Source: an uncultured Staphylococcaceae bacterium | GTDB lineage: Bacteria; Bacillota_I; Bacilli_A; ML615J-28; CAG-313 | NCBI GenBank assembly: GCA_964507405.1 | Contig: CAZDPJ010000002.1 | Span: 13,233-77,232 of the forward strand | Length of the DNA stretch: 64,000 nt | Direction of reading: 5' to 3' | Shown: piece after piece, positions 1 through 64,000 of the stretch | How positions within the stretch are numbered: the first letter of the stretch is position 1 | Layout of the letters: each line of letters starts with the position of its first letter | Position numbers and translations under genes: made by a program | Notes under the pieces: generated by a model | What the model was told of the DNA's origin: nothing | Seen by the model: only the letters and a program-made list of their open reading frames with translations | Database searches by the model: none

Positions 1-512
1 AATTTTTAACAATGAAACCAATGCTTTATGTTGCTAATGTTTCAGAAACAGATATAGCATGTGGAAATCAATATGTTGAAAAAGTAAAAGAATACGCAAC
101 AAAAAATAAAGCAAAAGTTGTTATGGTTAGTGCTAAAATAGAAGAAGAATTAAGTACTTTGAGTAAGGAAGATAAAGAAATGTTCTTAGAAGACTTAGGA
201 CTTGAAAAAAGTGGACTTGAGACTTTAATTATGGAAGCATATAATTTACTTGGTTTATGTACATTCTTTACAGCTGGTGAAAAAGAATGTAGAGCATGGA
301 CTTTTAAAAAAGGAATGAAAGCACCAGAATGTGCCGGTGTTATTCACAGTGATTTTGAAAAAGGCTTTATTAAAGCAGAAACATATTCATATGATGATTT
401 AATGACATATGGTACTATTCAAAAAGTTAAAGAAGCTGGTAAAGTAAGACTTGAAGGAAAAGATTATGTTGTTCAAGATGGCGATATAATGCTATTTAGA
501 TTTAATATCTAA
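1..512 (+). CDS. ychF: Ribosome-binding ATPase YchF, C-terminal part (5' end lies upstream of the window)
   Basis: Frame is open from position 3 (..FLT precedes the first Met). FLTMKPMLYVANVSE, FFTAGEKECRAWT, VIHSDFEKGFIKAE and GDIMLFRFN match the conserved YchF/OLA1 C-terminal region. Confidence 0.9.
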   Translation, partial: FLTMKPMLYVANVSETDIACGNQYVEKVKEYATKNKAKVVMVSAKIEEELSTLSKEDKEMFLEDLGLEKSGLETLIMEAYNLLGLCTFFTAGEKECRAWTFKKGMKAPECAGVIHSDFEKGFIKAETYSYDDLMTYGTIQKVKEAGKVRLEGKDYVVQDGDIMLFRFNI

Positions 513-527
513 AAGAAAGGAGTACAA

Positions 528-2033
528 ATGGCACCTCAAAGTAAATATTTAAGTAAATTAAAATCTGAAAATATTGAATTATATGAGTATTTTACTCGTG
601 GTATGGAGATAGTTACAAGACTTAGTGAAAAAATGTATGAGGCGTATCTAGTTGGTGGTGCTGTTAGAGACTACTTATTAGGTGAACCTTTTAAAGATAT
701 TGATATTGCGACTAATGCAACTCCTCGTGAAATCCTTGAAATTTTCCCTGATGCTGATGGAACATTCTCGGAAATGGGTTGTATTGAATTAAAAGAAAAT
801 GGGCGTACTTTTCAAATAACAACATTTAGAGATGAGCAATTAGTAACGACTCGAAAAACTAAAAATATTCATTATTCAAAAAAATTAACAGATGATGTTT
901 TAAGAAGAGATTTTACTGTAAATGCTTTAGCCTTAACAACTAATTATAATGTTGTTGATATAGTTAATGGCGGTAAAGACTTAAAAAAGAAGATTGTTAG
1001 AGTAATTGGTAAACCAAAGAAAAGATTTCGTGAAGACTCTTTAAGAATCTATCGTGGTTTTGAACTAATATCAAGATATAACTTTAAACTTGATTCTAAA
1101 ACAGCAAGAGGAATGAGGGCAGCTTGTAAATATTTAGAAGAAGTTTCGACACATAAACAAACCGAGGCTCTTTATAAAATACTAAATGGCAAATATGCTC
1201 GTAATGCAATTTTAGAAATGGCTGATTTAGATTTATTTAGATATGATGCTGTTTACAAAAAGTGGTTAACAAGAATTGCATATAAATTTAAAAAGACAAA
1301 TGTTTTAGAAAAATTTGCCTCACTATATTATATGTATGGTAGTATTCCTAATAATACATGTTTTAACCATACAACGTTAAGTTATTTCAATCAAGTAATT
1401 TCAGTTGTTAAAATGCTTGAAGAAAATAAAGTGGATCCATTAATGGTATATAAATATGGTGGTGAGATATTATTATCAGCGAACCAAATATTGATTACTG
1501 TTAAAAGAGGATATAAAAATCAAGCAAAACAAATTAAGAAAATAGATAGTTCTTTAGTTATTAGAGACCGTAGAGATTTGAAATTTACATCTGAAGAATT
1601 AATTTTAATGTTAGGTAATAAAAGTTCTACTAAGATAACAGAAATTATGGATATTATAATTCGTAAAGTAATTAATGAAGAAATACCTAATAGTAATGCC
1701 TTAATTAGACAAGAAGTTATGAGGCTAATTAATTTAGAAAAACAAATTACCGAAGAACAAATTAAAAATGAAGAATTACCTGAAGATAATACGTCTACAA
1801 GTTCATCAGAAGAAGATACTTCACAAAATGTTAATGTTCAAAAACTATTAGAAATGTATAATGAAGAATTTAAACAACTTTATAATATATATATGCGTGG
1901 GGTTGATGGATTTAATGAAATGAGTGAAGAAGAACAAAATGATATTTCTTCAAGAGTTAAACAAAAAGTAAAACAATCATTAGTATCTAATAATGCTAAG
2001 TATAATATTTTAGTTGAAAGGAATATGATATAA
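528..2033 (+). CDS. cca: CCA-adding tRNA nucleotidyltransferase with a ~100-aa acidic C-terminal extension
   Basis: SD aaaggag upstream. Class-II nucleotidyltransferase motifs GGAVRDYLLG..DIDIAT and RRDFTVNALA. 501 aa versus ~400 aa typical. Confidence 0.85.
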   Translation: MAPQSKYLSKLKSENIELYEYFTRGMEIVTRLSEKMYEAYLVGGAVRDYLLGEPFKDIDIATNATPREILEIFPDADGTFSEMGCIELKENGRTFQITTFRDEQLVTTRKTKNIHYSKKLTDDVLRRDFTVNALALTTNYNVVDIVNGGKDLKKKIVRVIGKPKKRFREDSLRIYRGFELISRYNFKLDSKTARGMRAACKYLEEVSTHKQTEALYKILNGKYARNAILEMADLDLFRYDAVYKKWLTRIAYKFKKTNVLEKFASLYYMYGSIPNNTCFNHTTLSYFNQVISVVKMLEENKVDPLMVYKYGGEILLSANQILITVKRGYKNQAKQIKKIDSSLVIRDRRDLKFTSEELILMLGNKSSTKITEIMDIIIRKVINEEIPNSNALIRQEVMRLINLEKQITEEQIKNEELPEDNTSTSSSEEDTSQNVNVQKLLEMYNEEFKQLYNIYMRGVDGFNEMSEEEQNDISSRVKQKVKQSLVSNNAKYNILVERNMI

Positions 2034-2968
2034 TGAGAAAATTTAATTCAATGAAAATTGGTGAAGATGTTACGTTCTATGCTTTAGTTGAATCTTTTCA
2101 ACAACGTTATACTCCAAATAAAAGTGCATATTATAGTGCTTCTTTATCTGATGGTGATTCTATTATTGATGCCAGAATTTGGGATATTAATTTAGTCGAA
2201 AAGATTAATCTTACTAGAGGTGAGATATATCAGTTTGATGCCCATATTAATGAATATGCAAGTAAAGCTCAATTTGTTATAAAAGAAATTAGAATGCCTG
2301 TTGAAGGTGAATATAATAAAAATGATTTTTATCGTAGTGCTCCTATTACTGAAGAATTACTTCGCTTTGAAATAAAAAAATACATCAATAAAATTGAAAA
2401 TCCAGTTCTAAGAGAAATTGTTATTAGACTTATTAGTAAAGTTGCTGATGAGTATTTCACATTTCCAGCCGCAATGTCAATGCATCATAATTATGCATCA
2501 GGTCTTGCATATCATACATATACAATGTTAAGACTTGCTGATACATATTTAGAATTATATCAAGGTATGAGTAAGGATTTATTATATGCAGGCACAATTA
2601 TTCATGATATCGGGAAAACCAAAGAACTAAGTGGAGTCCATGGTACAGTTTATACTGAAGATGGTAATTTGTTAGGTCACATTGTAATTGGACTTCAAAT
2701 GATGTCATCAGTTGCGACTGAACTTGGTATTTTAGATACTGAAGAAGTTAAAGTTCTTTCCCATTTAATTGCTTCTCATCATGGCGAACTTGAATATGGA
2801 AGTCCTAAAGAACCTGGTATGTTAGAAGCATTTGCTCTACATTTTATGGATTTAGCTGATGCGAAAATGACAGCAATATCTGCGGAAATTGTTAAAACAG
2901 AAAAAGGTAAATTAACTGGTCCAATCGGAAGCATTAACCGAAAAACAATATATCGACCAAATCTATAA
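2033..2968 (+). CDS. yhaM: 3'-5' exoribonuclease YhaM (OB-fold + HD domain)
   Basis: N-terminal OB-like region followed by HD-domain motifs (HHNYASGLAYHT, IIHDIGK, ASHHG). ATG overlaps the cca stop (TAATG). Confidence 0.8.
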   Translation: MRKFNSMKIGEDVTFYALVESFQQRYTPNKSAYYSASLSDGDSIIDARIWDINLVEKINLTRGEIYQFDAHINEYASKAQFVIKEIRMPVEGEYNKNDFYRSAPITEELLRFEIKKYINKIENPVLREIVIRLISKVADEYFTFPAAMSMHHNYASGLAYHTYTMLRLADTYLELYQGMSKDLLYAGTIIHDIGKTKELSGVHGTVYTEDGNLLGHIVIGLQMMSSVATELGILDTEEVKVLSHLIASHHGELEYGSPKEPGMLEAFALHFMDLADAKMTAISAEIVKTEKGKLTGPIGSINRKTIYRPNL

Positions 2969-3026
2969 TAATAAATAAGAAGTTTACTTGAATCTGTTTG
3001 ATTAAAATGGACAAGTTAAAAAGAAG

Positions 3027-3078
3027 ACATTAGAGAAAGTAATATGATATTTATTACTTGAATTCTAATGTTTTTTTT
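3027..3078 (+). terminator. Rho-independent terminator after yhaM
   Basis: Long imperfect hairpin ACATTAGA..AGTAAT / ATTACT..TCTAATGT followed by T8. Confidence 0.6.
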
Positions 3079-3087
3079 ACTATATAT

Positions 3088-3129
3088 AAAAAAGTGATTA
3101 TCGGAAATTACCAATAATCACGTTTTTTT
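3088..3129. terminator. Bidirectional terminator
   Basis: Hairpin GTGATTATCGG-loop-CCAATAATCAC flanked by A6 on the left and T7 on the right. Serves the minus-strand micro-ORF and backs up yhaM. Confidence 0.6.
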
Positions 3130-3134
3130 AATTA

Positions 3135-3224
3135 CTAGAATGCCCAGCATGCGCCGATGATAACTAATAAAATGAATAAAACTAAGATAAAAGCATAACC
3201 ATATTCTTGACGACCTGTATTCAT
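3135..3224 (-). CDS. YjcZ-family tiny transmembrane sporulation protein (29 aa), absent from the ORF track
   Basis: Minus-strand ATG at 3224 preceded by SD tggaaggagg (3231-3240). Product is MNTGRQEYGYAFILVLFILLVIIGACWAF. The core FILVLFILL-IIGA matches my recollection of the tiny_TM_bacill/YjcZ family. Terminator lies immediately downstream. Confidence 0.65.
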   Translation of the reverse strand: MNTGRQEYGYAFILVLFILLVIIGACWAF

Positions 3225-3321
3225 AATCTTCCTCCTTCCAGTAAAATCTAATAACTAAGGATAGGTCTAATACATAATACGTACAAATAATTTTATTGCA
3301 TATTATAAAAGCCTAGTATAT

Positions 3322-3346
3322 TTAATTTCACATTAATTTCACATTA
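3322..3346. repeat. Tandem 11-bp direct repeat TTAATTTCACA x2.3 (TTCACA-N5-TTCACA)
   Basis: Read directly: ttaatttcaca ttaatttcaca tta, in the divergent intergenic region between the micro-ORF and the 1060-aa gene. Confidence 0.9.
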
Positions 3347-3487
3347 GAAAAATAATAAGTAAAAAAAGAATAAATTACTTAAAAAATGGAAATTTTTTAG
3401 TTGTAATTTTTCTAAAAAAATGGTATCATAATATTGTTATAATGACTTATACTATAAAGTCAAATTAAATTAAAGGAGAGAAAGAAA

Positions 3488-6400
3488 ATGAGTGAAAAAC
3501 CAATGACTGGTAAAGATGTCGTTAAACGCACCCTTCCTGTGGCTATTGCTTTAGTTTTAATCGTTATTATTGCTATTATCGTAATGTCTGCGAAAAGTTG
3601 TAATAATAAAACTCCAGAACTAAGTAATGGTGATGATACATTTATTGTATTTAAAGGCCAAAATGGTGCGAAAGATTTAACAATATCTAAAGAACGTTTA
3701 TACACTTATATGAAACAACAATATGGTGTTTCTGAATTAATGAGATTAGTTGATAATAAACTTTATGAAGAAGAAATGAATCAAGTTAATCAAGCTGATT
3801 TAGATAAGTATATTGTTGAAAGTGTATTTACATCTAAATCATTAGATGCAACAACAGACTCTGATGCTGTTAAGGAATCTAATAAAAAAGAATTCCAAGA
3901 TATGATTGATTCATTATTAATGAACAATTTACTTAAAAAAGCAGATGTTGATACTGATCCTTATAACACTGCATCTAAAGTTTGGGATGTTTTACGTAAA
4001 TATTATAAATTACAATATGCACGTCGTGAATGGGCTAAAGCTGAATATGGTAGATATTTAGAAGAACAATTAAAAGATTCTACTGATGAGGCAACTTATT
4101 CAAAAATGTTTACAGATGATGATCTAGAAACATATTTTGAAGAAAATTATTCAGGTACTGTTTATGGATTCTTTATTCCATTTACTAGTGAAGCAGCAGC
4201 AAAGAAAGCTATGGCTGAAGTTGGAATTAACACATCTAGTGCTTTATTAGACGATGATGATGGTTGGGTTCGTTCTTCATTTGATTACAATGCTAAAGAC
4301 AATCCAACAGTTCCAGAAGATGCTTATTTAACACCTGCTGAAGTATATAAAGCATTTATTAAAATGTATAATGCTGTATATAGTGGTCAAGGTAAAAGCA
4401 TTAATGAAAGTGTTTATGCTGAAGAAGTTAGTTATTCTAAAACTTTAACTAAACTTGTTAATGCATTAAATACAGCTGTTAAAGATAAAACTGTTGAAGG
4501 AGATGTAGTTCTTCCTCAAACAATTACAGTAACTGGTCAAGAAGCTGCACAAGTAACTTGGGAATTAGGCGAAACTAATGAACATCTTACTTTAGAAAAT
4601 GGTAAAATTTCTTATCATACTGTAGCTACTGCTGATGAAAAATTCACATTAAAAGCAACAATTGAATTTTCTGAAAACAATAAGAAAACAGTATCTTATG
4701 AATTAACAATTAAGAAATTAGAAAACATGGAAGATAAGAAAGCTGAAGAAACTTGGACAGTTGAAGCAGTTGAACCATTTATGCAATTTAAAGTTGAAGT
4801 ATTAGAAACAGAAGCTGTAGATTATACATGGACTAATTCAGAATTAAAAGAAATAAATGATACTCTTGCTACATATATGAAAACTGAATCTACTAAATTA
4901 AAAATTGAAGATGATCCAGCTAAATTTGCTAAATCATATACTGTTAAACCAGTTTCATGTGGTAATTATTATTTCTTAATGATTAAATTTAAAGAAACAG
5001 TAGGTACTAATTTATCTGAAATTAAAGAAGAAGTTGAAAAAGCAAAACTTAATAGTTTATTAGATGGTGAAAGTGGTGAAAACTATATTAACCAAATGAT
5101 TTATAAACGTCGTCAAGATGCTGGTCTTGAAATATATGATCGTTATATTGAAGCTGTTTATGATTATCAATATACTCAATTCTTTGAATCTACATTAAAA
5201 TTAACTGATTATGATAAATTTGAAGATTCTAAGAAAAAAGAACAAGTTAATGTTGCTAAATTCATGGTTGGTGATAACAAAGTAACTATTTCTGCTGATG
5301 AATTATATAGTGAACTTGCGACTAAATATAGTGTTTCAATTTCTGTAGATTTAATTAATCAATATAAACTTGTATCTGATAAAACATTCAATACTATTTA
5401 CAACCCTTATACTGGTGATAAAGATAAAGATAGTTATAGTGAATTATTAACAAGTGAAATTGGTAATTTCCGTAAGAACTTTGAACTGGGATATTTTACA
5501 TATTCTTATCTATCATATTATGGATTCATTCCTAACTTCCCTGCATCATATGGATGGGCTAATTTCAAACAAGATTACTTTGGTGCGTTCACTGATGAAG
5601 AATTATTAATTAATTCATCATTTGGTGGTTCTGCTTATTCAGAAGCATTAAAAGCTTATAAGAAAACTTTATATTCTGATATTACTGCTATTGATGGAGC
5701 AGAAACAACAGATGTTTATAAGAAAATGGAAGAATTATATAATGAATGGTATGGATTAAATGTTGTTAACCTAATTGTTGGTATTGATACTAACTATGAT
5801 GGAACAATGAATCAACAATCAATTAAAGATGAAACTCTTAATACATTTAGTAAGACTGATTGGACAAATGAACAAAAAGATTTAGCTAAAGAATTAATTG
5901 AATTATTTAAAGAATTATTACCTCAAACAGCAAAAACTGGCCCTTATTCTCAACTTGAAGAAATGGTTAAAGTATATAATGAAGCAGGATTAACAGAAGA
6001 AACTGCTGCTCCTACTGCTGAATCTACTATTTATAATTATAATTATTTTGCTAAATACAAGAAAGCTGGTTTAGTATTAAAACTTGAAAAAGCAGCAGAA
6101 TATAATAATAGTTCTTCACTTGTAGAAGAGTTCTTAGATGAATTAGAAGCAATGTATAAAGAAGTTGTTGAAAATGGTGATGAAGGAACTTTTGATGTTG
6201 CTTATGCATCTAAACCAGTTGAAACTATGTATGGATTCCATTTAATCTATGCATTAAATACAACAGAACGTGAAGATCTTCCAGAAGTTAAAGATATCAT
6301 TATTTATAATTTAGTTCAAGATGCTGAAACATATGCTGATTCAACTGTTGATTATAAGATTAAGAAATATGAAGCAGCTGTTGAAGAATTAAAGAAATAT

Positions 6401-6670
6401 GATATTGAATACACTAGTGATTATGAAATGGATGAGGAAATCACAGCCAAAATTACTGCTTGGTATACAACTGCTATTACTGAACTTACTGGTGAAAAAG
6501 TATTATCAAAAGATTTAATTGATTATTTAAAAGCTAATAAAACTAACATTCAATTTAGTGGTGAATTTACTTATACTGAAGATGGTGCTGAAGTTAAATT
6601 TAATAGTGAAAAATTCTTAACAATTTTAGATGCTATCATTGAAGTTAGTGAAAAAGATATAGAGGAATAG
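3488..6670 (+). CDS. Giant membrane-anchored PrsA/SurA-like foldase-type protein (1060 aa)
   Basis: SD aaaggagag. N-terminal signal anchor TLPVAIALVLIVIIAIIVM. Two PrsA/SurA-N-like modules (LTISKERLYTYMKQQYGVSELMRLVDNKL; VTISADELYSELATKYSVSISVDLINQYKL). Degenerate parvulin-like strand ends (GNYYFLMIKF, MYGFHLIYAL). Confidence 0.55.
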   Translation: MSEKPMTGKDVVKRTLPVAIALVLIVIIAIIVMSAKSCNNKTPELSNGDDTFIVFKGQNGAKDLTISKERLYTYMKQQYGVSELMRLVDNKLYEEEMNQVNQADLDKYIVESVFTSKSLDATTDSDAVKESNKKEFQDMIDSLLMNNLLKKADVDTDPYNTASKVWDVLRKYYKLQYARREWAKAEYGRYLEEQLKDSTDEATYSKMFTDDDLETYFEENYSGTVYGFFIPFTSEAAAKKAMAEVGINTSSALLDDDDGWVRSSFDYNAKDNPTVPEDAYLTPAEVYKAFIKMYNAVYSGQGKSINESVYAEEVSYSKTLTKLVNALNTAVKDKTVEGDVVLPQTITVTGQEAAQVTWELGETNEHLTLENGKISYHTVATADEKFTLKATIEFSENNKKTVSYELTIKKLENMEDKKAEETWTVEAVEPFMQFKVEVLETEAVDYTWTNSELKEINDTLATYMKTESTKLKIEDDPAKFAKSYTVKPVSCGNYYFLMIKFKETVGTNLSEIKEEVEKAKLNSLLDGESGENYINQMIYKRRQDAGLEIYDRYIEAVYDYQYTQFFESTLKLTDYDKFEDSKKKEQVNVAKFMVGDNKVTISADELYSELATKYSVSISVDLINQYKLVSDKTFNTIYNPYTGDKDKDSYSELLTSEIGNFRKNFELGYFTYSYLSYYGFIPNFPASYGWANFKQDYFGAFTDEELLINSSFGGSAYSEALKAYKKTLYSDITAIDGAETTDVYKKMEELYNEWYGLNVVNLIVGIDTNYDGTMNQQSIKDETLNTFSKTDWTNEQKDLAKELIELFKELLPQTAKTGPYSQLEEMVKVYNEAGLTEETAAPTAESTIYNYNYFAKYKKAGLVLKLEKAAEYNNSSSLVEEFLDELEAMYKEVVENGDEGTFDVAYASKPVETMYGFHLIYALNTTEREDLPEVKDIIIYNLVQDAETYADSTVDYKIKKYEAAVEELKKYDIEYTSDYEMDEEITAKITAWYTTAITELTGEKVLSKDLIDYLKANKTNIQFSGEFTYTEDGAEVKFNSEKFLTILDAIIEVSEKDIEE

Positions 6671-6682
6671 GAGGATAAAAAA

Positions 6683-9415
6683 ATGAAAAATCTTAAATTA
6701 TTATTATCTCGCATTCTTCCTTGTTTATTAGTTGTAGCTTGTGTATTTACATTTGTTAGCTGCAAACCTAAAGATGATGAAGATACTTATCCAAAAGTTT
6801 CTCCTACAGTATCAGATCCTGAAGGAACATTTATGTCAATTGGTAACTATAAAGTTACTAGAAAAACTGTATATGATCGTCTTGTTCAAAATTATGGTTT
6901 AGATGTTTTAGAAGATATGATTAATAAATCAATTGTATCTAATGTTGAATTTGATTCACATTATAGCTTAGAAGATTTTGAAACAAATTATGAAATCATT
7001 AAATATGGTGCTGACCCTGATGATTCAACAAAATCTAATAAAGCAAATTTAACAGCTGAACAAATTAAAGAAGCAGACGATGCATTCCTTGAAAATATGC
7101 GTGCTAATGGTTATTTTAGCGAAGAAACATATAAAGAAGAATATTATAAGTTATCATATTTAACAATGAATTATGTTGTTAAAGAATTCAAAAAGTTTGT
7201 TGAAGAATATAACAACGATGAAGATAATGAAGAACCTTATTATTCTGAAGAAGATATGAGAGATTATTATGAAGCTAATAATCGTCCAAAAGTAACTGCG
7301 ATTGTTATTACTTTTGATAGTGAATATCAAGCACTTCAAGAAATGAAAAATGTAGGTATTAATGTTAATAAATTAAATGGTACTTGGGAAATAAACAATG
7401 CAAGTGCTACTCCTGCAACTCTAGAAGAAGCATTTAAAGCTATTTATAAAAATGTATATGGTAATGATTATGAAACTCATGTTTATACATCAAAAGAATT
7501 AAGTAAGATTTCTTCAGTTATTGCTTCAAAAGCATATGACTTATCTAAAGTATCTACTGATATCGTAGAATTAAATAAATCATATACTCATGGTCCACTT
7601 GTTGCTGGAAGTCGTTATTACTTAATGTTAAAACTTGATGAAGATGCAACTGGAATTACTAAATATGAAGATTTAACTGATAAGAGTGATATCCTTCATG
7701 CTTTAGTTGAAAATACAATCAGTGAATACTACATTACTAAAATTTTAGGTGAAGCTCATGTAGCAAATGGCTTAAAAATTTATGATGAAGGCTTAGAAAG
7801 TAAATATGTAATTGAATTCAATGCTGCATATTCTAATTTAAAGATTACTGATTATGAAGCTTTCCCTGAAACTACAGAAGAAAGTGCAACTGTTGTTGCA
7901 AGCTATCAATTAAATGGACAAACTGTTAACATTACAGCTGACCAATTATATGATCAATTAGTTAAACAATATGGTTCTGCTCTATCTTTATCTATTTTAC
8001 AACAATATTCATTATTATCTAATAAAGAATATAACAGTGTTATTGATTTCACAACTGATGAAATTTTAGACCAAGATAAATTTGATGAATACTATAAAGC
8101 AGATGTTCAACAATTCAAGACTTCTTTTGAAGAAGGTAAATATGCAACAAATGGTTATCCTGCATCTTATGGTTGGGAACATTTCATTCATGATTACCTT
8201 GGTGTTAATAGTGAAATGGAAATTATGAAGAGTATGGATTCAAGCTTAATGGAAGCTGCTAAAGATGTTCTTGCAAGAACAATTTGGACTAACACTAAGA
8301 AAGTTGTAGATGAAGAAACAAATGAAGAAACTGAAGTTATTGATGATGAAGCAATCCAAAAAGAAATGGAAAATATCTTCAATGAATTCTTTAGTGTATC
8401 AATGGTAGGCGTTTATGTTTACTATGATAAGAATGAAGATGGTGTTGCTGATCATTACAGTGAAGGCGCAAATACAGATGCATTATCTACTGCACTATTA
8501 AATAAGATTTATACTGAAGCTGAAGCTTTATATAATGCTGAAAAGAATTTAGATACTACATTTGAATCTGCATTAAGTCAAACTGTAAATGCATATAAAC
8601 TTGCAGCAAGCACAAGCTCTGTTTGGGGTACTTATAAGAAAGCTGGATTAAAAGCAACAGCAATTGCATCAACAAATTATACAAATTCTTCTTCAATTAA
8701 TGAAACATTAAAAGCTGCTCTTAAAGATTTATGGAAAAAAGCTTGGGACATTGATAGTCAAAAACTTGCAAGTAAATCTTTAGATCCTGGATATCGTTAT
8801 AAGACTGATATTGATACTATTAGTTCTAAAGATATCGTTTCATTTGAAGAAAATGTTCTTGTAACTTCAAAGAGTGAAATTGTTGCTGGTGATTATCTTT
8901 CATTTGCTTATGAAAATAAAGACTATACTAGAAAAGTATTAGAAGTTAAGGCTGTTGATAGTAACTATACAGTAACTCTATCTGCTGATGAAGCTCCATT
9001 AGTTAATTACTATACTCCATTAAACTTTACTTCTGGCGAATTATTTATCAATAATACTTCCGATGAAGATAAGAATGCCAATGTAGCTTATAAAGTAAGT
9101 CTAACTAAGATTGTTGATCATACATATTTAAGTGGTAAAACTTATAAACCTACACTTGAAGATTATGAAAAATATGTAAAAGATAATTCTTCTGTTACAT
9201 CATCTGTTAAGACTGCTATTACAACTTACTATGTTCCAGCAATTGAAAATGTATTATCAATTAATGGTGTTAGTGAAGCTAAGGTTGTTAATAAGATTTT
9301 AGAAGCATGTGAAGCAAACTTATTAAATACTTCATGGGGAGCTAATGGTGAACAAATCAAAGCTCAATTACTTCAATTAATTGAAGATTCTTATAATTCA
9401 TTAAAAGAAGAATAA
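6683..9415 (+). CDS. Giant PrsA/SurA-like lipoprotein (910 aa), paralog of the preceding gene
   Basis: SD aggagga. Lipoprotein signal LLVVACVFTFVSC. Matching blocks with the upstream protein: VNITADQLYDQLVKQYGSALSLSILQQYSL, PASYGWEHFIHDYLG, SRYYLMLKL. Confidence 0.55.
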   Translation: MKNLKLLLSRILPCLLVVACVFTFVSCKPKDDEDTYPKVSPTVSDPEGTFMSIGNYKVTRKTVYDRLVQNYGLDVLEDMINKSIVSNVEFDSHYSLEDFETNYEIIKYGADPDDSTKSNKANLTAEQIKEADDAFLENMRANGYFSEETYKEEYYKLSYLTMNYVVKEFKKFVEEYNNDEDNEEPYYSEEDMRDYYEANNRPKVTAIVITFDSEYQALQEMKNVGINVNKLNGTWEINNASATPATLEEAFKAIYKNVYGNDYETHVYTSKELSKISSVIASKAYDLSKVSTDIVELNKSYTHGPLVAGSRYYLMLKLDEDATGITKYEDLTDKSDILHALVENTISEYYITKILGEAHVANGLKIYDEGLESKYVIEFNAAYSNLKITDYEAFPETTEESATVVASYQLNGQTVNITADQLYDQLVKQYGSALSLSILQQYSLLSNKEYNSVIDFTTDEILDQDKFDEYYKADVQQFKTSFEEGKYATNGYPASYGWEHFIHDYLGVNSEMEIMKSMDSSLMEAAKDVLARTIWTNTKKVVDEETNEETEVIDDEAIQKEMENIFNEFFSVSMVGVYVYYDKNEDGVADHYSEGANTDALSTALLNKIYTEAEALYNAEKNLDTTFESALSQTVNAYKLAASTSSVWGTYKKAGLKATAIASTNYTNSSSINETLKAALKDLWKKAWDIDSQKLASKSLDPGYRYKTDIDTISSKDIVSFEENVLVTSKSEIVAGDYLSFAYENKDYTRKVLEVKAVDSNYTVTLSADEAPLVNYYTPLNFTSGELFINNTSDEDKNANVAYKVSLTKIVDHTYLSGKTYKPTLEDYEKYVKDNSSVTSSVKTAITTYYVPAIENVLSINGVSEAKVVNKILEACEANLLNTSWGANGEQIKAQLLQLIEDSYNSLKEE

Positions 9416-9424
9416 AACAAATAA

Positions 9425-9457
9425 ACACTTAATAGAGTTATCTATTAAGTGTTTTTT
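9425..9457 (+). terminator. Rho-independent terminator
   Basis: ACACTTAATAGA-gtta-TCTATTAAGTGT followed by T6. Confidence 0.8.
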
Positions 9458-9463
9458 ATATAT

Positions 9464-9488
9464 AAAAAAAGCCTGAAATAATCAGACT
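9464..9488 (-). terminator. Terminator of the minus-strand repressor gene
   Basis: AGTCTGA-loop-TCAGGCT followed by T7 when read on the minus strand. Confidence 0.55.
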
Positions 9489-9500
9489 AAAGTTAATAAG

Positions 9501-9881
9501 TTATTCTTTTTTCCCTTTTAATGCAGCATGACGCTTAATAGCTTCAAATGTTTCATCAGATAAATCATGTTCAATTTTACATGCATCAATTTTAGCGACT
9601 TCCTCACTTACACCTAAATTCATAAAGTACTTAGTAAGTAGGAGATGACGCTCATACATTCTACTTGCAATCGCCATCCCACTATCAGTTAAAGTGATAT
9701 TACCTGATTCATCAACATTTATATATCCACTATTTTTTAGGTTTTTAACGGCACGTGAAATACTTGGTTTAGAGTAATTCATTGAATTAGCAATATCTAT
9801 TGATATTACACGTCCATTTGTTTTTTGTAAAATTAAAATTCTTTCTAAATAATCTTCAGCAGATTCATGAATATTCATCAT
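9501..9881 (-). CDS. DtxR/MntR-family metal-dependent transcriptional repressor
   Basis: ESAEDYLERILIL, winged-helix SKPSISRAVKNLKNSGYI, dimerisation helix RHLLLTKYF..LGV and metal-site-like KIEH. 126 aa. Confidence 0.8.
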   Translation of the reverse strand: MMNIHESAEDYLERILILQKTNGRVISIDIANSMNYSKPSISRAVKNLKNSGYINVDESGNITLTDSGMAIASRMYERHLLLTKYFMNLGVSEEVAKIDACKIEHDLSDETFEAIKRHAALKGKKE

Positions 9882-10003
9882 AAATTCCCCCTTTTCTTAA
9901 TTTTATCACATCTTTTATTTTTTTGCAAGGTATTAAAGAAAAAACGCAATATAATAGTTAATAATATTAAAATATTATATAATTACTTTGTGAGGAATAT
10001 AAA

Positions 10004-10498
10004 ATGAATATTAAAGTAGATATTAGTAATGTAATAATAAAAACAGAAAGACTAACCTTAAGAGGATTTGAATTAAGCGATTTAGATGATTTTTACGAAT
10101 ATGCATCAGTCGATGGAGTTGGGCAAATGGCAGGATGGTTGCCACATAAAAACAAAGAAGAAAGCCTTACTATTTTAAAGCGTTTTATTGAATCTAAAAA
10201 GGTTTTCGCAATTCTTTATAATAATAAAACAATTGGTTCAATTGGAATAGAAGAATATAAAGAATATGAATTACCTGAATTTCAAGATTATTTAGGTAGA
10301 GAAATTGGTTATGTTTTATCTAAAGATTATTGGGGTAATGGATTTATGACTGAGGCAGTTCGTGCAGTTATTAATTATTGTTTCAATAATTTAAAAGTTG
10401 ATTTTCTTGTATGTGGAGCTTTTGTTGATAATATTAGGTCAATTAGGGTACAAGAAAAATGTGGATTTGTTTTTTACAAAAAAATACAAAATATATAA
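10004..10498 (+). CDS. GNAT (RimJ/RimL-type) N-acetyltransferase, apparently truncated by an A7-tract frameshift
   Basis: TERLTLRGFELSD, GYVLSKDYWGNGFMTEAV and SIRVQEKCGF are GNAT motifs. The missing C-terminal strand (..KYNEIKNCKLSILKR) is encoded in the -1 frame up to 10548. Confidence 0.75.
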   Translation: MNIKVDISNVIIKTERLTLRGFELSDLDDFYEYASVDGVGQMAGWLPHKNKEESLTILKRFIESKKVFAILYNNKTIGSIGIEEYKEYELPEFQDYLGREIGYVLSKDYWGNGFMTEAVRAVINYCFNNLKVDFLVCGAFVDNIRSIRVQEKCGFVFYKKIQNI

Positions 10499-10662
10499 CA
10501 AAGTATAATGAAATAAAGAATTGTAAATTATCAATATTAAAACGATAATATATTTTAAAATATAGGAAATATTTGTTTAATAAGACGTGTAATATTTATG
10601 AATTTTTTATCTAAATGATAATTAAGTATTACAATATTTTTCTAGTTATTATAAAAATAAGC

Positions 10663-10701
10663 AGTATTTAAAGTCATCCTTTAAATACTTTTTATTTTTT
10701 T
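10663..10701 (+). terminator. Rho-independent terminator
   Basis: AGTATTTAAAG-tcatc-CTTTAAATACT followed by a T-rich run. Confidence 0.65.
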
Positions 10702-10759
10702 GTTTGCTAAAAATATGCAATCGTGATATAATACATAATGTTAAAAAGGAATATGACAT

Positions 10760-11551
10760 ATGAAAATAATTGTACTAGCAAGTGGCTCAAAAGGCAATGC
10801 CACTTATATTGAAACACCAAAAACCAAAATTTTAATAGATGCGGGAATTAGTTTTCTTCAAGTTAGAAATAGATTAAAAGAAGAAAATGTTGAATTATCG
10901 TCTATAGATGCCATCTTCGTATCACATGAACATACTGATCATGTTTTGCATCTTACTTCATTATTAACAAGAACAAAAGCTAATTTATATATGGATGAAA
11001 TTAGTTATAATGTGTTTAACAAAAAGAATAATAATAGTTTAGTTCAATTTAATACGACTTTTCTAAAAAATGATTGTCGATATGATTTTGAAGATATGTG
11101 TGTTGTGCCTATTGCTTTGTCTCATGATTCCGCAGCAATTCATGGCTTTTTATGTAAAGAAATATCAACAGATGCAAATAAAACCTTTGCTTCTATTACA
11201 GACACTGGAGTAATACCTGAAAAGTATTTTCCAATTTTAAAATCAATTAATACAATATTAATTGAATCAAATCATGATGTTGAACTCTTAATGACAAGTA
11301 GAAGACCTTGGGTATTAATTAATCGAATATTATCAAAAAAAGGTCATTTATCTAATGAATCCTGTGTATCTTATTTAACAAAAATTGTAAATAAGGAAAC
11401 AAAAAATATTATTCTAGCTCATCTTAGTGAAGAATGTAATGAACCAAATCTTGCGGAAAACGAAGTAATAAAAGTATTTGGTGAAAACTTACCATTTACT
11501 TTAATGATTGCTGAACAATATAAGCAACTTCCTACAATTGAGGTCGAATAA
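10760..11551 (+). CDS. MBL-fold metallo-hydrolase, YycJ/WalJ-like
   Basis: MKIIVLASGSKGNATYIE..ILIDAGIS..FVSHEHTDH signature. Directly upstream of rlmH, as I recall for Bacillus. Confidence 0.8.
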   Translation: MKIIVLASGSKGNATYIETPKTKILIDAGISFLQVRNRLKEENVELSSIDAIFVSHEHTDHVLHLTSLLTRTKANLYMDEISYNVFNKKNNNSLVQFNTTFLKNDCRYDFEDMCVVPIALSHDSAAIHGFLCKEISTDANKTFASITDTGVIPEKYFPILKSINTILIESNHDVELLMTSRRPWVLINRILSKKGHLSNESCVSYLTKIVNKETKNIILAHLSEECNEPNLAENEVIKVFGENLPFTLMIAEQYKQLPTIEVE

Positions 11552-12009
11552 TGATTAAAATTTTATGTGTTGGAAAAATTAAAGAAGATTATTTAACAGA
11601 TGGAATTAATGAATATTTAAAAAGAATTAAAGCCTTTGAAAAAATAGAAATTATTGAAGTTAAAGAATATCTAAGTGAAGATATTAACAAGGTAATTGAA
11701 GTAGAAGGAGAAAACATTCTTGAAAAAATTAATCAAAATGATTATGTCATAACTTTAGAAATTGAAGGGAAAATGATGACTAGTATTGAACTTGCAAGTA
11801 AATTTGATAATCTGTACACTTATGGAAATTCAAATATTACATTTGTGATTGGTGGTTCATATGGATTAAGTAAAAAAGTAAAGAACAAAAGTTCTTTAGC
11901 ATTATCATTTTCAAAATTTACTTTTCCTCATCAATTGATGAGATTAATATTAGTAGAACAAATTTATCGAGCAATTACGATAAATAATCACAAAGAATAT
12001 CATAAATAG
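11551..12009 (+). CDS. rlmH: 23S rRNA (pseudouridine1915-N3)-methyltransferase RlmH
   Basis: MIKILCVGKIKE..Y.KRI, FVIGGSYGLS and PHQLMRLILVEQIYRA (SPOUT). ATG overlaps the preceding stop. Confidence 0.9.
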   Translation: MIKILCVGKIKEDYLTDGINEYLKRIKAFEKIEIIEVKEYLSEDINKVIEVEGENILEKINQNDYVITLEIEGKMMTSIELASKFDNLYTYGNSNITFVIGGSYGLSKKVKNKSSLALSFSKFTFPHQLMRLILVEQIYRAITINNHKEYHK

Positions 12010-12019
12010 GAGGATAATT

Positions 12020-12865
12020 ATGAATATAGCAACAAATATTCTTTTCTTAGTAGTTAGTGGAGCATTCACTATACTTTATGTTTTTAATTTAATTTTAAAT
12101 TTAATTAGAGCAATTCAAACAAACAAATTAATTAAGGCTGACCCTCAATCATTAGAGGCTAAAGTTGTTGAAGTAAGACAAATAAAAAAGAGAGTATATA
12201 TAAGAGTACAATATACATCAACTAGTAACTTACAAACTTTTGAATCAATTTATGAGTTAACACAAAAAGAGTTTAATGATCAATATTATGTAGGTCAAAA
12301 ATTAAATATTATATTTCCAAAAATAACTGGTACTTCACGTATCCACTGTTTCCCTACATACCTTGAAGGTACTAAAATTAATGTTGAAGCTGGACCTATC
12401 TTCACAGATTGCTTAATCCTTGCTTCTGGTATCTTTATTTTCACATTTAGTTTATATAATATGCTTGCTAAAGGTGTGTTTACAAATAACTTACCTTTAA
12501 TTAGTTTAGATGGTACTGATTCAACTTTAACTTGGCTTAGTGTTTTAATTTTCTTAATTATTTATTTTGTTTTAATGACATATATAATGGAACGTATTAC
12601 TGGCATTTCAAAAGACCATAGTGAAAACTATTTAAAGATGTGTGGATTAAAAGCAAAAGCTGAAGTTATGACATATAAATTAAATCGTACTAAAAATGCA
12701 AATGGCGTTCGCCAATCAGAAATTAAAATTGAATTTAGAACAAATAAAGGCGAAAAAGTTTCAGCAAATATTGTATCATTTATGTATACTGAACATCCTG
12801 ACCAATTTATTGATATTCTATATGATGGTAGACGTCCTCAAATGGCAGTATATGTAAGAAGTTAA
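12020..12865 (+). CDS. Polytopic membrane protein with two DUF3592-like soluble modules
   Basis: The pattern TM helix then beta-rich module occurs twice ([22 protein letters not shown].. and [31 protein letters not shown]..). SD aggagga. Confidence 0.4.
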
Positions 12866-12866
12866 T

Positions 12867-14849
12867 ATGGAAAAGTTTAAACTTGTATCAACGTATAGCC
12901 CAATGGGAGACCAAATTGAGGCGATAAAAAGAATTACTGAAAACATTCAAATAGGCATTAAAGAACAAACTTTGTTAGGTGCAACAGGAACTGGTAAGAC
13001 TTTTACAATGGCAAATGTAATTGCGAATGTTAATAAGCCAACGATTGTTCTTGCACATAATAAAACATTAGCTGGTCAGTTATATGCGGAATTAAAGAAT
13101 TTTTTTCCTGAAAATAGAGTTGAATATTTTATTTCGTATTATGATTATTATCAACCTGAAGCATATGTTCCAAGTAAGGATATGTATATTGAAAAAGATT
13201 CAAGTATTAATGATGAAATAGACCAAATGAGACATGCCGCAACTTCAAGTATTTTAGAACGTAAAGATACAATAATAGTCGCAAGTGTATCATGTATTTA
13301 TGGTATTGGTGATCCTGAAGACTATAAAGAATCAATGTTAACAATTAGAAAAAACCAAATTCTTAATCGCGATACTTTACTTGAAAAATTAGTTAAAATG
13401 CAATTTATTTATAGTTCAATTGCTTTTGAAAGAGGTATGTTTAGAGTAAAAGGTGATAATGTTGATATATTACCAACCTATGAAAATAGTGAAGCTATCC
13501 GAATTTCTTTTTTTGATGATGAAGTAGAAAAAATATCAATATTTGATATTGTTACAGGTAAAGTAATTAAAAATATTGATTTAATTAATATCTTTCCTGC
13601 TACTCATTTTGTCATGAATGATACAAAAAAAGAAGAAGCAATTAAAAGAATTCAAGATGAATTAAATGAAAGAATTAAATATTTTAATGAACATGGTAAA
13701 CCTCTTGAAGCTGAAAGAATTAAACAACGTACAATGTATGATTTAGAAATGATTAAGGAAGTTGGAAGTTGTTCAGGTATTGAGAATTATTCAAGACATT
13801 TATCACTTAGAAAAGAAGGCGAAACACCATCAGTTTTACTTGATTTCTTTGGTGATGATTATTTAATGATTATTGATGAATCCCATGTTACAATACCTCA
13901 AGTTAGAGGAATGTATAATGGCGATAGGAGTCGTAAACAAACCCTTGTTGATTATGGTTTTCGTCTTCCTTCTGCACTAGATAATAGACCACTTAATTTT
14001 GATGAATTTGAAAAAAAGATTAAACAAGTAGTATATGTTAGTGCGACACCTGGTGATTATGAATTAAATCGTTCTTATGAGATAGTAGAACAAATCATTA
14101 GACCAACTGGACTTTTAGATCCGGTTGTAAGTGTAAGACCAACTAAAAATCAAATTGATTATATTTTAAGTGATATTAAAGAACAGATAAAGAAAAATGA
14201 AAGAACTTTAATTACTACTTTAACGATTAAAATGAGTGAAGATCTAACTGCTTATTTAAAAGAAGTTGGTATAAAGGTTGCATACCTTCATTCTGAAATT
14301 AAATCACTTGAAAGACTTGAAATAATTAGAAACTTACGTAAAGGAACGTATGATGTATTAGTAGGGATTAATCTTTTAAGAGAAGGATTAGATATTCCTG
14401 AAGTTAGTTTAATCTGTATTTTAGATGCGGATAAAGAAGGATTTTTAAGAAGTGAACGTTCTCTTATTCAAACAATAGGACGAGCTGCTCGTAATGCGAA
14501 TGGTAAAGTAATTATGTATGCTGATAACATAACTGATTCTATGAGTAAAGCTATCAACGAAACAAATAGAAGAAGAGAAATTCAAAATGAATATAATATT
14601 AAACATCATATCACGCCAACTACTATAATAAAGGAAATTGGTGAATCTGTAAGTATTGTTAATCCAGATACTAAAGAAGTAAGTAATGATGTAATTGATA
14701 AAAAATCATTCAAGCAAATGTCTAAGATTGAACGTAAACATTTGATTGAGAAATTAGAAGTTGCAATGAAAAAAGCATCAAAAGAATTAAATTTTGAAGA
14801 AGCTATGATTCTTCGAGATACTATTTTAGAATTAAAAGCCGAAAGTTAG
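12867..14849 (+). CDS. uvrB: Excinuclease ABC subunit B
   Basis: GDQ..AI, Walker [13 protein letters not shown] box, YADNITDSM and a C-terminal UVR motif ([15 protein letters not shown]). Confidence 0.97.
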
Positions 14850-14860
14850 GAGTGATTATA

Positions 14861-15988
14861 ATGGCATCAAAACCTAAAGTTATTATTGGATTATCTGGTG
14901 GTGTTGATAGTAGTGTTGGTGTTATCAAACTACTTGAACAAGGATATGATGTAGAAGCCATATTTATGAGAAACTGGGATTCAGCCGTTAATAATGATAT
15001 TTTAGGTAATCCTGATTTAATGGATGATGTGTGTCCTCAAGAAAAAGATTATAAGGATGCTGCCGAAGTCGCTGAAAAACTTGGAATAAAATTACACCGT
15101 GTTGATTTTATTGAAGAATATTGGAATGAAGTATTCACTTATTTTCTTGATGAATATAAAAAAAATAGAACTCCTAATCCTGATATTCTATGTAATAAAG
15201 AAATTAAATTTAAATGTTTCTTAAATAAAGCTGAAGAAATGGGTGCTGATTATATTGCCATGGGTCATTATGCAAGAGTAATTCATGACCATGATAAACA
15301 TTATTTATTAAGAGGTGTTGATACTAATAAAGACCAAACTTATTTCTTGTCACAACTTACATCTAAACAAATATCAAAAGCATTATTTCCAATTGGAGAA
15401 ATGGAGAAAAAAGATGTAAGAGAACTTGCTAAAAAATATGATTTATCAGTTGCAACCAAAAAAGATTCAACAGGTATTTGTTTTATTGGCGAAAGAAATT
15501 TTAAAGAATTCCTTAAAAATTATATTCCTGCTCAACCTGGAAATATGGTAACTACATCTAATCAAGTAGTAGGCAAACATGAAGGGTTAATGTACTATAC
15601 TATAGGTCAACGACATGGCCTTGGTATTGGAGGCCCTGGTGAAGCTTGGTTTGTTATTGGAAAAGATGCTGCTCGTAATGAATTAATTGTTGGACAAGGT
15701 GATGAACAAGAATTACTTTATGCTAATCGTTGTATTATTAAAGATGTAAATATTATTAATGCTCCTTTAGTTAATACAGATACTTTATCAGCAAAATTTC
15801 GCTACCGAGCTAATGATGTGATGGTATCTATTAAATATTTAGATGATCATACTATTGAAGTAGTAACAAAAGAACCAGTAAAAGCAATGACTCCAGGTCA
15901 AGCTTGTGTCTTCTATGATGGTGAGTACTGCCTTGGTGGTGGCACTATTGATGAAGTTTATATGAATGATGTAAAACGGAGATATTAA
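14861..15988 (+). CDS. mnmA: tRNA 2-thiouridine(34) synthase MnmA
   Basis: PP-loop GLSGGVDSS, NPDILCN, KDQTYFL. ATG at 14861 follows SD aggagtg, so the track start at 14852 (GTG) is less likely. Confidence 0.95.
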   Translation: MASKPKVIIGLSGGVDSSVGVIKLLEQGYDVEAIFMRNWDSAVNNDILGNPDLMDDVCPQEKDYKDAAEVAEKLGIKLHRVDFIEEYWNEVFTYFLDEYKKNRTPNPDILCNKEIKFKCFLNKAEEMGADYIAMGHYARVIHDHDKHYLLRGVDTNKDQTYFLSQLTSKQISKALFPIGEMEKKDVRELAKKYDLSVATKKDSTGICFIGERNFKEFLKNYIPAQPGNMVTTSNQVVGKHEGLMYYTIGQRHGLGIGGPGEAWFVIGKDAARNELIVGQGDEQELLYANRCIIKDVNIINAPLVNTDTLSAKFRYRANDVMVSIKYLDDHTIEVVTKEPVKAMTPGQACVFYDGEYCLGGGTIDEVYMNDVKRRY

Positions 15989-15989
15989 C

Positions 15990-18359
15990 ATGAGTGAAAA
16001 ATTAAATGGAACAATTGCGAGGATACATTATTACAATCAAGACAGCGGTTATACCGTTTGTCTTTTTGAATTAGATTATAAAAAGCAAGAAACAATGAAT
16101 GTTAAAAAAAAGATAATTGGAAATAATATAACTGTCGTTGGATTTTTTGATCGTGCTGTTTATGAAGGTGAAGAATATGAACTTGAAGGAGATTATGTAA
16201 AAGATAAAAACTATGGTCTTCAGTTTAAATTTACTAAATTTTCAAGAAAAGCTATCGATAATGCATATGGTGTAGTTGCATATTTATCTAGTGATTTATT
16301 TCCCGGAATTGGAATTAAAATTGCGAAGATGGTTGTTGAAAAATTAGGTGTTGAAGCAATTGAATTAATTAAACATAATCCAGATGTCTTAAATGAAGTA
16401 GCAATTACTCCAAAGCAACGTTCAATCATATATAGTGGTATATTAAGTGATAAGTTTAACCAAGAAGCAGTTATCTTTTTACTTGATCATGGGATTACGA
16501 TTGATACCGCAAATAAAATAATAACGAAATTTGGTAGTGATGTTTTAGAACAAATAAAAGAAAATCCATATATCTTAATGGAAAAATTAGACCGATTTGG
16601 TTTTAAGAAAAATGACCAATTTGCGTTAAAACTAGGTGTTCCTAAAAATAGTCCATTAAGATTAAAAGCACTTACTTGTTATATGTTAAAAGAACTAATT
16701 TATAATACAGGCAATAGCTATGTTGCTCGTACTACGTTAGTTGAAAGAATTAGAGAATATATATTAGAAGAAATCGGTTTAGATGATTTTAATAATGTTT
16801 TAAAGATGTTACAAGATGAAAAGAAGATATATATGGAAAGTCCTAATGAAATCTTTGATTATAACTTATATTCACAAGAATTAGAACTTGCTAAAGAAAT
16901 TGCTGCTTTATTAAAGGGTGAAAGAAATAAAGATAAGAAAATGATAACTTATGATAAAGCTTTGATTGATGAAATATATGATGAAATTGAAAAGTCAAGT
17001 TCAATTAAGTTTAATCCTGAACAAAAGACGGCCATTACTTCTGCGTTTACTGAACCGCTTGTAATTGTAACTGGGGGACCTGGTACTGGTAAATCAACTA
17101 TTGTTCATGCCATTATTAAAATGTATTTGAAACTAAATAAAGATAGTAGTGCTTTAACTGATGAAATTGCTATTCTTGCGCCTACTGGAAGAGCAGCCAA
17201 ACGACTAAAAGAAACAACTAATATGGAAACATCAACAATCCATCGTTTCTTAGGATATACTGGTGGTGATAAATTTGCGTATAACAAATATAATAGAACT
17301 AGTGCACGTTTAATTATTGTTGATGAATCATCAATGATGGATTTACCACTTGCTTATCGTTTAATTACTTCAATGCATGAAGATGCAAGACTTATTATTG
17401 TTGGGGATGTTGACCAATTACCTGCGGTAGGACCCGGTCAAGTATTGAAGGATTTAATTGATACAAAAGAAATTAAAACAATAAGATTAAGTAAAATTCA
17501 TCGACAAGCTGAGAATTCTAGTATTATCAAACTTGCTCATAGCATTAATGATGGTGTCGTTCCTGAAAATATTTTAGAAAAATTTAATGACCGTACCTTT
17601 ATTCCTACTGATAATGAACATTTAGCAGGAATGGTAGTTGACCTTGTTAATAAAGCTGTTAATAAAGGTAAAGATATTAAAAAAGATATTCAAGTATTAA
17701 TTCCCATGTATAAGGGAGATATTGGGATAACAGAAATAAATAATCGAATTCAGAATTTATTAAATCCTTTAACTGAAAGTGGAGAAATAAAACATCTTGG
17801 TATGTCACTTCGTGTTAATGATAAAGTTATTCAACTTGTTAATCGAGCAGATAAAGGAGTAATGAATGGTGATATTGGTATTATTGAAAGATTTAAATAT
17901 AAAAACTTAAAAATAAGTGGATTAACGGTCGCATTTGATTCTACTTATGTTGACTATAATTTAGATGAAGTAGAAGATTTAAGTCTTGCTTATGCAATAA
18001 GCATTCATAAAGCACAAGGTAGTGAATTTGATTTGGTTATTATGCCAATTAGTACTAAATACTATATAATGTTAAAACGAAAATTAATATATACTGCGGT
18101 CACCAGAGCAAAGAATAGTCTAGTATTAATTGGTGATGTCAAGGCTCTTAAAATGGGAATTTCACAAATTGAATATAGTCGTAAAACAATTTTAAAAGAT
18201 AAAATAATTGAATGCTTACATCAAGAGGCAAAAGAAAAGAAAATTAATTTAAAAATAAATGATGAATTATCAGGTTTTGATACATTAGGTGAAACTGAAA
18301 TAGGTAAATTAAATCCTAGTGATTTTGAAGAATTTAAAAAATTAATGTATAATAATTAA
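15990..18359 (+). CDS. recD2: ATP-dependent RecD2-type SF1B DNA helicase
   Basis: N-terminal OB/HhH region, Walker A GGPGTGKST, IIVDESSM, GDVDQLP, SIHKAQGSEF, YTAVTRAK. Confidence 0.92.
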   Translation: MSEKLNGTIARIHYYNQDSGYTVCLFELDYKKQETMNVKKKIIGNNITVVGFFDRAVYEGEEYELEGDYVKDKNYGLQFKFTKFSRKAIDNAYGVVAYLSSDLFPGIGIKIAKMVVEKLGVEAIELIKHNPDVLNEVAITPKQRSIIYSGILSDKFNQEAVIFLLDHGITIDTANKIITKFGSDVLEQIKENPYILMEKLDRFGFKKNDQFALKLGVPKNSPLRLKALTCYMLKELIYNTGNSYVARTTLVERIREYILEEIGLDDFNNVLKMLQDEKKIYMESPNEIFDYNLYSQELELAKEIAALLKGERNKDKKMITYDKALIDEIYDEIEKSSSIKFNPEQKTAITSAFTEPLVIVTGGPGTGKSTIVHAIIKMYLKLNKDSSALTDEIAILAPTGRAAKRLKETTNMETSTIHRFLGYTGGDKFAYNKYNRTSARLIIVDESSMMDLPLAYRLITSMHEDARLIIVGDVDQLPAVGPGQVLKDLIDTKEIKTIRLSKIHRQAENSSIIKLAHSINDGVVPENILEKFNDRTFIPTDNEHLAGMVVDLVNKAVNKGKDIKKDIQVLIPMYKGDIGITEINNRIQNLLNPLTESGEIKHLGMSLRVNDKVIQLVNRADKGVMNGDIGIIERFKYKNLKISGLTVAFDSTYVDYNLDEVEDLSLAYAISIHKAQGSEFDLVIMPISTKYYIMLKRKLIYTAVTRAKNSLVLIGDVKALKMGISQIEYSRKTILKDKIIECLHQEAKEKKINLKINDELSGFDTLGETEIGKLNPSDFEEFKKLMYNN

Positions 18360-18497
18360 ATATTATCTCATAATATAAATGCTAAACAACATTATTGAGA
18401 TTCAGTAGGAGAACATATAATATTCCCTGTGTTTAGAACTATGAAATATATATAATGTATGCATTTAGCACTTTAAACTAAGAATGAGGTGATAATG

Positions 18498-18692
18498 ATG
18501 AAAACACCTATAGTTCCTTTCTTGATAGGGGGTATGACGGTATTTGGTGTTTGGATGGCCTATACTAATCGAAAAGCCCTTGACAAGCTCATAAATTGTG
18601 TAAGTGGTCAAACTGAACAAGCAATTCAAAAGTTTAAAGATAAAATGGAATCTACAAATTGTGAATGTCAAAACGCAAATTGTGGAGAGTAA
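18498..18692 (+). CDS. Small membrane-anchored protein with a Cys-rich C-terminus (64 aa)
   Basis: SD gaggtg 6 nt before the ATG. One TM helix (IVPFLIGGMTVFGVWMAY). Tail NCVSGQ...STNCECQNANCGE. Terminator immediately downstream. Confidence 0.6.
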   Translation: MKTPIVPFLIGGMTVFGVWMAYTNRKALDKLINCVSGQTEQAIQKFKDKMESTNCECQNANCGE

Positions 18693-18720
18693 GGGTTCGC
18701 TAAAGCTTGCGAGCCTTTTT
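18693..18720 (+). terminator. Rho-independent terminator
   Basis: GGTTCGC-loop-GCGAGCC (one G-U pair) followed by T5. Confidence 0.6.
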
Positions 18721-18818
18721 CCATAAAAAATAAAAAAGAGTATAAAGTAAAAAAATAAATAAGATATATGATAAAATAAATAATGTTCATATATATAAAC
18801 ATAAAAGGGGTTGATTTA

Positions 18819-21704
18819 ATGAGTAAATATGAATTAATTAAAGAAAAATATATAGATGAAGTAAAATCAAATGTTAAACTTTTAAAACACACTAAGTCTG
18901 GAGCGAGGATTTTACTTTTTGAAAATAGTGATGAAAATAAAGTATTTTCAATTGGATTTAGAACGCCACCTACTGATGATACAGGAGTGCCTCATATCTT
19001 AGAGCATTCTACTTTATGTGGTTCTAAAAAATTCCCTGTCAAAGATCCATTTATTGAATTATTAAAAAGTTCATTAAATACATTCTTAAATGCAATGACT
19101 TATCCTGATAAAACAGTTTATCCGGTAGCTAGTTGTAATGATAAAGATTTTGCTAACTTAATGGAAGTATATATGGATGCGGTATTTTATCCTAATGTAT
19201 ATATTCATGAAGAAATATTTAAACAAGAAGGCTGGCATTATGAGTTAGAAAATAAGGACGCTCCCTTAATTTATAATGGTGTTGTTTATAATGAAATGAA
19301 AGGTGCTTTTTCTAGTCCTGAACAAGTAGTAATGAGAGAATCAATGCATGCTTTATTCCCAGATACAACATATGGAGTAGAATCTGGTGGTGATCCTCTT
19401 TATATTCCTAATTTAACTTATGAGGCATTTAAAAATTTCCATCATCGTTTTTATAGTCCATCAAATAGTTATATCATTTTATATGGTAATATGAATATGG
19501 AAGAAAAACTTGAATGGTTAGATAAAGAGTATTTATCTAAATTTGATATTATTAAAGTTGATTCTAAAATTGAATATCAAAAACCATTTAGTAAACCATT
19601 TGAAAAAGAAATTTATTATCCAATTGGTAAAGATGAAAACCCTGAGAATAAAACATATTATTCATATAATGCGGTTATTGGAACATATGAAGACGCTAAA
19701 CTAAATTTAGCTTATCAAATTTTAACATATGCATTACTTGATGCACCTGGTGCGGTTTTGAAAAAAGCTATAATTGATGTGGGGATTGGTAGTGATGTAT
19801 TATCAATATATGATGGTGGATTGTTACAACCATTCTTTAGTATCATAATTAAAGATGCTAAGAGTAAACAAGAACAAGTCTTAAAAGATGTTATTAATAA
19901 GACTTTAAATGAATTAGTTACAAAAGGTATTGATAAAAAGGCATTACAAGCAGCTATTAACTATTATGAATTTAAGTATCTTGAATCTGATTTTAATGGT
20001 GAACCAAAAGGCTTAGTATATGGATTAAATGCTATGGAAACTTGGCTATATGATGATAATGATCCATTTACTAGACTTGAATATAGAGAACAATTTAAAT
20101 CATTAAAAGAGGCTCTTAATACAAATTACTATGAAGAATTAATTAAGAAGTATTTATTAGAAAATAATCATGTTGCTTATGTTACAGTTTCTCCAAGTAA
20201 CACTTTAGGCCAAGAAAATGAAGAAGCATTAAAACAAAAACTAGAAAACTATAAAGCAAGTCTAACTGAAGAAGAAATTGAAAAGTTAGTGGCTGATACT
20301 AAAGCATTAAAAGAATATCAAGCAACTCCATCAACAAAAGAAGAACTTGCGACTATTCCACTTTTAACTCGTGATGATATTGATGATAAAGTATTACCTT
20401 TATATAATGAAGAAATAAATAAAGATTCAGTTAAAATTATTAAACATAATGTTGATACTAATGGAATTGCATATTTAAATGTTGGTTTTAATACAAAGGG
20501 TGTGCCAAGTCATTTAATTCCTTATGTTGGTTTATTGCAACATGTTTTAACATTTGTTGATACTAAAAATTATAACTATCAATTATTATCTCAAGAAATA
20601 AATATTAATACTGGTGGAATCACTCCTGATGTTAAATGTGTTGCTGTTGGCAATAATGATGTGTTACCATTATTTATATTTGAAACGAAAGTATTATATG
20701 AAAATATTCCATTTGTTTTTGAAATATTAAAAGAAATCATTACTTCATCTAAACTAGATGATGAAGCACGTTTATTAGAAATTCTTGGTGAAAATAAATC
20801 ACAACGTCAAATGACGTTAATGGGACGTGGGCATGTTAGTGCTTTAAATCGAGCTTTATCATATATTAGAAGTGCTAGTTATTATAATGAACTAGTTAAT
20901 GGAATTAGCCAATATCAATTTGTTGAAGATTTATGTTTAAACTTTAATTTGAAAAAGAATGAGGTTGTTAAGAATTTAAATGAAGTCGTTAAATATATCT
21001 TTAGAAAAGAAAATTTAATTATTTCTTATACTGGTACTAATGATTCTTATTTAGATTATATAAAAGATTTTAGTGATGCTTTATATCAAGATAAAGTTAA
21101 AACGGAAGAATTTAAATTTGAAGTAAATAAATTAAATGAAGGATTTAAAACTCCATCAATGGTTCAATATGTTGCTAGAGTAGGTAATTTTGAAGAAGTT
21201 GGTCGTTATACAGGTGCGTTCCAAGTATTTGCGATGGCTCTACGTTATGATTATTTATGGATGCAAGTTAGAGTTCTTGGTGGTGCGTATGGATGTATGA
21301 ATAGTTTTACTAGAAATGGTAATGTATATTTTGTTTCATATCGTGACCCTAACTTAGATAAGACGATGGATGTTTATATGAATGTATTAAATTATATCGA
21401 TAACTTTAACCCTAGTCCTGAGGAAATCACTAAATATATTATTGGTGCAATCGGTATGCTAGATACACCACTTAGTCCTAAAAATATTGGTAATCGTTCA
21501 TTTACAGCTTACCTTCAAAACGTAAGTTATGAAGAATTAAAACAAGAACGTCATGAAGGATTAAATGTAACTCTTGATGATATAAAGAATTTAAGACCAT
21601 TAATTGAAAAAGCATTAAATGATGATGCTCTTTGTGTAATTGGTAATGAAAATAAAGTTGATGAATCAAAGATGTTTAAAGAAGTAAAAAATCTTTTCAA
21701 ATAA
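18819..21704 (+). CDS. M16C (PreP/insulinase-like) zinc metallopeptidase
   Basis: Inverted zinc motif HILEH plus downstream Glu. ~960 aa, four-domain size. ATG at 18819 follows SD aaagggg. Confidence 0.85.
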   Translation: MSKYELIKEKYIDEVKSNVKLLKHTKSGARILLFENSDENKVFSIGFRTPPTDDTGVPHILEHSTLCGSKKFPVKDPFIELLKSSLNTFLNAMTYPDKTVYPVASCNDKDFANLMEVYMDAVFYPNVYIHEEIFKQEGWHYELENKDAPLIYNGVVYNEMKGAFSSPEQVVMRESMHALFPDTTYGVESGGDPLYIPNLTYEAFKNFHHRFYSPSNSYIILYGNMNMEEKLEWLDKEYLSKFDIIKVDSKIEYQKPFSKPFEKEIYYPIGKDENPENKTYYSYNAVIGTYEDAKLNLAYQILTYALLDAPGAVLKKAIIDVGIGSDVLSIYDGGLLQPFFSIIIKDAKSKQEQVLKDVINKTLNELVTKGIDKKALQAAINYYEFKYLESDFNGEPKGLVYGLNAMETWLYDDNDPFTRLEYREQFKSLKEALNTNYYEELIKKYLLENNHVAYVTVSPSNTLGQENEEALKQKLENYKASLTEEEIEKLVADTKALKEYQATPSTKEELATIPLLTRDDIDDKVLPLYNEEINKDSVKIIKHNVDTNGIAYLNVGFNTKGVPSHLIPYVGLLQHVLTFVDTKNYNYQLLSQEININTGGITPDVKCVAVGNNDVLPLFIFETKVLYENIPFVFEILKEIITSSKLDDEARLLEILGENKSQRQMTLMGRGHVSALNRALSYIRSASYYNELVNGISQYQFVEDLCLNFNLKKNEVVKNLNEVVKYIFRKENLIISYTGTNDSYLDYIKDFSDALYQDKVKTEEFKFEVNKLNEGFKTPSMVQYVARVGNFEEVGRYTGAFQVFAMALRYDYLWMQVRVLGGAYGCMNSFTRNGNVYFVSYRDPNLDKTMDVYMNVLNYIDNFNPSPEEITKYIIGAIGMLDTPLSPKNIGNRSFTAYLQNVSYEELKQERHEGLNVTLDDIKNLRPLIEKALNDDALCVIGNENKVDESKMFKEVKNLFK

Positions 21705-21807
21705 TTAAATGTATTCTAAATAGATAAAAATGTAATCTAGTTATATTTAATTGATTTAATTTTAAAAAAGTGGTATAATCTTTAAAAAAGAAAAGGAGAT
21801 GGAAATT

Positions 21808-22170
21808 ATGAAAAAAGCTTTAAGACTTTCAGTTGTAACATTAATGTTATTATTTGCATTTACTTTTGTTGCATGTGCACCTAAAGACGTTGATGCTGCA
21901 AAGAAAAAATTAGAAAAAGAAGGATATGAAGTTGTTCTTGCTACTAGTTTTTCTGTAAAAGAAAATGGTGCATGTGGTACAGTTTCTGCTTATCAATTAA
22001 TTAACCTTAAAAAAGGTAATGCGATCCTTGCTACTTTATATGAATCTACTTCTGCTGCGAAGGCTGCTTATGAAAAAGGTGGATTTGATAAAGATGAAGA
22101 CCAAGAAGTACAACGCGTTGGTAAATGGGTTGTCGTTGGCACAAGCGAAGCTATTAAAGCATTTAAATAG
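21808..22170 (+). CDS. Small lipoprotein of unknown function
   Basis: Signal peptide with lipobox FTFVAC. SD aaaaggag 9 nt upstream of the ATG at 21808. Confidence 0.6.
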   Translation: MKKALRLSVVTLMLLFAFTFVACAPKDVDAAKKKLEKEGYEVVLATSFSVKENGACGTVSAYQLINLKKGNAILATLYESTSAAKAAYEKGGFDKDEDQEVQRVGKWVVVGTSEAIKAFK

Positions 22171-22171
22171 C

Positions 22172-22220
22172 AAAAAAACGCCTATTAGTTCTTTATTAAG
22201 AATTAATAAGCGTTTTTTTT
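22172..22220. terminator. Bidirectional terminator between convergent genes
   Basis: 16-bp imperfect hairpin ACGCCTATTAGTTCTT / AAGAATTAATAAGCGT flanked by A7 and T8. Overlaps the stop of the minus-strand gene. Confidence 0.7.
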
Positions 22221-22861
22221 ATTTCTTTTATTTCTCCTGGTTTTAGTCCATCAAGAACATAATCTCCAATTCTTATTCTTTGTAAGGAAATAACTCTATT
22301 TTTAGAATTAATAACACTACGTCTAATTTGATGATATTTACCATCGATTAGGGTTAATTTAATATTATAATCATCAATTAATTCAACTTTCATTTCTTTA
22401 GTAAGTTTACCTTTAATAATAATAGGTTTCGTAATACTATTTAAAAACTCATCGGTTACTTTATTTTTTAGTGTAACTATATAATCTTTCGTAATATTAT
22501 TTAGAGGATTATTTAAATAGTTTATATAATTTCCATCATTTGTTAAAATAACAAGACCAAAACTATTTTTATCAAGTCTTCCTGCGGGCATTACTTTTTG
22601 ACTAATCTTAATATTTGATATATATGAGTCATTTGTTGATGTAATATCACATCTAATTCCTATTGGTTTATAGTATAAATAATAAACTAAATCTTGCTTT
22701 GTAAGTATTTTATCATCAACAGTAACTATATCATTTTCATTAATTATCCATGAATAGTCTACCATCTTATTATTTACTTTAATTCTATTTTCAGTATATA
22801 GTGTTCTTACTTCATGTTCTGTATAATTACCATTTATTTTTACATATTTACTTAGTCTCAT
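22196..22861 (-). CDS. rRNA pseudouridine synthase, RsuA/RluB/RluF family
   Basis: N-terminal S4 domain (RLSKYV..) and catalytic motif AGRLDKNSFGLVILTNDG, plus KYHQIRR. Confidence 0.85.
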   Translation of the reverse strand: MRLSKYVKINGNYTEHEVRTLYTENRIKVNNKMVDYSWIINENDIVTVDDKILTKQDLVYYLYYKPIGIRCDITSTNDSYISNIKISQKVMPAGRLDKNSFGLVILTNDGNYINYLNNPLNNITKDYIVTLKNKVTDEFLNSITKPIIIKGKLTKEMKVELIDDYNIKLTLIDGKYHQIRRSVINSKNRVISLQRIRIGDYVLDGLKPGEIKEIKKTLINS

Positions 22862-22955
22862 CTTGCCACCTCTTAAGTAATTATATCATAAAAGATAGTT
22901 TTATTCCATTATTTTTTAATCTTTATACGTAATATTTTTTAAAGAGGTGATATAC

Positions 22956-23435
22956 TTGAAAAGAATATTAGTTTTATTATTGTTCTTCCTTTTAGTTGGA
23001 TGTAGTGATGAAGATATATATATACCTCCATCTAATACATTAGATCAAGAATTAGTTATTGTTGAAATTAAAGGAGCTGTAAAGTATCCTGGAGTATATG
23101 AAGTTAGTAGTAATGCCATCATTAAAGATATCATTGATCTTGCTGGGGGAGTGACAAATCTTGCTAACTTAGATAGTATAAATTTAGCATCAAAAATAGA
23201 GAGTAATCAGTTAATTAATATTCCATATAAAAATTCAGTTTCTAATTTAATTAATATTAATACCGCAAGTTTAGCAGAGTTAACTACGCTCGAAGGAATT
23301 GGTAATTCTAAAGCATTAGCCATTATTAAGTACCGTAATGAAATGGGATTATTTACAAGTATTGAAGACTTAAAAAAAGTAAAAGGTATTGGTGAAGGTT
23401 TATTTGAAAAGATTAAAGCGAATATTACGATTTAA
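22956..23435 (+). CDS. comEA: Competence protein ComEA (membrane/lipid-anchored HhH DNA receptor)
   Basis: TTG start 6 nt after SD agaggtg. Signal with LLVGC. SLBB-like VEIKGAVKYPGVYEV. HhH motifs INTASLAELTTLEGIGNSKA and VKGIGEGLFEKI. Confidence 0.85.
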   Translation: MKRILVLLLFFLLVGCSDEDIYIPPSNTLDQELVIVEIKGAVKYPGVYEVSSNAIIKDIIDLAGGVTNLANLDSINLASKIESNQLINIPYKNSVSNLININTASLAELTTLEGIGNSKALAIIKYRNEMGLFTSIEDLKKVKGIGEGLFEKIKANITI

Positions 23436-25599
23436 TGATTTTGTAGGTAATTTTTATTTAATTGGACTTGGGGTTATATTAGGTCTTTTAGTTATAATTA
23501 GATTTAATATTCTATATTTAATTATCTTTATTTTGTATCTTTTATATTTATTTATAAAGTCATATAAATATGCAATAGTTACAATAATACTATTTTTATT
23601 TCTTTTATTAAACCTAGGTATTAGATATATAAAATATAATAAAAAAGAATCAAATACTGTAAACTTACAAGGAGTTATTGTTTCTGTTAAAGAAAAAACA
23701 AATAGCAATCAAATAATAATTAAATGTAATGGTTTAAAATATCTTTTTTATGATGAAACAAAATCATTAAAACTTGGTGATAATATTAATGTTAGGGGCA
23801 ATCTTAGTAATAATGAATCCAATCATATTCCCTATTTATTTAATTATTCCCTTTATTTAAAAGAAAACAATATTAAAGGAGTTATTAATAATCCTGAATA
23901 TAAAAAAATAAATTCATCAGTTTCAATATATACTCTTAATAGATTAATCAATGATTCATTAAATGCACGATTTAAAGGCAATACTGCCTCATTTTTAAAA
24001 GCTTTGTTAGTAGGTGAAACAAATACATTAGGTGAAGAATTAAGTGAAGATATTAGAAAGGTAGGTATTGGTCATTTATTTGTAATATCAGGATTACATA
24101 TGAATGTACTCGCAATGATTATTACTAAAATATTAAAACTTTTTAAAGTAAAGACTAGTTTTATTGATTATATTATTATTTTCTTTTTTATAATTTATTA
24201 TTTTATAACATTAGGTATGGTTTCAATATTAAGGGTATTACTGACCTTCATACTTTCTACCATTAATAAAAAAAATAAATTATTACTTTCTAGTTTAGAT
24301 ATATATATAATTTCAATTATTTTTATATTATTAGTTAATCCATATTATCTAGTAAATTATTCTTTTCTTTTAACTTATATTATTTCAACATCTCTTGTTA
24401 TAATTAGTCCATTATTAAAATTTAAAGGATTTAAGGGAAGTATTTTAAATAATATTATAATGAGTGTAAATAGTATATTAGTTACGTTACCAATTATTAT
24501 TAATATTAGTCCTACAATTAATTTCTTATCAATCATCTATAATTTATTTTATATTCCATTTATAAGCTATATTCTTTTACCATTTTCAATAATTGTCTTA
24601 ATCTTTTCTTTTTTAAGTCCTATCTATGAACTATTATTATCAGTCTTTATTAAAAGTACATCTTTTTTAAGTAATATCAATTTATTAAATATTAGTTTTT
24701 CAAGTATAAGTATCATTTTACCAGTAATATATTATTTATTATATTTAGTAATTGTTTTATTACTAATTAATAAAATAAAAGGAAAAATAAGAATATCTTT
24801 TTTTATACTGTTTAGTTTAATTATTATTATTTGGTGTAACTATAGTTACATAAATATGAACGATGAAATATATTTTTTAGATTTACCAAAAGGAGAAAGT
24901 ACTGTTATCATAAAAGCCTTTAATGAGGCCAATATTCTAATTGATACTGGTGAAAATGTGAATAATGATTTAGAGTTATTTTTAAAGAAAAAAGGAATAA
25001 AAAGATTAGATTATGTTTTTATAAGTCATAGTGATAGTGATCATAATGGTAGACTGCCCTATTTAATTAAAGCCTTTAAAATAAAAAATATTGTAATTAG
25101 TAAATATGATGAAATTACTTATGAAATATGTATAAGAAATAATTATAAAGGCAATATTATCAAAGTAAAAGCAGATGATAAAATAATCTTTAAAGATATA
25201 GTATTTGAGATACTTTCACCTAGTAAAAACTATAATTCACCAAATAATAATAGTGTCGTTATGAAAACTACGGTTTTTAATAAAAAAATCTTGTTTACTG
25301 GAGATATTGAAAAAGAAGTAGAAAGTACTTTATTAAATAAAGTAACGTTTAATATTGATATTTATAAAATACCCCATCATGGTTCACTTACATCAAGTAG
25401 TAGTATATTTGTAAATAAACTTAACTATAAGTATGCGGTGTGCATGAGTGGATACCGAAATACCTTTGGATTACCAAATATGATAGCAATAAATAGGTAT
25501 GAAAAAGAAAAAGTCCTCCTAACTAAAAATAAGAGAACTATTTATTTTAAGAAGAAATGGTTTAAAAAAAATATAGCATTAACAGATATTATGTATTAA
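23389..25599 (+). CDS. comEC: DNA internalization channel ComEC (competence + MBL domains)
   Basis: Polytopic membrane core with GIGHLFVISGLHM. C-terminal MBL domain (ISHSDSDHNG, IPHHGS). Start uncertain: TTG at 23389 or 23404, overlapping the comEA 3' end. Confidence 0.85.
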   Translation: MVKVYLKRLKRILRFNDFVGNFYLIGLGVILGLLVIIRFNILYLIIFILYLLYLFIKSYKYAIVTIILFLFLLLNLGIRYIKYNKKESNTVNLQGVIVSVKEKTNSNQIIIKCNGLKYLFYDETKSLKLGDNINVRGNLSNNESNHIPYLFNYSLYLKENNIKGVINNPEYKKINSSVSIYTLNRLINDSLNARFKGNTASFLKALLVGETNTLGEELSEDIRKVGIGHLFVISGLHMNVLAMIITKILKLFKVKTSFIDYIIIFFFIIYYFITLGMVSILRVLLTFILSTINKKNKLLLSSLDIYIISIIFILLVNPYYLVNYSFLLTYIISTSLVIISPLLKFKGFKGSILNNIIMSVNSILVTLPIIINISPTINFLSIIYNLFYIPFISYILLPFSIIVLIFSFLSPIYELLLSVFIKSTSFLSNINLLNISFSSISIILPVIYYLLYLVIVLLLINKIKGKIRISFFILFSLIIIIWCNYSYINMNDEIYFLDLPKGESTVIIKAFNEANILIDTGENVNNDLELFLKKKGIKRLDYVFISHSDSDHNGRLPYLIKAFKIKNIVISKYDEITYEICIRNNYKGNIIKVKADDKIIFKDIVFEILSPSKNYNSPNNNSVVMKTTVFNKKILFTGDIEKEVESTLLNKVTFNIDIYKIPHHGSLTSSSSIFVNKLNYKYAVCMSGYRNTFGLPNMIAINRYEKEKVLLTKNKRTIYFKKKWFKKNIALTDIMY

Positions 25600-25724
25600 T
25601 CTTGTTAAATATTTAAAATATGGTATAATATAATTTAAACAAAGGGTGGCTTAACAATCCATTGACTTAAATTGCATAAATAGTTATAATTTTTGTGGAG
25701 GTGTTAAAATGAAAGACAAAAAAA

Positions 25725-27383
25725 ATGTTTGGTTCATTTATAAAAGAAAAAAGACAAGAAAAAAATTATTCACAAAAAGATTTAGCAGAACTGTTATTCA
25801 TTACAGAAAGTGCTGTAAGTAAATGGGAAAGGGGAATTACATATCCAGATATTACATTAATTCATGATATATGTCGAGTATTAGATATTACTGAACATGA
25901 ACTAATTGAATCAACTAATGATGTTAATTATCGGAAAATGAAAAAAGATGCACATAAATTTAATAAACTTAAAAAAATTCTTTTTTGGATAATGAATATA
26001 TCATATATTCTTGGAATTTTAGTTTGCTTTATTGTAAATATTGCATGCTTTCATACGCTATCGTGGTTTTTTATAGTTCTTTCTTCAATTTTAGTTGCAT
26101 ATTCATTTTGTCCAACCCTAACTTGGATTTATCCGAAATATAAACTAGTTATTTTTAGTATTACAACATATGTTAGTTTAGTCATTTTATTTTTGACTTG
26201 TAGTATATATTTTTCTAATTATTGGTTTATGATAGCATCTATTAGTGTTTTACTGGGTTATTTTATTGTGCTTTTCCCAATAATGTTTAAAAAACAAAAA
26301 GGATATTTAGAAATTGATAAATATAAATTCTTATCTAAATTCTTTTTATTGATCTATAGTGGTGGAATCTTTATTATTACATTATTATTACTAGTATCAA
26401 TATATTGTTATACAAAATTTAATCTATTAATGGGCATTCTTATTTTATTGACTGTATTTATTATTCCAATATTTTTAGGACTATTAAAAGGATTTAATGT
26501 TAAAAATAATATTATATTAATAATTATTCTTATAATTATTACTTTAATAATAATATTTATAGTATTAAATACTATATTATCGGTTATTCATAATAGTTCA
26601 AAAGAAAATAAATCGATAAAGATTAATGAAGTAACAAAAGAAATAGTTGTTGATTGTGATATTTATAATATAAATTTATATCTATCAAAAGAAAATGTAA
26701 TTTATTTTGATGAATATAAAAAAATAAAAATTGATATCAAAGAAGAAAATGAAAGTATATATATAAAAGAAATTGATAATCGTAATATATTTGAGACATT
26801 ATTTAACAATTTTAACAGGCCAAGTATTGATATATATTTAACAAATGATATGATAAGTTCTTTAGATATAAATGTTTCAACTGGCGATATTAAAGTAAAT
26901 AAGGGTTTTAATTTTGATAATATAAAAGTTAAAAATTCAACTGGTAATATTTTATTATCATGCAACGTAGACAATAAATTAGAAGTTGAAAATAGAACAG
27001 GTAATATTATTATTAATAATTCTACGATATTAGGTAATACCATAATTAATTCAAAAACCGGTAAAATTGACGTATATAATGTAAATACTGCTTCAATTAA
27101 AATTGAAACTAAAACTGGTAATACGAAGTTATTAAATACAATTATTAACAATTCCATCTATCTTACCGCGTCAACTGGAAATGTAATTTTAGAAGATGTT
27201 GATGCGGGGGACATATATGTTAAAGTAACAACTGGAAATATTGAAGGAACCTTATTATCGGAAAAAATATTTAGTGTAGAGTCATCAACTGGTAAAATAA
27301 ATGTTCCGGAATCCTATACTGGTGGTAGATGTAAGTTAATTACATCAACCGGAAATATAAATATTAAGTATAAAGAAAAATAA
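25725..27383 (+). CDS. Membrane-tethered XRE-family HTH regulator with 7 TM helices and a C-terminal DUF4097 beta-strand-repeat domain
   Basis: HTH: FIKEKRQEKNYSQKDLAELLFITESAVSKWERGITYPD. About seven hydrophobic helices. Nine repeats of the (S/T/K)TG(N/D/K)I motif typical of DUF4097. Confidence 0.75.
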   Translation: MFGSFIKEKRQEKNYSQKDLAELLFITESAVSKWERGITYPDITLIHDICRVLDITEHELIESTNDVNYRKMKKDAHKFNKLKKILFWIMNISYILGILVCFIVNIACFHTLSWFFIVLSSILVAYSFCPTLTWIYPKYKLVIFSITTYVSLVILFLTCSIYFSNYWFMIASISVLLGYFIVLFPIMFKKQKGYLEIDKYKFLSKFFLLIYSGGIFIITLLLLVSIYCYTKFNLLMGILILLTVFIIPIFLGLLKGFNVKNNIILIIILIIITLIIIFIVLNTILSVIHNSSKENKSIKINEVTKEIVVDCDIYNINLYLSKENVIYFDEYKKIKIDIKEENESIYIKEIDNRNIFETLFNNFNRPSIDIYLTNDMISSLDINVSTGDIKVNKGFNFDNIKVKNSTGNILLSCNVDNKLEVENRTGNIIINNSTILGNTIINSKTGKIDVYNVNTASIKIETKTGNTKLLNTIINNSIYLTASTGNVILEDVDAGDIYVKVTTGNIEGTLLSEKIFSVESSTGKINVPESYTGGRCKLITSTGNINIKYKEK

Positions 27384-27415
27384 ACATCTATTCATAAATT
27401 GATTAATCACTTTAC

Positions 27416-27444
27416 TTTACTAAACTAAAGTTTTATGATATAAT
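27416..27444 (+). promoter_or_regulatory. Sigma-A-type promoter for rpsT
   Basis: TTTACT-17 nt-TATAAT with a TG extension (tgatataat). Confidence 0.5.
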
Positions 27445-27473
27445 AAATATGTTATTTCATTGGAGGTGTAGCA

Positions 27474-27737
27474 ATGGCAAACATTAAACAACAAATGAAA
27501 CGAGATATTACTAATAACAAAAAAAGATTATTAAATGCATCATTTAATTCATCTTTAAAAACAGCAGTAAAAGCTTTTGAAGCAGCTCTTTTATCTGGTG
27601 ATAAAGCAAAAGCTACTGAAGCATATAGTTTTGCTTGTAAAAAATTAGACAAATCTTTAGCTAAAGGTATTAATCATAAAAACTATGTTGCTAGACAAAA
27701 ATCTCGTTTAGCAAGTGCTTTAAATAAAATGGCATAA
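27474..27737 (+). CDS. rpsT: 30S ribosomal protein S20
   Basis: MANIKQQMKRDITNNKKRL.., 87 aa, basic. SD ggaggtg. Confidence 0.95.
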   Translation: MANIKQQMKRDITNNKKRLLNASFNSSLKTAVKAFEAALLSGDKAKATEAYSFACKKLDKSLAKGINHKNYVARQKSRLASALNKMA

Positions 27738-27749
27738 GAAATAAAATTT

Positions 27750-27788
27750 ACCCTTTAAATCTAATTTGATTTAGAGGGTTATTTTTTT
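27750..27788 (+). terminator. rpsT terminator
   Basis: ACCCTTTAAATC-loop-GATTTAGAGGGT followed by a T-run. Confidence 0.8.
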
Positions 27789-27857
27789 AATTAAATTTTA
27801 AGTTATGATGATATAATTTAAAAAAGATATACTATATTTAAAATATGGAGAAGTAGT

Positions 27858-29075
27858 ATGTTCAAAAAATTGAGAATTAAATTTATATGTATTGCTATGC
27901 TTTCGGTTATTATTGTTTTAGCACTGGTAATTGGTGGAATTAATATTAATAATTATCATGCTATAACAACAAAGGCAGATGAAACCTTAAATATAATGAA
28001 AAATAATAATGGGAAATTTCCATTAAGAATACCAAATAAAAATAATTATGAAGAGTTTTCTAATCCTGAGGCTTTTTATGAAACAAGATACTTTACAATA
28101 ATTTTAAGCAAAAATAAGGAGGTAGTTAGAATTGATCTTGAAAACGTTGCTTCGATTGATTCTGAATCCGCTTATAATTATGCTCTTAAAATTGATAATA
28201 AAACCAAAGAAAATGGCTTTGTTGATAATTACCGGTATTTAAAAGTAAATTTAAGTGAAGATAAAGTTATATATATGTTCTTAGATTGTAGTAGAAGTTT
28301 AAATATCTATTATCAATTTTTACAAAGTAGTATTATGATGAGTTTAATGGTAATTATTTTAGTCCTTGTTTTAGTAATTTTCTTTTCTATGATTATTACT
28401 AAACCTGTTGCTAGAACATATCAAAAACAACAACAATTTATAACTAATGCAAGTCATGATTTAAAAACCCCATTAACTATTATTAATGGTAGTTGTGAAA
28501 TATTAGAATATAATAATACTGATAATGAATGGATTGAAACAATAAAAGAACAAGTAAATAAATTAACAAGTTTAACTAATAAATTAGTAATACTTGCTAA
28601 AATGGATGAGACAATGGCTGATTGCCCAATGACGGAGTTTAATTTATCATCGACAATCGAAGATGTAATTAGTCCTTATCAACAATTATTAGTAAGTAAT
28701 AATAAAAAGTTTTCATTTAATATTTCCAGTAATATTTCTTACAAAGGTAATGAATTATTAATTAGACAAATGTTACAGTTATTACTTGATAATGCTTTAA
28801 AATATTCGGATATTGAAGGCAATATAATATTAACATTATCTAAAACTAATCGAAATATTAAGTTACAATTATCTAATACAACAAGTAATATTCCGGTTGG
28901 TAATTTAGATAAATTATTTGAAAGATTTATAAGACTTGATTCTTCAAGAAATAGTCAAACGGGAGGACATGGAATAGGTCTTTCAGTTGTTAAAACGATA
29001 GTTGATATTCATAAAGGAAAAATAAAAGCATATTCAGAAGATGGAAAGACAATCACCTTTATGATTACTTTATAA
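27858..29075 (+). CDS. Sensor histidine kinase with no adjacent response regulator
   Basis: Two TM helices around a ~130-aa external region. H-box FITNASHDLKTPLT, N-box LLDNALKYS, G-box GGHGIGLSVVKTIV. Confidence 0.85.
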   Translation: MFKKLRIKFICIAMLSVIIVLALVIGGININNYHAITTKADETLNIMKNNNGKFPLRIPNKNNYEEFSNPEAFYETRYFTIILSKNKEVVRIDLENVASIDSESAYNYALKIDNKTKENGFVDNYRYLKVNLSEDKVIYMFLDCSRSLNIYYQFLQSSIMMSLMVIILVLVLVIFFSMIITKPVARTYQKQQQFITNASHDLKTPLTIINGSCEILEYNNTDNEWIETIKEQVNKLTSLTNKLVILAKMDETMADCPMTEFNLSSTIEDVISPYQQLLVSNNKKFSFNISSNISYKGNELLIRQMLQLLLDNALKYSDIEGNIILTLSKTNRNIKLQLSNTTSNIPVGNLDKLFERFIRLDSSRNSQTGGHGIGLSVVKTIVDIHKGKIKAYSEDGKTITFMITL

Positions 29076-29089
29076 AGTGAGGTAGAAAA

Positions 29090-32086
29090 ATGAGAAAGAA
29101 GTTTTTATTAATTCTAATCTTTAGTTTTTGTTTACTTGCAATATGTAGTTGTAGTAACGAATGCAATGGTGAACATGACTATGATGATGGTGAAATAATT
29201 AGTAGTCCTACTTGTACTACTGATGGTAAAATGCTTTATACTTGTAAAAATTGCAAGAAAAAACTAACAAAAACCATTTCTTCTTTAGGCCATGAAAAAG
29301 AAGAAGAATGGACTAGTGATGATATGTATCATTATCATTTATGTAAGAATTGCCATGAATATAAATTTGATGAGGCTGCGCATGAATATGATGATTCTAA
29401 AACTTGTATATGTGGAAATAAAAAAGAACATAATCTTTATCAAAAACCAACAGCGATAAATACTATCTTTAGTTATACTGGTGAAGATATTGTTTTTACT
29501 CCAAGTGGCTTTGATGAAAATATAATGAGTATTACTGGTAATATTCAAAAAGAATGTGGAACATATTTTGTTATAATAAGTTTAAAAGATAAAGTAAATA
29601 GTATGTGGAGTGATTTAACAACCGATGATGTTATTATTAGTTATCAAATTACTCTTGATAAGGTTGTATTAAATATCCCTCAAAAAAGTAGTTTAACTTA
29701 TACTTATACGGGTCAAAGTATAACTTATTTACCTCAAGGATTTGATTCTTCGATTATGTCGATAACTGGTAATAACAAGATTAATGCGGGGGAATATGAA
29801 GTAATAGTTAAAATTAAAGATTCTAGTAAGTATGAATTTGAAAATGGTAGTAATGAAGTTAAATATCAATTTATAATTGAAAAAGTACAATTGCTTAAGC
29901 CTACAATTATTCAAACAAATAATTATTATACAGGTAATGATATAACAGTAAAATTAAATAATTTTGATGAATCTTTAATGAATATAACGGGAAATACAAA
30001 AAAAGAAGTTGGTAATTATGAAGTTGAAATATCTTTAAAAGATAACACTAACTATGAATGGGATGATGAAACTATTCAAAATATTACACTTTACTGGGAA
30101 ATTATTGAACAAGAACTTTTGTATAAGATAACATCAATTGATTCAAATAAAATAAAAATTAATTATAGTAGTAATGATGAAACCTCTGAAATGATAATCG
30201 AATTACCTATTAATTCAAGTTATGAATTAAATCAAGAAACAGGAGAAATCGCTTTTACTTATAGCCTAGAAAGTAGTGAAGCTATTGTTTATAATTTTAC
30301 AGGAAATTATTATGGTAGTATCACTTTTAATATTAATGAAGAAACTTCATTAGAAATTGAATTAGATAACTTTACGCTTACAAGTTATTTAAACTGTCCG
30401 TTATATATTGAAAGTGCGAATGAAGTTGATATTTCATCAAAGAAAAATACTGAAAATTTTATATATGATAATCGTGAAGAAGAAGAATCACTTAAAGGTG
30501 CCATTTACAGTACTTGTGATTTGAAAATTAAAGGAACCGGATTTTTAAGTGTTAATTCTAAAAATAATAATGGTATTCATTCTAAAGATGATCTAAAAAT
30601 TCAAAAAGTTACATTATATATAAATTCAGTTGATAACTGTTTAAAAGGAAATGATGAAGTAAAAATATCATCGGGAATATTAACATTAATTTCTAGAAAA
30701 GGTGATGGTATAAAAACATCTAATACTTCACTTTCAAAAAAGAATAATCAAAAAGGTGATGTAATAATTGATGATGGCACAATTAATATCTATTCCGCAT
30801 GTGATGCTATTGACGCTGCACACTCAATAATTATTAATGGTGGAAATATTAATATTAATACTGATAAATTTTCTGAATATTCTGAGGAAGTAACAAAGGT
30901 AAATAATAATTGTTATTATATTAGATCTACTTCTAATTATTATTCTTATTCAATTTATTATTATAATACTTTAGAAGATGGCGTTTGGGCTAATTCTAAT
31001 GGTATAACTAAAACCGTTAATGCGGGGAGAGAAAAATACTATTATTATGAAATTAATAGACCTGAAGGATATAGTTATTTAAAAGTATATATATATAATT
31101 CATCACAAACTCAAGGTCAAAGTAGTAATTACTATAAAGTATCATCACAACTTAGCATTAATAATAATTATGATACAATTGCATATGGTTCTAACAGACC
31201 TGGTGGAAGTAGCTCGTTTAGTTGGACAACATATGAAACTGTACCAAGTATGGGACCTGGTGGGGGCATGGGACCAGGGGGTATGCAAGAAGGAAATCCT
31301 AATAAAGGTGATTATTCAACTAAGGGATTAAAGTCAGATAATGAAATAACGATAAATGGTGGTGTTATTAATATAAAATCATATGATGATTGCATTCATA
31401 CTAATAATGATGTAACACTAGAAAGTGGTAATATTCCAACTGGTAATATTATAATAAATAATGGTATCTTAAATCTTTATTCTAATGATGATGGTATTCA
31501 TGGTGATGGCATAGTCACTATTAATAATGGAACCATTGATGTAGTAAATAGTTATGAAGGTATTGAAGGTATTAATGTTATTATAAATGGTGGTAATATT
31601 AGTGTGCTATCAAGTGATGATGGAGTTAATGCAACATCAACTAGCGGTATTGGTATTGAGATTAATGGTGGCATAATATATATATTTGCTGGAGGAGATG
31701 GAGTAGATTCTAATAGTCAAAGTTCATATGAAGGCATTTTATTTAGTGGTGGTAAATCGGTAATAATATCATATGGCAGAAGTGATTCTTCACTTGATAC
31801 TGAACGTGGATATAAGTATACTGGTGGATGCGTGATAGGAATAGGCATGTCAGGGGGAATGAGTAGTGAAGCCACTCATTGTAATAATTTTTCATCAATT
31901 GGTTTATCCAAAACAATTAGTTTATCAAAAGACAATTATCTATGTTTAAGTGATGTTGCAACCATTAAAATACCTTATACAATGAATGCACTTGTTGTTG
32001 TTCTTGGTAATAATGAAACTGACATTACTACTTCATCTTCATCAAGTCTGACATTTGATAAAAATGGAATTTCTTATTTAAATTAA
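29090..32086 (+). CDS. 998-aa mosaic surface lipoprotein: Cys/His-rich module, three Ig-like repeats, Cthe_2159/DUF4353-like beta-helix
   Basis: Lipobox LLAICSC. Three ~75-aa repeats (..IMSITGN..G.YEV..). Beta-helix rungs NNGIHSKDDLKI, GDGIKT, DDCIHTNNDV, DDGIHGDG, DDGVNA, GDGVDS. MGPGGGMGPGGM linker. Confidence 0.7.
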   Translation: MRKKFLLILIFSFCLLAICSCSNECNGEHDYDDGEIISSPTCTTDGKMLYTCKNCKKKLTKTISSLGHEKEEEWTSDDMYHYHLCKNCHEYKFDEAAHEYDDSKTCICGNKKEHNLYQKPTAINTIFSYTGEDIVFTPSGFDENIMSITGNIQKECGTYFVIISLKDKVNSMWSDLTTDDVIISYQITLDKVVLNIPQKSSLTYTYTGQSITYLPQGFDSSIMSITGNNKINAGEYEVIVKIKDSSKYEFENGSNEVKYQFIIEKVQLLKPTIIQTNNYYTGNDITVKLNNFDESLMNITGNTKKEVGNYEVEISLKDNTNYEWDDETIQNITLYWEIIEQELLYKITSIDSNKIKINYSSNDETSEMIIELPINSSYELNQETGEIAFTYSLESSEAIVYNFTGNYYGSITFNINEETSLEIELDNFTLTSYLNCPLYIESANEVDISSKKNTENFIYDNREEEESLKGAIYSTCDLKIKGTGFLSVNSKNNNGIHSKDDLKIQKVTLYINSVDNCLKGNDEVKISSGILTLISRKGDGIKTSNTSLSKKNNQKGDVIIDDGTINIYSACDAIDAAHSIIINGGNININTDKFSEYSEEVTKVNNNCYYIRSTSNYYSYSIYYYNTLEDGVWANSNGITKTVNAGREKYYYYEINRPEGYSYLKVYIYNSSQTQGQSSNYYKVSSQLSINNNYDTIAYGSNRPGGSSSFSWTTYETVPSMGPGGGMGPGGMQEGNPNKGDYSTKGLKSDNEITINGGVINIKSYDDCIHTNNDVTLESGNIPTGNIIINNGILNLYSNDDGIHGDGIVTINNGTIDVVNSYEGIEGINVIINGGNISVLSSDDGVNATSTSGIGIEINGGIIYIFAGGDGVDSNSQSSYEGILFSGGKSVIISYGRSDSSLDTERGYKYTGGCVIGIGMSGGMSSEATHCNNFSSIGLSKTISLSKDNYLCLSDVATIKIPYTMNALVVVLGNNETDITTSSSSSLTFDKNGISYLN

Positions 32087-32103
32087 ACCATAATTCTTTA
32101 AAA

Positions 32104-32134
32104 ACACTTAATAGTTCATCTATTAGGTGTTTTT
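32104..32134 (+). terminator. Rho-independent terminator, near-identical to the one at 9425-9457
   Basis: ACACTTAATAG-loop-CTATTAGGTGT followed by T5. Confidence 0.75.
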
Positions 32135-32182
32135 AATAATATTTAAAAATTAATTTAATATAATGTATATATAGTCTTTATG

Positions 32183-32211
32183 TTGACAAAAAAAGAAAAA
32201 GAGAGTAAAAT
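32183..32211 (+). promoter_or_regulatory. Sigma-A-type promoter for the galU operon
   Basis: TTGACA-17 nt-TAAAAT. Confidence 0.5.
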
Positions 32212-32246
32212 TATTATTAACCGGGTTAATTATAAGGAGGATTAAA

Positions 32247-33107
32247 ATGTCTAATAATATAAAAAAGGCCATTATTCCAGTTGCTGGTAAAGGTACTAGA
32301 TTTTTACCTGTTACTAAAAGTATTTGTAAAACAATGTTTCCCATTATTAATAAACCAACAATTCAGTATTTAATTGAAGAATGTAATTTTGTGGGGATTG
32401 AAGAAATATATATCGTCATTAATGAATGTCAAAAAGATATAATCGATTATTTTGATATCAATAGTAAATATTATGAGGATTTAGACAATATTCCTACGAC
32501 ACTTAAAAGTTTAAATGATATAATTCATAAAGTTAAGATTACCTTTGTAATCCAAGAACATCCAAGAGGATTAGGAGATGCAATCCTATGTTGTGAAAAA
32601 TATATAAATAACGAAGACTTTTGTGTGCTTTTAGGTGATGATATCGTTTTAAAATCTGGTAATACTTCTTATGGAATCGGTGACTTATTAAATCAATATC
32701 ATATATATCCTGCCTATTATATAGGGGTAAAACAAGTTGATTTTAAGGACTGTTATAAATATGGTATTGTAAAAGTAGAAGAAAACAGTTCAAATATGAA
32801 AGTAATTGATATGGTGGAAAAACCTAAAGATAATCCACCATCGAACTTTGCTGGAGTGGGAAGATATATTCTTAAAAACAATGTTTTTAAATATTTGAAA
32901 GAAATAAATATAGATTGTAATCATGAATTAATGTTAACAGATGCTTTTATTAAAGCATGTAAGATGGAAAGTGTTTTTGCTTATGAATTTAATGGTGAAA
33001 GATTTGATATAGGTGATCATGCTGGATATGTGATGGCAACAATTGCTTATGCTTTAAATGATGATGAAATTAAAAATAAAATCTATGAATATATAAAGGG
33101 GATTTAA
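32247..33107 (+). CDS. galU: UTP--glucose-1-phosphate uridylyltransferase
   Basis: KAIIPVAGKGTRFLPVTK...NKPTIQYLIEE and RGLGDAIL motifs. 286 aa. Confidence 0.85.
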   Translation: MSNNIKKAIIPVAGKGTRFLPVTKSICKTMFPIINKPTIQYLIEECNFVGIEEIYIVINECQKDIIDYFDINSKYYEDLDNIPTTLKSLNDIIHKVKITFVIQEHPRGLGDAILCCEKYINNEDFCVLLGDDIVLKSGNTSYGIGDLLNQYHIYPAYYIGVKQVDFKDCYKYGIVKVEENSSNMKVIDMVEKPKDNPPSNFAGVGRYILKNNVFKYLKEINIDCNHELMLTDAFIKACKMESVFAYEFNGERFDIGDHAGYVMATIAYALNDDEIKNKIYEYIKGI

Positions 33108-33108
33108 A

Positions 33109-33567
33109 ATGGTAGTATTAGATGAATTATTAAAAGGCTTTACAAAAATAAAAAAACTATTTTCTAAAAATTTAACTTCAACAATTACGCCAAGTGATTA
33201 CTTATTACTTTTAACAATTGAAGAAGAAGGAATTTATGATGAAGTTTATAAGAAAAAAACAATAAGCATAAGTAAACTTGCTGAAAAACTTGAAATGTCA
33301 AAGCCTGCTCTTACAAAAGAAACCAAAAGACTTGAAAGGTTAGAATATATTAAAAAAACAACATTACTTCATAATTTAAAACAACGATATGTAATGCTTA
33401 CTGATAAAGGGGCTGAAAAATTAATTACAGAACATGATAATATATATTTACTTCCTAATTTAGTTGTTGAAAAATTAGGTGAAGAAAATAGCAAAACTTT
33501 TGTTAATTTACTAAATCAAATTACTGATATAATTATTAAATCAAGCAAGAAAGGAAATAATTTATGA
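33109..33567 (+). CDS. MarR-family transcriptional regulator
   Basis: Winged-helix pattern ISISKLAEKLEMSKPALTKETKRLERLEYIKK. 152 aa. Stop overlaps the next start (ATGA). Confidence 0.7.
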   Translation: MVVLDELLKGFTKIKKLFSKNLTSTITPSDYLLLLTIEEEGIYDEVYKKKTISISKLAEKLEMSKPALTKETKRLERLEYIKKTTLLHNLKQRYVMLTDKGAEKLITEHDNIYLLPNLVVEKLGEENSKTFVNLLNQITDIIIKSSKKGNNL

Positions 33568-34703
33568 TAATAACAATAGTAGCAGATGTATTAGGTGAAG
33601 AAAATAATGGTACAACCATTACAACTAAACGTTTAATTAAGCATTTAAAAGATCGAGGTCATACAGTTAAAGTGGTATCACCTTTAAAAACAAATGAAGA
33701 AGGATTTTTTACATTACCAACTAGGTCATTTGGCCCTTTTAATGGTTATGTTGCTAAAAATGGAGTTGAACTTGCTAAACCTAAAAAAGATATATTGGAA
33801 GAAGCAATTAAAGGTTCTGATTTAGTCCATATTATGTTACCTTTTAAAACAGGAATTAAAGCATTAAAGATTGCTGAAGAAATGAATATTCCTGTAACTA
33901 GTGCTTGTCACTGTCAAGCTGAAAATGTAACAGCTCATGTTAAAATGCAAAATGTAAAGTGGGTTAATAATTTTATTTATCGTCGCTTTTATCGTAAGTT
34001 TTATAAAAATGTTCCTTATGTTCATTGTCCTAGTGAATTTATAGCTAGAACTGTTAAAGCAAATGGATACGATATGAATTTAAGAGTAATATCAAATGGA
34101 GTTGAACCAATATATCGTAAAAAGAATGTAGAAAGAAAAAAGGAATTAGAAAACAAAATATGTATTTTAACTATTGGTCGCCTTTCTCGAGAAAAAAGAC
34201 ATGACTTATTAATTAAAGCAATTCAACTTTCTAAATATAGAGATAATATTCAGTTATATATTGCTGGATGTGGACCACTTGAAAAGAAGACAAGAAAACT
34301 TGGAGAATCATTACCAAATAAACCAATTATAAATTTTTATTCACAAAAAGATTTAGTTGAATTAATAAATAATGCGGATTTGTATGTTCATCCTGCTGAT
34401 ATTGAAATTGAAGCTATTGCTTGTCTTGAGGCAATAACTTGTGGCGTAGTACCTATTATTTCGAATAGTTCTCGTTCAGCTACTAATGCGTTTGCCCTTG
34501 ATGAATATAATTTATTTGAGGCAGGAAATCCTTCAGATTTAGCGAAAAAAATAGATTATTTAATTGACCATCAAGAATTTAAGAATGCTTTATCTGAGGA
34601 ATATTTGGAATATAGTAAACAATTCCAAATTGAAAACTGTATAACTAAGATGGAAGAAATGTTTGAGGAAGCTGTAAGTAATTATGAAAAACAAAAATCC
34701 TAA
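33564..34703 (+). CDS. GT4-family glycosyltransferase, probable glycolipid (glycosyl-diacylglycerol) synthase
   Basis: GT-B layout. IGRLSREKRHD and EX7E motif (EIEAIACLE). Confidence 0.65.
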   Translation: MIITIVADVLGEENNGTTITTKRLIKHLKDRGHTVKVVSPLKTNEEGFFTLPTRSFGPFNGYVAKNGVELAKPKKDILEEAIKGSDLVHIMLPFKTGIKALKIAEEMNIPVTSACHCQAENVTAHVKMQNVKWVNNFIYRRFYRKFYKNVPYVHCPSEFIARTVKANGYDMNLRVISNGVEPIYRKKNVERKKELENKICILTIGRLSREKRHDLLIKAIQLSKYRDNIQLYIAGCGPLEKKTRKLGESLPNKPIINFYSQKDLVELINNADLYVHPADIEIEAIACLEAITCGVVPIISNSSRSATNAFALDEYNLFEAGNPSDLAKKIDYLIDHQEFKNALSEEYLEYSKQFQIENCITKMEEMFEEAVSNYEKQKS

Positions 34704-35481
34704 AGTTTTTTATTATGAAGATGAAACCAAAGATGATTTCTTTCATACAAAAACTAATCTCAATGTCACTATTGATGAAAATTATAAATATCTAATTACT
34801 AATCCCTTTAGAAAAATAATCAGCTTTTTGTTATATTATTTAATTGCTGCACCTATTTTATATATAGAGGGAAAAATATTTCAAGGCATTAAAATAAAGG
34901 GAAAGAAAAAATTAAAACATCTTAAAAAAACCGGATATATTATGTATGCTAATCACACAAGTGCAAGAGATGCCTTTTTAGGTCATGTTTTCTTGGCATT
35001 TCCTAAAAGAACATATATAATTGGCAATAAAGATGCGATGTCAATCTTTTTTGTCCGCCGACTTACTAAAGATTTAGGTACACTTCCCGTTCCAGATACT
35101 CCTCTTGCTTTAAAAAATTTAAATAACACAATATCTAAATTAATGCAAAAGAAGAAAGCTTTAATGATATATCCAGAAGCCCATATATGGCCATATTATA
35201 CTAGGGTTAGACCATTCCCTAATACAAGTTTTCGCTTTGCTGCTAGTAATAATGTTCCTTGTGTGCCAGTTGCTGTTACATACCAAAAACCAAAGGGAAT
35301 ATATAAACTAAGAAAAAGGCCACAAATGGTAGTTTATATTGGTAATCCTATTTATCCTAATAAAGATTTATCCATTAAAGAAAATGCAACCTTTTTACGA
35401 GATGAAACTTATAATTATATTAATGATATTACTAATAAATATTCAAATGTTGAATATTATAAATATGTTAAAAAGAGCTAA
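34684..35481 (+). CDS. LPLAT/PlsC-family acyltransferase
   Basis: HX4D motif (NHTSARD) and YPEAH block. N-terminal membrane segment. Overlaps the GT4 gene by 20 nt. Confidence 0.7.
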   Translation: MKNKNPKVFYYEDETKDDFFHTKTNLNVTIDENYKYLITNPFRKIISFLLYYLIAAPILYIEGKIFQGIKIKGKKKLKHLKKTGYIMYANHTSARDAFLGHVFLAFPKRTYIIGNKDAMSIFFVRRLTKDLGTLPVPDTPLALKNLNNTISKLMQKKKALMIYPEAHIWPYYTRVRPFPNTSFRFAASNNVPCVPVAVTYQKPKGIYKLRKRPQMVVYIGNPIYPNKDLSIKENATFLRDETYNYINDITNKYSNVEYYKYVKKS

Positions 35482-35565
35482 TGGTGAACATGTTCATAAT
35501 TAACTCTTTTTATTTATTCATATAAAAAGTAGTATTGAATTTTAAAATAAATTTTTTGTATTTAG

Positions 35566-35593
35566 TTGACATTTCAATAAAAAATGATATAAT
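35566..35593 (+). promoter_or_regulatory. Sigma-A-type promoter for the ABC exporter pair
   Basis: TTGACA-16 nt-TATAAT with a TG extension. Confidence 0.55.
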
Positions 35594-35631
35594 ATTATAT
35601 TGTAAAAAATATAGAATAAAGGGGTGATTAT

Positions 35632-37368
35632 GTGATTAAAACACTTGCGAAAAGTATAAGAGAATATAAATTGCCATCTATTTTAACACCAATCATTGTA
35701 TCATTTGAAGTTATTTTAGAATGTGCAATTCCATTTCTTGTTTCTAAGCTATTTGAAGAATTAAGTAATGAAGCAAGTTTAACAGTAATAGCAAGTTATG
35801 GTATTTTGATAATTTGTATGGCGATATTATCACTAACATGTGGTGCTTTAGCGGGTAGGTTTTGTGCAAATGCTTCATGTGGATTTGCTAAAAACTTAAG
35901 AAAAGATATGTTTAAAAAAATTCAAACATATTCATTTGAAAATATTGATAAATTTCAGACCGCATCACTTGTAACCAGACTTACAACTGATGTATCTAAT
36001 GTCCAAATGTCATATATGATGATTATTAGAACAGCAATTAGAAGTCCATTTATGTTGATTTTTTCATTTACAATGGGATTTGTTATGGGAGGTAAAACGG
36101 CTCTTATTTATTTAGTTGTTATTCCTATCCTTGTATTTGGTTTATTAATTGTTGCTAAAAAAGCAATGCCATTATTTAGAAAAGTATTTAAAAAATATGA
36201 TAATTTAAATAATTCGATTCAAGAAAACATAAAAGGAATGCGTGTTGTTAAATCATTTGTACGTGAAGATTTTGAAAAAGAAAAATTTGATGTTGCCGCA
36301 ACTGATGTTTGTAAAGACTTTACAAAAGCAGAAAAAATTCTTGCATGGAATCATCCAATTATGCAATTTTGTTCAAATTCAGTAATGCTATTTATTTTAA
36401 CAGCAGGTTCATATTTTATTATGTCAAGTAAAGCTACAATTGTTAACTATTATCAATTATCAGCATTACTTACTTATGGGCATCAAATATTAATGAGCTT
36501 AATGATGATTTCAATGGTTTATGTTATGTTAACAATGTCAATTGAATCAGCATCTCGTATATACGAAGTATTAAGAGAAGAAAGTAGTTTAACCAATCCT
36601 TTAAATCCAGTATATGAAGTTAAAGATGGTTCAATAGATTTTAATAATGTTAAATTTAAATATGGTACAAGTAAAAATATATTAGAAGATGTTAACATTC
36701 ATATTAAGTCGGGAGAAACTATTGGTATAATTGGGGGTACAGGAAGTGCTAAAACAACTTTAATTCAGTTGATTTCAAGATTATACGATGTAACTGAAGG
36801 TGAAGTTTTAGTTGGTGGTGTTAATGTTAAGGATTATGATTTAGATACTTTAAGAGATCAAGTATCAGTTGTATTGCAAAAAAATGTATTATTTAGTGGT
36901 ACTATTATTGAAAATTTAAGATGGGGTAAAAATGATGCTACTCTTGATGAAATGATTCATGTATGTAAGTTAGCTCAAGCTGATGAATTTATTCAAAGTT
37001 TTCCAAAAGGATATGAAACATACATTGAACAAGGTGGATCTAATGTATCTGGTGGTCAAAAACAAAGATTATGTATTGCAAGAGCATTACTAAAAAATCC
37101 TAAAATACTTATCCTTGATGACTCTACAAGTGCTGTAGATACTAAAACTGATGCGTTAATTAGAAAAGGTCTTGCTACATATATTCCTGATACAACTAAA
37201 ATTATTATCGCTCAACGTATAGCTAGTGTTGAAGATGCTGACTGTATTATTGTTATGAACAATGGTATAGTTGATGGAATTGGTACTCATGAAGAATTAA
37301 TGGCAAATAATAGTATTTATCGTGAAGTATATGATTCACAAAATAAGGTGGGTGATACAAATGAATAA
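35632..37368 (+). CDS. ABC exporter half-transporter (TMD-NBD), degenerate-site subunit
   Basis: GTG start after SD aaagggg. Walker A GGTGSAKTT (Gly to Ala), signature VSGGQKQR, Walker B ILILDDSTS (Glu to Asp), switch AQRIAS (His to Gln). Confidence 0.88.
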   Translation: MIKTLAKSIREYKLPSILTPIIVSFEVILECAIPFLVSKLFEELSNEASLTVIASYGILIICMAILSLTCGALAGRFCANASCGFAKNLRKDMFKKIQTYSFENIDKFQTASLVTRLTTDVSNVQMSYMMIIRTAIRSPFMLIFSFTMGFVMGGKTALIYLVVIPILVFGLLIVAKKAMPLFRKVFKKYDNLNNSIQENIKGMRVVKSFVREDFEKEKFDVAATDVCKDFTKAEKILAWNHPIMQFCSNSVMLFILTAGSYFIMSSKATIVNYYQLSALLTYGHQILMSLMMISMVYVMLTMSIESASRIYEVLREESSLTNPLNPVYEVKDGSIDFNNVKFKYGTSKNILEDVNIHIKSGETIGIIGGTGSAKTTLIQLISRLYDVTEGEVLVGGVNVKDYDLDTLRDQVSVVLQKNVLFSGTIIENLRWGKNDATLDEMIHVCKLAQADEFIQSFPKGYETYIEQGGSNVSGGQKQRLCIARALLKNPKILILDDSTSAVDTKTDALIRKGLATYIPDTTKIIIAQRIASVEDADCIIVMNNGIVDGIGTHEELMANNSIYREVYDSQNKVGDTNE

Positions 37369-39268
37369 GAGACCAAAAAATAAAGGTGTATTAAAAAGAA
37401 TTATTAAATCTTTATTTCATTATTATCCAGTGTTATTACCTATAACAATTTTGTTTATTGCCATAAATGCTGTAGTAACTGCTCTTCCTGCATTATTCAT
37501 GCAAAATATTTTGGAAATATTAAAAAATACTATTGATGTATCTAAACAAACAGGAATTTGGGATTGGCCTAAGTTATCGGAACAAATTATGCCAACAATA
37601 ATTTTACTTGCTTCTTTATATGCCGCATCAATTACAGCAGGAATTATATATAACCAATTACTTGCGGTTATAACACAAGGATATTTAAAGAAAATGCGTG
37701 AACAAATGTTCAATCATATGCAAACATTACCAATTAAATATTTTGATACTAATAATCATGGGGATATCATGAGTTATTATACAAATGATATTGATACTTT
37801 AAGACAAATAATTTCTCAAAGTATTCCTCAATTTATTATTTCTGGTATAATTATTGTTTGTGTATTTGGTATTATGCTATACTTTAGTATTTGGCTTGCC
37901 ATTATTGTTGTTTGTGGTGTATTATTAATTTCATTAATTACAAAATTAATTGGCGGTAAAAGTTCTAAATACTTTGTTGCTCAACAAAAAGCAATTGGTA
38001 AAACAGAAGGCTTTATTGAAGAAATGATGAATGGACAAAAAGTTGTTAAAGTATTTACTCATGAAGCTGAAGCTATTAAAGATTTTGATAAAGTAAATGA
38101 TAATTTATTTGAACAATCTAATAAAGCTAATTCTTATGCGAATATGTTAATGCCTATTCTAAATAATATTGGTAATGTATTATATGTATTAGTTGCATTT
38201 ATTGGTGCAGTATTAGTTTATAATAATGTTTCTAATTTTAGTTTATCAGGAAAATTATTAGATATAACAATTATTCTTGCTTTCTTAAATATGACAAAAC
38301 AATTTACTGGTAATATCAGTCAAATATCTAATCAGTTAAATTCAGTTATTATGGGTCTTGCTGGTGCGAAGAGAATATTTGATTTATTAGACGAAAAATC
38401 AGAAGTTGATGAAGGCTATGTAACTCTTGTTAATGCGAAAGAAGAAAATGGGGAAATCGTTGAAACAAAAGAACGTACTGGAATGTGGGCATGGAAACAT
38501 CCACATGCTGATGGAACGGTGTCATATACAAAGTTAACTGGTGATGTCCAAATGTTTAATGTTGACTTTGGATATGAAGAGGATAAATTAGTTTTACATG
38601 ATGTAACTCTATACGCAAATCCTGGTGAAAAAATTGCCTTCGTAGGTGCGACAGGTGCCGGTAAAACCACAATTACTAATTTAATAAATCGTTTCTATGA
38701 TATTGCTGATGGAAAAATTCGATATGATGGTATCAACATTAATAAGATCAAAAAAGCAGATTTAAGAAGATCATTAGGAATTGTTTTACAAGACACTAAT
38801 TTATTTACTGGAACTGTATTAGATAATATTCGTTATGGTAAGCTAGATGCCACCGATGAAGAATGTATAGCTGCTGCGAAACTTGCTGGAGCTGATGACT
38901 TTATTAATAAAATGGCGGATGGATATAATACATATTTAACAAATAATGGTTCTAACCTATCTCAAGGTCAACGCCAATTAATTGCGATAGCGAGAGCTGC
39001 TGTTGCGGATCCACCAGTAATGATATTAGATGAAGCAACTTCATCAATTGATACAAGAACTGAAGCAATTGTTCAAAAAGGAACAGATGCTTTAATGAAA
39101 GGAAGAACTGTCTTTGTAATAGCTCACCGTTTATCTACAATTAGAAATTCAAGTGTTATTATGGTACTTGATCATGGTAGAATTATTGAACGAGGTTCTC
39201 ATCAAAAATTATTAGAAGAAAAAGGTGAATATTATCAATTATATACAGGAGCCTTTGAACTTGAATAA
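37361..39268 (+). CDS. ABC exporter half-transporter (TMD-NBD), consensus-site subunit
   Basis: ATG at 37361 after SD aaggtgggtg, overlapping the upstream stop (ATGAATAA). Walker A GATGAGKTT, signature LSQGQRQ (degenerate), Walker B MILDEATS, H-loop AHRLST. Confidence 0.88.
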   Translation: MNKRPKNKGVLKRIIKSLFHYYPVLLPITILFIAINAVVTALPALFMQNILEILKNTIDVSKQTGIWDWPKLSEQIMPTIILLASLYAASITAGIIYNQLLAVITQGYLKKMREQMFNHMQTLPIKYFDTNNHGDIMSYYTNDIDTLRQIISQSIPQFIISGIIIVCVFGIMLYFSIWLAIIVVCGVLLISLITKLIGGKSSKYFVAQQKAIGKTEGFIEEMMNGQKVVKVFTHEAEAIKDFDKVNDNLFEQSNKANSYANMLMPILNNIGNVLYVLVAFIGAVLVYNNVSNFSLSGKLLDITIILAFLNMTKQFTGNISQISNQLNSVIMGLAGAKRIFDLLDEKSEVDEGYVTLVNAKEENGEIVETKERTGMWAWKHPHADGTVSYTKLTGDVQMFNVDFGYEEDKLVLHDVTLYANPGEKIAFVGATGAGKTTITNLINRFYDIADGKIRYDGININKIKKADLRRSLGIVLQDTNLFTGTVLDNIRYGKLDATDEECIAAAKLAGADDFINKMADGYNTYLTNNGSNLSQGQRQLIAIARAAVADPPVMILDEATSSIDTRTEAIVQKGTDALMKGRTVFVIAHRLSTIRNSSVIMVLDHGRIIERGSHQKLLEEKGEYYQLYTGAFELE

Positions 39269-39295
39269 GAGTAATAAGCAATTATTGCTCTTTTT
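39268..39295 (+). terminator. Terminator of the ABC exporter operon
   Basis: AGAGTAATAA-gcaa-TTATTGCTCT followed by T5. Confidence 0.6.
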
Positions 39296-39313
39296 CTTTA
39301 ATTATTAATGCCT

Positions 39314-39340
39314 AAAAAAACCTTAAGTAATACTTAAGGT
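39314..39340 (-). terminator. holA terminator
   Basis: Perfect palindrome ACCTTAAGTA-a-TACTTAAGGT followed by T7 on the minus strand. Confidence 0.75.
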
Positions 39341-39345
39341 TTCTA

Positions 39346-40320
39346 CTAGAGTTGAATAATTAATAAGTCTAATCCTAGTGTTTTATCAATTTGACCAGAT
39401 TTAATTTTATAATCAAGTAAAGAGAGTTTCTTTATATAATTTTCTAAATCTTGTATTTTAAAACTTTTTGCATTTTTAACCATATAGAAAGCTCTACCAG
39501 GTGTTACATTAAAGAATTTAGCAATATCATTTTGAGAATGCCCTATTTTTAATAACTTATATATAGTTAACATTTCAATAAATGAATTAGTAATCATCGC
39601 AAGAATTCCCATTACATCTTTGGAGTTTGCGACTAGTTGTTCATAGATTTGTGATACTTGAGGGTGATTATGGTCAACAATTGCTTTAATTAAATTAAAT
39701 ACTTCTTTTGATAAGTCTTTATCAACAATTGCTTTAACATCATCATTAGTAATTACACCACCTTTTCCGACATATGTAGATAATTTATCAATTTCTTGTT
39801 CCATTCTTACTTGATTATTATTTAAATATGTCATAAAGGTATTTAAGGCATCTTCTCTAATTTCGATATTATTACTTGCAAAACTACGAATTACCCATCC
39901 TTTTAATTCTATTTCTTCTGATTCATCATAATTAATAATTAAAGCAACATTCTTTAATGTTTTATAAATTTCATTACTTTGATTTATTTTCATATTACCT
40001 GCATCAATCATTAACACTGTTGATTCGCATGGGTTTTTTAAATATTTGATAAATTCTTTTACTTCAGGAGTTAACTCTTCCTTACTCTTTGTTAAAAATG
40101 AAGGATTTCTAAGAATAATTACTTTTAAATCTTCAAGTAGAGGGAAAGTAATAGCATCATTAATAACAGTTGCTAAATTAGTATTTTCCATATCATATTT
40201 TATAGTAGTATACTGACATTTACTATAACTTTGAAGAATACGTTTAATTCTATTTTTGATAAATACTTCAGATGTACCAGTAAATAAATATATTAAATCA
40301 TCATCTTTGGTTAATGCCAT
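39346..40320 (-). CDS. holA: DNA polymerase III delta subunit
   Basis: 324 aa. N-terminal LIYLFTGTSEVFIKNRI. Clamp-loader delta-like helical C-terminus. Position next to rpsT/gpr as I recall for Bacillus. Confidence 0.7.
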   Translation of the reverse strand: MALTKDDDLIYLFTGTSEVFIKNRIKRILQSYSKCQYTTIKYDMENTNLATVINDAITFPLLEDLKVIILRNPSFLTKSKEELTPEVKEFIKYLKNPCESTVLMIDAGNMKINQSNEIYKTLKNVALIINYDESEEIELKGWVIRSFASNNIEIREDALNTFMTYLNNNQVRMEQEIDKLSTYVGKGGVITNDDVKAIVDKDLSKEVFNLIKAIVDHNHPQVSQIYEQLVANSKDVMGILAMITNSFIEMLTIYKLLKIGHSQNDIAKFFNVTPGRAFYMVKNAKSFKIQDLENYIKKLSLLDYKIKSGQIDKTLGLDLLIIQL

Positions 40321-40437
40321 AAGTTACCTCCTTTTGTTTAATATATTATATCATTATTTAATAAAAAAATATAGATTAATGCAAAAAAAATAATAAAAAA
40401 ATTATTTTTGGAGAAAATAAATCAAGAGGTGATATAT

Positions 40438-41415
40438 TTGAAAAAGAAAGAACAAATTAAATGGAATGTTCGTACAGATCTTGCGTATGATGAAGTAATA
40501 ACAAATCAAAGAGAATTTCCTGATTTAATACAAAGTGAGGAAAAATTATTAGATATACCAATATACAAATGTATTGTTGGAAAAGAATCTTCAAAAATGA
40601 TTAATAAAAAAGAAGGTATATATTATACAATTGATTTATCTAATCTTGATTTTCATGATGCAACTATTTGTAAAAATATTGAATATGCTTTATCTGATAT
40701 TTTAAAAAGATTTATTGATCATTATTCTTTAAAAAATACAAAAGGATTATTAGTTGGTCTTGGTAATATTAATGTTACTCCTGATGCCTTAGGACCATAT
40801 GTGATGGATAATGCTATTGTTACAAGACATTTATTTAAGATAGGTAGTGTTAGTAACGGATTTAGTGAAGTTAGTGCGATTAGTCCTGGGGTTATGGGAA
40901 CAACCGGAATTGAAACATTTGATATTATTAAAGCGGTAAAAGATAAAATTGATGTAGATTATTTAATTGTTGTTGATGCACTTGCTTCTAATTCAACAAA
41001 AAGAGTAAATAGAACTATTCAAATTACTGATACTGGAATTAGCCCTGGTTCTGGAGTTGGAAATAAAAGAAAAGAACTAAGTATGAAAAGTATTGGTCTT
41101 CCCGTCTTTGCAATTGGGGTACCAACAGTTGTAGATGCAATCACCATAACTAATGATACAATTAATCATGTTATTAATTATTTAAATAAAGAAGTTAAAA
41201 ATAATAATTCTAATGAATTTTTACTAGGACAAATCGGTAAATTAACAGAAGCAGAAAAAAGAGCGTTAATGCAAGAAGTATTATCACCTAATGGTTATAA
41301 TTTAATGGTAACTCCAAAAGAAGTAGATGAAGATATCGAAGATTTATCAAAAATAATTGCGATGGGAATAAATCTCGCTTTACATGAGGGATTACACTAT
41401 AAGTTAACTGAATAG
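40438..41415 (+). CDS. gpr: Spore germination protease GPR
   Basis: From the TTG at 40438 (SD agaggtg 8 nt upstream) the product begins LKKKEQIKWNVRTDLA, like Bacillus Gpr MKKSEL..VRTDLA as I recall it. VGLGNINVTPDALGP, TGISPGSGVGNKR and MVTPKEVD motifs. The track start at 40408 lacks an SD. Confidence 0.9.
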   Translation: MKKKEQIKWNVRTDLAYDEVITNQREFPDLIQSEEKLLDIPIYKCIVGKESSKMINKKEGIYYTIDLSNLDFHDATICKNIEYALSDILKRFIDHYSLKNTKGLLVGLGNINVTPDALGPYVMDNAIVTRHLFKIGSVSNGFSEVSAISPGVMGTTGIETFDIIKAVKDKIDVDYLIVVDALASNSTKRVNRTIQITDTGISPGSGVGNKRKELSMKSIGLPVFAIGVPTVVDAITITNDTINHVINYLNKEVKNNNSNEFLLGQIGKLTEAEKRALMQEVLSPNGYNLMVTPKEVDEDIEDLSKIIAMGINLALHEGLHYKLTE

Positions 41416-41418
41416 ATT

Positions 41419-41661
41419 ATGAAAAAAATAATAGTAATTTTTTTAATTGTTGTTTGCTTTTTGTGGGGATTAAGTATAGGAGGAAAATATCATAATTATG
41501 ATAAGATGTTTGATGAAGCTAAAAATGAATTTGAAGAAAACATTACACAGCCAGATAATAACTATGCGCCTAAAACACTTGAACCTAAAGATAAATTTAT
41601 CAATAAAGTAGCACGTAAAATTGATTCTATAATTGAAAAAATACAAAATAAAATTAATTAG
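41419..41661 (+). CDS. Small N-terminally anchored protein (80 aa)
   Basis: One TM helix then a charged tail. Starts 3 nt after the gpr stop. Terminator overlaps its stop. Confidence 0.55.
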   Translation: MKKIIVIFLIVVCFLWGLSIGGKYHNYDKMFDEAKNEFEENITQPDNNYAPKTLEPKDKFINKVARKIDSIIEKIQNKIN

Positions 41662-41679
41662 CACCTAATGGTGCTTTTT
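41660..41679 (+). terminator. Rho-independent terminator
   Basis: AGCACC-taat-GGTGCT followed by T5. Confidence 0.65.
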
Positions 41680-41755
41680 AAAAATTTAAAAAATGGAATA
41701 TATATTTTTTATACGTATTATTTATATGAATGTTGATATTTAATAACTCAATATC

Positions 41756-41784
41756 TTGCATTTTTCTTCAATTTATGATATAAT
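41756..41784 (+). promoter_or_regulatory. Sigma-A-type promoter for pgsA-recA
   Basis: TTGCAT-17 nt-TATAAT with a TG extension. Confidence 0.5.
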
Positions 41785-41814
41785 CATATAAAATAAGAAA
41801 TTAGGTGAGATATT

Positions 41815-42444
41815 ATGAATTTGCCAAATAAATTAACAATTTTTAGAATGTGTTTGATTCCTATTATCATGATTGTTTATGGAATTGAAGCATGGCATCA
41901 ACCAATATTTAATGGTGTAGATGCATTAACAATATCCAATTTTATCATTTTAATATTAATCTTTATCGGTTCTTTAACTGATTTTCTAGATGGCAAAATT
42001 GCAAGAAAATATAATTTAGTAACAAACTTCGGTAAATTCTTAGATCCTATTGCTGATAAATTATTAGTTATTACTGGCTTTGTAATTCTACTTGATCAAT
42101 CTAAAGCCTATGGTAATAATTTATTTAGCTGGTGGATGTTAGCAATAATTTTAGCAAGAGAATTTATTATTTCCGGTATGCGTTTAGTGGCTGCTGAAAA
42201 TAAACAAGTTATTGCTGCAAGTATGTGGGGAAAAGTTAAAACAACAATTCAATTTATAACTTTAATATATTTATTCTTAGGTATAGCACATAAGACTACA
42301 GACCCTGGATTTGTTGTATATGATATCATCGGCTTAATATTAGTTTATGCTACACTTGTTGCGACAATCTTTAGTGGATGGGATTATTTAGTTAAGAATA
42401 AAGGCGTTTTAATGGAACAATCAAAAAATAAAAAATCTAAATAA
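41815..42444 (+). CDS. pgsA: CDP-diacylglycerol--glycerol-3-phosphate 3-phosphatidyltransferase
   Basis: CDP-alcohol phosphatidyltransferase motif DFLDGKIARKYNLVTNFGKFLDPIADK. Confidence 0.9.
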   Translation: MNLPNKLTIFRMCLIPIIMIVYGIEAWHQPIFNGVDALTISNFIILILIFIGSLTDFLDGKIARKYNLVTNFGKFLDPIADKLLVITGFVILLDQSKAYGNNLFSWWMLAIILAREFIISGMRLVAAENKQVIAASMWGKVKTTIQFITLIYLFLGIAHKTTDPGFVVYDIIGLILVYATLVATIFSGWDYLVKNKGVLMEQSKNKKSK

Positions 42445-42468
42445 TTTTAGATTAGAAAGGAAACTGTA

Positions 42469-43506
42469 ATGGCTGAAGGAAAAGTTAAACAACTCAATAT
42501 GGAAGATATTGAATCAACAAAAGATCCTGCCAAAGAAAAGGCTTTAGCTGAGGCTTTCAAAATAATTGAAAAGAACTATGGTAAAGGCTCAATAATGAAA
42601 CTTGGTGATCATGTTCAAGAAAAGCTAGAAGTAATTTCTACAGGATCAATAGCCTTAGATGCAGCCCTTGGGGTAGGTGGCTATCCTAAAGGAAGAATCA
42701 TTGAAATATACGGTCCTGAATCAAGTGGTAAAACAACATTTGCACTTCATGCTATTGCTGAGGCACAAAAAAAAGGAGGCTATGCGGCATTCATTGATGC
42801 AGAACATGCCTTAGATCCTGTTTATGCTAAAGCATTAGGTGTTGATGTGGATAATTTAATTTTATCACAGCCAGATGATGGAGAACAAGCATTAGAAATA
42901 GTAGAAGCATTAATTAGAAGTAATGCGATTGATATAATAGTAATTGACTCAGTTGCGGCATTAGTACCTAAAGCTGAAATTGAAGGTGATATGGGTGCAA
43001 GTCATGTTGGTTTACAAGCAAGATTAATGAGTCAAGCAATGCGAAAACTTGCAGGTGCAATCGCAAAATCAAAAGCAGTAGCGATATTTATCAATCAAAT
43101 TCGTGAAAAAGTAGGCGTTTTATTTGGTAGTCCTGAAACAACCTCAGGTGGTAGAGCTCTTAAGTTCTACGCTACTATTCGATTAGATATTAGAAGAGTA
43201 GATCAAATCAAGGTTGGTACGGAAGCTATAGGAAATACAACAAGAATCAAGGTTGTTAAAAACAAAGTAGCTCCACCATTTAGAACGGCAGACGTTGATT
43301 TAATTTATGGTAAAGGTATTTCTCATGAAGGTGAACTTCTAGACTTAGCAGTAAATGCTGATATAGTCGAAAAAAGTGGTGCATGGTTCTCATATAATGG
43401 CGAACGATTAGGCCAAGGTCGTGAAAATGTTAAAGAATTATTTAAACAAAGACCTGAATTATGTAATGAAATAGAAGTTAAAGTAAGAGAAAAACTTTTT
43501 AATTAA
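42469..43506 (+). CDS. recA: Recombinase RecA
   Basis: [23 protein letters not shown], Walker [31 protein letters not shown]. Confidence 0.98.
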
Positions 43507-43513
43507 TTAAATT

Positions 43514-43543
43514 AGCGGTTATGAATTTCATAGCCGCTTTATT
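43514..43543 (+). terminator. recA terminator
   Basis: AGCGGTTATG-loop-CATAGCCGCT followed by TTTATT. Confidence 0.6.
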
Positions 43544-43570
43544 AAAAAATAAATAAAAAAAGGAGATTTT

Positions 43571-44197
43571 ATGAGTAAAGTAGTAATTTTTAACCATCCA
43601 CTAATTGATCACAAATTAACAATCATTAGAAGAAAAGAAACAAACACAAAAGATTTTAGAGAAGCATTAAATGAAATTTCAACATTAATGGCTTATGAAG
43701 TTACAAGAGATCTTCCCGTTAAAGAAGTACAAATTGAAACACCAATTGCTAAAGCAGTAGGTTATGAATTATCAAGTGAAGTTGTTATTGTTCCAATTCT
43801 AAGAGCTGGTCTTGGAATGGTTGATGGAATTCACAAATTAATTCCAACAGCTAAAATTGGCCATATTGGATTATTTAGAAATGAAGAAACATTAAAACCA
43901 GAACGTTATTATGCTAAGTTTCCTCAAACAATTAAAGACAGTGTTGTATTACTTGTTGACCCAATGCTTGCAACAGGTGGTAGCGCAGTTGAAGCTATTA
44001 ATATTTTAAAAGAACAAGGTGCGAAGAAAATAGCATATATTGGTTTAGTTGGTGTTGATGAAGGTATTAATAACTTAACTCAAAATCATCCTGATGTTGA
44101 TATTTATTTAGCCGCAAAAGATGAAAAATTAAATGAAGTTGGTTATATCATTCCAGGTCTTGGTGACTGTGGAGATAGAATCTTCGGAACAAAATAA
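43571..44197 (+). CDS. upp: Uracil phosphoribosyltransferase
   Basis: [20 protein letters not shown], and PRPP loop [13 protein letters not shown]. Confidence 0.95.
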
Positions 44198-44201
44198 AAA
44201 T

Positions 44202-44225
44202 GACTAGTTTAAACTAGTCTTTTTT
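44202..44225. terminator. Terminator between convergent upp and recU
   Basis: Perfect GACTAGTTTAAACTAGTC palindrome followed by T6, with an A-rich left flank. Confidence 0.7.
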
Positions 44226-44268
44226 AAATAACATTAATAATTAAAAATTTTGTAAATTTATTGAAATA

Positions 44269-44886
44269 TTATTTTTCTTTTTTACTAGATTCAATTAATT
44301 TATCAATAATTGGTAAATAATCAATTTTAGGACTAAACGATAGTTTAATTTCATAGCCATGTTCTACAAAATAATTATAGGGAATACTTTTTCTTCCATC
44401 ATTTAATGATTCATTATATAACTTAATTAGTTTATCACTAGTTAATAAAAATACTTGATGATATAAACTAAATTCAATTAATAAAAAGGAAATTCCTCCC
44501 ATCTTACTAACTGTTTCCAAATGTTTAATTTGATGATCATATATATGCTTGAAAGAAAATGATGTTGTGTGACAACTCTTTGCTTCAAAATCTATGTACT
44601 TTCCTTTATATATACCATTATAGTCAGTGGTTGAAGGCATGCGATAATATGCTTCAGTAATTTTGGCTTTATTTCGTGATGGGTACTCAACTTTTACAAT
44701 TTGAACAGGAGTTGGTTTTTTATATATACAAGCTAAATTTTTATTTAAATAATATTGATTACTTTCATTTATTAGGCTTTCAAAGTCAATGCCAAGATGT
44801 GACTTTCTTAAATCTTTCTTTTTAATAGTTTCGGGAATTACTATTTTTTTAGAAGAACCATTAGGATATTTTATTTCTCTATTCAT
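44269..44886 (-). CDS. recU: Holliday junction resolvase RecU
   Basis: Internal ATG at 44886 follows SD ggtga. GIDFESLINESNQYY, IYKKPTPVQIV, TDYNGIYKGKYIDFEAK, HQIKHL. Confidence 0.85.
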   Translation of the reverse strand: MNREIKYPNGSSKKIVIPETIKKKDLRKSHLGIDFESLINESNQYYLNKNLACIYKKPTPVQIVKVEYPSRNKAKITEAYYRMPSTTDYNGIYKGKYIDFEAKSCHTTSFSFKHIYDHQIKHLETVSKMGGISFLLIEFSLYHQVFLLTSDKLIKLYNESLNDGRKSIPYNYFVEHGYEIKLSFSPKIDYLPIIDKLIESSKKEK

Positions 44887-45066
44887 TTTAATCACCATAA
44901 TTATTATATCAAAAATGATTAGATAAAACAAGAAATAAAGATTGTTATTAAAAAATAGTAGGAAAAATTCTTTTATTAATAAATGAAATTAGAAAAATTA
45001 ATTACAATATTTTTAAATTAGTGGGAATAATAAATTATAAAAAGAAAAAACAATATAGGAAAACGT

Positions 45067-45095
45067 TTGACAATTTCCTTTAAATAAGGTATAAT
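45067..45095 (+). promoter_or_regulatory. Sigma-A-type promoter for rny-ymdB
   Basis: TTGACA-17 nt-TATAAT, about 85 nt upstream of the rny start. Confidence 0.55.
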
Positions 45096-45180
45096 ATACT
45101 AGTATGGGTTATAATGCTTGCTTGGAAGCTATATATATAATTTAAATACAAGTTAATAAAAATTGAAAGGAGAATATTAA

Positions 45181-46758
45181 ATGATGCCAGTATGGTTAGG
45201 ACTTCTCCTCATTCTTATTGCATTAGCTGCTGGAACAGTATGTGCTTATTTTTATGCTCTAAATAAAGGCAAAAATATAACAGAAGCTAAATATGAACAA
45301 TTAGGTAAAGATGCGAAAAAGATTATTTCTGATGCTGAAGAAGAAGCAAATAAAAGACAAAAAGATATTGTTTCTGAAGGAAGAAAAGAAGTGCAATCTT
45401 TACGTGAAGCATATAATGCAGAAGTTAGAGAAAAGAAACAACAACTTCAAGAAGAAGCTAATAAATTAGAACGTCGTGAAACTAGTTTAGATAATCGTTC
45501 TGATAATTTAGATAAACGTGAATCTAGTTTAATAACAAAAGAAAATAAATTAGAAGATCGTATTGTAGAAGTTGAAAAACGTAACACTAAGATTGAGGAG
45601 TTAATCGAAGAACAAGAAAAGAAATTGATGGAAATCGCAGGATTAAGTTTAGATGAAGCTAGAGATATAGTATTTAATAAACTTAAAGAAGATATGGCTA
45701 TGGAAATGGCTATTTACATTAAAGATGAAACTGAAAAAGCAAAATATGAAAGCATTAATAAATCACAAATTATTTTAGCAAATGCTATTCAACAATATGC
45801 AAATGAAACTGTCCAAGAAAAAACAGTATCAGTAGTTTCACTTCCAAATGATGAAATGAAAGGTCGTATCATCGGCCGTGAAGGACGTAATATTCGCGCA
45901 ATTGAAGCCGTAACAGGTGTAGATCTAATAATTGATGATACTCCAGATTCAGTTGTTATTTCATGCTTTGACCCTGTTAGACGTGAAATTGCAAGAAGAA
46001 CACTTGAAATTCTAGTTACTGATGGTAGAATTCAACCACCTAGAATTGAAGAAGTATTTAGTAAATGTACAAAAGAACTTGAAAATGAAATGCGTGAAGA
46101 AGGCGAAAAAGCAGTATTTGAAATTGGTATTGGTAAAATCCATCCAGAACTTGTTAAATTAATTGGACGTCTTCATTTTAGAACAAGTTATGGACAAAAT
46201 GCTTTACAACATTCAAAAGAAGTAGCATTCCTTGCTGGAAAACTTGCTGCTGAAATTGGTGAAGATGAAATTTTAGCTCGTCGTGCGGGTTTACTTCATG
46301 ATATTGGTAAAGCAACTGACCATGAAACAGAAGGAAGCCATGTTGAAATTGGTGTTGAAATTGCAACAAAATTTAGAGAAAATAGTACTGTAATTGATGC
46401 TATTGCTTCTCACCATGGAGATAAAGAAGCTGAAACAGTAATTGCTCATTTAGTTGCTGCTGCTGATACTTTATCTGCTGCTCGTCCAGGCGCAAGAAGT
46501 GAATCTTTAGATAATTATATTAAGAGATTACAACAACTTGAAGAATTAACTAATGAATTTAAAGGTGTTGATAAGAGCTATGCTCTTCAAGCAGGTCGTG
46601 AAGTTCGTATTATTGTAAAACCTGATGAAATCACTGATGCTGAGGCTTATATGTTAGCACGTGAAATCAAAAATAAAATTGAAACAACTATGAATTATCC
46701 AGGCAATATTAAAGTAGTTGTTATAAGAGAAGTTCGAGTTCAAGAAACAGCTCGTTAG
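45181..46758 (+). CDS. rny: Ribonuclease Y
   Basis: N-terminal TM helix, coiled coil, KH domain ([13 protein letters not shown]) and HD domain ([13 protein letters not shown]). Confidence 0.97.
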
Positions 46759-46772
46759 AAAGAATAATAAGT

Positions 46773-47549
46773 ATGAGAATATTAATGATTGGTGATGTAT
46801 ATGGAGCAATGGGCCGCAGCATATTAGAAGAAAAGTTACCTGCTTTAAGAAAAGATAAAGGGATTAATTTTGTAATTGTTAATGCTGAAAATATAGCTCA
46901 TGGTTCTGGTATTACACATACATATTACAAACAATTACTAGAAAAAAATGTAAATGTTGTAACTTTGGGAAATCATGCATTTCGAAACAATGATATTCAT
47001 AACTTTATTCAAGATGCTACATCTTTAGTTAGACCATTAAATATAGCAGATGAAAATCCTGGAAAAGGATATGTAACTGTTCGATATAATAATATTACTA
47101 TTACTGTTTTTCAAGTATTAGGACGTACCTTTATGAATGGACCTATCGATTGTCCGTTTAGAGCTACGGAAAAATTATTAAGTACAGTTAAAAGTGATAT
47201 ATATATTTGTGATTTTCATGGTGAAACAACAAGTGAAAAAATAGCATATGGATTGTACTTTGATGGCAAAGTAAATATTATTGCTGGTACTCATACTCAT
47301 GTTCAAACAAATGATGCCCATATATTAGATCATGGAACAATGTATATTACTGACCTTGGTATGACAGGTGCTCGTGATGGTATCATTGGTGTAGATCCTA
47401 ATATGATAACATCTAAATTTATTACGGGACTTCCTTGTCGTCATATTCCAATGGATCATGGAAAAAAACAATTATGTGGTTTAATTATAGAAATAAATGA
47501 AAATTCGCATAAAGTGACAAATTTCGAGGTAGTTAATGTGATACAATAG
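46773..47549 (+). CDS. ymdB: 2',3'-cyclic-nucleotide 2'-phosphodiesterase YmdB (calcineurin-like)
   Basis: MRILMIGDVYG..GR, VNAENIAHGSGIT, DFHGETTSEK, GTHTHVQTND. Confidence 0.9.
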   Translation: MRILMIGDVYGAMGRSILEEKLPALRKDKGINFVIVNAENIAHGSGITHTYYKQLLEKNVNVVTLGNHAFRNNDIHNFIQDATSLVRPLNIADENPGKGYVTVRYNNITITVFQVLGRTFMNGPIDCPFRATEKLLSTVKSDIYICDFHGETTSEKIAYGLYFDGKVNIIAGTHTHVQTNDAHILDHGTMYITDLGMTGARDGIIGVDPNMITSKFITGLPCRHIPMDHGKKQLCGLIIEINENSHKVTNFEVVNVIQ

Positions 47550-47623
47550 TAAATGTAAGTCATTAAATCCTTTCTTCGTGAATAGAATTAAATGGATACA
47601 AATTTACTAGGAGGTATTATATT

Positions 47624-47887
47624 ATGGATGTATTAAAAGTTTCATCAAAATCAAAACCAAATTCAGTTGCCGGAGCTTTAGCCAATGCTTTTCGTGAAAA
47701 GCAAACAGTTGAAATTCAAGCAGTAGGAGCTGGCTCTTTAAATCAAGCAATTAAAGCAATCGCTATTGCAAGAGGTTATGTTGCACCTACAGGAAAGGAT
47801 TTGGTATGTGTCCCTGCTTTCAGTGACATATTGATTGAAGGTGAAGAACGTACCGCAATTAAGTTAATTGTAGAATCTCGTAAATAA
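47624..47887 (+). CDS. spoVS: Stage V sporulation protein S
   Basis: LKVSSKSKPNSVAGALA..EIQAVGAGSLNQAIKAIAIARGYVAP..GEERTAIKLIVE is near-identical in pattern to Bacillus SpoVS as I recall it. Confidence 0.95.
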   Translation: MDVLKVSSKSKPNSVAGALANAFREKQTVEIQAVGAGSLNQAIKAIAIARGYVAPTGKDLVCVPAFSDILIEGEERTAIKLIVESRK

Positions 47888-47908
47888 GTTGGCATATGCC
47901 AACTTTTT
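47887..47908 (+). terminator. spoVS terminator
   Basis: AGTTGGCATATGCCAACT palindrome followed by T5. Confidence 0.75.
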
Positions 47909-47928
47909 ATGATAAAAGGGAGGGTAAA

Positions 47929-48483
47929 ATGAATTTACCAACATTAATGACTTCAAGACTAATTATTAGACCTATCTCAGTACTAGATGCTGATGATATG
48001 TATGAATATGCTAAAACTGAATATGTTGGACCTTTAGCGGGATGGGAACCTCATCATTCGATTGAATATACAATTGCTATTATAAGAAATATGCAAATTA
48101 TTAAATCACAATATGAACTTGGTAATTGGGCAATTGTATATAGAGAAACGGGTAAAATGATTGGAACAATTGAACTTTACAATCATGTTCCCTTCTTTAA
48201 AGCAGAACTTGGATATGCATTAAATCCATCATACTGGGGACAAGGAATTGTTCCTGAGGCAGCATTTGAGGTAATGTCATATGGATTTGAATACCTTAAA
48301 TTAAAAAGAATTGAAGTTGGAGTATTTACAAATAATTATCAATCACAAAGAGTATGTGAAAAGTTAGGATTTATTAAAGAAGGAATTGCTAGAAATGGTT
48401 ATTTAAGGTATGACGGTAAAATCTTTGATAAACTCCAATATGGAATAACAGATAAAGAATTTTTTGATAAATTCGGAAAGTAG
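47929..48483 (+). CDS. GNAT (RimJ/RimL-type) N-acetyltransferase
   Basis: ATG at 47929 follows SD gggaggg and lies after the spoVS terminator. SRLIIRPIS, GYALNPSYWGQGIVPEA, SQRVCEKLGF. Confidence 0.8.
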   Translation: MNLPTLMTSRLIIRPISVLDADDMYEYAKTEYVGPLAGWEPHHSIEYTIAIIRNMQIIKSQYELGNWAIVYRETGKMIGTIELYNHVPFFKAELGYALNPSYWGQGIVPEAAFEVMSYGFEYLKLKRIEVGVFTNNYQSQRVCEKLGFIKEGIARNGYLRYDGKIFDKLQYGITDKEFFDKFGK

Positions 48484-48489
48484 TAAGAT

Positions 48490-49935
48490 ATGAAAAAGAA
48501 AATACAATATGAAAAACTAATAACACCATCAATCAAAGAAGCAAGAAAAAGAAGAAATGAACCAATTGATATATATCATTTTCTAATGAATCCTAAATAT
48601 TTAAATTTAGGTGTAGGTAAAAAATATTTATTAAAAACATATGGATGTCAAGGTAATTTAGCTGATAGTGAAAAAATAGCTGGAATGCTTGAAATGATGG
48701 GATTTGAAGAAACAACTGACGAAACAAAAGCTACTTTTGTATTATTTAATACATGCGCAATTAGAGAAAACGCTGAAGAAAGAGTATTTGGCGAACTTGG
48801 TCGCTTACAAAAATTTAAAAAGCAAAATCCTGATATGTTAATTGGTATTTGTGGATGTATGCCTCAAGAAGAAAAAATAACTTCAACCATTAAAGCCAAG
48901 TATCCTCAAGTTGACATTGTTTTTGGTACACATAATATATCTTCACTACCTGAATATTTATATGATCGAATGATACAAGCAAAAAGGTCAATTGAAGTCT
49001 TATCTATTGAAGGAGATATATATGAAGATTTACCAGTAAAAAGAGATCATCCTAAAAAAGCATGGGTAAATATAATGTATGGTTGTGATGAATTCTGTAC
49101 TTACTGTATAGTTCCATATACAAGAGGTAAAGAAAGATCAAGAAAGCCTGAAGCCATAATAGATGAAGTAAATAAATTGGTCGAAGAAGGATATATTGAA
49201 GTTACTCTTCTCGGTCAAAATGTAAATGCTTATGGAAATGACTTTACTGATATTACTTATAATTTTGCTGACTTATTAAAAGATTTACATAAGACTAAAA
49301 TTAAAAGAATTCGATTCACTACATCACATCCAAGAGATTTAGATGATGAAACTATTGAAGCAATGGCCCTACAAGGAAACATCATGCCTCATCTTCATTT
49401 GCCAGTTCAATCTGGTAGTAATGTCATTTTAAAGAAAATGAATAGAAAATATACAAAAGAAGAGTATATGGAAAAGATTAAAAAGTTAAAAGAAAAAATC
49501 CCAAATATTAGTTTAACTACTGATATTATTGTTGCATTCCCTGGAGAAACCGAAGAAGATTTTGAAAAAACTTTAAGTCTTGTTAAAGAAGTTGGTTATG
49601 CTGGCGCGTATACTTTTATATATTCGCCACGTGAAGGCACTCCTGCAGCAACTTATCCTAATCCTTTAACTTTAAAAGAAAAACATGATCGATTAGATCG
49701 ATTAAATGAAGTAGTTAATGAATATGCACTTAAATGCCATAAAGAATTTGAAGGCAAAACGGTTGAGGTACTAGTTGAAGGACCAAGTAAAAATAATGAA
49801 GCTATTTTAACTGGTTATACTCCTCAAAATATGTTAGTTAATTTTGAAGGAGAAAATATTCAAATTGGTGATTTAGTTAATGTTAAAATTACTAAAGCAT
49901 ATTCTTGGCATTTATTTGGTGAATTAATAAAATAG
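48490..49935 (+). CDS. miaB: tRNA-i6A37 methylthiotransferase MiaB
   Basis: UPF0004 Cys triad (TYGCQ.., NTCAIRE, GCM), radical-SAM CDEFCTYCIVP and a TRAM domain at the C-terminus. Confidence 0.93.
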   Translation: MKKKIQYEKLITPSIKEARKRRNEPIDIYHFLMNPKYLNLGVGKKYLLKTYGCQGNLADSEKIAGMLEMMGFEETTDETKATFVLFNTCAIRENAEERVFGELGRLQKFKKQNPDMLIGICGCMPQEEKITSTIKAKYPQVDIVFGTHNISSLPEYLYDRMIQAKRSIEVLSIEGDIYEDLPVKRDHPKKAWVNIMYGCDEFCTYCIVPYTRGKERSRKPEAIIDEVNKLVEEGYIEVTLLGQNVNAYGNDFTDITYNFADLLKDLHKTKIKRIRFTTSHPRDLDDETIEAMALQGNIMPHLHLPVQSGSNVILKKMNRKYTKEEYMEKIKKLKEKIPNISLTTDIIVAFPGETEEDFEKTLSLVKEVGYAGAYTFIYSPREGTPAATYPNPLTLKEKHDRLDRLNEVVNEYALKCHKEFEGKTVEVLVEGPSKNNEAILTGYTPQNMLVNFEGENIQIGDLVNVKITKAYSWHLFGELIK

Positions 49936-49964
49936 TTGACATTATAAATAGTTTTATATATAAT
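49936..49964 (+). promoter_or_regulatory. Sigma-A-type promoter
   Basis: TTGACA-17 nt-TATAAT immediately after the miaB stop. Confidence 0.5.
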
Positions 49965-49981
49965 TAATATGAGGTGATAAA

Positions 49982-50479
49982 ATGTCAATAAAAAAATTTA
50001 TAGCATTTTGTATATTAATTTTAGATGTTGCGGCATTCCCATATCAATGTAATAGTACTAGAGTTGATAATAGGCCTTGTTCAGTAATTGGAAATGCAAT
50101 AGTTTATGATGAGGATTCTAATACATTCTGTGATATTACTTATATTAATGAAAAAGGACAAACTAAAAATATTAGTCGTATATTTAATAGAACTCTATTA
50201 AAACTTAATAATTTTTATGTTACTACACGTAATGACTTTGATGATGTAATTAAAGTAGAAGATTATGAAAATGTAATTATTGAAAATAATGAAAATCCAA
50301 GAATAAGAGAATTTCAAATAGTTGGATGGTTAGTATTAAATAATGAATACGACGAAAATATTTATAACATCGATAATATTGTACAATTACCTTATGAATA
50401 TAGTGAAAATGACTTTCTTTCTTATTATGAAAGGTATCGTAATGTAATTGTTTTAGAACCAGTTTTGATTGAAAAATAA
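49982..50479 (+). CDS. Secreted or membrane-anchored hypothetical protein (165 aa)
   Basis: SD gaggtga. Hydrophobic N-terminus FIAFCILILDVAAF. I recognise no family motif. Confidence 0.55.
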   Translation: MSIKKFIAFCILILDVAAFPYQCNSTRVDNRPCSVIGNAIVYDEDSNTFCDITYINEKGQTKNISRIFNRTLLKLNNFYVTTRNDFDDVIKVEDYENVIIENNENPRIREFQIVGWLVLNNEYDENIYNIDNIVQLPYEYSENDFLSYYERYRNVIVLEPVLIEK

Positions 50480-50501
50480 TCCATTTTGGGTTATTTTTTT
50501 T
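50476..50501 (+). terminator. Weak rho-independent terminator
   Basis: ATAATCC-loop-GGGTTAT (one G-U pair) followed by T8. Confidence 0.4.
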
Positions 50502-50583
50502 ACTTTTAGCATATTATATATTAGAAATAATTCGTCACCTTTATGATTAGTTTTGAATATATTACTACTGAGGAGGGATATAA

Positions 50584-51102
50584 ATGAATGAAGTTCGTGA
50601 AATAGTTACAAGAGCTGTCGTCGCAAAAGGTCGTAAGATTTTTCGGATTAATGAGGTAATTAATTCCAATAATGATGCTTTTAGTATCCTTGGTTGTTGG
50701 GTAATAAATCATAATTTTGAAGCTCAACTTCAAGATAAAAAAGTAGATTTAAATGGGAACTTTGAAGTAAATGTTTGGTATGCATATGATAATAACTCGA
50801 AAACAGATGTTGCACGTTCAACTATTAGTTATGATGGATGCATAAAGGTAAGAGAAATAATATGTGATAATATCGGCGATAATTGTGATGTTATCGCAAG
50901 GGTATTACAACAACCAACATGTACTAATGCCATAATCTCGGAACAAGGAATTGAAATAGAAGTTGTTTTTGAAGTTTTAGTTGAAGTCATTGGTGAAACC
51001 AAAATGATGGTTACTGTTTTTAATTGTGCTGATAATATTGAACCAGATGATGATTTTGAAAATGAAATTAATGAAGACTTTTTGAATGAACCAAATAGTT
51101 AG
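50584..51102 (+). CDS. cotE: Spore coat morphogenetic protein CotE homolog
   Basis: REIVTRAVVAKGRK, SILGCWVINH, VNVWYAYDNNSKTDV, VIARVLQQPTC, EVIGETKMMVTV and an acidic tail ending ..EDFLNEP parallel B. subtilis CotE as I recall it. Lies downstream of miaB as in Bacillus. Confidence 0.85.
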   Translation: MNEVREIVTRAVVAKGRKIFRINEVINSNNDAFSILGCWVINHNFEAQLQDKKVDLNGNFEVNVWYAYDNNSKTDVARSTISYDGCIKVREIICDNIGDNCDVIARVLQQPTCTNAIISEQGIEIEVVFEVLVEVIGETKMMVTVFNCADNIEPDDDFENEINEDFLNEPNS

Positions 51103-51108
51103 GAGGAA

Positions 51109-51579
51109 ATGATGTTTTACCATATTGTTAGAATGAATGAGACAATCGAAAAAATTGCTTTAACTTATAATTTAGATGTAGTAGAAATTAAGAATATAAA
51201 TCAACACATAAGGAAGTGGGATAACCTTGTTGCGGGGACGAAACTTAATCTACCAACTATACCTGAAGGAGTTAAAGATGATTTAAATGATGTTGAGCCA
51301 TTTATTGAAGATTATTATCCTAAATTATTAAACTTAAAAGATTCTAATCTTGTTGAGGAAGATGTAATGAAAACTGATGTCATAATTAGTCAAAATAAAG
51401 AAAATAATAACGAACAGATAGGTCAATCTCCTCAAAAAAAAGATATCGTAAAACCTATAAAGGAAGTAAAGAATAATAATTCGTCTATTTATTATAATGG
51501 ATATAATCCCTTTTATCCACCATATTATCCGTACTATCCACCTTATAATTTAAGAAAGAAAAAAATTAAAAAAATATAA
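51109..51579 (+). CDS. LysM-domain protein with a Tyr/Pro-rich tail (coat-protein-like)
   Basis: LysM: YHIVRMNETIEKIALTYNLDVVEIKNIN...LVAGTKLNLP. Tail YYNGYNPFYPPYYPYYPPYN then KKKIKK. The ATG at 51112 has the better SD spacing. Confidence 0.75.
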   Translation: MMFYHIVRMNETIEKIALTYNLDVVEIKNINQHIRKWDNLVAGTKLNLPTIPEGVKDDLNDVEPFIEDYYPKLLNLKDSNLVEEDVMKTDVIISQNKENNNEQIGQSPQKKDIVKPIKEVKNNNSSIYYNGYNPFYPPYYPYYPPYNLRKKKIKKI

Positions 51580-51582
51580 ATT

Positions 51583-51622
51583 AGTAAGCATATGGAATAA
51601 TTTATTCCTGCTTACTTTTTTT
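51583..51622 (+). terminator. Rho-independent terminator
   Basis: AGTAAGCA..GGAATAA/TTATTCC..TGCTTACT followed by T7. Confidence 0.75.
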
Positions 51623-51689
51623 AAAAAACATCTTTACTTTTTCCATTAAAAGTAGTATAATAAATATTATAGAAAGGTATGGTGATAAA

Positions 51690-53075
51690 ATGAATGAATT
51701 AATTATTGAAAAATTAGTAAATGAAATTAAAAATGAACAAGATTCAATGACAATACATAGAATCATATTAGATTATCACCCGTATGATGTCGCTTTTGCC
51801 TTTAAAAGATTAAATAAAGAAGACCGTTTTAAGATTTATGTTTCGCTTAGTCATGAGGAAATAGCAGATATATTTGAATATTTAGATGAGACGGAAGCTA
51901 TTACATATTTAGAAGAAATGAATGTCTCCGAAGGTGCAAAAATTTTAAATGAAATGGAAACCGATGAAGCGGTAAACATTTTAAATGAAATGAATGAAGA
52001 AGGTATTGACAAATATTATTTAGATAGTATGCCTGAAGATGATAGTGCCATATTAAATCGTCTTACTAAATATTCATCTGATGAAGCTGGTAGTGTGATG
52101 GGAACAAACTATATTGATGTAGAGTGTGGTACCAGTATTAAAGATACGATGAAATTACTTGTTAAAAATGCTAATGAATCAGAAGTAATTGACCCTATAT
52201 TTGTAACTAAAAATAAAGAATTGGTTGGTATTATTTTGCTTAAAGATTTAATTATATCGAGAGCTCCAAGTATTGTTGATGATATAATGGATACAAGTCT
52301 TGTTTATTGTAATGCCTGTGATTCAATTGAAGATGTAACTAAAATGATTAAAGATTATAATTTACTGGCTATCCCTGTTCTGGAAGATAAAGTTCTAGTT
52401 GGTGTTGTTACAATTGATGATGCTATAGATGAGGCAATCGATGATGTAAAAAATGATTTTGATATGATGGCTGGGGTAACAGGTGAAATCGATAAAAAAA
52501 CAAATGTTTTTAGTCAAATACTAAAACGAATCCCTTGGCTTGTTTGTTTATTAATTATTAGTTTATTAATATCAAATATTACAAGTAAATTTGAAGATGT
52601 AATAGTTGAAGTTACTATTTTTGCTTTTTTTCAATCTATGATATTTGATATGGCAGGTAATGCTGGTACACAAAGTTTGGCGGTTACCGTTCGTAGTATT
52701 AGTAGAAAAGACTTATCAGATAAAAAAAGTATAAGACATCATTTAGGAAAAGAACTTTTAACTTCAATTATTACAGGATTTATTTTAGGTGTTATTTCTT
52801 TTATTACAAGTTTTATCTATATGGAAATATTCAGTAAAGGCATTTATGTTGAATGGCTTGTCGCTTTAATTATTTCAGTATCATTAATGTTATCACTTGT
52901 TTTAACAGAAATGTTAGGTACTATTGTTCCGATTATTTTTAGTAAAATTAAAATTGACCCTGCTGTTGCTTCTGGTCCTCTAATTACTACATTAAGTGAT
53001 GCAATATCTATTATTATATACTTTGGTCTTGCTACTATATTTATGAATTTAATTTTAGTAGGAGGTGCTTTATAA
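51690..53075 (+). CDS. mgtE: Magnesium transporter MgtE (copy 1)
   Basis: N-domain, tandem CBS domains, and TM domain with MAGNAGTQSLAVTVR and DPAVASGPLITTLSD. Confidence 0.92.
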   Translation: MNELIIEKLVNEIKNEQDSMTIHRIILDYHPYDVAFAFKRLNKEDRFKIYVSLSHEEIADIFEYLDETEAITYLEEMNVSEGAKILNEMETDEAVNILNEMNEEGIDKYYLDSMPEDDSAILNRLTKYSSDEAGSVMGTNYIDVECGTSIKDTMKLLVKNANESEVIDPIFVTKNKELVGIILLKDLIISRAPSIVDDIMDTSLVYCNACDSIEDVTKMIKDYNLLAIPVLEDKVLVGVVTIDDAIDEAIDDVKNDFDMMAGVTGEIDKKTNVFSQILKRIPWLVCLLIISLLISNITSKFEDVIVEVTIFAFFQSMIFDMAGNAGTQSLAVTVRSISRKDLSDKKSIRHHLGKELLTSIITGFILGVISFITSFIYMEIFSKGIYVEWLVALIISVSLMLSLVLTEMLGTIVPIIFSKIKIDPAVASGPLITTLSDAISIIIYFGLATIFMNLILVGGAL

Positions 53076-54448
53076 TGATTGATATGGATAAATTAAAAAG
53101 CATCATTAGTGAAATTGAAAATACTAATGACCTTAAAGAAATAAAAAAAATATTAGAAGGATATCATTTTTATGATATTTCTCAAATAATTAATGAAGTT
53201 GAAAATGATAAAAAGAAAATAATATTATCTTTTTATAACGAAGAAGAATTAGTAGAAATATTATCATACTTAGACGATAGTGATGCCTCTGAAATATTAA
53301 ATGAGATACCTTTAAATGAAGCTGCTTCTATTATTAATGAAATGGAAATTGACAATGCTAGTGATGTCTTAGATGAATTTGATACTGAAAAAGCATCAGA
53401 AATTAGATTATTACTAGATAAAGATGTTCAAGAAGATTTAAATGAGCTTGATAAATATGATGATAAAATAGCTGGTTCCATAATGAATCTTAATTATTTA
53501 AAGGTTTATGATTATTATGATGTAAAAGAAGCGATGAAAGTACTTGTTAGTAATGCTCCTGATGTTGAGGTTATAAATACTTTAATAGTAGTAAATGAAT
53601 TTGAGGAATTAGTTGGTACACTTGACTTTAAAAAATTAATTATTACTAAATCACCATGCTTAGTTAAAGATATAATGCTTACGCATTTTGAAGCAGTTGA
53701 TGTATTTGATGATATTGAAGTTGCAATATCGAAGATTAATAATTATGACTTATACTTAATTCCAGTAACGGAAAATAAAAAAATAAAAGGTATAATTACA
53801 ATTGATGATGCTTTTGATGAAACAATTGATGCGGCTGAAGATGATTACGCCAAATTTGCTGGATTAACCGAAGATGAAGATTCAAGTGAAAATGTAAAGG
53901 AATCAATTAAAAAAAGAATTCCTTGGTTGATAATATTACTATTTTTAGATTTTGGAGTATCTTTTGTAATATCTATTTTTAGTAAAGTTATTGTCGCAAT
54001 TCCTCTTCTTACTTTTTTTCAAGCCGCTGTTTTAGGCCTTGCTGGAAACTCGGGAACACAAAGCCTTGCTATTTCGGTTAGAAAAATTAGTGATAATGAA
54101 CTAAATAATAATAAAGAAATATTTAAACATTTAATTAAAGAAACACTCCTTGGTTTATTAATTGGAGTAATGCTTGGGATAGTTTCTTTTGCTCTTGTTG
54201 TAGGAATGCTTTATCTAAAAAAAGAAGTAGATATACCTCCTGTAAAAATTGCTTTTGTTTTAGGTGTTTCTATTAGTTTAGCGGTAACGGTATCTAATTT
54301 ATTTGGCTCTTTAATTCCAATTATTTTTTATAAATGTCATGCAGATCCAGCCGTTGCCTCTGGTCCATTTATAACGACAATTAATGATATTATTGTTGTA
54401 ATTCTTTATTTTGGTATTGCTTTAATAATGTTAAGTAATTATATTTAA
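53075..54448 (+). CDS. mgtE: Magnesium transporter MgtE (copy 2, divergent paralog)
   Basis: Same architecture: LAGNSGTQSLAISVR and DPAVASGPFITTIND. ATG overlaps the copy-1 stop (TAATG). Confidence 0.9.
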   Translation: MIDMDKLKSIISEIENTNDLKEIKKILEGYHFYDISQIINEVENDKKKIILSFYNEEELVEILSYLDDSDASEILNEIPLNEAASIINEMEIDNASDVLDEFDTEKASEIRLLLDKDVQEDLNELDKYDDKIAGSIMNLNYLKVYDYYDVKEAMKVLVSNAPDVEVINTLIVVNEFEELVGTLDFKKLIITKSPCLVKDIMLTHFEAVDVFDDIEVAISKINNYDLYLIPVTENKKIKGIITIDDAFDETIDAAEDDYAKFAGLTEDEDSSENVKESIKKRIPWLIILLFLDFGVSFVISIFSKVIVAIPLLTFFQAAVLGLAGNSGTQSLAISVRKISDNELNNNKEIFKHLIKETLLGLLIGVMLGIVSFALVVGMLYLKKEVDIPPVKIAFVLGVSISLAVTVSNLFGSLIPIIFYKCHADPAVASGPFITTINDIIVVILYFGIALIMLSNYI

Positions 54449-54454
54449 TTATTT

Positions 54455-54492
54455 GTCAATAGAACCCTTTTTGAGGTTTTATTGACTTTTTT
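54455..54492 (+). terminator. Rho-independent terminator
   Basis: GTCAATAGAACC-loop-GGTTTTATTGAC followed by T6. Confidence 0.75.
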
Positions 54493-54646
54493 CTCGGAAA
54501 TATTTATTAAGTAAAAAACGGTTAAAAATTAAAGTTTTAATAAAAGATTTTAAAAAATATATGTTCTATCTTTTTTTAAAAGATAAATGTTGTATTTTTG
54601 TAAAACGCTTACATTGAAAAATAATAGAAAATTCAGAATATATGAT

Positions 54647-54675
54647 TTGAAAAAAAACTTGAAAAAGAGTATAAT
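54647..54675 (+). promoter_or_regulatory. Sigma-A-type promoter for the lipoprotein-opp operon
   Basis: TTGAAA-17 nt-TATAAT. Confidence 0.5.
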
Positions 54676-54738
54676 AAGTATATAATTTTGGTATATAAAG
54701 CGAGTTAAATATACTAGTAATAAGGAGGAAAGGATATA

Positions 54739-55872
54739 ATGCAAAAAAAACATTTATGTCTTCTTGCTATAGTTATGATATTTTGTTTTGTATTTTGTAG
54801 TTGTAGTTCTACAGAATATGAAAAATATGGAAATGTCAAAGCTACGTTTGAACTTGAAGGAGGAATGTATAAATCAAGTTCACGTCCTATCGTTTATAAT
54901 TATAAATTAGAAGCAGACAAGATGAAAATTAAAGATCCTCAAGAATTAATGAGGGGAAATTATAAAATTGAAAATCCAGGTTATGAACTAGTAGGTTGGT
55001 ATCGTAATAAAACAGAATCAGGAGAATACACTGGTAAATGGGATTTTGATACTGATACTATTGATTCAGCTGGTATTACGCTTTTCGCAAAGTGGCAAGA
55101 AAAAAGAGTATATTCATTTGATGTTTACTATTTTGATGATGATGGTAATGAACAATTACTATTTAATGAAGTAGTAAATGAAGGTGGTCAGTTATCAGCT
55201 GAACTTGAAGCTCTTGATCGTGATGGATATACATTTATTAAATACCTTAATGAAGATAAAACTATTTGGGATTTAGAGTATAAACATCCTGGTGGTGCTC
55301 ATACTGAGCCAATTAAGGTGTATGCTTTATATGAAAAAGGTAACTTTAAAGTTGTTCGTACAAAAGCTGAATTAAAATCAGCTATTAGATTCCCTAAAAA
55401 TAATATCTATATTGATGCTGATATCGATATGGAAGGAGAAAAACTTTATTTTAATGATTATAAGGGTATCTTAAAAGGTAATAATCATAAGATTTACAAT
55501 TTTGCTTTAAATCCTGAACCTAAAGGAAATTTAAAAGATAGTTTAGAAAATAAAGTTTTATATGTAAGTTTATTTGGTAATATTGAAAATGCAACTATTG
55601 AAAATATTTCATTTGAAAGTGCAACTTTAGTATTACAAGCTGGTCTAAGTATGATTGACCAAATTTATTTATTACCATTATCTATAAATATGACTAATTC
55701 TACGATTCAAAATGTTTCATTTGAAGGCACATATCAAGTAACAGAGTGGCCTACATCTTCAACATTTGAAAAGAGTGATGATTTTATAGTAAGTAATAAT
55801 GCTTATTTTGAAAAAGATGATTTATCAGTTATATCATCTAATGTTATTAATTTTAATGAAAAAGGAGAATAA
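54739..55872 (+). CDS. Surface lipoprotein with Listeria-Bacteroides-type repeats and a beta-helix-like C-terminal region
   Basis: Lipobox VFCSCS. Repeat signature GYELVGWY...WDFDTDTI...ITLFAKW plus a second degenerate copy. The F.GILKGNNHKIYN pattern is common in surface beta-helix proteins. Confidence 0.6.
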   Translation: MQKKHLCLLAIVMIFCFVFCSCSSTEYEKYGNVKATFELEGGMYKSSSRPIVYNYKLEADKMKIKDPQELMRGNYKIENPGYELVGWYRNKTESGEYTGKWDFDTDTIDSAGITLFAKWQEKRVYSFDVYYFDDDGNEQLLFNEVVNEGGQLSAELEALDRDGYTFIKYLNEDKTIWDLEYKHPGGAHTEPIKVYALYEKGNFKVVRTKAELKSAIRFPKNNIYIDADIDMEGEKLYFNDYKGILKGNNHKIYNFALNPEPKGNLKDSLENKVLYVSLFGNIENATIENISFESATLVLQAGLSMIDQIYLLPLSINMTNSTIQNVSFEGTYQVTEWPTSSTFEKSDDFIVSNNAYFEKDDLSVISSNVINFNEKGE

Positions 55873-55880
55873 AAGAAAAA

Positions 55881-58535
55881 ATGAAAAACATTTTAAAGAA
55901 ATTATATATTTTTGTATTTGTTGTAATTTGTGCTTTCGCAACTTCGAGTTGTAAAAGTTGTAAAGAAGAAGAAACTCCAGTAACTAAATATTTCGATAAT
56001 GAAAATGATGCTTTAGTATTTTCTTCTCAAGCTGTAGATAAAGTATTTAATCCATTCTTCTCAACAACAGGAGCTGACAGTAATGTTGTTGGTATGACAC
56101 AAATGGGATTAATTGGAAATGATTCAAAAGGTAATTATACATATGGTGATTCTGAAGCAGTTATTGCGAAAGACCTTGAAATATTTACAGAACCTGATGG
56201 TAATTATACTACTTATAAATTTGTTTTAAAGAATAATGTTAAATTCTCAAATGGTTCTGCTTTAACAATTAAAGATGTTTTATTTAACCTTTATGTATAT
56301 CTTGACCCTGTATATACTGGTTCATCAACAATCTATTCTACAGAAATTGTTGGTTTACAAGAATATCGTACTCAAGAAGAAGATGAATCTGAACAAGAAA
56401 GTTTTAAAGACCAATTTAATACAAAAGCTCATGCTAGAGTTACAGCTTTAAAAGCAGCCGCAACAGAAATATTAAAAGATAAAACTTTAGATGAAGATGG
56501 CTTTATTGAAAAACTTAATACTTATCAAGAAAGTCATGGTGAAGCATATAAAAATATTGTTGAAGACTATAAACAAGCAAAAAAACTTTTCACTGATGAA
56601 TTAGAAAATGACTATTCAAATTCAATTGATTCATGGGCTGATACGGTATTTAAAGATGAAGACGGTAAAATTTATAAAGGCTTAGGTGATGTGGCTAACA
56701 ATGTTGGTCAAGCATTTACAACAGATGTTGAAGTGTTCTTATATAACGAAGGCTATATTACTTGGAATAAAAAAGAAGCTAAATTTGAAACTACTTTATC
56801 AGTAAATGACCCTGCTGAATTTAAAAATACAAGTGTATGGACAAAAGAAAAAGCAATTCAAGAAATTTTATTTGATAAAATTCCTGATGATATTAATGAA
56901 ATCTTAACTTATTGGGCTACAGCCTCTGAATTATTTAATTATCTTTCTAATGTTGAAATGGAAGAATATTATAAAGATGGTTCAACAAGAAAATTTAATA
57001 ATATTTCAGGTATCCAATTTGCAAATCGCTTAGCACCTATTACAGTAAATGGTGTTGAATATGCAGTTCCTGAATATGATACTGCAGGTAATCTTGTAAG
57101 TGGAAATGAAGTATTAACTATTAAGATTAAGAAAATTGACCCTAAAGCAATTTGGAACTTTGCTTTTGCGGTTGCACCTATGTATTATTATTCTGATGAA
57201 GCACATATCAATGCATTTGATTTTGAAAAGAATTTTGGTGTTGAATATGGTTCAGTTGAATTTATGAATAATGTTGTTAAGAATCCTGCTCGTATAGGTG
57301 TTCCAGTAGGTGCTGGTGCTTATGCAGCAAGTAAAGCAAGTGGTGGAATTGATAATATTGAAGCTGGTGATTTCTATAATTTAGGTGTTATTTATTTTGA
57401 AAGAAATCCTTATTATGTAATGGGTACACCTACAATTAAAAAAGTACGTTTTAGTGTTGTATCTGAAAATCAAATGTTAGATACTTTATATGCTGGTGGT
57501 ATTGACTTTATTGAACCAAATGCAAGTCCTGATACAATTGCTGAACTTGCTGGTAAAGTTAATGAAGGCATTAGTTATGAAAAAATTCAAGCATCTGGCT
57601 ATGGTTACATTGGTATCAATGCTAAATATGTTCAAGATATAGAAGTAAGACAAGCTATAATGCATGCTATTAATATTGATGAATGTGTTAAATATTATAA
57701 TGGCGATGCACAACCAATTTATCGTTCAATGTCAAGATCTAGTTGGGCTTATCCTGAACATGCAACATCATATTATCCTTATGTTGGTTCACCTGTTCCT
57801 AACAAAACTGTTTTAAATAATGTAAGTAGTTATTATAAAGACTATGTTCTTAATGAAGGCTTTAAAGAAGGCTATGTAATGGATCGAAATGAACAAATTG
57901 CATATCTTCAATCATTAGTTGAACTTGCTGGATATAAGAAAAATGCCAATGGTGTTTATCAAAAAGGCGATAAGATTTTAAGATATACATTTACAATTGC
58001 TGGTCAAGAAACTGACCACCCAGCTTATAATGCATTACTTCATGCTAAAGAAATATTAAATGAAGCTGGATTTGAAATAGATGTTAAGACTGATGCACAA
58101 GCATTAAAGAAACTAAATGATGGTAAATTAACTGTATGGGCAGCCGCATGGGGCTCAACTATTGACCCTGATATGTATCAAGTATATCATAAAGAATCAC
58201 GTGCAACATCAGTTAAAAACTGGGGTTATGATGCAATTATTGCTAATAATGGTGGTGAATATGATGAGGAAGTTGAAATCCTTGATTATTTATCTGAATT
58301 AATTGAAAAAGCTCGTGAAACAGATAATCAAGCTAATCGTGAAACAATTTATGAAAGAGCATTAGATGAAGTTATGAAACTTGCAATTGAACTTCCAACA
58401 TATCAAAGAAATGATTTATTTGCATACAATTCTAGCAAAATTGATGCATCTTCACTTACACCAAAATCAGAGTTAAGTCCATATAAAGGATTAACTAGTG
58501 ATATGTGGAAAGTGTCATTAAATGTTGAAAAATAA
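55881..58535 (+). CDS. Oversized (884 aa) family-5 peptide/oligopeptide-binding lipoprotein
   Basis: Lipobox AFATSSC. SBP_bac_5-like blocks (YKFVLKNNVKFSNGSALTIKDVLFN, GYIGINA, WGSTIDPDMYQVYH) interrupted by a ~200-aa insert. Confidence 0.8.
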   Translation: MKNILKKLYIFVFVVICAFATSSCKSCKEEETPVTKYFDNENDALVFSSQAVDKVFNPFFSTTGADSNVVGMTQMGLIGNDSKGNYTYGDSEAVIAKDLEIFTEPDGNYTTYKFVLKNNVKFSNGSALTIKDVLFNLYVYLDPVYTGSSTIYSTEIVGLQEYRTQEEDESEQESFKDQFNTKAHARVTALKAAATEILKDKTLDEDGFIEKLNTYQESHGEAYKNIVEDYKQAKKLFTDELENDYSNSIDSWADTVFKDEDGKIYKGLGDVANNVGQAFTTDVEVFLYNEGYITWNKKEAKFETTLSVNDPAEFKNTSVWTKEKAIQEILFDKIPDDINEILTYWATASELFNYLSNVEMEEYYKDGSTRKFNNISGIQFANRLAPITVNGVEYAVPEYDTAGNLVSGNEVLTIKIKKIDPKAIWNFAFAVAPMYYYSDEAHINAFDFEKNFGVEYGSVEFMNNVVKNPARIGVPVGAGAYAASKASGGIDNIEAGDFYNLGVIYFERNPYYVMGTPTIKKVRFSVVSENQMLDTLYAGGIDFIEPNASPDTIAELAGKVNEGISYEKIQASGYGYIGINAKYVQDIEVRQAIMHAINIDECVKYYNGDAQPIYRSMSRSSWAYPEHATSYYPYVGSPVPNKTVLNNVSSYYKDYVLNEGFKEGYVMDRNEQIAYLQSLVELAGYKKNANGVYQKGDKILRYTFTIAGQETDHPAYNALLHAKEILNEAGFEIDVKTDAQALKKLNDGKLTVWAAAWGSTIDPDMYQVYHKESRATSVKNWGYDAIIANNGGEYDEEVEILDYLSELIEKARETDNQANRETIYERALDEVMKLAIELPTYQRNDLFAYNSSKIDASSLTPKSELSPYKGLTSDMWKVSLNVEK

Positions 58536-58544
58536 TAGAAATGG

Positions 58545-58582
58545 TTGGAAACGCTAAATTTATTATATGCGTTTCCAATTTC
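58545..58582 (+). promoter_or_regulatory. Intercistronic stem-loop after the binding-protein gene
   Basis: Perfect 10-bp stem TTGGAAACGC / GCGTTTCCAA with a 14-nt loop, followed by TTTC. Confidence 0.7.
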
Positions 58583-58598
58583 TAAAAAGGAGATTGAA

Positions 58599-59606
58599 AT
58601 GTTTAAATATATAATTAAAAGATTGCTGATTTCCATAATAATTTTACTAGGTGTTTCACTTATTATATATTCTCTAGTAAGACTAATGCCAAACAATTAT
58701 GTTGAATCTAAATATGCTGAACAATTATCGCAAGGTACTTTAACTGAAGCAGATATTCAACATTTTAAAGAATTATATGGAATAGGTGATGATTCATTTA
58801 AAGGTATTGTAGGTGGATATTTTAAATGGTTAGGAAATCTTTGTAAAGGTGACTTAGGTACTTCTTTTAAATATGAAAAACCGGTCGCAACAGTTATAAC
58901 AGAAAATATGTGGATTTCATTTGCAATAGCAATAATAGCTACCATCTTACAGTTTTTGATAGCTATTCCGCTGGGGATATCAAGTGCAACCCATCAATAT
59001 TCAATTAGAGATTATACTGTTACTGTGTTTACGATGATTGGTATTTCACTCCCAACATATTTCTTCGCAGCAATAGTAATTAAAATCTTTTCTGTAAATT
59101 TAGGTTGGTTACCTGCTAATGGTTTAATATCTCCAACCGCAAACTACGCAGCAAATTGTGCTGGTTCATTCCAAAAGTTTGGTGATATTTTAAAACACTT
59201 AGTTTTACCTATTTTTGTTAGTGTAATTTTATCAATTGGTGGTTTAATGCGTTATACTAGAACTAATACTTTAGAAGTATTAGGTGCTGATTATATTCGT
59301 ACTGCTCGTGCAAAGGGTTTATCAGAAAATAAAGTTATTTATAAACATGCTTTTAGAAATACAATGATTCCCCTTGTAACATTACTTGCGGGGATACTAC
59401 CTTCATTATTTGGTGGTATGATGATTACCGAAGAAGTATTTTCAATTGATGGAATTGGTCGACTTGCTTATAATGCCCTAATGGAAGGCGATATTCCATT
59501 TGTTATGGGATATAATATGTTTTTAGCAGTTCTTACAGTTATTGGAACACTATTATCTGATTTAATGTATTCAATAGTTGATCCAAGAGTTAAACTTGGA
59601 AAGTAG
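58599..59606 (+). CDS. oppB: Oligopeptide ABC transporter permease (OppB/DppB type)
   Basis: ATG at 58599 follows SD aaaggag. MFKYIIKRLL.. N-terminus. EAA-like loop YIRTARAKGLSE..V..KHAFRN. Confidence 0.9.
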   Translation: MFKYIIKRLLISIIILLGVSLIIYSLVRLMPNNYVESKYAEQLSQGTLTEADIQHFKELYGIGDDSFKGIVGGYFKWLGNLCKGDLGTSFKYEKPVATVITENMWISFAIAIIATILQFLIAIPLGISSATHQYSIRDYTVTVFTMIGISLPTYFFAAIVIKIFSVNLGWLPANGLISPTANYAANCAGSFQKFGDILKHLVLPIFVSVILSIGGLMRYTRTNTLEVLGADYIRTARAKGLSENKVIYKHAFRNTMIPLVTLLAGILPSLFGGMMITEEVFSIDGIGRLAYNALMEGDIPFVMGYNMFLAVLTVIGTLLSDLMYSIVDPRVKLGK

Positions 59607-59873
59607 GTGAGAAGAATGTTGATAGTTTTATTAATATTAATACCTTCTTTAATACTTATTATTACTCCTTTAGTTTTAAAGTTAATAAATGTGATTAAAG
59701 AATATAAAAAAGAAATTAAAAAAATTGAAACTACTGTTGTTAAAAAAGAAGAAATAATAATTAAAAAGAATGTTAATACAAAAGATAAATTATTTATAAA
59801 AATGAAACAAGCAGAAAATGATAATCCCCTAGAGATTAATGTTTCAAAAATAGCAGAAGAAGGAAAGTAGGTG
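59598..59873. repeat. 12-nt direct repeat GGAAAGTAGGTG at 59598-59609 and 59862-59873, bracketing a 264-bp insert
   Basis: Both copies read directly. Each supplies ..GK-stop plus the SD (AGGTG) for the next cistron. Confidence 0.9.
59616..59870 (+). CDS. Micro-protein inserted between oppB and oppC (84 aa: one TM helix + Lys/Glu/Ile-rich tail)
   Basis: ATG 5-6 nt after AGGTGA. MLIVLLILIPSLILIITPLVL then KEYKKEIKKIETTVVKKEEIIIKK... Confidence 0.5.
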   Translation: MLIVLLILIPSLILIITPLVLKLINVIKEYKKEIKKIETTVVKKEEIIIKKNVNTKDKLFIKMKQAENDNPLEINVSKIAEEGK

Positions 59874-59879
59874 TAATGA

Positions 59880-60953
59880 ATGGAAACAGAAAACAATAAT
59901 CTAAATGAAAATCCTACGCTTACTGATGAGGTTAATACAGAATCAATAGAAGAAACTTATAAAGAAATGAGTCCAATACGACTTGTACTTAGAAGATTCT
60001 TTCGTTCTAAATTATCAATTGTGGGAATTGTAATGATTGTCTTCTTATTCTTATTTTCTTTCTTAGGCCCGGTTATTTATTCTAAATGGGGTGAAGAAGA
60101 AGTTGATAGAAGTACAGTATATAAAGAAACTTCAGAAATGATTACTTATGTTGATGAAAATGGTGTTGAACAAATTGTTCAAGAAGTTGTCACAATTGAA
60201 CATTCATATAATCAATATGCAAGTCCTAGTAAAGACCATTTACTTGGAACTGACGAACATGGAATGGATGTCTTTACACGATTAATGTATGGTGGTAGAA
60301 TCTCACTTGCAATTGGTTTTATTGTTGTAATTTTAGAAACTATAATTGGTATAATTCTTGGTAGCATTGCTGGATATTGTGGCGGATGGGTTGACCAAAT
60401 TATAATGCGAATAGTTGATATATTTAACTGTATACCAACTTTACCTATCTTACTTATTGCCTCAGCCATCATTGATGCTAGGTTCAATGTTGAAATGGGA
60501 ACCGCAATAAGTTCTACACAAAGAATATATATTTTAATGGTAATAATTACAATATTTAGTTGGAGTGGTGTTGCAAGACTTGTTCGTGGTCAAATTCTTG
60601 CTTTAAGAGAACAAGAATATATTACCGCAACAGAAGTTATGGGTCTTCCAACATGGCGTAAAATATTAAAACATTTAGTTCCAAATGTAATGCCTCAATT
60701 AATAGTTTCAATGACACTTGGTTTAGGTAGTGTAATTTTATATGAATCAACACTTAGTTATTTAGGTCTTGGTGTTCAACTTCCTAAAGCAGCATGGGGT
60801 ACAATGATTGCCGCATCTAAAACAAGAGAAGTACTTCAATATCATACTAATGTGTGGTTACCTGCGGGTATTATGATTGTTATTGCGGTACTTGGATTCA
60901 ACTTCCTTGGTGACAGTCTAAGAGATGCGATGGATCCAAAGGCGAAGAAGTAG
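59880..60953 (+). CDS. oppC: Oligopeptide ABC transporter permease (OppC/DppC type)
   Basis: Long N-terminal region, HLLGTDEHGMDVFTR motif, EAA-like loop YITATEVMGLPTWRKILKH. Confidence 0.9.
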   Translation: METENNNLNENPTLTDEVNTESIEETYKEMSPIRLVLRRFFRSKLSIVGIVMIVFLFLFSFLGPVIYSKWGEEEVDRSTVYKETSEMITYVDENGVEQIVQEVVTIEHSYNQYASPSKDHLLGTDEHGMDVFTRLMYGGRISLAIGFIVVILETIIGIILGSIAGYCGGWVDQIIMRIVDIFNCIPTLPILLIASAIIDARFNVEMGTAISSTQRIYILMVIITIFSWSGVARLVRGQILALREQEYITATEVMGLPTWRKILKHLVPNVMPQLIVSMTLGLGSVILYESTLSYLGLGVQLPKAAWGTMIAASKTREVLQYHTNVWLPAGIMIVIAVLGFNFLGDSLRDAMDPKAKK

Positions 60954-60962
60954 GTGGTTTAT

Positions 60963-62141
60963 ATGAAAGAAACTAAAAAATCTTCAAATTATATTACAAT
61001 AAAAGAAAGTAGAAAGATTATTAAGTATAACATTAAACAAATGAAGTATTATGAATCACTTAAAAAACAAAATAAAACTGTTGATGAATATACTTCCATT
61101 ATGAAAGATGAAAATAATTTAATTGAAATCGATAATCTTAAGACTTGTTTCTTTACTGATAATGGTACAGTTATGAGTGTTAATGGCGTATCCTTTAACA
61201 TTCCTAAAAATAAAATAATTGGTGTGGTAGGTGAATCTGGTTGTGGTAAAAGCGTTACTTCTCTTTCTATAATGCAATTAGTTCAAGCCCCTCAAGGCCA
61301 AGTTATTGATGGTGAAATTAGATATAATACAGATGATCTTGGACGAAATAATCTTAATCAAAAACTTGCGTATGATATAACTAAAATGCCAACCAAAGAA
61401 ATGTATAAAATTCGTGGTAAAGATATTACAATGATTTTCCAAGAACCTATGACTAGTTTAAATCCTGTATTTACAATTGGTTATCAATTAGATGAAGTAT
61501 CATTTATTCATACTCCGTCAATCACAAAAGAAGAAGCTAAACAACATAGTATTGAAATGTTAAAAAAAGTTGGTATTTCAATGCCAGAACATGTATATAA
61601 ATCATATCCTCATGAATTATCAGGAGGTATGAGACAAAGAGTAATGATTGCAATGGCTTTAGTCGGAAATCCTAAATTAATTATTGCTGATGAACCTACA
61701 ACTGCACTTGATGTTACTATTCAAGCTCAAATCCTAGAATTATTAAAAGAATTACAAAAAGAACAAGGTTGTTCAATTATGTTAATTACTCATGACCTTG
61801 GTGTTATTGCGGAGATGGCAGATGAAGTTGTAGTTATGTATGCTGGACGTGTAATTGAAAAAGGAACTGCTCATGAAATATTCCATAATCCATTACATCC
61901 TTATACAATTGGATTACAAAAGTCTAAACCTTTAATTACTTCAAGTTCAACAGAACCTTTATATTCAATACCTGGTCAAGTACCTAATCCAATTAATTTA
62001 CCTAATACTTGTTACTTTAAAAATAGATGTAATAAATGTATTAATAAATGTAATAATGATTATCCATATGAAATTAAAGTTAGTGATACTCATTATGTAT
62101 CTTGTTATTTATATAGTGAGGAGGTAAAAGAAAATGAATAA
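60963..62141 (+). CDS. oppD: Oligopeptide ABC transporter ATPase OppD with a Lys-rich N-terminal extension
   Basis: ATG at 60963 follows SD aggtgg. Walker A GESGCGKS, signature LSGGMRQR, Walker B IADEPTTALD, C-terminal Cys cluster. Confidence 0.9.
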   Translation: MKETKKSSNYITIKESRKIIKYNIKQMKYYESLKKQNKTVDEYTSIMKDENNLIEIDNLKTCFFTDNGTVMSVNGVSFNIPKNKIIGVVGESGCGKSVTSLSIMQLVQAPQGQVIDGEIRYNTDDLGRNNLNQKLAYDITKMPTKEMYKIRGKDITMIFQEPMTSLNPVFTIGYQLDEVSFIHTPSITKEEAKQHSIEMLKKVGISMPEHVYKSYPHELSGGMRQRVMIAMALVGNPKLIIADEPTTALDVTIQAQILELLKELQKEQGCSIMLITHDLGVIAEMADEVVVMYAGRVIEKGTAHEIFHNPLHPYTIGLQKSKPLITSSSTEPLYSIPGQVPNPINLPNTCYFKNRCNKCINKCNNDYPYEIKVSDTHYVSCYLYSEEVKENE

Positions 62142-63237
62142 TCCTGAAAATAAACAGTTTGATACTCCTCAAACTACCAAGATGCTTGAAGTTAAAAATT
62201 TAAAGAAATATTTTCCATTAAATAAAAACTTTTTTGGAAAAGCACAATCTTATTTAAAAGCTGTTGATAATATTACTTTTGATGTTGAAAAAGGACAAAC
62301 AATTGGAATTGTTGGTGAATCAGGATGTGGCAAAACAACCCTTGGTCGTACAATTCTAAAGTTATATGAAAGTGACGGCGGACAAATAATTTTTAATGGT
62401 ATTGATATAACTGATATTAAGAAAAAACAAATGCGAAAATATCGTACCGATATTCAGTTAATATTCCAAGACCCTTATTCTAGTTTACCACCTAGAATGA
62501 CGGTTGGAAGTATTATTGCTGAAGCTGTTAAAGTACATAAGATTGTACCTAAAGAAAAAGTAAGAGAATATGTTTACGATATTATGAAAAAATGTGGTTT
62601 ACAACCTCAATATTATGATCGTTATCCTCATGAATTTTCTGGTGGTCAACGTCAAAGAATTTGTATAGCAAGAGCGCTTGCGGTTAAACCTAAACTTGTT
62701 ATATGTGATGAACCTGTTAGCGCCCTAGATGTATCAATTCAAGCCCAAATTATAAATTTATTAAAAGAATTACAACAAACAATGGGATTTACTTATGTCT
62801 TTATATCTCATGATTTATCGGTTGTTAAATATATTACTGATAAGATTTTAGTTATGTATTTAGGAAATACAATGGAACTTGGGAAAACTGATGAAATATT
62901 TGATAATCCTTTACATCCTTATACTAAGGCTTTGTTCTCAGCTGTACCTGTTCCAGATCCTGATATAAAAATGCAAAGAATTATTTTAAAAGGCGATATT
63001 CCATCACCTGCTAATCCTCCAAAGGGATGTAAATTCCATACAAGATGTTCAGAATGCATGAATGTATGTAAGTATAAGAATCCTGAATATATAGAAGCTA
63101 AACCTGATCATTTTGTTGCTTGTCATTTATATAATTCAGAAATAATGAATAATTTAGATTATTATAATGAAGAGTATGAAAGATTAGAGAAAGAATCAAA
63201 AGAAAAAGAAAAAGAAAATGAAAAAGAAAAAAGATAA
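62134..63237 (+). CDS. oppF: Oligopeptide ABC transporter ATPase OppF with a KEKEKENEKEK tail
   Basis: Walker A GESGCGKTT, signature FSGGQRQR, Walker B ICDEPVSALD, C-terminal CKFHTRC..C motif. Overlaps oppD by 8 nt. Confidence 0.92.
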   Translation: MNNPENKQFDTPQTTKMLEVKNLKKYFPLNKNFFGKAQSYLKAVDNITFDVEKGQTIGIVGESGCGKTTLGRTILKLYESDGGQIIFNGIDITDIKKKQMRKYRTDIQLIFQDPYSSLPPRMTVGSIIAEAVKVHKIVPKEKVREYVYDIMKKCGLQPQYYDRYPHEFSGGQRQRICIARALAVKPKLVICDEPVSALDVSIQAQIINLLKELQQTMGFTYVFISHDLSVVKYITDKILVMYLGNTMELGKTDEIFDNPLHPYTKALFSAVPVPDPDIKMQRIILKGDIPSPANPPKGCKFHTRCSECMNVCKYKNPEYIEAKPDHFVACHLYNSEIMNNLDYYNEEYERLEKESKEKEKENEKEKR

Positions 63238-63445
63238 ATATATTGATGATGGCCATACGATTTACAATATGGATGTTGATGGTATGCCACATAGAAGAGT
63301 TCATAAAAATGATGGAATAGAATTAACAAAAAAAGAAAGAAGAGCTTTACAGTTAGCCGCATTACTTCATTATTTACCAATATTATTTGGAGTAATACTT
63401 TGTTTTACAATTGCTATTTTATTAATATTTTTATGGCTTAAATAA
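63218..63445 (+). CDS. Small tail-anchored membrane protein (75 aa)
   Basis: Overlaps the oppF 3' end by 20 nt. Basic N-terminus and C-terminal TM helix LPILFGVILCFTIAILLIFLWL. SD weak. Confidence 0.45.
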   Translation: MKKKKDKYIDDGHTIYNMDVDGMPHRRVHKNDGIELTKKERRALQLAALLHYLPILFGVILCFTIAILLIFLWLK

Positions 63446-63465
63446 ATTTTTAGGAAGGAGATAAC

Positions 63466-64000
63466 ATGCGAAAGAAAATTCTTACTGCCTTGATGCTTGT
63501 ACTTACTATTTTTACTTGTACTGCTTGTGCTCAAACTAAAGATACACCCGTTGAAAATAGTAATCCTCAAAAGTTACAAATATTAAAGAGTGATTTAAAA
63601 CTTACTCAAGAACAAGTAATGTCACAAATTAAGGCAGAACATTTAATAGAAAATAATGGATATTTAGATAATGATGAAGTAGTAACAATTATAACGCTTA
63701 ATACTCCATCATTAATGGATAATTATTTAGATTTTGGATATTTGACATATAAATCAGTATCTGAATATGCGCTTTCTAATCAAGGTAAAATTGATACGAA
63801 AAAAATAGAAGCAGAACAAAATCAAATAATTAATGAATTAATGCAAGATAATTTAATTGATAGTGTTCAATATAAGTATGGAACAATCCTTAATGGTATT
63901 GCTGTAAAAACAACATATAAAAACTTTGAAAAACTATCAAATAATAAAAATATTAAATCTACTATTTTATCTGATACTTATAACTTACCACAAGCTTCAA
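63466..64000 (+). CDS. Lipoprotein, N-terminal part, resembling the propeptide (inhibitor I9-like) region of an S8 subtilisin-type peptidase (3' end beyond the window)
   Basis: SD ggaaggag. Lipobox IFTCTAC. VTIITLNTPSL....EQNQIINEL....YKYGTILNGIAVKTTYKNFEKL....IKSTILSDTY follows the usual S8 pro-region pattern. No stop before 64000. Confidence 0.5.
   Translation, partial: MRKKILTALMLVLTIFTCTACAQTKDTPVENSNPQKLQILKSDLKLTQEQVMSQIKAEHLIENNGYLDNDEVVTIITLNTPSLMDNYLDFGYLTYKSVSEYALSNQGKIDTKKIEAEQNQIINELMQDNLIDSVQYKYGTILNGIAVKTTYKNFEKLSNNKNIKSTILSDTYNLPQAS

Follow-up and report, generated by a model that had tools for sequence, protein, structure and literature searches.

Two neighbouring genes in the genome of an uncultured gut Bacilli bacterium encode large proteins, P1 and P2, each of which comprises two PrsA-like units. 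We infer that both probably act as extracytoplasmic chaperones of the holdase/foldase type, each chain forming a covalent pseudo-dimer. The relationship to PrsA is visible only through structure prediction combined with Foldseek searches, profile–profile comparison and a hidden Markov model (HMM) of diverse family members. The window analysed is a 64,000-nucleotide stretch of DNA, in which the two genes and their flanking elements occupy the following positions.

3135–3224, − strand: gene of a 29-aa YjcZ_2-family membrane peptide (Pfam PF09680, 34.1 bits versus a cutoff of 21)
3401–3429, + strand: promoter-like site from a consensus scan, upstream of P1 (TTGTAA, 17 nt, TG-TATCAT)
3488–6670, + strand: P1 open reading frame, 1060 aa; signal-anchored, two PrsA-like units
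6683–9415, + strand: P2 open reading frame, 910 aa; lipoprotein, two PrsA-like units
9423–9454, + strand: bidirectional hairpin terminator with a 14-bp stem

The open reading frame check confirmed the position and length of both genes and the 12-nt gap between them, which holds a GGAGGA ribosome-binding site. All nine peptides quoted in the original prediction were found in the two proteins, starting at residues 64, 599, 685, 492 and 914 of P1 and at residues 57, 415, 493 and 310 of P2. P1 and P2 are co-transcribed as a two-gene operon, which is closed by the hairpin terminator. The promoter-like site is a pattern match alone, in a region whose match count is at or below the shuffled expectation. 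The YjcZ_2 peptide gene is divergent from P1; in 30 of 37 related loci it occurs on the opposite strand, ~270 nt upstream.

The proposal that P1 and P2 are tandem paralogs agrees with BLASTP, which aligns them with 27% identity over 460 aa (E 3e-38) and their N-terminal parts with 22% identity over 349 aa (E 5e-10). Segment-wise hhalign comparison yields probabilities of 99.6–100%; the two proteins are collinear paralogs.

The original prediction also related both proteins to PrsA and SurA, and was to be given up if profile searches found no such relationship. The Pfam SurA_N and Rotamase models match neither P1 nor P2 even at E ≤ 10, a result that, taken literally, goes against the prediction, and the NCBIfam models, including those for PrsA, recognise neither protein. 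Pfam matches among the relatives are scattered and sub-threshold (SurA_N_3 in 2 of 27; Rotamase_3 in 1 of 25 and 1 of 50). The relationship was established by AlphaFold (AF2) models searched with Foldseek, by hhalign comparison with authentic PrsA, and by searching PDB sequences with the family HMM. The AF2 models of P1 (pLDDT 87.2, pTM 0.70) and P2 (pLDDT 86.0, pTM 0.66) were matched to the PDB at the level of whole chains, both halves taken together. The best P1 matches are PrsA entries 5HTF and 6VJ6 (E 3.2e-4), followed by 5TVL, 6VJ4 and 7L75; the first nine are all PrsA (Listeria, B. cereus, S. pneumoniae, B. anthracis and S. mutans), and YacD and SurA come next. Every one of the first 17 P2 matches is a PrsA, CBF2 or PEB4 structure (best E 1.6e-4), with a probability of 1.00 for PrsA chains and a TM score on the target of at most 0.52. 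The Foldseek E values are modest (~1e-4) and the global TM and rmsd values are poor, as would be expected of a flexible multidomain PrsA, although this expectation is not proof. The family HMM, which represents 50 diverse members, matches two PDB sequences at E ≤ 10, 4WO7 (E 5.5e-5) and 5HTF (E 0.65), both of them PrsA. Entry 4WO7 is B. subtilis PrsA, 5HTF L. monocytogenes PrsA1, 9IBN E. faecium PpiC, and 5TVL and 7L75 the PrsA proteins of S. pneumoniae and S. mutans, respectively. In the hhalign comparisons with PrsA, all 16 reversed-profile controls gave P ≥ 0.37.

P1 comprises the following parts.

3530–3598, + strand: N-terminal hydrophobic segment, aa 15–37; signal anchor after a conserved KR[TI]LP motif
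3620–5221, + strand: module A, aa 45–578; PrsA-like unit 1 (hhalign, DSSP)
4463–4789, + strand: Ig-like β-sandwich insert in module A, aa 326–434 (Pfam aBig_2, model, Foldseek)
5225–6667, + strand: module B, aa 580–1060; PrsA-like unit 2 (hhalign)
5753–6262, + strand: parvulin-like domain of module B, aa 756–925; DSSP order β-α-α-α-β-α-β-β

The hydrophobic anchor is 20 residues long, and a helix of residues 8–37 in the AF2 model covers the N-terminal hydrophobic segment. Among 27 P1-family N-termini, 3 fit a lipobox and 19 have a cysteine after the hydrophobic segment; the family is mostly signal-anchored. Module A consists of a hairpin (51–67), N helices (68–221), a degenerate parvulin-like part (223–505) and C helices with an LEIYD strand (513–551). 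Two collinear hhalign matches place it on PrsA, query 18–201 on PrsA 14–139 (P 9e-4) and query 443–515 on PrsA 191–258 (P 2e-4), with controls at P ≥ 0.5. The Ig-like insert, which is absent from P2, is all-β in the AF2 model, matches PKD, cadherin and Ig domains by Foldseek, and reaches E 7.7e-4 with Pfam aBig_2, a sub-threshold score; the same model hits 9 of 27 P1-family members (best E 2.4e-6). Module B repeats the arrangement with a hairpin (588–602), N helices (603–753), the parvulin-like part and C helices (934–1016). Its hairpin-helix aligns with PrsA (query 7–48 to PrsA 7–44, P 1.5e-3), and a collinear second match (query 290–346 to PrsA 164–207, P 5.8e-4) places YGFH on YGYH; the controls gave P ≥ 0.37.

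P2 comprises the following parts.

6683–6763, + strand: lipoprotein signal peptide, aa 1–27; lipobox F-V-S-C, Cys27
6806–7876, + strand: module A, aa 42–398; complete PrsA-like unit (hhalign, residue-by-residue alignment)
7877–9412, + strand: module B, aa 399–910; PrsA-like unit 2 (hhalign, DSSP)
8792–9112, + strand: β-rich insertion, within or following the parvulin-like part of module B, aa 704–810 (AF2 strand run)

A PS51257-type lipobox pattern occurs in 25 of 25 P2-family members with Cys27 invariant, a sequence pattern that marks P2 as a lipoprotein; together with the hydrophobic anchor of P1, this upholds the original assignment of one signal anchor and one lipobox. Module A aligns with PrsA 7–260 over 244–245 columns (hhalign probability 93%, E 3e-7), and the alignment crosses every PrsA landmark: the hairpin, parvulin β1/α1, the GYHII strand and the C-terminal IxVxD strand. 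Module B includes a hairpin (404–418) and a parvulin-like part (571–713), and its hairpin-helix matches PrsA with 91% probability (E 1.1e-6). Foldseek matches of the β-rich insertion are weak and fall on phage tail β-domains (E ≥ 0.5).

An internally duplicated chaperone module had been proposed for each protein, and the duplication holds, with a sequence-level repeat that is real but short. This repeat comprises the β-hairpin and first helix, ~31–46 residues, and all four cross-comparisons recover it in one register (BLAST E 0.003–0.05; hhalign P 2e-4 to 1e-2), with reversed-profile controls at P ≥ 0.43. Direct likeness between modules A and B extends over ~31–42 profile columns (at most 46 residues by BLAST) with hhalign probabilities of 4–48%. 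The case for duplication of the whole module rests mainly on two observations: each half matches PrsA on its own, and the parvulin-like order of secondary-structure elements occurs twice in each AF2 model.

The predicted degeneration of the parvulin parts is evident at the two signature histidines: three units have lost the pair, and the remaining one has kept half of it. In module B of P1, Asn761 replaces the first histidine (27 of 27 members) and His918 is kept in a Y-G-[FY]-H motif (G916 and H918 each in 27 of 27). Both histidines are replaced in module A of P2 (Val208, Tyr313), and Gly576 and Arg705 stand at these positions in its module B. The AF2 models of both B modules display the parvulin-like element order β-α3-β-α-β2 by DSSP; an intact catalytic pair, the other part of the structural check, is missing. 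Of 189 family members, 54 carry histidine at the first signature site of module B and 122 carry it at the second, a pattern that fits descent from a functional parvulin. PPIase activity of the degenerate domains is doubtful on these residues.

The tandem, P1 followed by P2, occurs in 35 of 37 related loci, and the pair is single-copy across the whole clade. The locus is fixed between the CCA-adding enzyme/HD gene and the MBL/RlmH/UvrB genes, even for members at ~25–30% identity. A tandem conserved in this way, at a constant housekeeping position, suggests a core function passed on by vertical inheritance. The proteins diverge fast, with P1/P2 identities of 31–37% where UvrB keeps 75–79%, and the conserved residues sit in the NC-type helices and the hairpin. 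The wider family comprises at least 690 clusters, all without a functional name, 'hypothetical protein' being the sole name in the sources. No Pfam or NCBIfam model was found for the double-unit family, and no paper on the double-unit PrsA-like arrangement; these results are consistent with the claim that the double-length tandem architecture was previously undescribed.

P1 and P2 belong, as strongly diverged members, to the PrsA/SurA superfamily of ATP-independent extracytoplasmic folding chaperones, and a signal anchor (P1) or a lipid (P2) holds them on the outer side of the cytoplasmic membrane. Each chain consists of two PrsA-like units fused head-to-tail; in a unit, an N-terminal β-hairpin-helix and a helical N region precede the parvulin-like domain, after which comes a C-terminal helical region. 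Canonical PrsA functions as a bowl-shaped homodimer whose two chains lend each other the β-hairpin-helix that completes the foldase (NC) domain, so each giant protein is most likely a covalent pseudo-dimer, whose client-binding crevice would form inside one chain. The halves seem to have taken on different roles, and β-domains have been added (Ig-like in P1, β-rich in P2). Since three of the four parvulin-like domains lack both histidines and the fourth has one, a mainly holdase/foldase role is expected. The clients may be proteins leaving the Sec channel, with inefficient prolyl isomerisation, and any P1–P2 complex would likewise be putative.

Fast divergence relative to the neighbouring genes, the Ig-like (aBig_2/PKD/cadherin-like) and β-rich inserts, the loss of PPIase signature residues in most units and the sheer size of the proteins (~2000 residues per operon) could instead indicate a PrsA fold re-used as a scaffold, in surface-layer, adhesin or envelope-structural proteins that bind host, glycan or wall. 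We consider this unlikely: typical adhesin loci are variable, unlike this single-copy pair with its fixed housekeeping location, conservation is concentrated in the NC-type helices and hairpin, and Pfam and NCBIfam searches matched neither P1, P2 nor their relatives to adhesin or S-layer families. An inactive parvulin domain is moreover nothing unusual in a genuine chaperone, as SurA (parvulin 1) and PpiD show. It is improbable that the first half alone derives from PrsA and the second is an unrelated helical/β domain starting with a similar hairpin-helix. The narrow extent of A/B likeness, the 29–43% hhalign probability of the module B parvulin part against a 4-sequence PrsA profile and the rarity of sub-threshold Pfam Rotamase matches would suit such an origin. 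Against it, module B gives two separate PrsA matches in the correct order where controls give nothing, the invariant Y-G-[FY]-H opens the last strand like GYHII in parvulins, histidines recur family-wide at both expected positions, the β-α3-β-α-β2 order is followed by C-terminal helices, and a weak Rotamase_3 match of family member P0037 maps, by residue numbers, to the part of module B around the GYH strand.

A role as a PpiD/YfgM-like Sec translocon accessory, with P1 docked on SecYEG, P2 as its heteromeric partner and nascent chains received directly, is a refinement of the chaperone hypothesis and not a true alternative. P1 resembles PpiD in its N-terminal TM anchor and inactive-type parvulin, PpiD (8ZHT) and SurA occur among its Foldseek matches, and the close clade strictly maintains the pairing of an anchored paralog with a lipoprotein one; the PpiD–YfgM heterodimer provides a precedent (PMC9643414). 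This refinement appears unlikely, as the PpiD match is weak (E 0.088, probability 0.06), both paralogs of locus L038 have a TM-type N-terminus, and the pair has no linked Sec genes.

The preferred reading, membrane-tethered pseudo-dimeric chaperones, can be set against three known systems. E. coli SurA (1M5Y; E 0.046–0.12 in the P1 Foldseek list) belongs to the same superfamily and is likewise a chaperone; of its two parvulin domains, one is catalytically inactive. SurA is, however, soluble and periplasmic, with a single N/C chaperone module into which two parvulins are inserted in series, whereas each parvulin-like domain of P1 and P2 comes with a separate hairpin-helix and separate N and C regions. 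PpiD of E. coli and YacD of B. subtilis (9A7D) share with P1 an N-terminal membrane anchor and an inactive or atypical parvulin of PrsA/SurA type, but their matches (YacD E 0.028) are weaker than those of PrsA, and both are single units (297 and 623 aa) without tandem duplication. PrsA of Bacillota is a single homodimerising unit of about 260–340 aa; P1 and P2 are 3–4 times longer, hold two units per chain, carry inserted β-domains, have lost or halved the parvulin His pair, and are too diverged for the Pfam and NCBIfam models, and P1 is anchored without lipidation. PrsA is nonetheless the best and almost sole match by structure and profile, and it shares the extracytoplasmic, membrane-tethered location, a lipobox in common with P2, and the fold and order of the unit: β-hairpin-helix, helical N region, inserted parvulin-type domain, and C-terminal helices with a strand.

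P1 and P2, the two adjacent giant proteins under study, are encoded by same-strand tandem reading frames that lie exactly where the original prediction placed them, and 9/9 of the peptide strings quoted with it were found in their sequences. The elements of this region are:

3401-3429: promoter-like site (TTGTAA, 17 nt, TG-TATCAT)
3488-6670, plus strand: P1, open reading frame of 1060 aa
6683-9415, plus strand: P2, open reading frame of 910 aa
9423-9454: hairpin terminator with a 14-bp stem

The two genes are spaced by 12 nt, and a GGAGGA ribosome-binding site overlaps the P1 stop codon. The short spacing, together with the promoter-like site upstream and the terminator downstream, argues for a two-gene operon. 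An Rfam scan of the window returned 0 families, and a PrsA HMM found no canonical PrsA within its 64 kb, a result limited to this part of the genome.

BLASTP aligns P1 and P2 with 27% identity over 460 aa (E 3e-38) and their N-terminal parts with 22% identity over 349 aa (E 5e-10), and segment by segment the hhalign probability is 99.6-100%. As judged by sequence, the two are collinear paralogs. Each comprises two halves, termed modules A and B (aa 45-578 and 580-1060 of P1; aa 42-398 and 399-910 of P2). Module A of P1 contains an all-beta insert of ~110 residues (aa 326-434) that is without counterpart in P2.

The original prediction, of PrsA/SurA-like proteins with an internally duplicated chaperone module, had named a profile search devoid of a SurA_N/PrsA relationship as an outcome that would speak against it. 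Taken literally, this was the outcome with standard annotation: Pfam SurA_N_2/3, Rotamase and Rotamase_2/3 and the NCBIfam PrsA model gave no match to P1 or P2 even at E <= 10. Per-member Pfam scans of relatives detected SurA_N_3 in 2/27 (E 0.0048) and Rotamase_3 in 1/25 and 1/50, all below threshold; such sporadic matches are no evidence when taken alone. PDB sequences searched by single-sequence phmmer with P1 and P2, or with HMMs of the close-relative alignments A1 and A2, yielded nothing. Among the PDB sequence searches, PrsA was reached only by the more diverse profile A4, an HMM of 50 diverse family members, which gave two matches at E <= 10, both of them PrsA (4WO7, E 5.5e-5; 5HTF, E 0.65). 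Kinship was supported by this family HMM, by AlphaFold2 models searched with Foldseek and by hhalign, and the two-module build by hhalign and the element order in the models.

AlphaFold2 models built from family alignments were confident (P1: pLDDT 87.2, pTM 0.70; P2: pLDDT 86.0, pTM 0.66). For chains this long the pTM is high, consistent with the two halves having a defined arrangement. The first Foldseek match of P1 in the PDB is Listeria PrsA1 (5HTF, E 3.2e-4), followed by PrsA of B. cereus, S. pneumoniae, B. anthracis and S. mutans, and then by YacD, SurA and PpiD. For P2, the first 17 matches are PrsA, CBF2 or PEB4 chaperones (best E 1.6e-4), the PrsA chains having a probability of 1.00 and a TM score on the target of up to 0.52. 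The global rmsd is poor; however, even among PrsA structures the domain orientation varies by as much as 8.6 Å and 70 degrees (PMC12524980). The alignments span ~345 columns for P2 and ~400 for P1, lengths that would fit P2 module A and P1 module B as the aligned parts, although this is only a guess.

In PrsA, the NC (foldase) domain is built from an N-terminal beta-hairpin-helix, a helical N region and a C-terminal helical region that completes it (PMC12524980). When compared by hhalign with a profile of four authentic PrsA sequences taken from PDB alignments, module A of P2 (aa 42-398) aligns end to end with PrsA 7-260 (93% probability, E 3e-7). The landmarks of this alignment are the hairpin-helix, parvulin beta1/alpha1 (KVTAIVITFDSEYQA, corresponding to KIRASHILVADKKTA in PrsA), the GYHII strand (= SRYYLMLKL) and the C-terminal strand (LKIYDEGLE = IEVKDKDLK). 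Module A of P1, split by the Ig insert, yields two collinear PrsA matches (P 9e-4 and 2e-4). Module B opens with a second beta-hairpin-helix, for which hhalign against the beginning of PrsA gives 91% probability (E 1.1e-6), and in P1 a second collinear match pairs aa 869-925 with PrsA 164-207 (P 5.8e-4, YGFHLIY = YGYHIIK). When module A is compared directly with module B, every combination aligns the hairpin-helix in an identical register (P 2e-4 to 1e-2). Sixteen reversed-profile hhalign controls gave P >= 0.37 and probabilities <= 0.2%. The PrsA NC domain is recognized by the end-to-end match of module A, by the hairpin-helix match of module B and by the PrsA structures heading both Foldseek lists.

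The central parvulin-type domain of PrsA is a four-stranded antiparallel sheet with four helices. Its sequence counterpart is the P 5.8e-4 match in P1 module B and is included in the full-length match of P2 module A. In the models, DSSP assigns the element order beta-alpha-alpha-alpha-beta-alpha-beta-beta, then C-terminal helices, to both B modules, and the parvulin element order is degenerate in both A modules. From the profile alignments and the models we conclude that each protein probably contains two PrsA-like units.

The conserved parvulin histidine pair comprises a His in beta1 and the His of GYH in the last strand. The corresponding residues are:

Residues at the two parvulin histidine positions of each unit
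P1 module A: first position Phe/Ile/Tyr; second position Tyr (26/27)
P2 module A: first position Ile/Val/Leu; second position Tyr/Phe
P1 module B: first position Asn761 (27/27); second position His918, in an invariant Y-G-[FY]-H (27/27)
P2 module B: first position Gly576 (24/25); second position Arg705 (23/25)

The His pair of PrsA is therefore present in neither P1 nor P2. As had been anticipated, the parvulin parts are degenerate, with both signature histidines absent from three units and Asn/His in P1 module B. In a 189-sequence alignment of module B from the wider family, His occupies the first position in 54/189 and the second in 122/189. These frequencies suggest that the B unit descended from a canonical parvulin and degenerated in this lineage. 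The intermediate family member P0037 is probably the one sequence of the residue-counted alignment with His at both positions, the counts themselves carrying no names. Judged from these residues, efficient PPIase activity of P1 or P2 is unlikely. A chaperone role would be compatible with the loss of the PPIase signature, since client binding by NC domains does not depend on the PPIase domain (PMC12524980).

The predicted anchors, a signal anchor in one protein and a lipobox in the other, were both found. The P2 family carries a PS51257-type lipobox in 25/25 members, with an invariant Cys27, so that P2 has a PrsA-type lipoprotein signal peptide and P1 does not. The P1 family has a 20-residue hydrophobic segment that fits the lipobox pattern in just 3/27 members. 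A Cys in a non-canonical lipobox context follows this segment in 19/27, possibly as a relic of a lipoprotein ancestor; P0037 carries a canonical AVSC. In both paralog families the signal/anchor segment begins, ahead of its hydrophobic core, with a conserved [KR]-R-[IT]-L-P motif in which the Pro is invariant:

3521-3535: P1 motif VKRTL (aa 12-16), followed by Pro17 at 3536-3538
6707-6721: P2 motif SRILP (aa 9-13)

A word-indexed search retrieved 37 and 24 clusters from Erysipelotrichaceae and Bacilli MAGs, all unnamed or "hypothetical". An exhaustive profile search retrieved at least 690 representative clusters (50% identity) at E <= 1e-3, 263 of them at E <= 1e-30, mostly of 800-1260 aa and aligned over their full length; cluster look-up of 10 distant members gave no name in any source. 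GTDB species genomes contributed 34 loci, largely from gut or rumen samples, their records including "Bacilli bacterium", "uncultured Mollicutes", "Staphylococcus sp. CAG:324", "Erysipelotrichaceae bacterium" and "Anaeroplasma" MAGs. P2 directly follows P1 in 35/37 loci, the exceptions being a truncated contig and one very distant locus, and the pair always lies between the CCA-adding enzyme/HD and MBL-fold/RlmH/UvrB/MnmA/RecD2 genes. Locus and pair are kept even in very distant members: L038 has a tandem of 1199 and 1259 aa, and in L039 the two copies, one anchored (891 aa) and one a lipoprotein (816 aa), stand on either side of the MBL gene. Divergence is fast: the proteins retain 31-37% identity, compared with 75-79% for UvrB and 61-68% for RlmH. 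P1/P2 is a conserved, vertically inherited and rapidly diverging envelope component.

Several other genes of the window were recorded:

3135-3224, minus strand: YjcZ_2-family (PF09680) gene for a 29-aa membrane peptide (34.1 bits against a cutoff of 21)
9501-10498: DtxR/MntR-type metalloregulator (126 aa, minus strand, Fe_dep_repr_C E 1.4e-13) and GNAT acetyltransferase, between P2 and the MBL-fold gene
12020-12865, plus strand: conserved 281-aa membrane protein with no Pfam hit, between RlmH and UvrB
29090-32086, plus strand: 998-aa protein that has three Cthe_2159 carbohydrate-binding-type repeats, its gene immediately following that of a histidine kinase
55881-58535, plus strand: SBP_bac_5 (Opp-type) solute-binding protein of 884 aa, its Pfam match limited to residues 503-769

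The YjcZ_2-family gene is divergent from P1 and has its own GGAGGA ribosome-binding site. In 30/37 related loci a homolog lies on the strand opposite to P1, ~270 nt upstream of it, which suggests that the gene travels with the pair. The cassette of yjcZ-like gene, P1 and P2 is inverted relative to the flanking housekeeping genes in the related loci L001-L003 and, in the window, L038 and L039, runs in the same direction as the flanks; in either orientation it remains between the HD and MBL-fold genes. The metalloregulator and GNAT genes are absent from the matching position in L001-L003, L038 and L039, which points to a variable spot downstream of P2. Between RlmH and UvrB, L001-L003 have a gene of 283-299 aa without a Pfam hit, its likeness to the 281-aa protein being one of position and size alone. 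The SBP_bac_5 family is usually about 540 aa long, and its member here is a second enlarged extracytoplasmic protein of the window with a long unannotated N-terminal region.

P1 and P2 are best explained as membrane-tethered PrsA-family chaperones. Their homology, architecture, anchors and conservation are established by the analysis, whereas geometry, activity, clients and any P1-P2 assembly are inferred. Each protein would be a fused double unit, most likely a covalent pseudo-dimer that imitates the hairpin-swapped PrsA homodimer bowl. Internal duplication appears to have hard-wired the dimer, and a further duplication to have given rise to the anchored and lipidated paralogs. A more far-reaching joint reading, of a single-chain PrsA dimer and a P1-P2 hetero-complex that replaces canonical PrsA, is offered tentatively and is rather doubtful as a whole. 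The two units would swap their beta-hairpin-helix motifs within the chain, giving a single asymmetric folding bowl of which one half would never be catalytic and the other would go back to an active parvulin. A hetero-complex of anchored P1 and lipidated P2 would be the sole post-translocation folding machine of this reduced-genome lineage of gut Bacilli. If true, this reading would describe a natural experiment in which a chaperone dimer was fixed by gene fusion and labour was then divided between its halves.

The main post-translocation folding factor of Gram-positive bacteria, and often an essential one, is PrsA, which also serves as a target for vaccines and drugs and as a means to improve industrial secretion. 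The present family is a large PrsA-derived one that standard annotation missed and that no profile library checked covers, and a new profile model is justified for annotating roughly 2 kb-plus "hypothetical" genes. It could reveal the indispensable features of the PrsA bowl, the workings of asymmetric chaperone dimers and the basis of secretome folding in an abundant group of uncultured gut Bacilli. The PrsA/SurA kind is already known; what is new is the tandem-duplicated, enlarged and largely non-catalytic architecture. In line with the claim that the arrangement is undescribed, a literature search for tandem or duplicated PrsA, or for PrsA in Erysipelotrichaceae or Mollicutes, returned nothing relevant and no paper on such an architecture.

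Three other explanations were weighed. A re-purposed surface or adhesin scaffold is suggested by the P1 insert, which is aBig_2 by Pfam, below threshold (19.7 bits against 27), belongs to a family seen in 9/27 relatives and draws Foldseek matches to PKD, cadherin and Ig domains. However, Ig-domain surface adhesins (aBig_2, PKD or cadherin-like) are dominated by repeated Ig-like domains, whereas P1 has a single such insert and P2 none. The scaffold explanation was downgraded. That the second half of each protein is non-homologous to PrsA would agree with the B unit, the parvulin and C-terminal parts of which are more weakly supported than the A unit. Limiting the PrsA profile to four PDB sequences reduced its sensitivity for module B; a search for homologs of B. 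subtilis PrsA found only Bacillus sequences at >=85% identity, adding zero diversity. The opening hairpin-helix and the collinear second match of P1 speak for homology of this half.

A PpiD/YfgM-like accessory of the Sec translocon is the remaining rival. PpiD has an N-terminal TM anchor, one SurA-like N region, an inactive parvulin and a C domain, and P1 is likewise TM-anchored with degenerate parvulins, but it has two units; the PpiD structure 8ZHT matches P1 weakly in Foldseek (E 0.088, probability 0.06). Relative to PrsA, the preferred kin, the organization is also distinct. The PrsA foldase has one NC-plus-parvulin unit in a chain of about 260-340 aa and is a homodimer, whereas the present chains of 1060 and 910 aa have two units each. 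PrsA is further characterized by foldase/holdase and PPIase activity towards secreted clients. In SurA, two parvulin domains are inserted one after the other into a single N/C chaperone module; in both P1 and P2, by contrast, the second parvulin-like domain has a further hairpin-helix and N-type helical region ahead of it.

Follow-up and report, generated by a model that had tools for sequence, protein, structure and literature searches.

We propose that a two-gene operon, comprising a sensor histidine kinase and a large surface lipoprotein, is the regulator-less derivative of a three-gene cassette, and that its kinase signals through a response regulator encoded elsewhere (probability roughly 0.6). 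The operon lies within a 64,000-nucleotide stretch of DNA, the whole of which was analysed and is here called the window; the parts of the operon and its borders described below are on its forward strand. The kinase gene (27858..29075) encodes 405 aa and was characterized by Pfam, alignments A1 and A5, AF2 modelling, Foldseek and dN/dS, and the gene that follows (29090..32086; Pfam) encodes a 998-aa lipoprotein of the Cthe_2159 family.

The two genes form a bicistron bounded by terminators; its co-transcription and its use of promoters are sequence-based predictions. The left anchor of the conserved synteny is rpsT (ribosomal protein S20; 27474..27737), the upstream neighbour of the kinase gene, assigned from its ORF, from Ribosomal_S20p in syntenic loci and from a 3' end conserved in alignment A4. 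Its intrinsic terminator (27750..27789) consists of a hairpin at 27750-27779 with a 12-bp stem and a T-run, and is conserved in the window, L091, L001, L093 and L094 (A4). Downstream of it, a candidate extended -10 promoter element of the TGnTAnAnT type, TGATATAAT (27809..27817; read in the sequence), has an equal aligned position in regulator-less (window, L091, L001) and regulator-bearing (L093, L094) loci, from which we infer an inheritance from the ancestral regulator-kinase operon. The kinase gene is preceded by a Shine-Dalgarno GGAG (27847..27850) and separated from the lipoprotein gene by a 14-nt spacer (29076..29089) with a Shine-Dalgarno GAGG at 29079-29082. Only the terminator at 27750-27779 and a second at 32098..32136, which closes the kinase-lipoprotein transcript, were detected in this region by the terminator scan, in keeping with the separately terminated rpsT and the terminator-free gap that the first-pass annotation had described. 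The next gene has a promoter of its own (TTGACA-17-TAAAAT, 32183-32211; sequence scan).

No response-regulator gene is present on either flank of the pair by ORF and Pfam inspection, as had been claimed. A receiver domain was likewise absent from every window ORF of at least 60 aa, both in phmmer searches with CheY and PhoB (E<=10) and in a search with an HMM built from the regulators of the cassette; as these searches covered the 64-kb window, the distal regulator is an inference. In the relative L093, the order pseudoU synthase-comEA-comEC-rpsT-RR(225 aa)-HK-Cthe_2159 matches the synteny of the window, and the regulator sits exactly between rpsT and the kinase. Since a syntenic relative has its regulator there, the comparison shows a clean deletion, in the window's low-GC spore-forming lineage, of a ~675-bp regulator ORF between the rpsT terminator and the kinase ribosome-binding site. 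Alignment A4 agrees: the rpsT terminator and the extended -10 element are kept, and the missing part is the regulator ORF alone. The kinase Shine-Dalgarno marks the right edge of this former ORF, and its aligned counterpart in L093, TTGGAGA, lies within the last codons of the regulator gene. The order rpsT-HK-Cthe_2159 without a regulator is common to the window/L091/L107, L001 and L097-L100, and the regulator loss is common to three related lineages.

The cassette itself is widespread in Bacillota, as judged from gene neighbourhoods, and consists of an OmpR-type regulator, a HisKA kinase, VTC and DUF4956 genes in many Clostridia, and a secreted or lipid-anchored Cthe_2159 beta-helix protein. 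It is uncharacterized and occurs in gut Clostridia, Erysipelotrichia-like Bacilli and relatives (e.g. L005, L009, L011-L036, L093, L095, L111-L118); the form with regulator, kinase and Cthe_2159 gene is also found in L005/6, L009 and L095/6. An OmpR-type regulator is adjacent to 78 of the 80 genomic kinase homologs. Together with the L093 arrangement, this leaves unsupported the suggestion that the locus departs from a classical two-component operon: ancestrally, a classical OmpR-type regulator-kinase operon preceded the lipoprotein gene, and the orphan state is a secondary deletion. Of the 80 kinase homologs, 41 are linked to Cthe_2159, to VTC-DUF4956 or to both (Cthe_2159 next to the kinase in 33/80 loci, the VTC-DUF4956 pair in 8 more). 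Like its cassette relatives, the window has the same gene order (and the same chromosomal position in L093), an orthologous lipoprotein core, and a kinase orthologous over its full length, sensor domain included, at 44-54% identity. Unlike them, it has neither regulator nor VTC nor DUF4956, its kinase carries clade-specific DHp substitutions, and its spacer is 14 nt long (14-19 nt across the regulator-less clade) compared with 97-200 nt in regulator-bearing relatives. The VTC-DUF4956 pair, which accompanies Cthe_2159 in 45/80 lipoprotein-side loci, has been linked to extracellular matrix loci (10.1101/768473; PMC2879425). Groups of VTC ('polyphosphate polymerase'), DUF4956 and CotH stand beside the pel exopolysaccharide loci of Gram-positive bacteria and within NELoc-2 of C. 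perfringens. This likeness applies to the wider Cthe_2159 family only, as VTC, DUF4956 and CotH are all absent from the 64-kb window.

The loss of the regulator raises the question of whether the kinase is still functional. Pfam places HisKA at aa 191-251 (E 1.5e-13) and HATPase_c at aa 298-403 (E 1.3e-20). The layout runs from TM1 (~aa 9-31) through an extracytoplasmic alpha/beta domain (~aa 32-156) and TM2 (~aa 157-180) to the DHp helix with His200 and the CA domain, with no HAMP domain. The H-box SHDLKTPL (His200), the N-box (N312) and the G-box GGHGIGLS are legible in the sequence, and H200, N312 and the G-boxes are invariant in alignments A1 and A5. The AF2 model (mean pLDDT 76.9) matches HK853, CpxA and WalK in Foldseek; the top match is a WalK-YycH integrative model, in which the matched part is the kinase core. 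A decaying remnant, with the kinase functionless and kept as a 5' leader or by chance while the lipoprotein uses the old promoter, would be compatible with the absence of a regulator within 64 kb and with the split kinase or regulator genes that certain strains of other lineages carry (L105, L029, L081). However, the kinase dN/dS between the window and L091 is 0.13 (DHp 0.06, CA 0.13, sensor 0.19), similar to the values of two housekeeping genes nearby, GalU (0.20) and GT4 (0.05). Kinases of the regulator-less clade are only 66-69% identical to that of the window, yet their ORFs are full-length with all catalytic motifs intact in three lineages (dS ~0.95 for window versus L001). The lipoprotein dN/dS is 0.16 (window versus L091), and both genes are under purifying selection. 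A remnant is therefore very improbable, the least credible of the readings considered here. Because both remaining genes have been kept intact by selection, the kinase probably signals through a regulator elsewhere.

Changes in the partner-recognition helix bear on what that regulator may be. Five of the eight clade-specific substitutions at otherwise conserved kinase columns fall in the DHp helix, an enrichment with a modest p-value (Fisher p=0.033) that rests on eight substitutions. One of them, A211G in the regulator-less clade, lies at His+11, the position of HK853 A271, a residue that the title of PDB entry 4JAS places among those mutated to rewire partner specificity. Such fixed changes fit a possible re-targeting to a new partner. 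Orphan HisKA kinases that act on Spo0A are established in Clostridia. The window kinase resembles them as a HisKA-type membrane kinase of a spore-former without an adjacent regulator, and it could have been recruited to a non-cognate pathway, e.g. direct Spo0A phosphorylation or dephosphorylation, by which sporulation would respond to a surface or nutrient cue. Sporulation genes are present in the lineage (gpr at 40408-41415; SpoIIE and Cse60 on related contigs), and the concentration of changes in the recognition helix would suit such recruitment. Unlike the orphan Spo0A kinases, however, this kinase descends from an OmpR-partnered operon, and its DHp has departed very little from the consensus of the OmpR-partnered family (only ~5 diagnostic changes). 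Recruitment to Spo0A would also be a special case of signalling to a distal regulator, and we consider it improbable. A search for a relocated cognate regulator had little power to discriminate: among most of the best 120 regulator matches the family is 71-78% identical, and none of these 120 shares a contig with a regulator-less kinase.

The lipoprotein is modular, and its AF2 model has a mean pLDDT of 86. The signal peptide and lipobox (…LLAICS|C21; 29090..29152) match a PROSITE-type pattern; as the pattern spans aa 11-21, the lipidated residue is C21, the second Cys of 'CSC', which is conserved in at least 90% of lipoprotein homologs. Next comes a Cys/His-rich beta module (aa 22-115; 29153..29434; AF2 beta strands, pLDDT ~80), covered by no Pfam family in our Pfam search. 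It consists of one full and one degenerate zinc-ribbon-like repeat, H-x12-C-x9-C-x2-C-x12-H, which also occurs in tandem in P0047 and is present in 10,517 representative proteins. Then come three MBG-like/Ig-like beta-sandwich repeats in tandem, each ~75 aa long (aa 118-342; 29441..30115; pLDDT 83-92). They are 34-45% identical to one another, give tandem-Ig matches in Foldseek and have homologs in the repeat arrays of two proteins, P0028 and P0029, of which P0029 contains PF18887 MBG_3; we read them as a stalk. A small beta domain, conserved in closer homologs, caps the N-terminus of the beta-helix (aa 343-397; 30116..30280; strands 345-391, pLDDT ~90). The lipobox, the Cys/His-rich module, the Ig-like repeats and the beta-helix had all been recognized by the first-pass annotation.

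The first half of the Cthe_2159-type parallel beta-helix (aa 398-600; 30281..30889; pLDDT >95) is the best stretch for Pfam PF14262, which scores 219 bits for the protein against a cutoff of 25.8. It matches PDB 4PEU by sequence (E 1.5e-21) and 4PEU/4PHB by predicted fold (Foldseek target TM-score 0.72-0.75, 28-30% identity). The helix is interrupted by a Tyr/Ser/Asn-rich beta-sandwich (aa 601-717; 30890..31240; strands 608-713, pLDDT ~87-90) with 21 Tyr in 117 aa and no Pfam match. Then come a disordered Gly-rich linker, VPSMGPGGGMGPGGMQEGNPN (aa 718-738; 31241..31303; pLDDT <50), with 54% GC inside a gene of 27% GC, and a last segment (31304..32086) that holds the second helix half (aa 739-900), a C-terminal beta-sandwich (aa 901-998) and the stop, with further Cthe_2159 stretches in Pfam and pLDDT >90. 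The insert and the linker are as had been described, but neither sets this protein apart: the whole subfamily has the insert, L031 and L023 from Clostridia among them, and the linker (MGPGG) likewise keeps its family position as far as distant Clostridia. The rungs DD.(I/V)H, YEG.EG and DDG.N are invariant among homologs. Cthe_2159 of Clostridium thermocellum (PDB 4PEU/4PHB) is a polysaccharide-lyase-like, Ca-binding beta-helix, a reported binder of cellulose and polygalacturonic acid. The window protein shares this core (aa 398-600 and 739-900) but is four times longer and lipid-anchored, adds the Cys/His module and the three MBG-like Ig domains at its N-terminus, holds the 117-aa beta-sandwich and Gly-rich linker within its helix, and carries the C-terminal beta-sandwich.

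Such a protein beside a kinase had suggested a dedicated sensor/ligand-capture pair, in which the lipoprotein would bind an extracellular polymer and act as a co-sensor, offering the extracytoplasmic kinase domain either the polymer or its own state of occupancy. LpqB for MtrB, YycH/I for WalK and SaeP for SaeS are accessory co-sensor precedents. As in MtrAB-LpqB (Actinobacteria), WalRK-YycHI (Bacillota), SaeRS-SaePQ and CseABC, the kinase gene shares its operon with a downstream gene whose product is a lipoprotein or extracytoplasmic protein. However, those systems keep their regulator, and the window lipoprotein is unrelated in sequence or fold to LpqB, YycH/I, SaeP and CseA. The linkage part of the suggestion stands: beyond the 33/80 loci above, the lipoprotein gene is directly downstream of the kinase in every inspected closer relative that carries the kinase. 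Both products also face the membrane exterior (lipobox; 125-aa extracytoplasmic kinase domain), and after regulator loss the genes stayed together under purifying selection with a tightened spacer.

Obligatory pairing, in contrast, is weakened by the same neighbourhoods. About half of the kinase homologs, all Collinsella loci included, have no Cthe_2159 gene nearby. This two-component system is near only 11/80 lipoprotein homologs (with its regulator in 11/11), so the lipoprotein does not need a dedicated kinase; the remaining 69/80 loci have no kinase nearby (13/18 among loci with ~7 kb or more on both sides; further examples are L002-4, L007/8 and L010). Nine genome loci have the VTC-DUF4956-Cthe_2159 module and the two-component system in divergent orientation, an arrangement that regulated targets show more typically than co-sensors do, and in L095 a terminator-like hairpin separates the kinase and lipoprotein genes. 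The N-terminal modules (Cys/His and MBG) are variable and absent from most kinase-linked homologs, and are therefore not the conserved contact surface. These statistics partly argue against an accessory role, and we regard a dedicated co-sensor as unlikely, though it is the most credible of the alternatives. That kinase and lipoprotein gene persisted together in three lineages once the regulator had gone is equally consistent with a direct functional partnership.

Under our preferred reading, that of a regulator-less cassette with a distal regulator, the regulator ORF was lost while kinase and lipoprotein were kept as a tight bicistron with a 14-nt spacer. The kinase would retain kinase/phosphatase activity, with its ~125-aa extracytoplasmic domain as the sensor and a response regulator from another part of the genome as the recipient of the signal. 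A function as adhesive domains has been predicted for Cthe_2159-like beta-solenoids carried on stalks (PMC9210967). The lipoprotein may be such a surface polymer-binding or adhesin-type protein, with the Cys/His and three MBG-like domains as a stalk that displays the Ca-binding-type beta-helix. In the ancestor, the two-component system probably controlled the lipoprotein gene as an output, or the two were at least coupled, and the loss of the regulator would then have tied expression of the gene to the kinase promoter. The lipoprotein and the kinase could also be direct partners in sensing, though the data can be explained without this.

The 405-aa sensor histidine kinase (HK; 27858-29075) and the 998-aa Cthe_2159-family lipoprotein (29090-32086) are encoded in DNA of uniformly low GC content (27.5%), with a gene set (gpr, recU, comEA/comEC) matching that of a spore-former in the Bacillota. 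The lipoprotein ORF starts 14 nt 3' of the kinase gene, and a terminator scan of the locus found just two terminator-like hairpins, one behind rpsT (27750-27779) and one behind the lipoprotein gene (32098-32136). None separates the kinase and lipoprotein genes, which are predicted to share a single transcript. The first-pass annotation, which described an orphan kinase with no response regulator (RR) on its flanks and a lipoprotein as its partner, is confirmed by the kinase motifs, the lipobox, the hairpin positions and the absence of any receiver domain encoded in the whole 64-kb window. A genetic-code artefact was ruled out, both ORFs being intact under table 11. Two antisense ORFs (29339-29548 and 29729-29914) were rejected, being short and lying inside the lipoprotein gene.

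The neighbouring genes also show some lineage-level variation. Between comEC and rpsT, the window and its relative L107 carry a gene (25725-27383) with an XRE-type HTH, transmembrane segments and a DUF4097 'toastrack' domain. Because it is missing at that position in the related loci L001, L097-L100 and L093, it is regarded as a lineage-specific insertion just 5' of the operon; an antisense ORF within it (26702-27157) looks spurious. The comEA-like ORF (22947-23435) and the comEC ORF (23389-25599), as listed, overlap by 47 nt, and the TTG at 23389 that was taken as the start of comEC probably lies too far upstream. Downstream, a unit at 32183-35481 has its own near-consensus promoter (TTGACA-17-TAAAAT, 32183-32211) and encodes a GalU-like nucleotidyltransferase, a MarR regulator, a GT4 glycosyltransferase and an acyltransferase in ORFs that overlap or abut. 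This unit is syntenic in L091 and L107 and resembles an operon for a glycolipid or glycopolymer of the cell envelope.

The kinase has the domains of a class I (HisKA) enzyme, namely an H-box dimerization and phospho-accepting domain (DHp; Pfam HisKA, aa 191-251, E 1.5e-13) and a GHKL ATP-binding domain (CA; HATPase_c, aa 298-403, E 1.3e-20) with N, G1 and G2 boxes, while the adjacent cognate RR typical of the class is absent from the 64-kb window. Across 66 homologs, His200 of the H-box SHDLKTPL, D311/N312 of the N-box and G369-G374 are invariant, and the G-box GGHGIGLS is intact. The AF2 model (mean pLDDT 76.9) predicts a long TM1 helix, a small alpha/beta extracytoplasmic domain (approximately aa 50-145) and a helix running continuously from TM2 into the DHp, without a HAMP domain. 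Its cytoplasmic core matches HK853, CpxA and WalK by fold, with target TM-scores of 0.53-0.71 for the ATP-binding fold against HK853 and CpxA. Judged by profile scores, the kinase belongs to no named equivalog, as none of those considered (RppB, PnpS, PhoR, WalK, VanS and others) exceeds its NCBIfam cutoff; the best match is RppB (158 bits vs a cutoff of 400), and PhoR reaches 157 bits vs 334.

Comparison with related loci points to loss of an RR gene as the origin of the orphan state. In L093 (GCA_963648435.1), which has the same chromosomal context as the window, the gene order is pseudoU synthase-comEA-comEC-rpsT-RR-HK-Cthe_2159, and a 225-aa OmpR-type RR occupies the place where the window has 120 nt only. 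RR-HK-Cthe_2159 triads are also found at other chromosomal places (L005/6, L009 and L095/6). The order rpsT-HK-Cthe_2159 without an RR is common to the window and its relatives L091 and L107, to L001 and to L097-L100, and short Logan contigs show the window's gene order around the kinase. In a DNA alignment, loci with and without the RR alike keep the 3' end of rpsT with its terminator, and an extended -10 element (TGnTAnAnT, 27809-27817); the RR ORF alone is missing in the regulator-less loci, and its last codons align with the kinase Shine-Dalgarno sequence. The synteny of L093, the RR-bearing triads and the conserved flanks together indicate that the orphan state arose by a clean secondary deletion, most likely a single event at the base of the regulator-less clade, in which identity to the window kinase is no higher than 66-69% for the L001 and L097-L100 proteins. 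The earlier view that this is not a classical two-component operon is therefore not upheld, since L093 carries an RR between rpsT and the kinase in the same synteny; as read from sequence, the locus is shown to be a truncated classical two-component system (TCS) operon.

A relocated copy of the missing RR was sought by searching a protein collection with the L093 RR. For the majority of the top 120 hits, identity to the query is 71-78%, a degree of conservation too high to single out an RR of the regulator-less lineage, and none of these 120 sits on a contig carrying a regulator-less kinase. One candidate, the protein P0268 of locus L101, was rejected: a GC content of 48.5% and DNA without a blastn match to the window indicate that L101 derives from a different organism. 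That locus has the order RR-HK-GH32, with a 431-aa kinase that is 46% identical to the window kinase over its full length.

The regulator-less kinase is not a decaying gene. Between the window and L091 (dS approximately 0.25-0.29), its dN/dS is 0.13, with 0.06 in the DHp, 0.13 in the CA and 0.19 in the extracytoplasmic sensor domain. The lipoprotein gene has a value of 0.16, and neighbouring housekeeping genes range over 0.05-0.20. Low dN/dS and ORFs intact in three regulator-less lineages exclude pseudogene status, and substitution patterns show both genes to be under selection; the low values for the whole kinase and its DHp give indirect support to the predicted autophosphorylation and phosphotransfer activity. 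The six sequences of the regulator-less clade were compared at the 133 alignment positions where conservation in RR-linked kinases reaches 85% or more, and eight of these positions are substituted in all six. Five of the eight fall in the DHp (D197N, E201D, A211G, S247A/T and E252T/S; Fisher p=0.033), and A211, at His+11, is the position of A271 in HK853, a residue among those mutated to rewire kinase-RR specificity (title of PDB 4JAS). The DHp substitutions would fit adjustment to a different partner after loss of the RR and are not proof of it.

How general the linkage is was assessed from both sides. For the kinase, one genome per species was scanned with a kinase-family profile, and the best 80 loci were annotated with purpose-built HMMs. 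An RR adjoins the kinase in 78 of them; of the other two, L050 is truncated where its contig ends and L072 lacks an RR. Outside the window's clade, the kinase comes with an RR (78/80 loci, L072 being without one). Within 6.5 kb, 33/80 loci have a Cthe_2159 gene, and a further eight have a VTC-DUF4956 pair with no Cthe_2159 gene detected. The usual Clostridial order is RR-HK-VTC-DUF4956-Cthe_2159; in nine loci, VTC-DUF4956-Cthe_2159 is divergently transcribed upstream of RR-HK, and Collinsella loci have RR-HK alone. For the lipoprotein, metagenomes were scanned with a lipoprotein profile and 80 loci were analysed. A TCS of the kinase family is near the lipoprotein homolog in 11 of these (5 of the 18 with approximately 7 kb or more on each side), VTC or DUF4956 genes are present in 45, where they precede Cthe_2159, and lone lipoprotein homologs also occur in L002-4, L007/8 and L010. 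The counts from both sides indicate that the association of this kinase family with Cthe_2159 is real and recurrent, but not obligatory for the lipoprotein.

These counts bear on the model of the first-pass annotation, in which the lipoprotein acts as a co-sensor of the kinase. The persistence of the pair after RR loss speaks for it, but neither the neighbourhood statistics nor the divergent VTC-DUF4956-Cthe_2159 arrangements favour the model, and we consider it unlikely. The recurrent gene order points to VTC (PF09359, polyphosphate-polymerase-like), DUF4956 (a membrane protein) and Cthe_2159 as a conserved three-gene envelope module. The VTC-DUF4956 pair is absent from the window and is present, for example, in L031 (9170-12742), L014-L036 and L111-L190. 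VTC-DUF4956-CotH groups adjoin Gram-positive pel loci (10.1101/768473) and also occur in C. perfringens NELoc-2 (PMC2879425). Literature searches on Cthe_2159, DUF4956 and the VTC domain with CotH returned no study of a TCS link and no function for the association, and the RR-HK-(VTC-DUF4956)-Cthe_2159 cassette appears to be undescribed in the literature searched.

Further variation was seen among the compared loci. A small lipoprotein of 171-184 aa, with Pro/Thr/Gly-rich repeats (TPPDIPTDGSG) and no Pfam match, is encoded directly 3' of Cthe_2159 in L005 (13526-14080) and L009 (10654-11169) and has no counterpart in the window. Split genes were found at strain level, including comEC in L097 (7340-9525; intact in L098-L100), the kinase in L105 (2044-3328) and the RR in L029 (7287-7994) and L081 (7208-7908); these may be pseudogenes or assembly errors.

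The lipoprotein is confidently modelled by AF2 (31 homologs, mean pLDDT 86.3). A signal peptide and lipobox (PROSITE PS51257-type pattern, aa 11-21) end in the lipidated Cys21, which is kept in at least 90% of the 31 homologs, as predicted for an Lgt/Lsp substrate. There follow a beta-rich Cys/His module (aa 22-115, 29153-29434), three beta-sandwich repeats (aa 118-342), a small cap (aa 343-397) and the first half of a beta-helix (aa 398-600, pLDDT >95). The helix is interrupted by an inserted Tyr/Ser/Asn-rich beta-sandwich of approximately 117 aa with 21 Tyr (aa 601-717, 30890-31240, pLDDT approximately 88) and a disordered Gly-rich linker of 54% GC (aa 718-738), and resumes at aa 739-900 before a C-terminal beta-sandwich after aa 900. 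The Cthe_2159-type beta-helix of the first-pass annotation was corroborated: Pfam PF14262 matches three stretches with 219.3 bits (cutoff 25.8), and the Cthe_2159 crystal structures 4PEU/4PHB are matched by sequence (E 1.5e-21) and by fold (target TM-score 0.72-0.75; Foldseek to 4PEU, E 4e-8 and 0.75), so that the model is of a right-handed parallel beta-helix. The protein is therefore a member of the Cthe_2159 family with extra modules, and it has conserved acidic rungs (DD.IH, DDG.N), with Ca-dependent binding of cellulose or pectic polysaccharide as a putative function. Weak CBM41-like Foldseek matches were also obtained, tied to no one domain, and NCBIfam has no model for the lipoprotein or for the VTC and DUF4956 proteins.

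The extra modules had been described as a mosaic of Ig-like repeats, a Cys/His module, a Tyr-rich insert and a GC-rich linker. All are present, with the three repeats 34-45% identical to one another and modelled as beta-sandwiches, but the MBG families PF17883/PF18676/PF18887 give no match above threshold in the lipoprotein (best MBG_2, E 0.23, 12.5 bits vs a cutoff of 25). Because the repeats are homologous to long arrays in other surface proteins, such as P0029 (E 4e-27), which carries PF18887 (MBG_3), and are sub-threshold in Pfam, they are termed 'MBG-like' and not MBG members. The Cys/His module comprises a complete and a degenerate copy of a repeat (H…TC…TCxxC…GH) that is presumably extracytoplasmic and looks zinc-ribbon-like. 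Tandem copies of this repeat are present in a Ruminococcus fn3 protein, and the repeat is found in 10,517 representative proteins (E<=1e-3), with as many as 50 copies and protein lengths reaching 7,583 aa. It is not covered by any Pfam-A family, even relaxed thresholds giving sub-threshold zf-CHY matches alone, and no model for the Tyr-rich insert was found at relaxed thresholds either. In the homolog alignment, the Cys/His and MBG-like N-terminal modules are restricted to the closest relatives, while the Tyr-rich domain and Gly-rich linker are kept across the subfamily, distant Clostridia included, so that neither of these two is special to this lipoprotein. An adhesive role has been predicted for Cthe_2159-like solenoid domains (PMC9210967). 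From its domain layout and the conservation of its modules across homologs, the lipoprotein is modelled as a fibrillar-adhesin type of surface protein, with a stalk and a binding domain, and most of its parts are standard modules that recur widely in surface proteins.

We propose that the kinase would still autophosphorylate and signal to an RR encoded elsewhere. Candidates for this RR would be an ortholog that has moved within the genome, a paralog and, conceivably for a spore-former, Spo0A. The lipoprotein would be a surface polymer-binding protein that in the ancestral system was an output of the TCS or coupled to it. This is suggested by the spacer between the two genes, which is 97-200 nt in RR-bearing relatives and 14-19 nt in the regulator-less clade, as if, with its activator lost, the lipoprotein gene had become bound to the promoter upstream. 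A terminator-like hairpin in the L095 spacer, the only one among RR-bearing relatives, also supports this reading; promoter matches in these spacers are at chance level. In function, the nearest analogues are systems with co-operonic accessory lipoproteins (MtrAB-LpqB, WalRK-YycHI and SaeRS-SaeP) and, for the kinase, orphan kinases of Clostridia. The lipoprotein has no Pfam or NCBIfam match to LpqB, YycH-YycI or SaeP and is not an accessory lipoprotein by homology. A more elaborate proposal, which we hold to be somewhat less probable still than the co-sensor model, is that the lipoprotein captures the ligand as a co-receptor and that A211G and nearby substitutions in the DHp have redirected the kinase to a different, non-adjacent RR, the pair being kept self-contained after the deletion. 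More broadly, it would make the RR-HK-VTC-DUF4956-Cthe_2159 cassette of gut Bacillota an undescribed envelope system, in which a polyanion-binding beta-helix at the surface is controlled by a dedicated TCS or serves it in sensing, with a possible connection to extracellular polyphosphate or matrix polymer.

For annotation, the locus is best treated as a truncated classical TCS operon and not as a new signalling architecture. It provides a clean, dated natural example of the origin of an orphan kinase, in which the RR ORF was excised precisely and the promoter, kinase and downstream gene were retained. The changes fixed after the loss sit in the partner-recognition helix and, with a complete genome, would make a tractable case of partner rewiring. 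Beyond this clade, one kinase/RR family, Cthe_2159 surface proteins and VTC-DUF4956 form a recurrent and apparently unstudied association across many gut Bacillota.

Follow-up and report, generated by a model that had tools for sequence, protein, structure and literature searches.

An insertion at the oppB–oppC junction carries an apparent orphan micro-ORF with one predicted membrane helix in an uncultured Staphylococcaceae bacterium

The opp operon of an uncultured Staphylococcaceae bacterium has received a 264-nt insertion at its ancestral oppB–oppC junction, which created a translationally coupled cistron between the two permease genes. This cistron encodes a predicted membrane micro-protein of 84 amino acids that, judged by its site and build, would be the free-standing form of an appendage that recurs on OppC. 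The operon was analyzed in a 64,000-nt stretch of DNA (the window) from a metagenome-assembled genome (MAG) that is 86% complete and 1,511,693 bp in length. Our reading of the whole, to which we assign a probability of roughly 0.55, is that a translationally seamless insertion gave rise to a weakly selected, free-standing helix beside OppBC (here called TM0), or else to a tolerated passenger.

Organization of the locus

The operon has the order oppA-B-[micro]-C-D-F, and all features described here lie on the plus strand. The flanking OppB and OppC are ordinary permeases, with matches to the Pfam profiles BPD_transp_1 and OppC_N at E values of about 1e-33. The oppB gene (58599–59606; PF00528, E=9e-34) encodes 335 amino acids from an ATG and ends with ..VKLGK-TAG; this start is based on homologues, which begin MFKYIIKRL, and on the gene call in a diverged strain (L047, assembly GCA_964653035.1), which is also 335 amino acids in length. 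The oppC gene (59880–60953; PF12911 and PF00528) encodes 357 amino acids with the N-terminus METENNNLNENPT... Between them lies the micro-ORF (59616–59870), which is in frame with oppC and encodes the predicted transmembrane (TM) helix MLIVLLILIPSLILIITPLVLKLI, a K/E/I-rich helical tail and the C-terminus ..AEEGK-TAG.

The earlier note on this DNA had described a 12-nt direct repeat, 264 nt apart, between oppB and oppC, and we located both copies of GGAAAGTAGGTG, at 59598–59609 (junction copy 1, J1) and 59862–59873 (J2), with a period of 264 nt or 88 codons. Each copy encodes the final Gly-Lys codons of the upstream reading frame, contains that frame's TAG stop (59604–59606 for oppB, 59868–59870 for the micro-ORF) and carries an AGGTG Shine-Dalgarno (SD) sequence 6 nt ahead of the next ATG, just as had been proposed. 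The similarity between the two copies extends to 21 nt, 18 of which are identical, with an ATG at equal offset in each: that of the micro-ORF at 59616 and that of oppC at 59880. In the window strain the micro-ORF and oppC are separated by TAG GTG TAA TGA, in which TAA and TGA are also in frame. The diverged strain keeps J2 and has the spacer CAATTA instead of TAATGA, such that a single TAG splits the micro-ORF from oppC. The shorter sequence AAGTAGGTG is found again at the oppC–oppD junction (60948–60956), where the earlier note had placed it; this junction too is coupled through a stop inside the SD, and the oppD ATG follows at 60963.

Sequence and composition of the micro-protein

Residues 2–24 of the micro-protein are strongly hydrophobic (Kyte-Doolittle value of 2.9 over residues 1–19), and the tail contains 15 Lys, 9 Glu and 9 Ile among its 60 residues, in agreement with the single TM helix and Lys/Glu/Ile-rich tail attributed to it before. 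There are no basic residues ahead of the hydrophobic stretch, and lysines follow it. The positive-inside rule is used to orient TM helices, and by this rule the composition suggests an anchor with its N-terminus outside and its C-terminus inside. A single-sequence AlphaFold2 model has helices at residues 2–69 and 71–82 (mean pLDDT 84). The micro-protein is thus predicted to be a protein of fewer than 100 amino acids with a single TM helix, within a transporter operon and with stop-in-SD junctions on both sides. No match above cut-off was obtained in Pfam, NCBIfam or the PDB, and by sequence it is not a permease fragment.

The base composition of the insert is extreme. The 252 nt between the repeats have a GC content of 18.7%, as compared with 31–33% in oppB and oppC and 28.4% genome-wide. 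The segment encoding the predicted TM helix (59619–59687) is 52% T and 16% G+C, while the DNA encoding the tail is 56% A. No significant match to a known RNA element was found in the insert with Rfam, and no promoter or terminator signal in it rose above shuffled sequences.

Distribution and selection

Among 5.8 billion proteins, a word-indexed search matched three, each 84 amino acids in length and each from this locus: the window's own, a variant differing by one residue (contigs of SRR22923248, SRR22923249 and SRR20681284) and a variant differing by ten (GCA_964653035.1 and SRR19576309). GCA_964653035.1 is an independent NCBI MAG with about 96% nucleotide identity and the same split layout. 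The oppB-micro-oppC order and both junction copies occur in all of these assemblies (one NCBI MAG and four from the SRA), and the micro-ORF is called as an 84-amino acid gene in independent assemblies. When 1.84 billion representative proteins were searched exhaustively with HMMER, the cluster of the micro-protein itself was recovered, along with a single spurious repeat protein and nothing else, and there were no matches among GTDB species representatives or JGI metagenomes. The micro-protein therefore appears to be an orphan confined to one species-level cluster. A comparison of related opp operons for presence or absence of the segment, as the earlier note had advised, finds it in this cluster and missing from the sister lineage, and the homologous gene conserved in all related operons that would have spoken against an insertion was not seen.

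Compared with its counterpart in GCA_964653035.1, the window's micro-ORF differs by 12 nonsynonymous and 2 synonymous substitutions, a dN/dS of 1.47. Over the same comparison dN/dS is 0.14 for oppA, 0.01 for oppB, 0.03 for oppC and for oppD, 0.04 for oppF and 0.07 for a downstream 75-amino acid ORF. The 12:2 ratio is that expected under neutrality (binomial p=1.0) and differs from that of the opp genes (p=5e-7). The probability that no stop would appear after 14 neutral substitutions is 0.30–0.42, and the intactness of the micro-ORF is for this reason uninformative. The changes are unevenly placed: 13 of the 14 fall within 59665–59773, and hardly any variation is seen in the first 49 nt or the last 97 nt. 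The micro-protein is thus not conserved across species under purifying selection, being limited to one cluster, nearly neutral in its evolution and missing from the sister lineage, and near-neutral amino acid evolution makes a specific function harder to argue. The micro-protein would also be dispensable, to judge from the sister lineage that lives without it and from a related genome (G047) in which the corresponding OppC extension has decayed.

These observations bear on the rival that survives best, namely that the peptide is functionless and that the frame is open either because it must reach J2 for coupling to oppC or because the insertion is young. The neutral substitution ratio, the orphan status, the extreme composition and the sister lineage's lack of the insert are all as expected from a passenger of this kind, as is the conservation of J2 next to a spacer that varies. 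Against it, a T-rich hydrophobic TM0 and the position of a proline persist across diverged clades, for which mutation bias alone would be insufficient. The clustering of substitutions between nearly invariant ends is also contrary to this explanation, and oppC has a strong SD of its own and may not depend on a relay. We consider a functionless passenger or relay a possible but doubtful account.

The junction repeat

Exact copies of GGAAAGTAGGTG number two in the entire genome, and when one mismatch was allowed in the 64-kb window, the same two were still the only matches. A nearby repeat of 12 nt is by itself weak and not decisive, since the AT-rich genome has 1,343 merged pairs of exact 12-mer repeats within 600 nt. 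The context of the repeat is more specific. Genome-wide, 17 junctions, oppC–oppD among them, have a TAG stop embedded in TAGGTG with an ATG after it, and the codon just before TAGGTG is often Lys; the upstream 6-mer is common to only 1 of the 136 pairs formed by these junctions, that of oppB and the micro-ORF. In addition, the 264-nt difference from the sister lineage equals exactly one repeat copy plus the intervening DNA.

These counts make it improbable that there was no duplication and that the two 12-mers became identical through convergence on a stop inside a strong SD, the ORF having grown in some other way. The recurrence of TAGGTG with its embedded stop, the frequent final Lys codon and the abundance of chance 12-mer repeats would all suit convergence. 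However, the upstream 6-mer is shared by none of the other 135 junction pairs, the 12-mer is found nowhere else in the genome, and the indel measures precisely one repeat period. Moreover, oppB and oppC are otherwise 9 nt apart, with no intergenic DNA in which an ORF could have grown. Convergence by way of an extended SD, GAAAGGAGGTG, was considered and rejected: the other stop-in-SD junctions lack GGAAAG, and GAAAGGAGGTG is not present in the genome. A 16S gene, from which the anti-SD sequence could be read, was not found in the 86%-complete MAG.

Empty sites in relatives

In most related genomes oppB ends with GGAAAGTAGGTG or a variant differing by 1–2 nt, and OppC starts 4–6 nt after it; because this arrangement is conserved across the family, J1 is taken to be the ancestral junction. 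The closest OppC outside the window's species (P0005, on contigs of SRR10277268 and SRR10277269) is 87% identical and also 357 amino acids in length. On these contigs oppB, as ...GGAAAGTAGGTGAAAAAAATGGAAAAT..., runs directly into oppC through a single junction, and the OppC N-terminus, MENENKNLVETPN.., is homologous to that in the window. In an alignment (A1) precisely these 264 nt are missing from the P0005 lineage and from an outgroup, and the inserted segment is placed at 59610–59873; where it starts and stops within the repeat is ambiguous, and 59598–59861 is equally possible. The same empty junction occurs in G005, G064, P0016 and the other genera whose OppC has no extension. The earlier note had predicted that removal of one repeat copy and the DNA between would restore an oppB–oppC junction, and the empty sites in the SRA contigs and the outgroups have this very form.

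Fused OppC extensions

Four genomes of the same genus have OppC frames of 391–459 amino acids. These long frames place an N-terminal TM helix and a charged linker ahead of OppC in one polypeptide, with MILSILLPTITILLVVIICGFIITNKKGTKK... as an example. The fused helix and linker are found in G001, G002, G006 and P0006–P0014, and also in G004, G046a, P0052 and G046b, the last of which is a more distant paralogue. In G047 there is a 20-amino acid remnant ORF followed by a restart of OppC, and this is a decayed extension. The fused extensions of the sister clade evolve at an omega of 0.4–0.8, as compared with 0.01–0.14 for the core. In a model of the fused OppC P0009 from a 36-sequence alignment (mean pLDDT 54), TM0 has a pLDDT of 72–81 and the linker around 30, and at this confidence the model carries no information on the packing of TM0.

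The micro-protein and the fused extensions have prolines at aligned positions in the TM0 helices of several clades. By architecture-preserving shuffles, their overall sequence similarity is at background for the sister clade (z from -1.0 to 0.8), and among pairs it is highest with the G046a extension (z=2.9, p=0.01). A vestige of J2 was sought in the fused extensions and was not significant for G002 or G006. The G001 extension has an 11/12 match to J2, but elsewhere, right after the TM helix (p=0.006 before correction).

Phylogeny and polarity

Two trees, one from OppB plus the OppC core and one from the OppC core, agree on the grouping of these states. The split arrangement of the window and GCA_964653035.1 clusters with the empty site of P0005 (support 100/100), and this group is sister to the fused clade of G001, G002, G006 and P0006–P0014 (support 82/84), which itself has support of 100/99. 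G005, G064 and P0016, all empty, branch outside. G004, which has a short fused extension, falls in another part of the trees, together with G046a and G047. In the window, in its empty sister and in the outgroups, the junction is still followed by an ATG and an ME.E.. N-terminus, whose distance from the invariant TYKEMSP motif is similar in each. This retention polarizes the window state as an insertion rather than a fission. At the position corresponding to the ancestral OppC start, the Met has been lost from the fused clade.

Gene fission, in which a patch from the oppB junction (micro-conversion) would have added a stop, SD and start to a fused-extension OppC and so split it, was first suggested by the long frames of the congeners and is the least probable explanation: the micro-ORF is in frame with oppC, with only the single TAG between them in GCA_964653035.1, and the total length is similar (110–127 amino acids in the sister-clade extension versus 84+4+25 codons), but the nearest sister and all outgroups have the plain junction, ATG and homologous N-terminus, a fused ancestor would need to have re-created the ancestral start precisely and twice, and the corresponding Met is lost in the fused clade. 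We reject it on the sister's empty site and the retained start.

Two histories of the insertion remain. Either a single old insertion gave rise to a separate cistron that afterwards became fused in the sister clade and was excised in the P0005 lineage, or the two clades gained their insertions independently. The first history involves three events, each mechanistically easy, with excision being recombination between the repeats; the second involves two. The shared site and build, the similar added length (about 75–80 codons versus 88) and the aligned prolines count for a single insertion, and the shuffle-level similarity to the sister-clade extension, with G046a the only exception, and the still perfect junction repeat count for independent ones. 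We do not choose between the two, because near-neutral evolution predicts the loss of similarity even under a single origin. The window thus preserves either the form ancestral to the fused extensions or an independent insertion of the same kind.

A further idea, which we hold tentatively and think less than probable, is that TM0 is a cassette bounded by the junction copies that toggles among absence, a separate micro-protein and an N-terminal helix of OppC. Absence would come about by recombination between the repeats and fusion by loss of the downstream stop, of which GCA_964653035.1 has a single TAG. If this were so, the window would preserve a micro-ORF stage on the way to an added helix in a polytopic membrane protein.

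Source of the inserted DNA

The earlier note had interpreted the locus as a junction duplication that captured or created a new micro-protein. The insertion with its duplicated junction stands, and for the capture no donor sequence was found: a search of the genome and 40 related genomes for another copy or source of the insert gave only short low-complexity matches. A tandem duplication of the junction along with neighbouring oppB 3' or oppC 5' sequence was considered and set aside, as similarity to these is at background. In register, the insert is 0.337 and 0.329 identical to the adjacent 252 nt on its two sides, versus a mean of 0.328 at other in-frame offsets, and local protein alignments of the micro-protein with OppB and OppC gave p=0.69 and 0.79. 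The insert may nevertheless be an old, fully diverged tandem duplication of adjacent sequence. A mobile insertion of the IS or MITE type was also rejected, the insert having no terminal inverted repeats and being single copy in the genome and the 40 relatives. The base composition of the insert is consistent with an origin in non-genic AT-rich DNA or with very rapid drift. In the sister lineage the syntenic site is empty, with no homologous noncoding ancestor.

Proposed origin and role

The sequences show that a 264-nt, in-frame, very AT-rich segment entered the ancestral oppB–oppC junction and left the junction in two copies. The duplicated module comprises the Gly-Lys codons, the TAG stop and the AGGTG SD, and the spacer and ATG probably belong to it as well. 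J1 now ends oppB and starts the 84-codon cistron, which inherits the former initiation context of oppC, and J2 ends this cistron and starts oppC with unchanged initiation signals. Translational coupling of oppB, the micro-ORF, oppC and oppD should therefore be left intact. We infer that the micro-protein would be produced at about the level of OppB and OppC.

The micro-protein itself is envisaged as bitopic, with its N-terminus outside, a TM helix at residues 2–24 and a helical cytoplasmic tail that is Lys-rich at first and then of mixed charge. Its most likely location is next to OppBC, as a free, non-covalent extra helix, TM0. This placement is by analogy to the fused clades, in which a helix of like build and a charged, disordered linker are joined to the cytoplasmic N-terminus of OppC. 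Only the general character of the micro-protein would matter, that is, a hydrophobic helix, a proline near position 10 and a charged tail, and not its exact sequence. The micro-protein may be young or weakly selected and may largely be a tolerated passenger, a role that is nearly as likely as selection on general character.

There are precedents for small membrane proteins in transporter operons, for orphan genes and for domain accretion. The practical weight of the present case is limited, as it concerns an uncultured, very AT-rich Bacilli lineage known from MAGs and a peptide with no sign of strong selection. What it offers is a junction duplication, still intact, that makes an insertion translationally seamless.

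Comparison with known systems

KdpF of KdpFABC, CydX of CydABX and AcrZ, which acts with AcrB, are small, single-TM subunits encoded in operons. Proteins of this kind are conserved across species, and binding or phenotypes have been shown for them. Compared by general description and not by sequence, the micro-protein resembles them in having fewer than 100 amino acids and one predicted TM helix, in lying within the operon it would serve and in being coupled to genes for large membrane subunits; unlike them, it is limited to one species-level cluster and evolves nearly neutrally. A literature search turned up neither a micro-protein encoded between oppB and oppC nor a subunit of this kind in Opp.

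Part of the work of Vakirlis et al. (2020; PMC7005711) concerns de novo or orphan membrane proteins that arise from T-rich sequence. The micro-protein is like the proteins in that part of the work in its apparent orphan status, its 52% T in the predicted TM segment, its very low GC content and its near-neutral evolution. It differs from them, as they are presented there, in that it came by insertion into a 9-nt junction and not from a noncoding ancestor in situ, the sister site being empty.

Like target-site duplications and microhomology-templated insertions, the locus has a direct repeat (12 nt, extending to as many as 21 nt) on either side of the inserted DNA, and its empty counterpart contains a single copy. 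In contrast to target-site duplications, the insert is without terminal inverted repeats, a transposase or a second copy, and the repeat is longer than typical.

A further comparison is to the fused OppC extensions (G001/G002/G006, G004/G046a, P0052 and G046b). These run into OppC without an intervening stop, SD or ATG, and their similarity to the micro-protein is at the level of shuffled sequences except, marginally, for G046a. They occur, however, at the same site after the oppB stop and SD, and they have the same build of a Met, a hydrophobic helix often containing ILLP or ILIP, a Lys-rich segment and an acidic or mixed linker. Empty, free-standing and fused states of one element at one site in close relatives are rare. 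Should the free and the fused form have a common origin, they would provide a natural example of a permease gaining a TM helix by way of a micro-ORF, and would show that stop-inside-SD junctions let new cistrons enter operons with downstream expression undisturbed.

Length variation at the OppC N-terminus

Length change appears to be concentrated at the N-terminus of OppC, which would make it a hotspot. Across the family (P0004–P0123; loci L013–L046), between 15 and about 128 residues lie ahead of the invariant TYKEMSP motif. In some lineages the segment is expanded into a long acidic, low-complexity stretch that lacks a TM helix (e.g., P0027, 77 residues), and in others it contains TM helices.

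In G047, the oppB-oppC interval (L044, G047:C2) consists of GGAAAGTAGGTC followed by a 20-codon ORF, MRKILNLSLILEQDEANDYE. This ORF overlaps a new OppC start, ATGAATAG, which is preceded by GAGG. The resulting OppC N-terminus (..YIIRNKKSKDTIRVSIRNVK..) is similar to the fused-extension linker of the sisters G004 and G046a. The arrangement in G047 suggests a TM extension that has decayed, with re-initiation of OppC.

The OppC extension of G001 (L016, G001:C118), a relative in which the TM helix is fused to OppC, contains at about codons 26–30 a 12-mer, GGAAATTAGGTG, that matches the oppB-oppC junction at 11 of 12 positions (shuffle p = 0.006, uncorrected for six tests). Within the fused extension, the 12-mer directly follows the TM helix and is in a different frame, encoding ..GKLGG... 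No such junction-like 12-mer was found in G002 and G006. The match could be due to chance, or it could be a vestige of an internal junction.

Separation of the micro-ORF from oppC

The spacer that follows junction copy 2 in the window (59874–59879) is TAATGA, which adds two in-frame stops, TAA and TGA, between the micro-ORF and oppC. The corresponding spacer in the diverged strain GCA_964653035.1 (L047, 4259–4264) is CAATTA and adds none. Read-through fusion of the micro-ORF to oppC is therefore blocked three times in the window strain, whereas it is blocked once in GCA_964653035.1.

Other features of the operon

A 75-aa ORF (window 63218–63445) overlaps the 3' end of oppF and encodes a C-terminal TM helix. 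It has no match in Pfam or NCBIfam; GCA_964653035.1 and the SRR10277268 lineage both carry it intact. A dN/dS of 0.07 suggests that this ORF, in contrast to the 84-aa micro-ORF, is a constrained and real small membrane protein gene of the opp operon.

Four-Cys clusters occur in the C-terminal parts of both OppD (window 61950–62141; ..CYFKNRCNKCINKC..) and OppF (window 63000–63120; ..CKFHTRCSECMNVC..). The C-terminal domains of some Opp/Dpp ATPases have been reported to bind Fe-S clusters.
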